Of a stretch of DNA of 32,000 bases, positions 1 through 32,000 are shown piece after piece (positions within the stretch are counted from its first letter, which is position 1; each line of letters opens with the position of its first letter). Source of the stretch: Gallaecimonas pentaromativorans (GTDB taxonomy: Bacteria > Pseudomonadota > Gammaproteobacteria > Enterobacterales > Gallaecimonadaceae). The notes beneath the pieces are model-generated. The model was not told where the DNA came from. It saw only the letters and a program-made list of their open reading frames with translations, and searched no databases. The stretch lies in the NCBI RefSeq assembly GCF_003751625.1, contig NZ_RJUL01000001.1:18253-50252 (forward strand), read 5' to 3'. The position numbers and the translations under genes were made by a program.

Positions 1-2
1 AA

Positions 3-452
3 GGCGCCGATTGGCTGGCCCAGCTGGGGCTTGCCACCTCCCGGCGCAACCAGTTCGAGGTCAACGGCCAGCTGCGCACCTCCGACGAGCACATCTACGC
101 TCTGGGGGATTGCTGCGACGCCGCCCCGCCACGGGCCCAGTCTGCCAACCAGCAGGCCATCTTTCTCAACAAGCTGTTTGCGGCCCTGGTCAAGGACGAG
201 CCCTTCAGCGACGAGTTCAAATACCAAGATTACGGCTCGCTGGTGTCGCTGGCCAACTACAGCGCCGTGGGCGGCTTGATGGGGTCTATCGCCAAAGGCA
301 CGCTGTTTGTGGAAGGCCATATCGCCCGCTGGATGTACATCTCCTTGTACCGCAAACACCAGCTGGCCATGTTTGGGCTGTGGCGCACCATCGGCATGGT
401 GATCGCCGACAAGTTCAACGGCTGGGTCAGGCCCCGCCTGAAACTGCACTAA
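3..452 (+). CDS. ndh: Type II NADH dehydrogenase (NDH-2), C-terminal fragment; 5' end lies outside the window
   Basis: Frame 3 is open from the window edge. It reads ...HIYALGDCC...ANQQA...KYQDYGSLVSLANYSAVGGLMG...GTLFVEGHIARWMYISLYRKHQ..., which is typical of the NDH-2 C-terminus (second FAD/NAD region plus membrane-anchoring tail). Stop codon at 450-452. Confidence 0.8.
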   Translation, partial: GADWLAQLGLATSRRNQFEVNGQLRTSDEHIYALGDCCDAAPPRAQSANQQAIFLNKLFAALVKDEPFSDEFKYQDYGSLVSLANYSAVGGLMGSIAKGTLFVEGHIARWMYISLYRKHQLAMFGLWRTIGMVIADKFNGWVRPRLKLH

Positions 453-2700
453 GCCTGGCCGCGCCCTGGGTTGATGACAGGGCGCTCGCCAATACCGGCT
501 CACTCAGATAAAAGCCCTGCACTGTGTCGCAACGCATTTTTGCCAGCAGTGCCAGGGCTTTTTCGTCTTCCACCCCTTCAGCCACTACCTCGATAGCCAG
601 CCCCTGGGCCAGGGCAATCACCCCTTCCACCAGCTTGGCTGAGCGCGTATCGCTGGCCATGGGCTGGACAAAGCTTTTATCCAGTTTCAGCACCTCGGGC
701 GCAAAATCCTTAAGGTGCGACAGGCTGGAATAACCGGTGCCAAAGTCGTCCACCGCCAGGCGAATGCCTTTGCTGCGCATGCCATTCACAAAGGCCAAGG
801 CTTGCTCTGGGTCGCGCAGCAGCGCGCCTTCGGTGAGTTCCACTTCTAAAAGCGCGCCGGCCAGGCCATAACGGTTAAGCTCACCGGCGAAAAAATCCGC
901 CAGATCCGCTTCATCCAATTGCACTGCCGACACATTAATGGCCATGGTCAGCCCCGGCCAAAGCGCCTGCCAGGCCTTAAGCTGCATAAGAGCGGTGCTG
1001 GCCACCCAGCGCCCCACCTGGCGGATAAGGCCGGTGTCTTCCAGCAGCGGCACGAAATCACAGGGCGGAATAAGGCGCCCGTCCTGACTCCAGCGAATAA
1101 GCGCTTCCACCCCAACCATACGCTGGGCGTTGAGGCTGAATTTGGGTTGGTAGACCAGCAAAAACTCGTTGTTGGCAAGGGCAGTGCGCAGGCGGTTTTC
1201 CATCCGTACCCGCTCCAGCGTCGGCCCGCTGAGGGTAGTGGAGTACAAACGGTAGTTGTCGCGCCCGGCTTGTTTTGCCGCATACATGGCCACTTCGGCG
1301 CACCTCAGCAAGCTCTCGGCATCACTGCCATGCTCGGGAAAGCGTACCAAGCCAAGACTGTGGGTCAGCACATGGCGGTCGCTGCCAATCACCAGTGGCT
1401 CGGCCACCCCCTGGCGAAGGTGGGCGACTAAGGCCTCCAGTTCATCAAGGCTCAGATCCCGGGGGGCGGCGAGGATAAACTCGTCGCCGCCGCTTCGCAC
1501 TATCAGCATTTCGTCGCCAAAGCGGCGGCGCAGGCGATGGGCCAGCTGCACCAGCACTTCGTCACCCACCTTGTGGCCAAGGGTATCGTTGATGTTTTTA
1601 AAGCGGTCCAAATCTAACAGGCACATAAAACCGCTTTTGCCCTGGCGCAACCAGCGATTGAGGCTTTGCCCCAGCAGCACCCGGTTGGCAAGGCCGGTGA
1701 GTTGGTCGTGGTGGGACAAATGCCAGATGCGGCTGCGCTGGGTGCGGCTTTCGGTGATGTCGGTCATGATGCCTGCCACCTTGAGGGTGCGGCCCTCTTC
1801 GTCAGTGACCGGGTAGGCGTTGTCCTTTATCCAGCGCTCGTTGCCGTCTTGGTCCAGTACCCGATATTCCAGCTCAGTCTCGCCACGAAGGCGCTGGCCG
1901 GAGGCGAGCACCCGGGCCACCTTGTCCCTGTCCATAGGGACTATAGCCTCCAGCCAGTCTTCGGCGTCCACATAGAGCATCTGCGGGTCGCGCCCCAGCA
2001 GCGCTTGGTAACCGGGCGACACATATTCGATGCGGCGACTGGCCACATCAAAGCTCCAAAACACCTGAGGCAGGCGGCTAACCAAGGCCTGCATCATCTT
2101 CTCGCTTTGGGCCAGCTGCTGGCGGGCCTGGCGTTCGCGAGACAAGTCCACCGCTGCCACCAGCACCAGTGTGTGGCTGTCAAACTGCAACTGCCGGGCC
2201 AGTACCGACACACTTAGGCCATTGGCCAGCTGCATTTCGTCTTTCAGTGCTGACAGGTCACCGGATAACAAGGCGGAATTGAACAGCGGATGGAACTGGC
2301 TGGCAAAGATCTGGTCTAGGTGGGACACCTCGCCCACCATGGCCAGGCTTTGATGGTTTTGCTGGATAACGCTACCTGCGGTATCCACCAACCAAAGAGC
2401 CAGGGGGTGTTCGTTAAAAAGGCTTTGATAACTTTGTGTTAAGGCCAGTTGCCGACCATAAATGCGCCGCTGACTTTGGGCGAAACGGTCAATGAGGCGG
2501 TAGAGGATAAGAGCCGTCATCAACACGAAAAAACTGCCTTTATAGGTTTGCACCCACGGGTTGTCACCAAATAGCAGCAGGCTTAGTTGATCGGACCCCC
2601 AGATCCACAGCAGCGCGAGTACGCAGTAAACAACAGCAATCCGAATGGGCACCAGGCGGTAACGTCGATCGTATGAAGAGGCGTTATGGGTGTCTGTCAT
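427..2700 (-). CDS. Membrane-anchored PAS / GGDEF / EAL c-di-GMP turnover protein
   Basis: 757 aa. Two N-terminal hydrophobic helices, then PAS-like repeats. GGDEF domain (RSGGDEF, with no RxxD I-site at the canonical position). EAL domain with EALIRW, DDFGTGYSSL, KLDKSF, EGVEDE and QGFYLSEP. Confidence 0.9.
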   Translation of the reverse strand: MTDTHNASSYDRRYRLVPIRIAVVYCVLALLWIWGSDQLSLLLFGDNPWVQTYKGSFFVLMTALILYRLIDRFAQSQRRIYGRQLALTQSYQSLFNEHPLALWLVDTAGSVIQQNHQSLAMVGEVSHLDQIFASQFHPLFNSALLSGDLSALKDEMQLANGLSVSVLARQLQFDSHTLVLVAAVDLSRERQARQQLAQSEKMMQALVSRLPQVFWSFDVASRRIEYVSPGYQALLGRDPQMLYVDAEDWLEAIVPMDRDKVARVLASGQRLRGETELEYRVLDQDGNERWIKDNAYPVTDEEGRTLKVAGIMTDITESRTQRSRIWHLSHHDQLTGLANRVLLGQSLNRWLRQGKSGFMCLLDLDRFKNINDTLGHKVGDEVLVQLAHRLRRRFGDEMLIVRSGGDEFILAAPRDLSLDELEALVAHLRQGVAEPLVIGSDRHVLTHSLGLVRFPEHGSDAESLLRCAEVAMYAAKQAGRDNYRLYSTTLSGPTLERVRMENRLRTALANNEFLLVYQPKFSLNAQRMVGVEALIRWSQDGRLIPPCDFVPLLEDTGLIRQVGRWVASTALMQLKAWQALWPGLTMAINVSAVQLDEADLADFFAGELNRYGLAGALLEVELTEGALLRDPEQALAFVNGMRSKGIRLAVDDFGTGYSSLSHLKDFAPEVLKLDKSFVQPMASDTRSAKLVEGVIALAQGLAIEVVAEGVEDEKALALLAKMRCDTVQGFYLSEPVLASALSSTQGAARLSAVSGGA

Positions 2701-2791
2701 TGAGCATCCAAGCGGGCTAAATCAAAAAAAGGCGTTAACTTTTAATGACTTTACCTAAACACATTTTTTCAACAAACGATAGAATTACCCA

Positions 2792-3856
2792 ATGCGGTTA
2801 ACCTTTCATTGCGCAGGCCACCAGTTCACTCTTACCCGCAGTGAGGGCCTTGAACATCTTTTTGTCGATGACAAGCCGGTCAGCCTGCGTGCCGCCAGCA
2901 GTCTTGAGTCAGAGCATTGCTTTTCGGTGGGCGACGATAATTGGCAGGCCAAATTGCTCTGGCAACCCCAGCAGCGCAGCCTTCATTACCAGATGCAACT
3001 AAACGGCCAGCGCGCCGGCGAAGGCCAGGTGCTGTGCAGCGAGCCTTTCGAGCCTGAGCAGCCCGTGACTCCCCTCCAAGAGCCCACAGAGCAAAGCCGC
3101 CACGGCAAGGGCTTAGGCTGGTTGGCGTTGGCGCTCAAACTCTTTAAAAGTGCCTCGGCAGTGAAGGTGGCCCTGGCTGGCGCTTCTTTTGCCTCCTACG
3201 CCTACCTCTTTGACTGGAAAATCGCCCTGGCCCTGATTGCCATCTTGGTTATTCACGAATATGGCCACCTTTTGGCCATGAAGCGCTTTGGTGTCAAAAC
3301 CAAAGGGATTTATCTCATTCCTTTTGTCGGCGGGGCCGCGGTGTCTGCCGAACAGTTTAAAAGCCAGTGGCAAGAGCTTTATGTGGCCCTGGCTGGCCCC
3401 AGTGCCGGCCTTGCCAGTACCTTGCTGGCCTATGGCGCCTGGCAATTTACTCAAAACCCCTGGCTTGGCGCGGTGACGGCTTTAGGTGCCTTTTTAAATC
3501 TGGTGAACCTCTTGCCCATTCACCCTCTCGATGGTGGCCGGGTGCTCAAGGCGGTAATGGCCTCTACCGGCAATAAGCTGGCGTTTTATGGCCTGTTGCT
3601 GGTATCGGCACTGGGTTTTGCCCTTAGCCTTTATTTTGGGCTAGTGCTGCTGGCTATCTTGCTGGTAGCAGGGCTTTTGGATTTGATGGGTGAGCGCAAC
3701 CAACCCACCCGGCAGCTGCCCATGAACCGCTGGGGCATGGTTGTGGGCGGCGCCTGGTACAGCGCGGTGCTACTGGCTTTACTGGCCCTGGTGTGGGCCA
3801 TGGCCGATAGCGGCTTGCCTGGAACGCAAATTCCGCATTTACTATTGTCATCCTAA
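2792..3856 (+). CDS. M50-family (site-2-protease-like) membrane zinc metalloprotease with an unassigned ~100-aa N-terminal soluble domain
   Basis: HEYGH (HExxH, nt 3254-3268) inside a hydrophobic segment. Second M50 motif NLVNLLPIHPLDGGRVL. Several TM helices at the C-terminus. ATG start at 2792. Confidence 0.8.
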   Translation: MRLTFHCAGHQFTLTRSEGLEHLFVDDKPVSLRAASSLESEHCFSVGDDNWQAKLLWQPQQRSLHYQMQLNGQRAGEGQVLCSEPFEPEQPVTPLQEPTEQSRHGKGLGWLALALKLFKSASAVKVALAGASFASYAYLFDWKIALALIAILVIHEYGHLLAMKRFGVKTKGIYLIPFVGGAAVSAEQFKSQWQELYVALAGPSAGLASTLLAYGAWQFTQNPWLGAVTALGAFLNLVNLLPIHPLDGGRVLKAVMASTGNKLAFYGLLLVSALGFALSLYFGLVLLAILLVAGLLDLMGERNQPTRQLPMNRWGMVVGGAWYSAVLLALLALVWAMADSGLPGTQIPHLLLSS

Positions 3857-3881
3857 GGAGTTCAAAACAAAGGGGAAGCCG

Positions 3882-4916
3882 ATGTTGGCACCGGTAGTGC
3901 CCAGTAACGAGCCAGAACGGCTGGCCTCACTGGAGCGAAGCGGGCTATTGAAAAGCGGTGAAGATCCGCGTTTTACCCGCATCGTCAGCCTGGCAGCCAA
4001 GATGTTCAAGGTGCCTACGGCGCTCATTTCTCTGGTAACGGAAAAGGAGCAGCGTTTTAAAGCCAAAGAAGGGATGAGCGGCAACGCCACGCCGCGCAGT
4101 ACCTCCTTTTGTGGCCATGTGGTGGCCCGGGCTGCCCCCATGGTGGTGGAAGATGCCACCCAGGATGCCCGCTTTTTTGATAACCCCCTAGTGACCGGGC
4201 CGCCGGACATCCGCTTTTACGCCGGCCACCCCATCTATTTCGAAGGCCAAATCCTTGGCACCCTGTGCCTTATCAGCCCCCAAACCCGCCGCTTTAGCGA
4301 AGAAGATGCTGAAACCCTGGCCAGCCTCGCCTCCTGGGTAGAAAACGAGGTGCGCCTCAATGCCATCACCCAGGAGCGCAACCAACTGAGCGGCGAACTG
4401 GAAGTGGCTCATCGCCAAGCTATGACCGACCACCTTACCGGGGCCTGGACCCGCCGCATTCTGCCCACCCAGGTAGCAAGCGACGTCAGCCGCCGCACCG
4501 CCGTGCATCAAGCCAGCACTGCCGTGGCGGTAGACTTGGATTGCTTTAAAGGCATCAATGACGAACTGGGCCACGATGTGGGGGATGCGGTGCTGGTAGA
4601 GCTGGTAGCACGCCTTGGCCATAACCTTCGTAGCAACGATTTGGTGATACGGCTGGGGGGCGACGAATTTTTGCTGTACCTGGGCAGCTGCCCACTGGAG
4701 GAGGCCGAGAAACTGGCGGCCCGGCTTTTGGACGCCATCTGCCTGCAACCTGTGGTCATTAACGACGAGCTGTCGGTGCCCATCAGCATCAGCCTGGGGA
4801 TAGGCAGCAGCAACCAGTTGGAGCTGGACGCCCTTATCGCCCTGGCGGACGATGCCCTCTACGACAGTAAACGCAAGGGCCGGCGCTGCTATTCAAGCAG
4901 GCAACTTTACCGCTAA
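3882..4916 (+). CDS. GAF-GGDEF diguanylate cyclase
   Basis: The track ORF opens at 3741, but the ATG at 3882 has an upstream SD-like AAGGGGA and avoids overlap with the preceding gene. The N-terminus (PSNEPERLASL...FCGHVV...FYAGHPI) is GAF-like. GGDEF domain has RLGGDEF preceded by RSND, an RxxD I-site 5 residues upstream. Confidence 0.85.
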   Translation: MLAPVVPSNEPERLASLERSGLLKSGEDPRFTRIVSLAAKMFKVPTALISLVTEKEQRFKAKEGMSGNATPRSTSFCGHVVARAAPMVVEDATQDARFFDNPLVTGPPDIRFYAGHPIYFEGQILGTLCLISPQTRRFSEEDAETLASLASWVENEVRLNAITQERNQLSGELEVAHRQAMTDHLTGAWTRRILPTQVASDVSRRTAVHQASTAVAVDLDCFKGINDELGHDVGDAVLVELVARLGHNLRSNDLVIRLGGDEFLLYLGSCPLEEAEKLAARLLDAICLQPVVINDELSVPISISLGIGSSNQLELDALIALADDALYDSKRKGRRCYSSRQLYR

Positions 4917-4966
4917 CCCCTTGCGCCCTGCCCTGTCGTTCATGGCGCAGGGCCACTACTCTTAGC

Positions 4967-5008
4967 CGGGTTTCATTCCTTTAGCTGGCAAGGAAGCCCG
5001 TCTTTTTT
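4967..5008 (+). terminator. Probable rho-independent terminator of the GAF-GGDEF gene (imperfect stem plus T6)
   Basis: GGGTTTCATTCCTT...AAGGAAGCCC imperfect hairpin followed by TCTTTTTT. The T-run abuts the stop codon of the convergent response-regulator gene. Confidence 0.5.
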
Positions 5009-5645
5009 ACAGCAAGCCCATGCTCATGGCCTTGAGCACCGCCTGGGTCCTGTCTCTGACCTCAAGCTTGGCCAAAATGGCCGACACCTGGTTTTTTACC
5101 GTGCCTTCCGATTTGAACAGGGTATTGGCGATTTCCTTGTTGGCGTAGCCGGCCGCCATCAGCTTGATAATTTCCAGTTCCTTTTCACTTAAGGCAGGGG
5201 CGCTATCAGCAGGTAAGCCAGCCTCCCCGGCCAGCATGCGCCGGGCCAGGGTTTCGGTCAGGCCCGGCTGAATAAAGCGGCCGCCGCCGGCCAGCTTTTC
5301 TACCGCCTCCACCAGGGTCTCCATGGACACGTCTTTGAGTAAAAAGCCCTTGGCACCGGCCGCCATGGCCGCTGCCAGGGCCTGGCTGTCGTCAAAGGTG
5401 GTGAGTACTAGTACCGCAGGGCCGCTGCCATCGAGCTTATCCAGCACCCCCTGGCCATCCAGTACCGGCATGCGAAGGTCTAAAAGCATCACGTCTATGC
5501 CGTCATGCTCGTTCAACAGCTGCAGCGCTTGCTGACCGTTGGCGGCGGTTGCCACCACCTCTACCTGCCCAGACAGCGCCAGCAAAGAGGCGATACCGTC
5601 TCGCACCAGCGCCTGATCGTCCACCACCAGCACTTTTATCATCAC
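5007..5645 (-). CDS. Response regulator, NarL/FixJ (LuxR-type HTH) family
   Basis: 212 aa. Receiver domain (VLVVDDQALVRDG...DVMLLDLRMP...) followed by a C-terminal LuxR-type HTH (LSEKELEIIKLMAAGYANKEIANTLFKSEGTVKNQVSAILAKLEV). Confidence 0.9.
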   Translation of the reverse strand: MMIKVLVVDDQALVRDGIASLLALSGQVEVVATAANGQQALQLLNEHDGIDVMLLDLRMPVLDGQGVLDKLDGSGPAVLVLTTFDDSQALAAAMAAGAKGFLLKDVSMETLVEAVEKLAGGGRFIQPGLTETLARRMLAGEAGLPADSAPALSEKELEIIKLMAAGYANKEIANTLFKSEGTVKNQVSAILAKLEVRDRTQAVLKAMSMGLL

Positions 5646-6742
5646 CCGCCTCCCAGCTCGGCTTTAAGCATCAATGCCTCATGTTCGCGGCCAACTTGCA
5701 AGGTGCCACCGGCAGCGGCGACCCTTTCCGCCATCCCCTTAAGGCCCATGCCTTGGCGCCAGTGGGCCGCCAGTTTGCCGTTGTCCCGATAACGCCACTC
5801 ATAACCTTGGCCCTTGGGGGCCAGGGTCAGCCAGGCGCTACTGGCCCCGGCGTGGCGCAAGGTGTTGGTAATGGCCTCCCGGCTCAGTAAAAACACCAGT
5901 TGCGCCAGCTGCGGCTCGGCCACAGAGCAAAGTTCAAGATGCAGGTTAAGCCCTACCGCCGGGCCAGCCAGTTGCTCAAGGGCGGCTTTGAGGTCGAGGT
6001 TTTCGTCGCGAATATCGCTGACCGCGCTTCGCACCGAGCCAAGGGCGTCCCGGGCCTGCCCTTCCAGCACCGCCAGTTGGGTCAGCTGTGGGTGGGTACG
6101 CCTTTGCACCTGCAAACCGATGGCAAGGGCGGTGAGCTGGTGGCCAAGGCTGTCGTGCAAATCGCGAGCGATACGCAGCCGCTCGGCCTGGCGGCCGGTT
6201 TCTTCCAGCAGCATCTGGGTGGCTTGCAGCTCGCGGTTAAGGCTCTCCAGCTCTTGCCTGGCCAACTTTTCAGAGCGGGCCGATTGCGCCATTCCCAAAG
6301 AAAAGAGGTGAAAGCTGTACCAAAGCCCCAGCCAGATAAGGTCAATGCTCTGATAGTGAAAGTGCTGGCTCAGCACAAAGGCGCTGGCCATAGCGAGCGC
6401 CGCCGGCAGTGGCCAGGGCTTTGGCAGGTAAAGAGGCGCGCCAGCGCACCAGATAACCCCCAGCACGCCCAGGTAGCCAAAACTATTGAAGCTAAACAGT
6501 GCCACGGCCGAGGCCCCGGCCAGCAGCCAGCCCCAGCGGCCGTGCCAGTGGGCGCACTGCAACACAAAGCCGAAGAAGAAAAGCAGCATCAGCCCCAGGG
6601 CCAGCATGGAGCTGCCCTGGGTTGCCATAAAGCCAATCACCACCAGCCAGGTCAAAGAGCCGGCCAGGAAGTTGGCATTGCGATAGAAGTCTTTGTTCAT
6701 GCGGGCATTATGGGCCAGTAACGGGTTTTGCCAATAGGCCAC
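5642..6742 (-). CDS. Sensor histidine kinase, HisKA_3 (NarX/DesK/LiaS-like) class with a polytopic membrane N-terminus
   Basis: H-box ARDLHDSLGHQLTAL. ATPase motifs REAITNTLRHA, DNGK and GMGLKGMAERV. About 5-6 TM helices with no obvious periplasmic domain. 4-nt overlap with the downstream regulator gene. The start is uncertain: GTG at 6742 or ATG at 6700. Confidence 0.85.
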   Translation of the reverse strand: MAYWQNPLLAHNARMNKDFYRNANFLAGSLTWLVVIGFMATQGSSMLALGLMLLFFFGFVLQCAHWHGRWGWLLAGASAVALFSFNSFGYLGVLGVIWCAGAPLYLPKPWPLPAALAMASAFVLSQHFHYQSIDLIWLGLWYSFHLFSLGMAQSARSEKLARQELESLNRELQATQMLLEETGRQAERLRIARDLHDSLGHQLTALAIGLQVQRRTHPQLTQLAVLEGQARDALGSVRSAVSDIRDENLDLKAALEQLAGPAVGLNLHLELCSVAEPQLAQLVFLLSREAITNTLRHAGASSAWLTLAPKGQGYEWRYRDNGKLAAHWRQGMGLKGMAERVAAAGGTLQVGREHEALMLKAELGGG

Positions 6743-7045
6743 AAGTCACGGCAAGGCATTCTCGGCTCGTAACATTTCCGTCATGTTATACAAAATGGCG
6801 ACAGGTCCGCGCAGTTCGTGACCTTGAGCACATAAGATGAAAAACATTTAACACAAACAAAGCCTTGCTTATTGACAGCTCAGTTTTTGAACTGCAATGT
6901 GAACCACTTTAGAAGGCCCTGATAAAGAGCCCAAAAACACGAACTGGCTTAACACGCCGTTAAAGAGACCCTCCTCATTCCGGCCGGTCCGGAAGACGAT
7001 AAGAAGTTGTCGGGTTTCCAGGCAACAGCGGGAAGATTGACGACC

Positions 7046-7468
7046 ATGCGCATATTCAAAGGCTCAGACAAACTGATTTACAGCCAAGCGGTGGGGACTG
7101 CGGTGATTTTGGTGGCCGCGCTTATCGCCAATAACACTCAATACCTTGGTGATATCACCGGGCCAGGCCTGATGTGGAGCTTGGCCGGGGTGCTGGCCAG
7201 CATCATGTTGGCCAACTGGCTGATGGACAACAGGGTCCACGGCCTGATGTTTGACGACGAAGCCATCGAGATACGCTACCGGCGCCGCCGCATTACCCTG
7301 AGCCGCCAGCAGATCACCCGCATCGAATCAGTGGGCAGCATCCAGGCGCCGGCCTGGTTTGTGTATACCGACGAGCAGCGCTACCTGGTGCAAACAGAGA
7401 AGTTTCCGCGCTGGATCCGCTTGCAGATCCTCGATCAGATGCAAAAATTTCGCCGCGACTTACGTTGA
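7046..7468 (+). CDS. Hypothetical small membrane protein (2 TM plus a C-terminal beta-rich, possibly PH-like domain)
   Basis: The track ORF starts at a TTG at 7007; the first ATG is at 7046. Two hydrophobic helices (AVGTAVILVAALIA, LMWSLAGVLASIMLANWLM), then a ~70-aa soluble tail. I recognise no family motif. Confidence 0.55.
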   Translation: MRIFKGSDKLIYSQAVGTAVILVAALIANNTQYLGDITGPGLMWSLAGVLASIMLANWLMDNRVHGLMFDDEAIEIRYRRRRITLSRQQITRIESVGSIQAPAWFVYTDEQRYLVQTEKFPRWIRLQILDQMQKFRRDLR

Positions 7469-7540
7469 GGCTGGCCGGGTCAGTAAAACGACAGCCTTTG
7501 GCGTTTAGCATCGAGAGGTTCTCACTCCTGGTAACGTCCG

Positions 7541-8443
7541 ATGCTCACTGACGAACTCTCCTTTCTCAGACCCTTTATCTATGCCGGGGCCGGTCTTATT
7601 GTGCTGGCCCTGCTGCTTTATGTCTGGCGGCGCTTGCGGCTGCGTAATGCCTACGAGCGTACCCCGTTGTTTACCGACCGCGAATTGGCCTTTTTACCAC
7701 TGCTGGACGAAGCCTGTGGCCGCGATTACCGGGTCTTTGCCAAGGTGCGCTGGGCCGATGTCATTGGCGTGCAGGCCAGATTCAAGGGCAGCGACTGGCA
7801 GCGGGCCTTTAACCGCATTTGTGCCAAACGCCTCGATTTCGTGCTGTGCCGCCCCGACGACCTGGCGGTGATGCTGGTGCTGGAATTGCTGCCTGAAGGC
7901 AAACCGAGCCGCGACCGCAAAAAGCGCGACAAACAGCTCATCAAGATTTGCGAAAAAATCGGTCTGCCCCTTATTCAGCTTGATGTGAGCAACAATACCC
8001 GGGCTATTGATATTCGCGCCCGTATCGAACAAGCCCTCAAAGGCCGTAAGCCAGAGCCGGTGCTGGCCCGTTCAAGTAACGCTGCCGCTGAACCGGATAC
8101 CCCCATCCCCCCGCAGCAAAGCGTCGCCGAGCCGCAGGCCCCGGTTCAAATCCAAGAGGATGACGAGTCGCTGCCGCCGCTGATGGCCAGCCGCCAGACA
8201 GCAGAAGAGGCCCTGGTGGAGATAAGCAGCGACGCCCCTATTGAGCGGGCCGAGAAGCACTGCCCCAAGTGCGACAGCCCCATGCAAAAGCGCACCGTCA
8301 GCAAAGGCCAATACCAGGGCCAGGTGTTTTGGACCTGCGCCAACTACCCCCTTTGCAAAACGGTGCTACCGGTTGACCAAGACAAGCCCAAAGCCCGGGA
8401 AGTGACCAGCGAAGGGCTCTTTACCCTGCGCGCCTCCCGCTGA
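7541..8443 (+). CDS. Membrane-anchored DUF2726-like (PD-(D/E)xK/NERD-like) protein with a C-terminal topoisomerase-type C4 zinc ribbon
   Basis: N-terminal TM helix. [12 protein letters not shown]...[13 protein letters not shown]...[20 protein letters not shown] resembles DUF2726. A P/E/Q/A-rich linker follows. [11 protein letters not shown]...[12 protein letters not shown] is a zf-C4 topoisomerase-like ribbon. Confidence 0.7.
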
Positions 8444-8451
8444 TTTCCCCC

Positions 8452-8475
8452 AAGGCGCCACCGGCGCCTTTTTAT
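8452..8475 (+). terminator. Rho-independent terminator
   Basis: AAGGCGCC-acc-GGCGCCTT followed by TTTAT, 9 nt after the stop codon. Confidence 0.8.
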
Positions 8476-8558
8476 GGCGATTTTTCCGCCAGGGCCATTG
8501 CTCCTGTCACACAAAATCAGTAGGCTTGCGCCCCTTATTAACTAAGGGGTATCCCAGA

Positions 8559-10160
8559 GTGCTGACCACCGCCAATATCACCATGCAGTTCGGCGACAAG
8601 CCGCTTTTCGAAAACATCTCCGTCAAGTTTGGTGAGGGCAACCGTTATGGCCTGATCGGTGCCAACGGCTGTGGTAAGTCCACCTTCATGAAGATCCTCA
8701 CCGGTGAACTGGAACCCAGCGCCGGTAACGTCTCCCTGGCCCCCCACACCCGCATGGCCAAACTGGGCCAGGACCAGTTCGCCTTCGAAGACTTTTCCGT
8801 TATCGACACCGTGGTGATGGGCCATGCCGAGCTGTGGGCCATCAAGGCCGAGCGCGACCGCATCTACAGTCTGCCGGAGATGAGCGAAGAAGACGGCATG
8901 AAGGTGGCAGACTTGGAGGTGCAGTTTGCCGAGATGGACGGCTACAGCGCCGAAGCGCGCGCCGGTGAGCTGCTGCTGGGTCTGGGCATTCCCCTTGAGC
9001 AACACTACGGCCTGATGGCCGCCGTCGCCCCCGGCCTCAAGGTACGGGTGCTGCTGGCCCAGGTACTGTTCTCCAACCCCGAGGTGATGTTGCTGGACGA
9101 ACCGACCAACAACTTGGACATCCACACCATCCGCTGGCTTGAAGGGGTGCTCACCGAGCGCGACTCCACCATGATCATCATCTCCCACGACCGCCACTTC
9201 TTAAACCAGGTGTGCACCCACATGGCAGACATGGACTACGGTGAGCTGCGCCTCTATCCGGGCAACTACGACGAATACATGACCGCCGCCGAACAGTCTC
9301 GCGAGCGCCTGTTGGCCGACAACGCCAAGAAGAAAGCGCAAATCGCCGAGCTGCAGACCTTCGTCAGCCGCTTCTCGGCCAACGCTTCCAAGGCCAAGCA
9401 GGCCACCAGCCGCGCCAAGCTGATTGATAAAATTCAACTGGAAGAGGTCAAACCCTCTTCCCGCCAGAGCCCCTTTATTCGCTTCGAGCAGGCCAAACAG
9501 CTCTATCGTCAGGCGCTGCAGGTGGAAAACCTGGCCCAGGGCTACGACGGCACCCTGCTGTTCAAAGACTTTAAACTGAACGTGGAAGTGGGCGAGCGCA
9601 TCGCCATCATCGGCGCCAACGGTGTGGGTAAATCCACCCTTTTAAACACCCTGGCCGGGGTGATGGAGCCCAAAGAAGGCGCCATCAAATGGTCCGAGAA
9701 CGCCAACATCGGCTTCTACGCCCAGGATCACGCCGACGATTTTGCCATGGACACCAACCTGATGGACTGGATGGCCCAGTGGCAGCAGGAAGGGGACGAC
9801 GAGCAGACCCTGCGCGCCGCCCTTGGCCGCATGCTGTTTGGCCAGAGCGATATCAAGAAGAAGGTCAAGGTGCTGTCCGGTGGTGAGCAGGGCCGCATGC
9901 TCATCGGCAAGCTGATGATGCACAAGCCCAACATCCTGTTGATGGACGAGCCCACCAACCACATGGACATGGAGTCCATCGAGGCGCTCAACCTGGCCCT
10001 GGAGCACTACAAGGGCACCTTGCTGTTCGTGTCCCACGACCGCCAGTTTGTCAGCTCCCTGGCCACCCGCATCATCGAGGTGACCCCCACCGGTATCAAA
10101 GACTACCTGGGCAGTTACGACGACTACCTCAAGGCCCAAGGCATCAACGAGATGCGATAA
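8559..10160 (+). CDS. ybiT: ABC-F family ATPase (YbiT-like, two ABC domains, no TM)
   Basis: From the GTG at 8559 (AAGGGG 9 nt upstream) the N-terminus reads [46 protein letters not shown], which closely matches the E. coli YbiT N-terminus as I remember it. Two Walker A motifs ([18 protein letters not shown]), two Walker B motifs ([16 protein letters not shown]) and an LSGGE signature. Confidence 0.9.
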
Positions 10161-10170
10161 GCCAACAAAA

Positions 10171-10197
10171 ACAGCGCCCAAGGGCGCTGTTCTTTTA
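10171..10197 (+). terminator. Rho-independent terminator
   Basis: ACAGCGCCC-aa-GGGCGCTGT followed by TCTTTTAT. Confidence 0.8.
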
Positions 10198-10284
10198 TCG
10201 ACCTTTTGCTACAAATTTTTCCTTAAGGCAAATCGAAAGGCGGTCGTAATCTATATAGGTAAATCAACAACAATAGCTTGCCTT

Positions 10285-11094
10285 ATGATGTCCCGTAACG
10301 TTGCCCTCCTTCCCCTGCTGCTTTCCTTTTTGGCAGGCTGCGCCAGCCATAACAACAGCCAAGCCGCTCCCCGCAACGACTATTTTGCCAGCCTTGAGCA
10401 CTATCAGTTTGCCCTGGCATCGAGCCAACTAAGCCAAGCGGCAAAAAAAGGGGACCTCAAGGCCAAGCAATATCTCAAACAGTACGGTACCTGGCTCCGA
10501 GCCCAGGTTGCCATCGAGCAAGGCAGCGCCGATGCCCAGGCCAGCTACGCCCGGCAACTGGCCAACCCTAAAGGCGCCACTATGCCGAACTACCCGGCAG
10601 CCGCCCATTGGGCTGCCCTTGCCGCCAAGGCAGGTAACGCCCAGGGCCAGTATTGGCTGGCCCACTTTTATGAGACCGGCCAAGGCGTGGTACGAGACCC
10701 CGACCAAGCCTTTTACTGGTACCAGCAGGCCGCAGCCCAAGGGCTGGTCCTGGCCCAGCGTCATTTGGGAGCGCTGCTGGAAAGTGGCGAATTGCTGCGC
10801 CCCGACCTGCATCTGGCCGCCCACTGGTACCGCCAGGCAGCCGATCAGGGCGATAGCCAGGCCCAATATCAACTGGGCCACTTTTATCAGCAAGGCCGCG
10901 GTGTTGCCCAGGATCTGAGCGCCGCCAAATACTGGTATGAACTGGCCGCCAAACAGGGCCAACCCAAGGCTCAATATCAGTTGGGACTGCTGCTGCCCGC
11001 CAGCGACCCTAAAGCCCGCTACTGGCTGCAACAAGCCGCTCGTCAGGGCAATGTCCAGGCCATAGACCGGCTCTCCATCAGCGCCGTGCAATAA
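10285..11094 (+). CDS. Sel1-repeat (TPR-like) lipoprotein
   Basis: Lipobox LSFLAGC at the end of a signal peptide. At least four Sel1-type repeats (AQYWLAHFYETGQGVVRDPDQAFYWYQQAAAQG, AAHWYRQAADQGDSQAQYQLGHFYQQGRGV..., AKYWYELAAKQG...). Confidence 0.85.
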   Translation: MMSRNVALLPLLLSFLAGCASHNNSQAAPRNDYFASLEHYQFALASSQLSQAAKKGDLKAKQYLKQYGTWLRAQVAIEQGSADAQASYARQLANPKGATMPNYPAAAHWAALAAKAGNAQGQYWLAHFYETGQGVVRDPDQAFYWYQQAAAQGLVLAQRHLGALLESGELLRPDLHLAAHWYRQAADQGDSQAQYQLGHFYQQGRGVAQDLSAAKYWYELAAKQGQPKAQYQLGLLLPASDPKARYWLQQAARQGNVQAIDRLSISAVQ

Positions 11095-11103
11095 GCGCAC
11101 AGG

Positions 11104-11131
11104 AAAAAACGCCGCTTAGCGGCGTTTTTTT
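11104..11131 (+). terminator. Rho-independent terminator (A-run / GC stem / T-run)
   Basis: AAAAAACGCCGC-tta-GCGGCGTTTTTTT. Confidence 0.85.
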
Positions 11132-11156
11132 ATTGCTGTTGTTTTCTTCACCCCAT

Positions 11157-11184
11157 GTGTATTAGTGTATCAATACACAATACA
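11157..11184. promoter_or_regulatory. Nested inverted repeats directly upstream of the GntR gene; candidate autoregulatory operator
   Basis: Inner inverted repeat GTGTAT(11165-11170)-ca-ATACAC(11173-11178). Outer inverted repeat TGTATT(11158-11163)/AATACA(11179-11184). The element ends 5 nt before the ATG at 11189. Confidence 0.45.
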
Positions 11185-11188
11185 GGTG

Positions 11189-11560
11189 ATGACATTGTTT
11201 AATCTCAACCCGCAATCCGGCATACCGATTTATCGCCAGCTTTATGAGCAGGTAAAGCGCCTTGTTACCGCAGGCCAGCTAAAACCAGGCGAAGCATTGC
11301 CGTCGGTCAGGGAACTGGCAGTGCGCCACAGCGTTAACCCCATGACCATTTCCAAGGCATACAACCTGCTGGAAGCGGATGGCGTGTTGGTACGTCACAG
11401 GGGAAAACCGATGACCGTAGCGACAGCGGTGGCTTGCAGCCCCGAAGAGCTGCTGCAACCGCTGTTGTCCCAATTTATCCAAAGTGCACGTCAGCTCCAT
11501 TTGAGCGATGCGCAGGTCATTGACATTGTTAACAAAGGATTGAAAAAACAGCATGACTGA
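11189..11560 (+). CDS. GntR-family transcriptional regulator, YtrA-like short subfamily
   Basis: MTLFNLNPQSGIPIYRQLYEQVKRLVTAGQLKPGEALPSVRELAVRHSVNPMTISKAYNLLEADGVL is a GntR winged-helix domain. It is followed by a short ~50-aa C-terminal region, as in YtrA-type regulators. The start could instead be the GTG at 11165, inside the palindrome. Confidence 0.8.
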   Translation: MTLFNLNPQSGIPIYRQLYEQVKRLVTAGQLKPGEALPSVRELAVRHSVNPMTISKAYNLLEADGVLVRHRGKPMTVATAVACSPEELLQPLLSQFIQSARQLHLSDAQVIDIVNKGLKKQHD

Positions 11561-12359
11561 GTCCCTGATCAAAATAGAAAACCTCAGCCAAACCCTCGGT
11601 AAGACACAGGTGTTAAAGAGTGTCAGCAGCAGCGTTGGACAGGGGGAAGTGATTGGCATTTTAGGATTAAACGGCGCTGGCAAAACGTCGCTGTGTGAAG
11701 CTCTGCTCGGCTTTCGGCCTGCCACTTCAGGCAGCGTAACCCTATTTGGTACCTCGGTTGATGCGCTGCCTGGGAGCAGCAAACTTGCCATCGGCTACGT
11801 GCCGCAAAAAGAAGAGTTATTGACTCACCTCACCGCAGAGCAAAATCTAAAACTCTTTGCCAACTTCTACCCCCACTGGGACTGGCTTTTTGTCGAGCAA
11901 CTAGCAGAAAAGTGGCAAGTGCCACTGGCTAAGAAGGTCAATACCCTGTCTGAAGGCCAGCGTCAAAAGCTGTCCATCATCACCGCTCTTGGACACCATC
12001 CCCGTTTGCTGGTATTGGATGAACCCGTTGCCAGCTTGGACCCTTTGGCTCGGCGCCAATTTATCAGCACCCTTATCGACGAAATGACGGCGACCAACTG
12101 CACGGTTCTGTTCTCCAGCCACATCGTTTCAGACCTTGAACGTATCGCCAGCAGGGTCTGGATACTCAAAGCAGGCAAGCTGATCATCGACGAAACACTC
12201 GACACCCTGCAGGAACGCGTTGCCAGAATAAATAGAGCCTCCCTTTTCGAGCACCAGCCCGTGCTCCACGAATTTAATGATGGCAGCCTGTTGGTTGTCA
12301 CCGAAAAGCCGGTCAGTGCCCTGCCCCTTGAGCAGCTCTTTGTGGAGATCCATCAATGA
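11553..12359 (+). CDS. ABC transporter ATP-binding protein (YtrB-like)
   Basis: Walker A GLNGAGKTS, signature LSEGQRQK, Walker B LLVLDEP and H-loop SSHIV. 8-nt overlap (ATGACTGA) with the GntR gene. Confidence 0.9.
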   Translation: MTESLIKIENLSQTLGKTQVLKSVSSSVGQGEVIGILGLNGAGKTSLCEALLGFRPATSGSVTLFGTSVDALPGSSKLAIGYVPQKEELLTHLTAEQNLKLFANFYPHWDWLFVEQLAEKWQVPLAKKVNTLSEGQRQKLSIITALGHHPRLLVLDEPVASLDPLARRQFISTLIDEMTATNCTVLFSSHIVSDLERIASRVWILKAGKLIIDETLDTLQERVARINRASLFEHQPVLHEFNDGSLLVVTEKPVSALPLEQLFVEIHQ

Positions 12360-13606
12360 GGGGGCTTATTCAAATATTGGCCATGATGTGGTTTGAAAGA
12401 ACGGCACAGGTGCTGCTAAATGGCGGCAGCCTTTTACTGTTGGCAGTCAGTTTTGCAATACCGCCAAGCACCGGCTTTGGGATACGTATGGCCGCTGGCT
12501 GCCTGCTTTCCATCAATATGACCCTACGTAGTGTCATAGTTCATCGCCAGATCATGAGCATGCATAGCTTGCGCCTATCGCCAAAAGCAATACCGACCGC
12601 CCATCTGGCGCTATTTATCAACGCGTTGCTTTTGTCGATACTCATCAGCGCCATTCAAGACAGCCTGAACTGGCCGCTCTGCTTTTTATTTTTCAGCCTC
12701 GAATTCATATTGCTGCAACTGTTTTGTCACAACCGCCTGGGGGGCATGATCGTCTTCACGGCACCGTTAATACTGCTCTGTAATGTGTCGCTGATGCCAG
12801 TGCTAGAGAGCTTCAACGGCACTCCCGGTATAGCGGCAACAGCACTGGTTTTGTGGGGACTTTTTTTCTTTATTCAGCGGTTTGTTATTCCGAGTCCACC
12901 ATCTCAATACTTTTTCGATAAGGGCTGGAACAATAAAGCCGAGCCAATCAGATTAATTGAAGACCACTTTTCCAAGATGATTAAAGAGCCGGCCTTGAGC
13001 CTCCTTGCCGGCTGCGATGCCAGCTATGTGGCTTTTTTTATGCGGGGACTGTTGGGCCTGACTTTGTTGCTACTGGCCACCATCGTTACCAGCATGCACC
13101 ACGGGATAAATTGGCCGCTTTTTGCCATCACCTCGACCCTGCTCAGCAGTTGGCTTGCCGTCAGCATTGGCAAGGTTTCAACCCGGCTTCGCTACCTGTG
13201 GTTGCGCCATCCCGGCACTAGGTTGCAGCAAACCAACGTGATGGAAAGATTAATCCTTCGCCAAACATTGAGTGCCGGTGCAATACAGCTTTTTGCGGTC
13301 CTGTTGCTGGCCTGTTTTTCAACCATCGCCATGGCATTGCTGCTGCTCTCGGTTATTCTCAGCGCCGCTTTGACTGCCTTAATGCAGTATTTGGCCACAA
13401 CCCGCTGGGCGCCGGACGATACCCGGTTTTTACCGCCGCTTATCTACATGCCGTTGATGGCGCTTGCCATGCTGTTGCGAATCGAGCAGGTCACCTTGTT
13501 ACCGTTGGCCTTGGCAACCGTGGTGATTGGCGCACTGGCTTTGGCATTGCGTCAAAACTGGTACCGGCAGGCGCTTATCAAAACAAGCCCAGCTGGCCCC
13601 CGATAA
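12356..13606 (+). CDS. Orphan polytopic membrane protein (~10 predicted TM), putative membrane partner of the ABC ATPase
   Basis: 416 aa and very hydrophobic throughout. 4-nt ATGA overlap with the ATPase gene. I recognise no family motif. Confidence 0.7.
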   Translation: MRGLIQILAMMWFERTAQVLLNGGSLLLLAVSFAIPPSTGFGIRMAAGCLLSINMTLRSVIVHRQIMSMHSLRLSPKAIPTAHLALFINALLLSILISAIQDSLNWPLCFLFFSLEFILLQLFCHNRLGGMIVFTAPLILLCNVSLMPVLESFNGTPGIAATALVLWGLFFFIQRFVIPSPPSQYFFDKGWNNKAEPIRLIEDHFSKMIKEPALSLLAGCDASYVAFFMRGLLGLTLLLLATIVTSMHHGINWPLFAITSTLLSSWLAVSIGKVSTRLRYLWLRHPGTRLQQTNVMERLILRQTLSAGAIQLFAVLLLACFSTIAMALLLLSVILSAALTALMQYLATTRWAPDDTRFLPPLIYMPLMALAMLLRIEQVTLLPLALATVVIGALALALRQNWYRQALIKTSPAGPR

Positions 13607-15902
13607 GCTGTTCGAACTCAAGGTTGATAAAAGGCAGGATGGCTTCGGCCACCGGCTGTAACTGGCGGTCGATGTAGTGCTGGTAGTCGATGGGGCTTTG
13701 CTGGTATTCCAAAGGCTCGGGGCCGCTTAGGGTCATCAGGTAGCTGATACTGCCCTTGCCTTGGTATTTGAGGGTTTTGCCAGCCTTTTTATTGTGCTCG
13801 TCGGCCAGGCGCGCGGCCCGTACATGGGGCGGCACATTCTTCACGTATTGGTCGAGCTTGCGGCGCAGGCGCTTTTTATACACCAAATCGCCATCGCGCT
13901 TGCCGGCTAAGGTCTCTTCTACCGTGGCGCGGATAAAAGCCGAGGGGTCCTGGTCACTGAATACCAGCCGGTAGAGCTCGGTCTGAAATTGCTTGGCCAG
14001 TACCGTCCAGTCGGTGCGCACCGTCTCCAGCCCCTTAAACACCAGTTCACCGTCGCTTTTAAGGCCGGCATAACGTTTTTTAGAGCCCGCCTCCGAACCG
14101 CGAATGGTGGGCATCAAAAAGCGCTGGTAGTGGGTCTCGTATTCCAGCTCCAGGTGGCACTCAAGGGAAAACTCGTCCTGTAACGTCTGTTGCCAGCGCG
14201 CGTTGATATCCGCCGCCAGCCCTTTGCCTATGGCGTCGGCTTGGTCATGGTCGAGGGCGTCGTCCAAGAGCACAAAGGTGGAATCGGTGTCGCCGTAAAT
14301 CACCTGGTGGCCGGCTTCTTCTACCCACTTGGCGGTCTGCTGCATGATGGCGTGGCCGCGCAGGGTAATGGAGCTGGCAAGGCGGGTGTCGTAAAAACGG
14401 CACCCCCCTGAGCCCAGCACCCCGTAGAAGGAATTCATCAAGATTTTGATGGCCTGGGAGCGGGGCGCGTCTTTTTGGCGCTTGGCCTGGTCCCTGGCTT
14501 GCCAGAGCTCAGTGATTATCTCGGGCAAAAAATGCTTGGTGCGGGAGAATTTGGCCTCCCGAAAACCGGGGATGGCGTCCGCTTCCACCAGCCCTTCAAT
14601 CAGCCCTAAAGGGTCGATTTTAAAGGTGCGGATAATGCTCGGGTACAGGCTCTTAAAATCCAGCACCAGCACGTTGCGATAGAGCCCGGGCCTGGAGTCC
14701 ATCACGTAGCCGCCAGGGCTGGCAAGGCCGCCCCCCAAGGGGAGGTTGGGGGCCACAAAGCCGGCGCGGTGCAGCTTTGGCAGGTAGAGATTGGTAAAGG
14801 CCGCCACCGAGCCGCCGGCGCGGTCAAGCTCCAGGCCGGTCAGCTGGCTGCGCAGGATAAGAAAATCCAGCAGCCGGGTCTTGGCAAAGATGTCCCACAC
14901 CAGCACACAGTCTTCGAGGTTGTAGGCCGCCAGTTTCGGTTTGTTGAAGCGAAAATCGTGCTCAATCTCGGCCAGGCGGTTGTCTACGTCTTCGGTTTTC
15001 TTGCCGCGCCCCAAAAGGGCCTGGGAGACAAATTCCAAGCTGAAGCTCTCGAAGTTGTAGGTGGCAATCTTGAGCGCGTCGATGCCGTCGATGGCAACCC
15101 GCCCCGGCAGGGACGCAAAGGCCTGGCCGTCGCCTGTGGCATCGCGTATCCAAAGGGCCTCACCGCCCCGGCCCAGGCGCAGGGTCATGCCGTGGCGCTC
15201 CGCCCTTTTGGCCAGCAGCCGCAGGTCAAAGGCCACCACCGACCAGCCAATGATGATGTCTGGGTCCAGGCGCGCTATTTCTGCCTCAAGGCGTTGCAGC
15301 AATGCCTTTTCATCGGCTACCCAGTCTATCTCGCCATCGCTGGGCTCAGGCGTCCCCACCATCAGCACCTTGGCCGCGCCGTTGCCATAGAGCCCTGCTG
15401 AATACAGCTCGCCCTTGGCCGAACACTCCAAATCCAGACTCAGCACCTTGAGCGTGGGCCGGTAGTCGGCGCCTTTTATTCGCACCTGGCGCCACTCGGT
15501 ATGACCGGTCTTGGCGGTAGGTACGCCGTCAAAGGCGATGGCGCCGCGGGCAAATCGTTCCATCAGGTAACGGTCGGAGAGTTTGATGTCCGCTTCCAGC
15601 ACTTCGATGCCATTGCTGGTGAGCTGCGCCTGGCCCTGTTTGTGGGCCTCAAGGGTGGCGAAATAGAGCATGGCCACCGGCTCGCGGGCAAAGCTTTGAA
15701 AGCCCAGCTCTTTGACGTCCGCCAGGCTACCTGCCAGCAGACTTTTGGCCTTGGCCAGGTTATTGGCCGCCACCATCAGCACCGGTTGTTCCCCTTCCAC
15801 CACCAGTTTGGCCGGGCCATCGGGGCCGCTCAGCCAAAGGTGAATTTCGGTTTTACCGGCGATATCGCGATGATGGCGAGAAAGTAAAAAGCCCTGGGGC
15901 AA
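13578..15902 (-). CDS. polB: DNA polymerase II (family B)
   Basis: N-terminus PQGFLLSRHHRD... parallels E. coli Pol II. Exo I motif LSLDLEC, pol motifs DFKSLYPSII and YGDTDS, and a C-terminal GQLGLF beta-clamp motif. TTG start at 15902 with GGAGA 7 nt upstream. Confidence 0.95.
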   Translation of the reverse strand: MPQGFLLSRHHRDIAGKTEIHLWLSGPDGPAKLVVEGEQPVLMVAANNLAKAKSLLAGSLADVKELGFQSFAREPVAMLYFATLEAHKQGQAQLTSNGIEVLEADIKLSDRYLMERFARGAIAFDGVPTAKTGHTEWRQVRIKGADYRPTLKVLSLDLECSAKGELYSAGLYGNGAAKVLMVGTPEPSDGEIDWVADEKALLQRLEAEIARLDPDIIIGWSVVAFDLRLLAKRAERHGMTLRLGRGGEALWIRDATGDGQAFASLPGRVAIDGIDALKIATYNFESFSLEFVSQALLGRGKKTEDVDNRLAEIEHDFRFNKPKLAAYNLEDCVLVWDIFAKTRLLDFLILRSQLTGLELDRAGGSVAAFTNLYLPKLHRAGFVAPNLPLGGGLASPGGYVMDSRPGLYRNVLVLDFKSLYPSIIRTFKIDPLGLIEGLVEADAIPGFREAKFSRTKHFLPEIITELWQARDQAKRQKDAPRSQAIKILMNSFYGVLGSGGCRFYDTRLASSITLRGHAIMQQTAKWVEEAGHQVIYGDTDSTFVLLDDALDHDQADAIGKGLAADINARWQQTLQDEFSLECHLELEYETHYQRFLMPTIRGSEAGSKKRYAGLKSDGELVFKGLETVRTDWTVLAKQFQTELYRLVFSDQDPSAFIRATVEETLAGKRDGDLVYKKRLRRKLDQYVKNVPPHVRAARLADEHNKKAGKTLKYQGKGSISYLMTLSGPEPLEYQQSPIDYQHYIDRQLQPVAEAILPFINLEFEQLIGGQLGLF

Positions 15903-15936
15903 GGGTCTGTCTCCACTGTGGCTGCAGCCGCTAGTT

Positions 15937-15956
15937 TACTGGTTAAAAAAACAGTA
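15937..15956. promoter_or_regulatory. LexA (SOS) box upstream of polB
   Basis: TACTGGTTAAAAAAACAGTA fits CTG-N10-CAG with the TA flanks of the gammaproteobacterial consensus TACTGTATATATATACAGTA. It lies 35 nt upstream of the polB start. Confidence 0.7.
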
Positions 15957-16100
15957 TCCAAAAATTTTATCCCCACCCTGTAAAAATGCCAGGGCGCAAG
16001 GCGCACAAAAAATCACAAACACTTGAATTAAAAGAATTTTACGGCTTGGCATGGCCTTTGCGGGAAGCAATATACATTTATCGAAGTCAAGGAGATCGAT

Positions 16101-16667
16101 ATGGCTAACCGTCTGAATAACCGCAAAGTAGCCGTTTTGGTTGCCGATGGGTTTGAGCAAATCGAGTTAACCTCTCCAATAGAGGCCCTTAAGGAAGCGG
16201 GCGCCAAGGTAGAGGTTATTGCGCCGTCACCAGGCCAGGTCAAAGGCTGGCAGCACGACCATTGGGGTGACCAGTTCGATGTCAGCTACTGCCTGAACGA
16301 TGGCGACCCGGAAGATTACGATGCTCTGCTGCTGCCCGGCGGCGTCATGAACCCCGATACCCTGCGAAACGATACCCGAGCGGTCCGCTTTGCCCGCCAT
16401 TTCTTCGATGCGGGTAAACCGGTGGCTGCCATCTGCCACGGGCCGCAGTTACTGGTGGAAACCGGCGCTTTGACTGGCCGCACCATGACCTCGTATTCGT
16501 CTATTAAAACCGATTTAAAAAACGCCGGCGTGCGCTGGGAAGACCGGGAAGTTGTCACGGACCAAGGCTTGGTAACAAGCCGCAGTCCTGATGACTTACC
16601 GGCGTTTAACCGTAAGATGGTCGAAGAATTTGCCGAGGGTAAGCACCGCGGGCAACGTACCGCTTGA
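16101..16667 (+). CDS. DJ-1/PfpI family protein (type-1 glutamine amidotransferase-like; general-stress/deglycase type)
   Basis: KVAVLVADGFEQIELTSP...YDALLLPGG...KPVAAICHGPQLL (nucleophile-elbow Cys-His). SD AAGGAG sits 7 nt upstream of the ATG. Confidence 0.9.
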   Translation: MANRLNNRKVAVLVADGFEQIELTSPIEALKEAGAKVEVIAPSPGQVKGWQHDHWGDQFDVSYCLNDGDPEDYDALLLPGGVMNPDTLRNDTRAVRFARHFFDAGKPVAAICHGPQLLVETGALTGRTMTSYSSIKTDLKNAGVRWEDREVVTDQGLVTSRSPDDLPAFNRKMVEEFAEGKHRGQRTA

Positions 16668-16683
16668 GCCAAAGCGCGTAATG

Positions 16684-16710
16684 AAAAAGCGGCCCGAAGG
16701 CCGCTTTTTC
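16684..16710. terminator. Bidirectional rho-independent terminator shared by convergent genes
   Basis: AAAAAGCGGCC-cgaa-GGCCGCTTTTT. The loop reads as a UUCG tetraloop on the minus strand. Confidence 0.85.
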
Positions 16711-18637
16711 AGATTTTGAATTTGCCCACCAGGCCATGAAGCTCGGTACCGAGCCCGGCCAGGGTTTCGGTAGAGTTGGCGGTTTCCTCCGAGGCCTGGG
16801 CGGTTTGCTCGGCAATTTCCCGCACCCGCACCACGCTGCGGTTTATCTCTTCGGCCACGGTGCTTTGCTCTTCGGCGGCGGTGGCGATTTGGTGGTTCAT
16901 GTCCTGGATGCGGGACACGGCATTGGCAATGTCGGTTAAAGACGCACCAGACTGCTGGGCCAGGGTCACGGTTTCGTCGGTGAGCTGGCGGCTGCGCTCC
17001 ATCATCAGCACCGATTCTTGAGTGCCGTGCTGCAGGTTGGCGATGAGGTTTTCAATCTCGGCGGTGGATTCCTGGGTGCGGCGCGCCAGGCCCCGCACTT
17101 CATCGGCTACCACCGCAAAACCGCGCCCGGCTTCACCAGCGCGGGCCGCTTCAATGGCGGCGTTCAGCGCCAGCAGGTTGGTTTGTTCTGCTACCGCTTT
17201 AATCACATCCAGCACGGTGCCGATGCTGTCGCTGTCGGCTTTGAGTTTTTCCATGGCCATGGCGGTATGGCCAATTTCCTGGGAAAGCCCCTCAATTTGT
17301 TGCACGGCCCGGGAAATCACTTTGTTGCCTTCGGCGGTGGTGTGGTCGGCTTCGGAGGCCGCCACAGCGGCCAGCTCGGCGTTGCGGGCCACTTCCTGCA
17401 CGGTGGCGGTCATTTCGTTGATGGCGGTGGCCACCTGATCGGTCTCGGCGCGCTGGCGCTGCATACCGGCACTGTTTTGTTCAGTCACCGCCGACAACTG
17501 CTCGGCAGAGCTGGCCAGTTGCTCGACGCTGCCACTGATCTGGCTCATCACATCGCGCAGGTTCTGGTTCATATGGGCCATGGCTTGCATCAGCTCGCCC
17601 AGCTCGTCTTTGCGCTCTACCCGGATGGTCGTACTCAAATCGCCATCGGCAATGGTGCGAGCCACGTTCACAGTGTCACGCAGCGGCCGCACTATTTGGC
17701 GGGTAATAATCCAAGCGCCCAGCACCCCCAGCATCAACGCCAGCGCCGACACCACAATCAGGGTTAGGATGGCCGAATGGCTGTCGGCTTCACGTTTGTC
17801 GGATTGAGACTCCATCAGGCGGTCAACCTGGGCACCCAGTTTCAGGGCCTCGGTGTCCATCTCTTTACGCAGCGATTCCTGCTCGCCCACCACTTTATTG
17901 AGCTGCAATACATGCTGGCGATAACCGGCCAGGGCCTTGAGGGCGTCATCGAGGATTTGACGGTCACCACCGCCAATATTGAGGGTGTCGGCCAGTTGCT
18001 GGATCTCGGCCATGGTCATGGTGGCGGCATCAAGGTTTTTGCTGCTGCCGTCAAAAATATAACCGCGCATGTAGTAGCGCAGCATGGCCACCCGCTGGTT
18101 GATGTCGGAGGCCAGCAGGGCGTTGGACACCACCGCTTCGTCGGCCATCACCTGAGCCATGCCCCCCAGGCTTTTATTGAGTTCGGTAACCTTGCCCACC
18201 ATGATGTTGCCGATTTTCACCCAACTGGTGCGGATCTCGGCTTTCTTGTTGGACAGCTCCACAAAGCGGGTGAATTCGCTTTGGTACTCTTTGGCAATGC
18301 TGTTGATCTGCTCAATGGTTTTGACATCAACCGGCGCCACAAACAAAGATTTCTTCTCAAGAGCAATGCTGGCAATCTTTTTGATGGCCTTATCAAAGTC
18401 GCCGACTTTGGCGTCATCCCCCGACACCAGATAATCGCGGCGGCTCACCTCGGCGTCCATCAACAGGTCGTTGACCATCCCCCCAACAGCGACTTTATCG
18501 CTTCTTGCCAGCATGGCATTTAACCCACGGCTCCCGGTCACGGCCACCACCAGGGTCAGCACCAGCACGATGCCAAAGCCCCAAGAGAGCTTGGCGGCGA
18601 CTGACAGGTTATCCATGATACGGGTTAGGTTACTCAT
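16709..18637 (-). CDS. Methyl-accepting chemotaxis protein with a ~260-aa all-helical periplasmic sensor domain and HAMP
   Basis: TM1, helical ligand-binding region, TM2, then HAMP ([19 protein letters not shown]). Conserved signalling hairpin [35 protein letters not shown]. The track ORF opens at the ATG at 18661; I prefer the ATG at 18637 (MSNLTRI..., AGAGG upstream). Confidence 0.9.
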
Positions 18638-18674
18638 CGGGGGGTTGCCTCTTTTATGCACGAGCTGCCCATCT

Positions 18675-18701
18675 ATAGCGACACCGGTGCGCGGATCTTG
18701 A
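18675..18701 (-). promoter_or_regulatory. Possible sigma-28 (FliA)-type promoter for the MCP gene
   Basis: The minus strand reads TCAAG-N14-GTCGCTAT, against the TCAAG/TAAAG-N14-GCCGATAA consensus. The -35 element matches the TCAAG variant; the -10 element matches 5 of 8 positions. Weak evidence. Confidence 0.25.
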
Positions 18702-18772
18702 GCTGACCATAGATGAAACTCAAGGTTTTTGGGGTGACCGAAATCAACAAGCCATCATTTAACATGATGATA

Positions 18773-18791
18773 ATCATGACGTTTTACTTGC
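18773..18791. promoter_or_regulatory. Fur-box-like palindrome in the divergent MCP / EAL intergenic region
   Basis: CATGATGATAATCATGACG. The core TGATAATCAT is identical to the centre of the Fur consensus GATAATGATAATCATTATC (about 14 of 19 overall). It also forms the inverted repeat CATGAT-gata-ATCATG. Confidence 0.35.
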
Positions 18792-19098
18792 TTAACCAGC
18801 AGTTCAATCTTTGCTCTCAAAAGTAGCCGAAAACCCCATGGCTGCCACCTGTAACAAACCCCCTACTCTGTCGGCCCAGTACGAGGCCGGAAGGTCGCCG
18901 ACACTAGGCATATGTCTAAAGCCGCGCGACTTTTTGGCCTTTTTTTGATCAAGATGGCCTTTTTGCACTGCGCGGCGGCCAAGGTTCCCTCTGGCCACTG
19001 GCGCAGTTAAAAACAACAAGATAAGGTGGCAGTTCGCGTAAACAGTAAGCACTAATAAACCGGCCAGCCGTTACGGCGCCCACGACACGGATGTACCG

Positions 19099-20652
19099 AT
19101 GCCCTTCAGGACCCAACTGGCCAGACACACCTTTTCGACCTTATTGTCCGTTGTTGCCGCGGTGCTGTGCTTTGTGATTGCCCTGCAACTGATCCTGGCC
19201 AGCGCTCGCCATGAGCTGCAACAAAACGGCCAGGAGACCCTGGCCACCTTCGACGCCATTTTCGGCGAGATCCAATCGGTCACCGATGCCCTCAACCGCC
19301 TCGGCTACGCCGATTGCAACCGCGACAACCTGCTGGCCATGCGCCGGGCCGTATTTAATGCCAACTACATCAAGGGCATTGGCTTTTTCCAAGACGGCAA
19401 ACTGGTGTGCGCCACCAGCTCAGGAAGATTAAAAACGCCGCTCACCGAGCCCAAACCCGATTACCAAGATGCCCAAGGCAATCAATTCTGGCTGCGCTCG
19501 CGGATCATGCTGTTTCGTGACGACAGCACCCCCCGTTACGCTTTTATCGCCCAGCGAGGCCGCTATAACGTGGTGCTTGAATTGCAGCAAAAGCTGGCCG
19601 TTGAGATGCGCAATGCCCGGGATTGGGAACTGCTTTTCCAAGGCCAGGGCCACCCGCCGGTGCACATGGCCGGGGTGCAGGGATTGTTCGATGGCAGCCT
19701 GGCTCAGGAACAGCTCACCAATACCAGTTTTAGCGCTTGTAGCAGCCAATACCCTCAATATTGCCTGGCCCTTCGCCAGTCATCACAGGCGGTGCTTGAG
19801 CAAAACAGCTACCTGATGGTGGTGGCTTTTATCTTCAGCTTGATAGTGGGCGCCGCCACCAGCATCGGCCAAAGTTTGTATCGCGATTACCGCAGTTCCA
19901 TCCGGGTCAGGTTACGCCAGGGCTTGAGGCATCAAGGCTTCTACTGGCTGCTACAACCTGTGGTGGACATGGCCTCCGGCAAGGTGATTGGCGCTGAGGC
20001 TCTGGCCCGCTTTGCTGACGACATCGGGCCGTTATCGCCGGATCAGTTTATCGACCGCTTACGGGAGCTGGAGCTGGCCTGGCCCTTTACGGTGCAGATG
20101 CTAAACCGCACCTTGACCGAGCTTGAAGCCTGCACCGAACTGCCGGCGGGCTTTAAGGTGAGTTTTAATATCTACCCTCACCTGCTTGCCACGGGCGCCA
20201 TTCGCGAATTAATGGCGCTGCCGGTCATCAAGGCCAGCCGATTTAAATTGGTGTTTGAGGTTACCGAAGACGAAGAACTGGACAAGGCCCAGGCACAAGC
20301 CAACCTGCACTACCTGCGCCAGCAGGGCATTGGCCTGGCGGTGGATGACTTTGGCACCGGTTATGCCAACCTAGGCCAGCTCATCAAGATGGATTGCGAT
20401 CTGTTGAAGATCGATCGCAGTTTCGTCACCGACATGGAAGAGCACAGCGTACGCTCTTCCCTTATCCCCCAAATCGTCGGCATCGCCCGCCAGCTGAATG
20501 TGCAGTTGGTGGCCGAAGGGGTAGAGAACGAGCGCCAATACCAAGCCCTTAGAAAACTTGGGGTGGATTACGCCCAGGGTTGGCTGTTTGGTAAACCCAT
20601 GACCTTAGGCGAATTGGTTGTGTTACTGGAGCAACAAGCCGCAGCGGCCTGA
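19099..20652 (+). CDS. CSS-motif-like periplasmic domain / EAL c-di-GMP phosphodiesterase
   Basis: TM1 (aa 12-35), then a periplasmic region with two Cys (C73, and C104 in the CATSS context), TM2 around aa 235-255, then an EAL domain (EALARF, DDFGTGYANL, KIDRSF, EGVENE, QGWLFGKP). This is the architecture of the E. coli PdeB/C/D/G/N group. Confidence 0.85.
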   Translation: MPFRTQLARHTFSTLLSVVAAVLCFVIALQLILASARHELQQNGQETLATFDAIFGEIQSVTDALNRLGYADCNRDNLLAMRRAVFNANYIKGIGFFQDGKLVCATSSGRLKTPLTEPKPDYQDAQGNQFWLRSRIMLFRDDSTPRYAFIAQRGRYNVVLELQQKLAVEMRNARDWELLFQGQGHPPVHMAGVQGLFDGSLAQEQLTNTSFSACSSQYPQYCLALRQSSQAVLEQNSYLMVVAFIFSLIVGAATSIGQSLYRDYRSSIRVRLRQGLRHQGFYWLLQPVVDMASGKVIGAEALARFADDIGPLSPDQFIDRLRELELAWPFTVQMLNRTLTELEACTELPAGFKVSFNIYPHLLATGAIRELMALPVIKASRFKLVFEVTEDEELDKAQAQANLHYLRQQGIGLAVDDFGTGYANLGQLIKMDCDLLKIDRSFVTDMEEHSVRSSLIPQIVGIARQLNVQLVAEGVENERQYQALRKLGVDYAQGWLFGKPMTLGELVVLLEQQAAAA

Positions 20653-20735
20653 GGGAAGCCCTTCCTCTTAGGAAACCGACAAGACGCCTTTACCTTGAAG
20701 CTGTCCAACAGGGACACACTATCAAGGAGAAGATC

Positions 20736-20960
20736 ATGCCTACCATTACCCTCGTTCAAAATGCCGACAACCAAAACGGTGTTCACAACATGCGTGGCCA
20801 GCCGGGTGGTATCCCGCTGACGGGCCTTGCCGGTGACCATGCCGTCTTTACCTGTACCAATCCCTTGGCCACCATCCAGGGTATCACCAGCGTTGATATC
20901 GTTTATAACACTGGCGTCCCGGCCCCGGAAACCATCCAGGTAAGCTCGGTACAGCCCTGA
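20736..20960 (+). CDS. Hypothetical 74-aa protein, no recognisable family
   Basis: Canonical SD AAGGAG (20724-20729) 6 nt before the ATG. Codon third positions are G/C-rich like the neighbours. No signal peptide or TM. The composition looks beta-rich. Confidence 0.55.
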   Translation: MPTITLVQNADNQNGVHNMRGQPGGIPLTGLAGDHAVFTCTNPLATIQGITSVDIVYNTGVPAPETIQVSSVQP

Positions 20961-21123
20961 GCCAAAGCCGGTTGCTGCGGTAGCCGGCTTATTTCCCTTC
21001 AGCGAGTCAATACCCCCACTTCACCGCATCACCCTGGAAAAGCTTCCCCTGCCAACCCGCAACGGCGCTTTTTATCCTGCCCTTAACCGGCAACCGCCGG
21101 CACTCAAGGAAAGGAGAACACCC

Positions 21124-21660
21124 ATGCCTGTAATCGTCCGTCACCTCACTCCCAACAACGCTCTGCAACCCGGCTATGCCACGGCCCAAGTGCTGGCCCA
21201 GGAAACGGTGCTGCATTTTGCCGCCGTGCGCGGCACCAATGTCGGCATAGGCCCGGCTTCTTGCTGCGCAGCGCTTGCCGTACAGCCCACCCATCAGTTC
21301 CCGGCTCTGCCGGGCCAGGGCTTTGGGGTGGCTTTTGGCAATTCGCAAGTGGCCGCTGGCGGCCTCGACCAAGGCCCGGTTGGCAACCACGCCGAGCGCT
21401 GCGCCCTCACCGCTGCCGGCAATAACCACCTGGCGCTGACCAACCCAGCCGTGATGTTTGTCGAGCTGGCGCCCTGCAATGGCTGCCTGAATTGGTTGGA
21501 GGGTAACGGTGGCGGCGTTGCCAACCCTTACGATTTTGGCCCACATGGCGACACCCTGAATGTCTGGTACGCCTTTGACTACCCGGATGTTAACCAGGCC
21601 CTACAGGCCTTTCATCTGCTGCCCATCGACCAGCAACAAGCCGCTGTGGCGCTGTGGTAA
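21124..21660 (+). CDS. Hypothetical protein with a cytidine-deaminase-fold zinc signature (HAE ... PCxxC)
   Basis: SD AAGGAG (21111-21116) 7 nt before the ATG. HAE at aa 89-91 (nt 21388-21396) and PCNGC at aa 117-121 (nt 21472-21486). A strong terminator follows immediately. The antisense ORF 21007-21546 is judged a shadow. Confidence 0.65.
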   Translation: MPVIVRHLTPNNALQPGYATAQVLAQETVLHFAAVRGTNVGIGPASCCAALAVQPTHQFPALPGQGFGVAFGNSQVAAGGLDQGPVGNHAERCALTAAGNNHLALTNPAVMFVELAPCNGCLNWLEGNGGGVANPYDFGPHGDTLNVWYAFDYPDVNQALQAFHLLPIDQQQAAVALW

Positions 21661-21669
21661 CGCCTCAAG

Positions 21670-21697
21670 ATACGGGGGCAAAAGCCCCCGTATTTTC
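21670..21697 (+). terminator. Rho-independent terminator
   Basis: ATACGGGGGC-aaaa-GCCCCCGTAT followed by TTTC. Confidence 0.85.
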
Positions 21698-21793
21698 AAA
21701 GTAGCATTGAAAGTGAATCTGCAATTTCAGCGTTTTACTTGCGCGAAGCAGCGGTTAGGGTAAGCACTCCCCCAACCTCGCTGCAGGACCCCA

Positions 21794-22447
21794 ATGAACA
21801 TCACCGATTTTGCCAAGGCCCGCTATTCCACCAAGGCCTTTGACCCCAGCAAAACCATTAGCGACGACAAAATAGCCCAGCTCATGGAGCTGGCACGCTT
21901 TAGCCCCTCAAGCGTTAACTCCCAGCCCTGGCACCTGATCTTGGCCGCGACCGAAGAAGGCAAAAACCGCATCGCCAAAGCGGCTCAGGGTGGTTACAGC
22001 TTTAACGAAGCGAAAATCAAAAACGCCTCCCATGTACTGGTGTTTTGCGCCAAAACCAGTATTGATGAGCACTACATCGAAGAGCTTATCGCCACCGAAG
22101 ATGCCGATGGCCGTTACCCCACCGAAGAAGCCAAAGTCGGTGGCCGCCGGGGCCGCACCTTTTTTGTCAATCAGCACCGCTTTGCCCTTAAAGATGCCCA
22201 GCATTGGATGGAAAAGCAGGTATACCTGAACCTCGGCACCGTGCTGCTGGGCGCCGCAACGCTGGATATCGATGCGGTCCCCATCGAAGGCTTTGACGCC
22301 CAGGTCCTGGACGCCGAGTTCGACCTGCACGCCAAGGGCTATACCAGCCTGGTGATTGTGGCCCTGGGCTATCACAGCGAAGACGATTTCAATAAAAAGC
22401 TGCCCAAGTCTCGCTGGCCGTTGTCGCGCATCTTTACCGAGTGCTGA
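21794..22447 (+). CDS. nfsB: Oxygen-insensitive NAD(P)H nitroreductase (NfsB/NfnB family)
   Basis: ARYSTKAFDPSK...FSPSSVNSQPWHLILAATEEGKNRIAKAA...ASHVLVFCAKTS parallels E. coli NfsB (RHSTKAFD...[29 protein letters not shown]...). At 217 aa it is the same length class. Confidence 0.9.
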   Translation: MNITDFAKARYSTKAFDPSKTISDDKIAQLMELARFSPSSVNSQPWHLILAATEEGKNRIAKAAQGGYSFNEAKIKNASHVLVFCAKTSIDEHYIEELIATEDADGRYPTEEAKVGGRRGRTFFVNQHRFALKDAQHWMEKQVYLNLGTVLLGAATLDIDAVPIEGFDAQVLDAEFDLHAKGYTSLVIVALGYHSEDDFNKKLPKSRWPLSRIFTEC

Positions 22448-22478
22448 AAAAACACCGGCCATGGGCCGGTGTTTTTTA
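22446..22478 (+). terminator. Rho-independent terminator
   Basis: AAAAAACACCGGCC-atg-GGCCGGTGTTTTTT. Confidence 0.9.
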
Positions 22479-22582
22479 TCTCCCCCGTTTTAGCGCAGCC
22501 TGGTCTTTACCGGGCCTGCCGCCAGGGTTAAGGTAATCCGAATTTACCTTTTAATAACAATAAAACGGATAGGGAAAGCCCC

Positions 22583-23026
22583 ATGAAAAAAGCCCTTTTT
22601 GCGCTGCTGCTCACCCAAGCCAGCCTGCTCCCGCAACCGGTATTGGCTGCCGATGCCTCGGCCAATCTTGGCCAGTGTTTGATTGATTCTCTTAATGGCC
22701 GGGAACGTAAGCAATTGGCCCAGTGGATCTTCTTTGCCATGTCCAAACACCCCGACATCCAGCAATACGCCAAGGTCAGCGCCCAGGACATCACCCTTTC
22801 CAATAAAAGTACCGGCGCCCTTATCACCCGCCTGTTAACCGAAGACTGCCCGGCCCAGGCCAGTGCCGCCCTGAAAACCTCCCCCACCGCCTGGCAAGGC
22901 GCCTTTCAGATGGTGGGCCAGGTCGCCATGCAGGAGCTGATGACCAACCCCGATGTTAGCGCTGCCGTGACCGGTTATACCCAGTATCTGGACATGGACA
23001 AGATCCGCGAATTGGGAGCCAAGTAA
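22583..23026 (+). CDS. Hypothetical secreted (periplasmic) protein, helical, two Cys
   Basis: Signal peptide MKKALFALLLTQASLLPQPVLAADA. No recognised motif. Confidence 0.6.
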   Translation: MKKALFALLLTQASLLPQPVLAADASANLGQCLIDSLNGRERKQLAQWIFFAMSKHPDIQQYAKVSAQDITLSNKSTGALITRLLTEDCPAQASAALKTSPTAWQGAFQMVGQVAMQELMTNPDVSAAVTGYTQYLDMDKIRELGAK

Positions 23027-23142
23027 CACTTTAAGGCTTGGCCGGTAACAGCCCGGCTGCCTTGGTAACATTTCTTAATAAAGCGCTAAGCAACGGCTCT
23101 GAGGATGAGCCCGTCCTTGTCGTAACCAGGTAAGCCGTACCG

Positions 23143-23682
23143 ATGAAGTTCCATTCCATGAAGCTGGCCGCCGCCATTGGCCTTTGCAGCGCATTTGGCG
23201 CCCACGCCTCCGATACCTGGGAAACCATCAGCAATGTCAGTACCGATGCCCTGATCGCCGGGGCCTTTGTGGTGCCCGCCTACAAACAAGATTGGGAAGG
23301 CGCCAAGCAAGCGGCCTTTTCCATCGGCAGCGCCGCCGGTACCAGCATTGTGGCCAAGCACCTTATTCATGAGGAGCGCCCGGACCACAGCGGTGACGAC
23401 AGCTTCCCGTCCAACCACGCCAGCGCCGCCTTTGCCGCCGCCACCACCCTGAACATCCGTTACGGCTGGCAATACGGGGTGCCGGCCTATGGCTTGGCAG
23501 CACTCACCGCCGTTGGCCGGGTGCAGGCTGACCGCCACTACTGGAAAGACGTGGTGGCCGGCGCCGCCATCGGTACCACCGCCGGTTATCTCTTTACCCA
23601 TAAGTTCAGTGACAACCTGGCTATCGCCCCCTGGTTTGACGGCCATGGCGACACCGGGGTGATGGTCTCCATGCGCTGGTAA
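23143..23682 (+). CDS. PAP2-family phosphatase, secreted or membrane-associated
   Basis: Signal peptide ending in AHA. PAP2 motifs KHLIHEERP (KxxxxxxRP), PSNH (the PSGH position) and GRVQADRHYWKDV (SRxxxxxHxxxD). Confidence 0.85.
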   Translation: MKFHSMKLAAAIGLCSAFGAHASDTWETISNVSTDALIAGAFVVPAYKQDWEGAKQAAFSIGSAAGTSIVAKHLIHEERPDHSGDDSFPSNHASAAFAAATTLNIRYGWQYGVPAYGLAALTAVGRVQADRHYWKDVVAGAAIGTTAGYLFTHKFSDNLAIAPWFDGHGDTGVMVSMRW

Positions 23683-23742
23683 GCCGTGTTCTAAGAAAAA
23701 GGAGGCCAGAGAACCTCCTTGTTCACCCGCCGCCAAGACGAC

Positions 23743-23769
23743 AAAAGCCCGGCCGAAGCCGGGCTTTAA
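23743..23769. terminator. Bidirectional terminator between convergent PAP2 and hydrolase genes
   Basis: AAAGCCCGGC-cgaa-GCCGGGCTTT. Confidence 0.75.
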
Positions 23770-23790
23770 CACGCAAAGAGAGTGGGTGGC

Positions 23791-24633
23791 TTAGCCTTTG
23801 ATAAAGGCCAGCACGTCGGCGTTGAATTTGTCGGGCTCGATTTGGGCAAGACCGTGGCTGGCACCGGGGTAAACCAGCAAGGTAGCGTCTTTGACTATCT
23901 TGGCGGTCTTTTCGGCGGAGGCGGCAATAGGCACGATTTGGTCGTCGTCACCGTGGATAACCAGGGTCGGCTTGTCAATTTTCTTAAGGTCTTCGGTGTA
24001 ATCGACTTCAGAGAACTCGCGGACACAGTCGAATTCGCCCTTGATGCCGCCTTGCATGCCCATCAGCCAGAACGACTCTTGCAAGCCGGGTTTCACTTCA
24101 GCGCCTTCACGGTTAAAGCCGTAGAAGGGCACAGTCAAATCTTTAAAGAACTGGGCGCGGTTGGTGGCAGTGCCTTGGCGGATACCGTCGAACACCTCCA
24201 TGGGGGTGCCTTCAGGGTTGGCATCGGTTTTGAGCATCAGCGGCGGTACGGCGCCAACCAGCACCATTTTGGCGACACGGGCAGAGCCATGGCGACCCAC
24301 ATAGTGGGCAATTTCGCCGCCGCCGGTGGAGTGACCAATCAGAATGGCATCTTTGAGATCCAGCGCTTCGATAACCTCGGCCAGGTCGTCAGCGTATTGG
24401 TCCATGTTGTTGCCGTCCCAGGGCTGGTCGGAATTACCGTGACCACGGCGGTCGTGGGCAATAACACGGTAGCCGTTCATGCCGAAAAACAGCATTTGGG
24501 CGTCCCAGGCGTCACCGGCCAGAGGCCAGCCGTGGGAAAACACGATAGGTTGGCCGGTGCCCCAGTCTTTATAAGCGATGCGGGTGCCGTCTTTGGTGGT
24601 GATGTATTGGGTGCTGGTGGTGTCGATAGACAT
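23791..24633 (-). CDS. Alpha/beta hydrolase, non-haem haloperoxidase / arylesterase type
   Basis: [41 protein letters not shown]...[18 protein letters not shown]...[10 protein letters not shown] (GxSxG). Start taken at the ATG at 24633 (GAGGAA upstream), not the upstream ATG at 24663. Confidence 0.9.
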
Positions 24634-25027
24634 AATTGATTCCTCGAAAATTTGGCCCTGCATTGAGGGGGATTTATCAAAAACCCGAGCCTGGATACCG
24701 GTTCATTCGTGGCTGCTTCATCTGGATAAAAATGAACAGGTATCAGCGACTCAAGATGCCTATCCAAGGTAGAGGAATCAGGATTTTTTTAAAGGCGGCA
24801 TCTGAAAAAACTCTTGTTCCTTAAATGGATACAATGACATAGCGCTGTCACAACCAATGCACTGACCCCACGCCATTTTTTGAAACCTGCCTTACATAAC
24901 TTAATCGCTTATTTACCGGCTCTGCTTTTTTGGCGTTAATTCACATTAACGGCGGCGCAAATAGTAAAAGGGCACGTCATTTAAGACATGCCCCCAAGTC
25001 ACACCTAAAAATAGCGGCCATAAGAAA

Positions 25028-25049
25028 CCGTTAATAACCTCATTAACGG
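25028..25049 (-). terminator. Possible terminator of the second MCP gene (A/T-rich stem)
   Basis: CCGTTAAT-N6-ATTAACGG. The minus strand continues TTTCTTAT. It lies 20 nt past the stop codon. Confidence 0.4.
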
Positions 25050-25068
25050 CCTGTTCATGGCCAGCTTA

Positions 25069-26778
25069 TCATGACACCGCCACCTCATTTTTTATCCGAA
25101 AACGAGACACCATTTGCCGCAATCTGGCGGCCTGTTCTGACAAGTCTTCACAGGCCCGCTCGGTTTGGGTAGAACTGGCCAGCACCCGCTGCCCGGCATC
25201 GCGAATATCCACCACGTTACGGCTTATTTCCTCGGCTGCTGCCGATTGTTGTTCGCTGGCGGTGGCCATCATGGCATTGGCGTCGTTGAGCTGGGTCAGG
25301 GCCTGGTAGCCACTGCCAAGCTCGGTTTTGGCGGTATTGATACATTGCGAGGTTTCGAGAATTTTCTCGGAGCTTTGGTAGATCATCTCGGCGGCGCTAC
25401 CGGCGTTACCTACCAGGGTAGCAATCAGGTTTTGGATCTCCTGGGTGGCGTCCTGGCTGCGCGACGCCAGCGCCCGCACCTCATCGGCCACCACCGCAAA
25501 GCCCCGGCCCTGCTCGCCAGCCCGGGCCGCTTCAATGGCGGCGTTGAGGGCCAGGAGGTTGGTCTGTTCGGCAATGCCGTTGACGATATTGATAAATTCT
25601 TTGATTTTCTCCGTGCTTTGGCGAAGGTCGTCAATCATCTGCCGGGATTTGTCGGTGCTCAGCACCAGCTCTTCGCTCAGGCGCTGGGTTTTGTCCATGG
25701 TCACGCTGCCCTGCTTGATGCTGTTCTCGGCCTGGGAGCTGCTGGCAAAGGTGTCTTGGGCGTTGCGGGCCACCTGGGAGATGGTGGTGGACATCTGGTG
25801 GATGGCGCTGGAGGCCTGCTCGGTATTTTGCTGCTGCTGATTGACCGCCTGGCGGTTGTCTCTGGCCATTTGCGAGAGCGAAGCAGCCGAGCTCACCATT
25901 TGGTCGGAGTGGCTCATGATGCTGGCCACCATGGTGCTCAATGAACCAGCCATCTGCCCCATGCATTGCAGCAACCGGCCCAGCTCGTCCTTGCGGTTGA
26001 CCTCAATCTCGACATCGAAATTACCGTCTGCCATCTGCTCGGCCACGTGGCGTGCCTGGGCCACCGAGCCAACGATTTGCCGGCTGATCACCACACTCAC
26101 GCCAATGCCCAGCAGCAAGGCGGTGGCGGTGAGGAACACCGTTTGCCACATGGCGTGTTTCTCGTCGGCTTCGGCGTTCATGGCCACCGACTCCCCTACC
26201 GCTTCAATGCGGCCAATAAAGAGGGTCAGCTCCTGATTCAACGCCTGCTGGCGCTGCTCAAGGGCCTGGGCCTGGGTTTTAAAAGCGGCAGGCTTTTCAC
26301 TTTTTTGCAGCAGCTCAATCAAGGCAAAGGCTTGTTTTTCAAAGGCGTCATGATGCTCGATGATCTGCTGCAATTGCTGGGCGAGGCTCAGCTCGGTTGC
26401 TTTGACCTCGGTAGAAATGCTGTGCTCGATGGCGCCGCTCAGTAGCCCCTGAGCCTGGGTGATGTTTTTATCGAAATCCAACAGCATTTCCCGGTAGCGG
26501 CGCATCATCTTGGCCACATCGTCACGGCTGGCATCCATGGGAATGTCCATGGCCCGAAAGGATTGCTCCAGCACGGTAGCGCTTTGGATCTGGCGAACGG
26601 TGATTTGGCTGGTCAGTTGCACCAGCGGCATGGTCTCGTGGGCTATGCCTTTAATTTCTTCGGCGATTTTGCCCATTTTTATCATGCTGAACGCCGAGAT
26701 AAGCACGGTGATGGACAGCACCATGGCAACCAGCAACACGATTTTGAGGGCGACGGATTGATCCTTTAACCACTGCAT
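25069..26778 (-). CDS. Methyl-accepting chemotaxis protein with a ~175-aa helical (4HB-like) sensor domain and HAMP
   Basis: TM1 ([22 protein letters not shown]), helical periplasmic region, TM2, then HAMP ([11 protein letters not shown]). Signalling hairpin [43 protein letters not shown] upstream. Confidence 0.9.
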
Positions 26779-26928
26779 ACCCCATCCTCTTGAGATGAAA
26801 AGGGATGCGGCTCCTTGCCTGCTTTAAACGACCGGAGCCGCTGACATAACTATGGAGTGTAGTAGCCCGGCGCCGTTTCTGGGCATAAGGCACTGAGATA
26901 CCATGAAAAATGCCCAATTTGCAGCGAC

Positions 26929-26960
26929 AAAAAAAGGCCCCGAAGGGCCTTTTTTAAAAA
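26929..26960. terminator. Bidirectional-looking terminator after the M16 operon
   Basis: AAAAAAAGGCCC-cgaa-GGGCCTTTTTTAAAAA, about 9 nt from the stop codon at 26969. Confidence 0.8.
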
Positions 26961-26968
26961 CCGGAGAG

Positions 26969-28351
26969 TCAGAAGGAAAAATCCTTGGCGTCGATGCCGG
27001 TTTCAATCACCTCGCCATACTTGCCGGCAAATTTACGCAGCTCAGCTGCATTACCAATGAGCACCAGTTGCAAATTGCCCTCGGGAAAGAACGTCGGGAT
27101 CAGGGCCTTGGCCTGCTCCAGGGTCAAGCTCTCCACCTCGCTGCCAAACTGGCCATAACGGTTCATGTCCAAACCATAAAGGGCCGAGCGCGACATGGCC
27201 GAGGCCAGGGCGTCATTGGTGCTGAGCTTGGGCGGGAACTGGCCAATCAGGTAGCTCTTGGCCGAGGCCAGGGTGGCTTGGTCCAGCTTACCGGTAAACA
27301 GCTTTTGATAGGTTGCCAGGGCCAAATCGATGGCCGGCTCGCTGGTGGCGTTACGGGTAAAAGTGGAGATGTAAAAAAGGCCGCCGGAGCTGGTGGTATA
27401 AAACCGCGAGCCAGCGCCATAGGTGTAACCCTTCTCTACCCGCAGCGCCTGGTTAAGCCAGGAGGTAAAGCGCCCGCCCAGCACCGTGTTTAGCACTTCG
27501 GCGCGGGCCCAGTCGGGGCTGCTGGCCGCAAAGCCCTGGCTACCAATCATAAAGGTGGTTTCGGTGGCATCGGGTTTATTGACGATAAGCACTCTTGCCT
27601 TATCAGCCACCGCAGGCGCCCGCATCTTCATGCGCGGCGCTTCGCGGCCGGTTTGCCAGTTGCCAAGGCTTTTGCCGAGCGCCTTGGCAAAAGCGGCAGC
27701 CTCAAAATCGCCAGCGGCGCTCACGACCACGTTGCCGGGGTTATACCAGCGCTGGTAGAAGCCTTTGACATCAGCCAGGGCAATATCGGCCACACCGTTT
27801 TGGCTACCGGCAACAGGGTTGGCAAAGGGATTGTCGCCCCAGGCCAGGCGCTTGAAGTAAGGCTTGATCACTTCCCTCGGGCTTTCCCTGGCCTGGGCCA
27901 AATCGGCCAGGTGCAGGGCCTTGAGGTTGGCAAAATCGTCGTCATTAAAGCGGGGTTTGCTGAGCACGTCCTTGATAAGGGCCAGCATGGCCACCTTGTC
28001 TTTGGCCATAAACTGGCTGTGCAGCTCGGTGCCCTCTTCGCTGACGCTCACCTCCATGGAGGCGCCCAGGCTGTCGAGCTCGCTCTCCAGCTCGCCTTTA
28101 GTCAGCGCTTGGGTGCCTTGCAGCAGGCTGTTGCCGGTAAGCCAGGCCAGGCCTGCTTTACCGTCATGCACGGCGCCGGTTTTCACCAATACCACCACGT
28201 CAATCAGTGGCACGTTATGGCGGGCCATCAATTGCAGCTTTACCCCGTTATCCAGGGTTTGGGTGGTCATGGCAGGCAGCTTCATGTCGACTCCGGCAAC
28301 GGCGCCTTGGCTGGCAAGGGCCAGGCCCAGGGCAAAAATAGCGTGTTTCAT
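26969..28351 (-). CDS. M16-family peptidase subunit lacking the HxxEH zinc motif (probable non-catalytic partner)
   Basis: Signal peptide MKHAIFALGLALASQGAVAG. M16-like N- and C-domains are inferred from overall resemblance and operon context. The position corresponding to HxxEH reads LAWLTGNSLLQG. 4-nt overlap with the upstream M16 gene. Confidence 0.8.
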   Translation of the reverse strand: MKHAIFALGLALASQGAVAGVDMKLPAMTTQTLDNGVKLQLMARHNVPLIDVVVLVKTGAVHDGKAGLAWLTGNSLLQGTQALTKGELESELDSLGASMEVSVSEEGTELHSQFMAKDKVAMLALIKDVLSKPRFNDDDFANLKALHLADLAQARESPREVIKPYFKRLAWGDNPFANPVAGSQNGVADIALADVKGFYQRWYNPGNVVVSAAGDFEAAAFAKALGKSLGNWQTGREAPRMKMRAPAVADKARVLIVNKPDATETTFMIGSQGFAASSPDWARAEVLNTVLGGRFTSWLNQALRVEKGYTYGAGSRFYTTSSGGLFYISTFTRNATSEPAIDLALATYQKLFTGKLDQATLASAKSYLIGQFPPKLSTNDALASAMSRSALYGLDMNRYGQFGSEVESLTLEQAKALIPTFFPEGNLQLVLIGNAAELRKFAGKYGEVIETGIDAKDFSF

Positions 28352-29676
28352 TCCTTGTCCTCCTGGCTGCCCAGCACGCCAACGGTACGATTGGCCTTGG
28401 TCAGGTATTTGGCCGCCACGGCCTGCACCTGGGCCGGGGTAACCTTGGCGTAGTCATCCGCCATGGAAAAGAGCTTGCGATAGTCGCCGTTGTAGAGGGC
28501 GTAACTGCCCAGGGCATTGGCCATACCGTTGATGGTTTGCAGCTCGTTGTACTGGCTCACCAGCAGCAGGTTGCGGGCTTTGGTGAGATCGGCCTCGCTG
28601 ATGCCGTGGTCGCGAATGTCTTTGATTTGAGCCAGCAGCGCCTGTTCAAGGGCAGGCTCGGTCACGCCAGGGGCCGCTACGGCGTAGAGATAAAAGAGGG
28701 TTGGGTCCAGGTTGTTGGGCAGGTAGGCAAACACATCGGTTGCCACTTTTTGCTCGTCCACCAGGGACTTTTTCAAGCGGGCGCTGCGCCCCTCAGAAAG
28801 CAGGGTTGCCAGCAATTTCAGGGCCGGGGTGTCGGCGTCTTTGGTGGCGGGCACGTGGTAGGCCACCATCAGATTGGGGCTGGTTACCGAGGGCTTTTGC
28901 ACGTAAAGGCGGCGCTCGCCGCTTTGCTTGGGCTCAACCGTTACCACCGGTGGCGGCGGGCTTTGCGCCGGGATAGCGGCAAAGGCCTGGGTAGCCAGGG
29001 TTTTTACCTTGGCAAAATCCACATCGCCCGCGATGACCACCAGCGCATTGTTGGGGGCGTAATAGGTGCGGTGATAGCTCTCCAGATCGTGCTGGGTCCA
29101 GGCCTTGATGTCTGACTCGTAACCAATCACCGGCCAGGAATAAGGGTGGGCGGTAAAGGCCACGCTCAGCAGCGGCTGGTTGAGGGTCTCAAAGCTGGAG
29201 TTTTCAAGGCCGGTGCGGCGCTCAGACGCCACCACCTCCCGCTCGGAGGCCACCATTTTCGGGTCGATAGCCAAGTGGGCGATGCGGTCAGATTCCAGGT
29301 CAAAAATGGTTTTAAGGCTGGAGGAGGGAAACCAGTCGGTATAAACCGTGATGTCTTCGGTGGTGTAGGCGTTGTTGGCGCCGCCGGCGGCTTCCATCAC
29401 CTTGTCAAACTGGCCGGGGCCGTATTTCTTGGCGCCGTTAAACATCATGTGTTCAAAAAAGTGCGACAGCCCGGTAATGCCGGGGCGCTCGTTGCGCGAG
29501 CCCACTTTCCAGAAGGTGTACATGTTGGCATTGGGGATGGCGCTATCTTCGAGCACCAGAAACTGCATGCCGTTTTTAAGGGTAAAGGTTTTTACGTCCT
29601 TGGCGTCGTAGGCCGCGGCAGGTAAGGCCAGCGCCCCCAGCACACCGGCCATCAGCAACCGGGAAAATGGCTTCAT
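28348..29676 (-). CDS. M16-family zinc metallopeptidase (insulinase/pitrilysin-like), catalytic subunit
   Basis: GLSHFFEHMMFNG (inverted zincin HxxEH) with a downstream E-rich segment. Signal peptide MKPFSRLLMAGVLGALALPAAA. Start at the ATG at 29676, with AAGGAG 7 nt upstream. Confidence 0.9.
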   Translation of the reverse strand: MKPFSRLLMAGVLGALALPAAAYDAKDVKTFTLKNGMQFLVLEDSAIPNANMYTFWKVGSRNERPGITGLSHFFEHMMFNGAKKYGPGQFDKVMEAAGGANNAYTTEDITVYTDWFPSSSLKTIFDLESDRIAHLAIDPKMVASEREVVASERRTGLENSSFETLNQPLLSVAFTAHPYSWPVIGYESDIKAWTQHDLESYHRTYYAPNNALVVIAGDVDFAKVKTLATQAFAAIPAQSPPPPVVTVEPKQSGERRLYVQKPSVTSPNLMVAYHVPATKDADTPALKLLATLLSEGRSARLKKSLVDEQKVATDVFAYLPNNLDPTLFYLYAVAAPGVTEPALEQALLAQIKDIRDHGISEADLTKARNLLLVSQYNELQTINGMANALGSYALYNGDYRKLFSMADDYAKVTPAQVQAVAAKYLTKANRTVGVLGSQEDKE

Positions 29677-29813
29677 TATCAAAACTCCTTTTGCGAATGC
29701 CATAAGGTAACGGCCAGGGCCGCATTACCCCAGTATCAAAATGTAAAAAGCTTTGTCTTTCAGCGATAAACCTACCTTGTTTGCCTTACCTCTCGCTGGC
29801 AGCGGCGCGCTTT

Positions 29814-31052
29814 TTAAAGATTGACCTGCACGCTGAGCTGAAATGCCAGGGCATTGCCGATATCCCGGCGGCTGTCCGGGTGCGCGATGTATTGCAGATC
29901 GGGCTGGATACTGAGCCAGGAATTCACCGCGACCTGGTAGCTGAGCTCCCAGGCCGCTTCGGTGGCGCCAAAATCGTCGGTGTTGCCTTCGGGGCGGTAG
30001 TGGCGGCTATTACGGGCCAGGGCCAGGGCGATACCAGCGGTGTCGTCGGGGCGCTGGCTAAAGGGTTGGGTCAGGGTGAGCCCCAGGCCAAGATAGCGGG
30101 CAAAACGGTTGGTTTGAGGGCTCGCCACGGCGCCTTGCACAAAACCGCCCAGCACCTGCCCCGGCAGCTTGCTTGATACATAAAGCCGCCGGTCGAGCAG
30201 CACATAAAGCCCGCTTGAGCGGGCATTATTGCCGCCATCCAAGGCGGCCTGGCTATGAGTGTAACCCCAAAGGCCAACAGCCAACTTGTTGTCATAGGGA
30301 GCCAGCGACGACACCCGCCCTACCATGTCGGGCTGCCAATCTTTGGGAGGCTCGCCGCTTTGCGCCCGGTCAAGCCAGGCCCATTCGCTTATCCACAACA
30401 AGCCATCGTTTTGGGCAAAGGGCCCGTCCGGGGCACCGTCTCGGTATACCGGGGTGTCATCCAACAGAGCGGTGCGCCACACCACGTTTTTAAAGGGTTT
30501 GTAATCTACTCGCACTCCCACAGAAGTGGCAGGGAAGATAGACGGGCCAGCCGGGCCGCTGCCAGCAAGGCTTGGGTCCATGCCAAAGGAGCTGTTGAGA
30601 AACAACGAAGCGGAGTTGAGCCGGTCAAACTCGCTGTTCACATCGTAAAGCCCGCCCAGTACCGACCAGCGCGAATCGTCGCTGTTGTATTGGGCCCAGG
30701 CTTCATAGAGGCGATTAAGGTGCGACGCGGCAATGTTGCTGGCGCCTTGGGCGTCACCGGTTAGTGCGCTGGGGTCGCCGCCGCGCACCAGCAGCCCTTG
30801 GGTAAAAAGCGTCAGGCCTGGCATGCCCCAAAGGGCACCGCCGTTTCCTTGCAAGGAGGCGTAAATGTTGGTGAGGCCGGTACTGCCGCGTTTGAGGCCG
30901 CCACGCAGGTTGCTGTAGAACTCGCTAGTCATGGAGAGTTCGGCCTGGACGGCTTTGGCATCATCGTCGGCGCGGGCGGGGCTTACCAAACAGCAGGCGC
31001 CAAGGCACAAGGTCAGTGAGAGTGTAGGCAACAATGCCTTGGGTGATGCCAT
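29814..31052 (-). CDS. OprB-family carbohydrate-selective porin
   Basis: Signal peptide ending in ARA. SEFYSNLRGGLKRGS...ASNIAA...NRLYEAWAQY resembles the conserved OprB N-terminal block (SGGLKRG...SNIEA...RL.E.W.Q). Alternating beta-strand pattern to the C-terminus. Confidence 0.75.
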   Translation of the reverse strand: MASPKALLPTLSLTLCLGACCLVSPARADDDAKAVQAELSMTSEFYSNLRGGLKRGSTGLTNIYASLQGNGGALWGMPGLTLFTQGLLVRGGDPSALTGDAQGASNIAASHLNRLYEAWAQYNSDDSRWSVLGGLYDVNSEFDRLNSASLFLNSSFGMDPSLAGSGPAGPSIFPATSVGVRVDYKPFKNVVWRTALLDDTPVYRDGAPDGPFAQNDGLLWISEWAWLDRAQSGEPPKDWQPDMVGRVSSLAPYDNKLAVGLWGYTHSQAALDGGNNARSSGLYVLLDRRLYVSSKLPGQVLGGFVQGAVASPQTNRFARYLGLGLTLTQPFSQRPDDTAGIALALARNSRHYRPEGNTDDFGATEAAWELSYQVAVNSWLSIQPDLQYIAHPDSRRDIGNALAFQLSVQVNL

Positions 31053-31193
31053 TGGCCAAACCTCTACTCAGCAGGCAACCGAACCAGTGCCGACATGATA
31101 GGCAGAGAAAAGCGCCCTCATGCAATCTGATTTAAAGATTAACCAAGCAACAGACAATCTACTGAAGCGAAAACCTACTGGCCAGCCAAGGAG

Positions 31194-32000
31194 TTAGGCC
31201 TGATCTGCCACCACGGTATTGCGCCCCTGTTCTTTGGCCTGGTAGAGCCGGAGATCCGCCTGCCGGTAGAGGCTGTCGAAGTCTTCGCCGTCTTTTAACC
31301 ATTGGGCAAGGCCAATGCTGACCGTAAAGCTAACCGGCTGCCCTTCGGCCATCAGGGTGAGATCGGCCGCGGCGCGGCGCAGCTTCTGGGCAACGTCCAT
31401 AGCGCTTTGGGTGTTGCAACCGGGCAGCAGCAGGCAAAACTCCTCGCCCCCTACGCGAAACACCCAGTCTTGCTCGCGGGTGGCGCTTCGCAGCATCTGG
31501 CTCAGTAGCCGCAGCACTTGATCGCCCACTTCGTGGCCGTGGTTGTCGTTGATTTGCTTGAAGTGGTCGATATCCAGCAGTACCAGGGTAAAGGCATGCT
31601 GCGGCTGGCTTTGGCATAGCTGGGCAAACACATCTTCAAGATAAAGACGGTTATAAAGACCGGTTAACGGATCTTGAGCGGCAACGGTCTGCAGCCTTGC
31701 CACCATCTGATGGCGTCGGGCCTCGTAGGCGTGGCTAAGGGCCCAGATAAAGACATAGGTCAGCCCGGCATTGATGCCCACCGCCACCGTGGCATTGCCG
31801 CCACCGGGCGGCTGCGCCCACACCAGCACCGCCACACCGGCAACGCCCACCACGCCGGTAATAACCCCGCCCCACAGTAGCCCCAGCAATAGCAAACTGG
31901 TGGTGGGCACCAGCAGCAGCCAGTAAAAACCGTCGTTAAGCATGGCCTTGGTGACCAGGCTGTGAAGCACGGTGACGCTGATAAAAATCACCAGCGACGT
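31194..32000 (-). CDS. Membrane-anchored GGDEF diguanylate cyclase; the reading frame is still open at the window edge
   Basis: Hydrophobic N-terminal ~95 aa, then a GGDEF domain (DPLTGLYNR, DIDHFKQINDNHGH, RVGGEEF with REQD as an RxxD I-site 5 residues upstream). A GTG at 31991 is a possible start, but there is no in-frame stop before nt 32000. Confidence 0.85.
   Translation of the reverse strand, partial: TSLVIFISVTVLHSLVTKAMLNDGFYWLLLVPTTSLLLLGLLWGGVITGVVGVAGVAVLVWAQPPGGGNATVAVGINAGLTYVFIWALSHAYEARRHQMVARLQTVAAQDPLTGLYNRLYLEDVFAQLCQSQPQHAFTLVLLDIDHFKQINDNHGHEVGDQVLRLLSQMLRSATREQDWVFRVGGEEFCLLLPGCNTQSAMDVAQKLRRAAADLTLMAEGQPVSFTVSIGLAQWLKDGEDFDSLYRQADLRLYQAKEQGRNTVVADQA

Follow-up and report, generated by a model that had tools for sequence, protein, structure and literature searches.

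The locus described here raised the question of what a small protein of Gallaecimonas pentaromativorans (WP_050660715.1), which carries the motifs of a zinc-dependent deaminase, is likely to do and whom it would serve. The gene lies in a 32,000-nucleotide stretch of DNA, referred to here as the window, and the first-pass annotation of that stretch had proposed a new deaminase, possibly a toxin, a defense effector, or a small-molecule enzyme. Deaminase toxins (DddA, SsdA, YwqJ, and others) have given a view of interbacterial warfare and have been a source of new base editors. To our knowledge, the substrate or the sequence preference has so far differed with each new clade of deaminase toxins.

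The features of the locus are listed in Table 1. The open reading frame (ORF), its Shine-Dalgarno sequence, the terminator directly behind it, the G/C-rich third codon positions, and the location between an EAL gene and nfsB were all found as first described. Specifically, the GC3 value of the gene was 0.70 compared to 0.69 to 0.74 for its neighbors, and the flanking genes coded for a CSS-motif/EAL protein and the NfsB nitroreductase. The hairpin after the stop codon had a folding energy of -22.4 kcal/mol (z = -6.5), and 0 of 200 shuffled sequences folded as well. It was retained, with one G-U pair, in a sister locus (L001) that was ~90% identical; its short T-run let it escape a simple terminator scan.

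Table 1. Features of the deaminase-like locus (positions in the window)
Feature	Position	Strand	Remarks
Deaminase-like gene	21124..21660	+	178 aa, ATG start; WP_050660715.1, Gallaecimonas pentaromativorans; predicted single CDA-fold domain
Shine-Dalgarno AAGGAG	21111-21116	+	7-nt spacer to ATG; read from sequence
Intrinsic-terminator-like hairpin directly 3' of the stop codon	21667..21700	+	Folding compared with shuffles; kept in L001
Upstream 74-aa ORF orf74 (WP_123420271.1)	20736..20960	+	Doubtful, lineage-restricted
Codons Ser46-Cys47-Cys48 (start of strand 1)	21259..21267	+	Cys47 family-specific, invariant
Codons Gly72-Asn73-Ser74 (end of strand 2, family signature)	21337..21345	+	Ser74 invariant in both tiers
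Codons His89-Ala90-Glu91 (predicted Zn ligand and catalytic Glu, start of helix 2)	21388..21396	+	Invariant in both alignments
Codons Pro117-Cys118-Asn-Gly-Cys121 (two predicted Zn ligands, start of helix 3)	21472..21486	+	Both alignments
Codons of the Gly-rich loop G127-N-G-G-G-V-A-N-P135 (after helix 3)	21502..21528	+	Core family only

When the gene was compared with the sister locus, 29 synonymous and 4 nonsynonymous codon changes were found, 30 of the 36 differences fell at codon position 3, and the synteny around the gene was maintained in this ~90% relative. The substitution pattern indicated a real gene under strong purifying selection and spoke to the earlier doubt about conservation of the ORF. 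An antisense 179-aa ORF (positions 21007 to 21546, minus strand) was a shadow of the GC-rich deaminase gene, and it was rejected because the substitution pattern and all of the homologues favored the plus-strand frame.

The upstream ORF, orf74, was considered as a partner or immunity gene and was also rejected. It was weakly constrained, with 9 synonymous changes, 10 nonsynonymous changes, and a net in-frame 6-nt indel relative to the sister locus, and its nucleotide identity to that locus (89%) was that of intergenic DNA. In addition, orf74 had its own terminator-like hairpin (positions 20965 to 20990), it matched no family in our searches, its homologues were confined to Gallaecimonas, and none of them was located beside any other member of the deaminase family. 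Thus, the family does not have orf74 as a conserved partner.

Conservation was judged on 30 family members and on a 29-sequence, two-tier alignment. The HAE motif occupied residues 89 to 91 and the PCNGC motif residues 117 to 121, with the 25 residues between E91 and P117 that had been reported at first pass. When the window was translated in six frames, the pattern [HC]AE-x(20-40)-PCxxC had a single occurrence, versus 0.013 expected per shuffled 32-kb window. His89, Glu91, Cys118, and Cys121 were invariant in both sets, which spoke for the original proposal of a deaminase; P117 was invariant in the two-tier alignment and nearly so among the 30 members. In those 30 members, S46 and C47 were invariant and C48 was at least 90% conserved, and C47 was invariant in the distant tier as well. 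Loop residues G127, V132, N134, and P135 were likewise invariant among the 30 members, and the loop was missing in tier 2.

Profile and fold searches both pointed to the CDA fold, in agreement with the signature that was originally noticed. In the case of PF00383, the match of WP_050660715.1 was marginal (25.7 bits versus a gathering cutoff of 25) and covered only residues 85 to 124; 29 of the 30 family members matched this model at E < 0.1, with a best value of 1e-6. The AF2 model (pLDDT 86.2, pTM 0.87) had the element order helix1-strand1-strand2-helix2-strand3-helix3-strand4-helix4. The CDA fold has three alpha/beta/alpha layers and a sheet of five strands (order 2-1-3-4-5); strand 5 was not predicted here, and an N-terminal strand (residues 3 to 7) may replace it. 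In Foldseek searches with this model, 50 of the 50 top PDB matches and the top BFVD matches were CDA-fold deaminases, although the similarity was weak (TM ~0.45), and the best fold match was a guanine deaminase. A phmmer search against the PDB found no deaminase. As modeled, WP_050660715.1 as a whole is one CDA-fold domain. The first-pass annotation was therefore right that a region of ~88 aa precedes the HAE motif but not that its nature is obscure, since it comprises helix 1 and strands 1 and 2 of the predicted deaminase fold and is conserved in the family.

The closest known deaminases belonged to the division with a helix after strand 4, as classified in PMC3239186, and such a helix was also predicted in the AF2 model. 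Members of this division (T4/ComEB dCMP deaminase, GuaD, and TadA/ADAT2) gave the best fold matches among solved structures (1tiy/1wkq, 1wwr, and 3dh1) and the best profile matches; the two-tier profile matched T4 dCMP deaminase (1vq2) at E = 2e-6 and GuaD (1wkq) and TadA (2b3j) at ~5e-4. The HAE motif of the family aligned with the HAE motifs of T4 dCMP deaminase, GuaD, and TadA, as did the PCxxC motif. However, the TM-scores were only 0.33 to 0.48, the identities were 13 to 21%, and the sequence match was restricted to the segment from HAE to strand 4.

None of the NCBIfam equivalogs of housekeeping deaminases was reached (RibD TIGR00326, 15.8 bits versus 156; the rest at chance level), as the first-pass annotation had anticipated in setting the protein outside the housekeeping families. 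The MafB19 toxin model (PF14437) scored 16.6 bits versus a cutoff of 27 and was sub-threshold in 19 of the 30 members; no other toxin Pfam family, PF14424 among them, matched a family member at E < 0.1, and a weak similarity to XOO_2897 was seen only in second-tier relatives. Matches to PADLOC families numbered 0, no PHROG family was matched, and the alignment with NF041025, an anti-phage dCTP deaminase model, was at chance level (9.5 bits versus a cutoff of 400). By these profile scores, WP_050660715.1 fits no housekeeping, named toxin-deaminase, or anti-phage deaminase family.

We found 38 homologue clusters for WP_050660715.1, and the family accounted for 98 of the 1.84 billion representatives in the library. 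The first-pass annotation had called the protein an uncharacterized orphan; it is uncharacterized, but in view of these counts it is not a strict orphan, and UniProt already carried an automatic label for it ("cytidine/deoxycytidylate deaminase-like"). All members were single-domain proteins of 173 to 235 aa that were conserved from Met1. They were carried by 17 of 185,579 species scattered over more than 10 phyla, whereas the families of the helix-4 division are pan-bacterial. A tblastn search found no member in 72,556 plasmids or in 50,697 phage genomes; a member was present in one contig of IMG/VR and in related prophage loci from the gut. Our literature search on the deaminase family found nothing. 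The family is very rare, horizontally scattered, and so far undescribed.

The gene neighborhoods of the relatives, which represented ~27 lineages, were informative in less than half of the cases. In three lineages (L026, L030, and L057 to L063), homologues were located near T6SS or spike genes. The order in the Citrobacter sedlakii locus (L026) was TssC-TssF-TssG-ClpV-[homologue]-VgrG-MORN_2 protein, and the order in the MAG299 locus was TssC-TssK-TssE-542 aa-[homologue]-VgrG-C-terminus-like protein; in gut contigs, a Phage_base_V spike was encoded two genes upstream of the homologue. The 528- to 550-aa upstream proteins of L025, L028, and L030 were examined as possible kin and showed no detectable relation to each other. 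Around the Gallaecimonas gene, the 32 kb of the window contained no genes for T6SS, DUF2589, spike, or phage proteins.

The T6SS loci also bear on the idea that the protein is a housekeeping-type RNA (tRNA) editor or, alternatively, a Zn-binding protein without catalytic activity that has an accessory or structural part in injection machines. TadA and ADAT2 ranked near the top of the fold and sequence matches, the Citrobacter gene sat among T6SS core genes and not after VgrG, and the extra invariant Cys47 could have a noncatalytic Zn or redox role. We consider this idea very improbable. The family is far too rare for a tRNA-editing housekeeping enzyme, and the invariance of Glu91 in every member disfavored a silent scaffold. 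Moreover, most members adjoined no injection machine, and the gene was not general to T6SS clusters: a counterpart at the Citrobacter position was found in 0 of 5,426 E. coli genomes, where, at blastn sensitivity, only tssH matched.

A second recurrent context was the DUF2589 operon. In six lineages, two to three genes for DUF2589 paralogues preceded the homologue, which was the last gene; a Zn-ribbon protein and a PG_binding_1/endolysin-like protein were variably present. A Chryseobacterium DUF2589 operon without a homologue carried a small Tox-HDC-like protein (a weak match) and a GH25 lysozyme, and some DUF2589 operons had STAND-NTPase/TPR or sigma-TPR regulators, which are typical of conflict systems. 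The third context was viral; in the gut prophage and the IMG/VR contig, the homologue adjoined the terminase and portal genes at the lysis/packaging junction.

Deaminase-based anti-phage defense is known, as in the case of the NF041025 dCTP deaminase, and the prophage loci and the regulators of the DUF2589 operons could be read as signs of an anti-phage or abortive-infection effector that, upon infection, deaminates phage or host-cell nucleotides or nucleic acids. One homologue (in L051) was also encoded directly downstream of an Abi_2 gene. However, this was the sole Abi adjacency in the ~27 lineages, the protein had no sensor or regulatory domain, no defense-island neighbors were seen in the window, and the PADLOC and NF041025 searches described above were unsupportive. 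An anti-phage role seemed quite improbable.

A cytoplasmic deaminase that serves its producer in salvage, detoxification, or compound modification, acting on a free base, a nucleoside, a nucleotide, or a xenobiotic or secondary-metabolite amine, was judged rather unlikely. Such an enzyme would fit the guanine deaminase and dCMP deaminase matches and the location of a compositionally native gene, strongly conserved between two Gallaecimonas genomes, next to a nitroreductase gene in a xenobiotic degrader (PMC12539734). It would need none of the signal peptide, trafficking domain, and immunity gene that were absent here, and one homologue was located near NRPS genes. Nevertheless, all of the matches to metabolic deaminases were weak, and no metabolic (nucleotide or riboflavin) neighbor recurred in the ~27 lineages. 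The extreme phyletic scatter and the repeated placement in T6SS clusters, DUF2589/peptidoglycan-hydrolase operons, and prophage were also unlike those of a metabolic enzyme. Because relatives are found in these three settings, a delivered nucleic-acid-editing toxin would be more likely than a metabolic enzyme. Among the options named in the first-pass annotation, the homologue contexts favored the toxin/effector option.

We give about an even chance to the reading that WP_050660715.1 is an active Zn-dependent CDA-fold deaminase and that its family consists of standalone effectors or toxins acting on nucleic acids, with the Gallaecimonas copy as an orphan. From the fold and from the relatives' gene context, we infer catalysis, substrate, toxicity, and delivery as follows. 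A Zn ion coordinated by His89, Cys118, and Cys121 would activate a water molecule, with Glu91 as the proton shuttle. Oxygen would take the place of an exocyclic amino group, and the base concerned would most probably be a cytosine (or an adenine) of DNA or RNA. The family members would belong to inter-organism conflict systems, as standalone cargo effectors or toxins of ~20 kDa. In some bacteria, the deaminase may be carried on the T6SS spike or next to it; in other carriers, it may be the variable last gene of DUF2589/peptidoglycan-hydrolase operons, and in gut bacteria, it may be carried by prophage. The Gallaecimonas copy would be an orphan of the family; it has a Shine-Dalgarno sequence and a terminator of its own, its codon usage resembles that of the host, and the 32-kb window contains no delivery genes.

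Known toxin deaminases offered both likenesses and differences. DddA/SCP1.201 (PF14428), SsdA/BaDTF2, MafB19 (PF14437), XOO_2897 (PF14440), and YwqJ (PF14431) share the predicted CDA fold, the H-x-E...P-C-x-x-C center, and the patchy, horizontal spread with the WP_050660715.1 family, and homologues of WP_050660715.1 were located in T6SS clusters adjoining VgrG. The weak, sub-threshold similarity to MafB19 and XOO_2897 was counted in favor of a toxin, and ssDNA cytidine deaminase activity has been described for these two clades (bioRxiv 10.1101/2023.05.21.541555). In the CDA superfamily, it is established that deaminase toxins occur as standalone cassettes and that T6SSs deliver them (PMC3239186). 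In contrast, WP_050660715.1 reached none of the toxin Pfam models, and the invariant residues Cys47, Ser74, and those of the Gly-rich loop were specific to its family. Its N-terminal strand, which starts at Met1-Pro2, was conserved, and helix 4 but not strand 5 was predicted in the AF2 model. In PAAR/Rhs/LXG polymorphic toxins, the deaminase is a C-terminal domain, whereas WP_050660715.1 is free-standing.

The small Hcp- or VgrG-carried cargo effectors of T6SSs (e.g., the Tse type of Pseudomonas) resembled the family in their size of ~20 kDa, in the absence of a trafficking domain, and in their location beside spike or core T6SS genes. The immunity gene that usually lies downstream of these effectors was not seen; across the lineages, no conserved neighbor was suited to this role. 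The single case was the MORN_2-repeat protein encoded after VgrG in the Citrobacter locus, MORN_2 being the repeat type of YwqK. Immunity to YwqJ, an ssDNA deaminase toxin, is conferred by YwqK (PMC13648612), and the MORN_2 protein was counted as a likeness to the known toxin deaminases.

Several observations weighed against a toxin. A self-toxic DNA deaminase without an immunity gene would be hard to retain under the strong purifying selection observed. The protein had neither a trafficking domain (PAAR, Rhs, LXG, or MIX) nor a signal peptide, the window lacked delivery genes, and no PADLOC or PHROG family was matched. The best structural and sequence matches were metabolic or tRNA deaminases (GuaD, dCMP deaminase, and TadA) and not solved toxins, and the neighborhoods of more than half of the ~27 lineages were uninformative. 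How Gallaecimonas tolerates and conserves an orphan deaminase copy without an immunity gene is a puzzle.

A more far-reaching version, which we regard as possible but doubtful, is that WP_050660715.1 founds a new clade of compact (~180 aa), self-contained nucleic-acid deaminases, which would be interchangeable toxin cargo of two or more delivery routes. The active-site surroundings would be unusual in their invariant fourth cysteine and in an N-terminal strand that replaces strand 5. The routes would be the T6SS and an undescribed, widespread DUF2589/Zn-ribbon/peptidoglycan-hydrolase toxin-release system, and a sister clade with basic tails would act on nucleic acids, perhaps those in the nuclei of eukaryotic hosts. 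Should the substrate specificity prove new, the family would be a candidate scaffold for a small base editor. The family is small, free-standing, confidently modeled, and outside every specific family model, and its presence in three different weapon-like contexts makes it cheap to test, with a possible payoff.

For DUF2589 itself, the AF2 model was poor (pLDDT 59, pTM 0.38) and found nothing in Foldseek (best E = 1.7), its sequence profiles found no PDB relative and no PHROG, and our literature search on its function found nothing. RhiA (Paenibacillus) and RebB (Pyrinomonadaceae), which were neighbors of homologues at single loci, were rejected as DUF2589 kin on hhalign probabilities of 0.2 to 0.3%. 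The DUF2589 operon was found in more than a thousand protein clusters, and we flag it as a possible undescribed toxin-release system.

The ORF encoding the 178-aa deaminase-like protein was a real gene. When the window was re-read, the ORF had an ATG start and 178 codons, and the AAGGAG Shine-Dalgarno sequence with its 7-nt spacer, and the hairpin straight after the gene were recovered as the first-pass annotation had described them, as were the HAE (residues 89 to 91) and PCNGC (residues 117 to 121) motifs, which were separated by 25 residues. A consensus terminator scan did not report this hairpin because its T-run was short. The pattern [HC]AE-x(20-40)-PCxxC had 1 match in the six-frame translation of the window, compared to 0.013 per shuffled window. 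Third codon positions were also as G/C-rich as claimed (GC3 of 0.70 versus 0.69 to 0.74 in the neighbors), and the higher overall GC of the gene was due to first codon positions because the protein was Ala/Gly-rich. The sister locus L001, which is from a public assembly and shares ~90% DNA identity, had the same order of EAL gene, 74-aa ORF, deaminase-like gene, and nitroreductase gene. The two deaminase-like genes differed at 36 positions, 30 of which were third codon positions, yielding 29 synonymous codon changes against 4 non-synonymous ones. An antisense 179-aa ORF (window 21007-21546, minus strand) covered nearly the whole gene and was rejected as a second gene, being a shadow ORF of the GC-rich coding region.

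Coordinates of the features in the window and of the DUF2589 operons in other loci
Feature	Location	Strand	Details
Deaminase-like gene	21124-21660	+	ATG start, 178 codons, read from window
Shine-Dalgarno AAGGAG	21111-21116	+	7 nt ahead of ATG
Terminator-like hairpin	directly 3' of stop codon	+	-22.4 kcal/mol, z = -6.5, 0/200 shuffles as stable
Ser46-Cys47-Cys48 codons	21259-21267	+	Cys47 invariant in core family and distant tier
orf74 (WP_123420271.1)	20736-20960		annotated 74-aa ORF
Strong hairpin 3' of orf74	20965-20990		-19.7 kcal/mol, z = -3.3
DJ-1/PfpI gene	16101-16667		
DUF2589 operon	L018:6480-8540		
DUF2589 operon	L013:3752-6555		
DUF2589 operon	L011:2105-6636		
DUF2589 operon	L022:4123-8567		
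DUF2589 operon	L069:6557-9776		
DUF2589 operon	L072:6323-8863		

An exact-sequence look-up assigned the window to Gallaecimonas pentaromativorans. The protein (WP_050660715.1/ROQ30352.1) was named "hypothetical protein" at NCBI, and a literature search found no paper on WP_050660715.1. Its automatic UniProt name (A0A3N1PFW7) was "Cytidine/deoxycytidylate deaminase-like protein"; thus, the bare label "deaminase-like" was already in the databases. PF00383 was the sole Pfam model above its cut-off (25.7 bits versus 25, residues 85 to 124), and MafB19-deam, at 16.6 bits, was below threshold. No NCBIfam model reached threshold, a PADLOC scan gave zero matches, and a PDB sequence search gave no significant match and no deaminase.

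An AlphaFold2 model based on an alignment of 30 homologs was a confident single domain (pLDDT 86.2, pTM 0.87). The order of elements was strand 3-7, helix 18-32, strands 48-53 and 68-73, helix 90-100 (HAE at its start), strand 109-115, helix 119-125 (PCxxC at its start), strand 145-151, and helices 157-164 and 168-177. The 50 best PDB structure matches were all deaminases of the cytidine-deaminase-like (CDA) fold (GuaD 1tiy/1wkq, TadA, ADAT2, APOBEC3, dCMP deaminase, and CDA), and they were weak, with none beating E = 3e-3 or TM 0.48; a search of a viral structure library gave the same picture. With a profile broadened by distant relatives, T4 dCMP deaminase was matched at E = 2e-6, and the matches to GuaD and TadA were at ~5e-4. 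Based on this element order and these matches, the N-terminal ~88 residues, previously described as being of unknown nature, are instead predicted to be the first half of the CDA fold, with no added region. In the published two-division scheme of the deaminase superfamily (PMC3239186), the helix modeled after strand 4 would set the protein nearer the Helix-4 division. Strand 5 was absent from the model; the conserved N-terminal strand may stand in for it. Met1-Pro2 was invariant or nearly so among homologs.

In an alignment of 30 core family members, H89, E91, C118, and C121 were invariant, as were S46, C47, G72-N73-S74, W124-L125, G127, V132, N134-P135, W148, Y153, and H164. Adding the distant tier (29-sequence alignment) left C47, S74, H89-A90-E91, P117, C118, and C121. 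Cys47, located at the start of strand 1, was therefore as conserved as the three zinc ligands and the catalytic Glu, and we know of no canonical CDA-fold enzyme with a comparable fourth cysteine. The second-tier relatives (E = 1e-13 to 1e-4) had the whole architecture in common with the core and lacked the Gly-rich loop. These sister-clade proteins of ~190-220 aa (P0086, P0106, P0120 = WP_310621747.1, P0122, P0105, and P0131 in alignment A7) ended in a conserved FGRIxEPK (KKxRxxxFGRIxEPK) motif and a basic tail, such as EPKPKRRKLDD or KRPRTD...PTKRQRTDVR. We speculate that this tail could bind nucleic acid or serve as a nuclear-localization signal in a host; the sole organism-named member was from the coral-associated alphaproteobacterium Flexibacterium corallicola/Pseudovibrio.

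The family was rare and scattered. A word-indexed search found 38 homolog clusters, all of 104-235 aa, with the cyanobacterium Laspinema represented; the names were uninformative, one being "Pyrimidine deaminase" and the others "hypothetical protein" or nothing. An exhaustive profile search found 98 representatives among 1.84 billion, with 32 scoring below 1e-30, and 17 of 185,579 species genomes had members. Carriers in the species-genome search included Sulfurimonas, Sphingobacteriia, Paenibacillus, Citrobacter sedlakii, Pyxidicoccus, Gemmatimonadota, Verrucomicrobia, Pyrinomonadaceae, Melioribacteraceae, and Sphaerochaeta. Such a distribution matches the pattern of an accessory gene that spreads horizontally rather than that of a housekeeping enzyme. 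Codon usage in Gallaecimonas was fully host-like, indicating that the acquisition was not recent.

We compared neighborhoods in ~27 lineages (23 from 80% clustering and four whose genes the ORF caller missed), and about half were uninformative. Homologs lay within type VI secretion clusters in Citrobacter sedlakii, where the order was TssC, TssF, TssG, ClpV, homolog, VgrG, and a 174-aa MORN_2-repeat protein, and in MAG299, where it was TssC, TssK, TssE, a 542-aa protein, homolog, and a VgrG-C-terminus-like protein. Seven human-gut contigs had a 209-aa Phage_base_V spike protein two genes upstream of the homolog. In a prophage setting, represented by further gut contigs and a single IMG/VR contig, the homolog lay between a lysis-like membrane protein and terminase/portal genes. 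At one further locus (L051), an Abi_2 gene was directly upstream.

The deaminase-like gene was the last gene of a DUF2589 operon in six lineages, among them Sulfurimonas (64% identity, the closest named relative). These operons contained two or three DUF2589 paralogs and often a 62-85-aa zinc-ribbon protein; three of the six lineages had a PG_binding_1/endolysin-like protein, and Sigma70-TPR regulators were recurrent nearby. The paralogs were predicted to combine a long N-terminal helix with beta-hairpins and a disordered segment rich in Ser. DUF2589 itself, with >1,080 protein clusters, was much more frequent than the deaminase family. An operon of Chryseobacterium that lacked the deaminase had the same frame with a small Tox-HDC-like protein (weak match) and a GH25 lysozyme, and a Kangiella-type operon had a regulator of the STAND-TPR type along with further variable genes. 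Thus, the deaminase-like gene resembles an exchangeable cargo gene, one of several. The variable slot, occupied by the deaminase family or a Tox-HDC-like protein, was the last or first gene; peptidoglycan hydrolases were frequent, and dedicated regulators were of the sigma70-TPR, STAND-TPR-wHTH, and TPR-kinase/LytTR or OmpR types. A literature search on DUF2589 found nothing, and this recurrent, undescribed operon resembles a toxin-release or delivery system.

Further observations concerned single loci. In Sphaerochaeta, two family paralogs (L033:6897-7895 and L033:8001-8429) lay right after DUF2589 genes; the first (332 aa) carried ~170 additional C-terminal residues, a domain that matched no family. 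In a Pyrinomonadaceae MAG (L014:5871-10623), a family member lay ~0.8 kb upstream of a gene for a Sigma70_ECF-TPR protein, after which came two RebB (R-body) genes; such R-bodies are polymers associated with toxin delivery. In Paenibacillus sp. S-38 (L005:3545-5810), two near-identical genes of the RhiA family, and one for a 258-aa protein that matched no family, preceded the family member. By hhalign, neither RebB nor RhiA was related to DUF2589. Immediately upstream of the family member in Verrucomicrobia, a 528-aa protein (L025:6268-7854) had a Cys/His motif that looked HNH-like by eye (CAYCES...HH...VEHFRPK...CQLCN) and zero Pfam matches at E < 0.001.

YwqK is a MORN-variant repeat protein and, provided that this holds, the Citrobacter MORN_2 gene would by analogy be a candidate immunity gene. 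YwqK is the immunity protein of YwqJ, which deaminates cytidine in ssDNA (PMC13648612). Deamination of ssDNA is shown by several toxin clades, MafB19 and XOO_2897 among them (bioRxiv 10.1101/2023.05.21.541555), and standalone deaminase cassettes and type VI secretion system (T6SS) delivery are established for the superfamily (PMC3239186). The earlier reading of a candidate uncharacterized deaminase was supported. The protein was conserved and of the CDA fold, its catalytic center was intact, and its family was rare and scattered. Because of these properties, the repeated weapon-like loci, and the superfamily precedents, we ranked first the reading that the protein is a delivered nucleic-acid deaminase effector, with the Gallaecimonas copy as an orphan, and gave it about an even chance. 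T6SS, spike, prophage, Abi_2, and DUF2589 partners were all absent from the window, and the main weakness of the effector reading was the missing immunity gene together with strong conservation in a region without a delivery system. The same observations kept alive a self-serving small-molecule deaminase, which we considered improbable, and a role in defense, which seemed less probable still. The superfamily and the functional theme to which this new, unnamed clade belongs are both well known. Testing would be inexpensive, the protein may be useful as a compact deaminase, and the DUF2589 system to which it leads is undescribed.

In the window, orf74 showed almost non-coding-like evolution (9 synonymous versus 10 non-synonymous changes), and its nucleotide identity of 89% was the same as that of intergenic regions; its frame and stop codon were kept. 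Either orf74 encodes a small protein that evolves quickly or it is no gene at all. Other neighbors of the deaminase-like gene encoded a CSS-motif EAL phosphodiesterase and NfsB. The surrounding genes (16101-18661 and 25069-26778) were ordinary chromosomal ones, and two surrounding ORFs were read by eye as methyl-accepting chemotaxis proteins. A low-GC stretch (0.435) was located at ~24600-25000, flanked by two genes in convergent or divergent arrangement.
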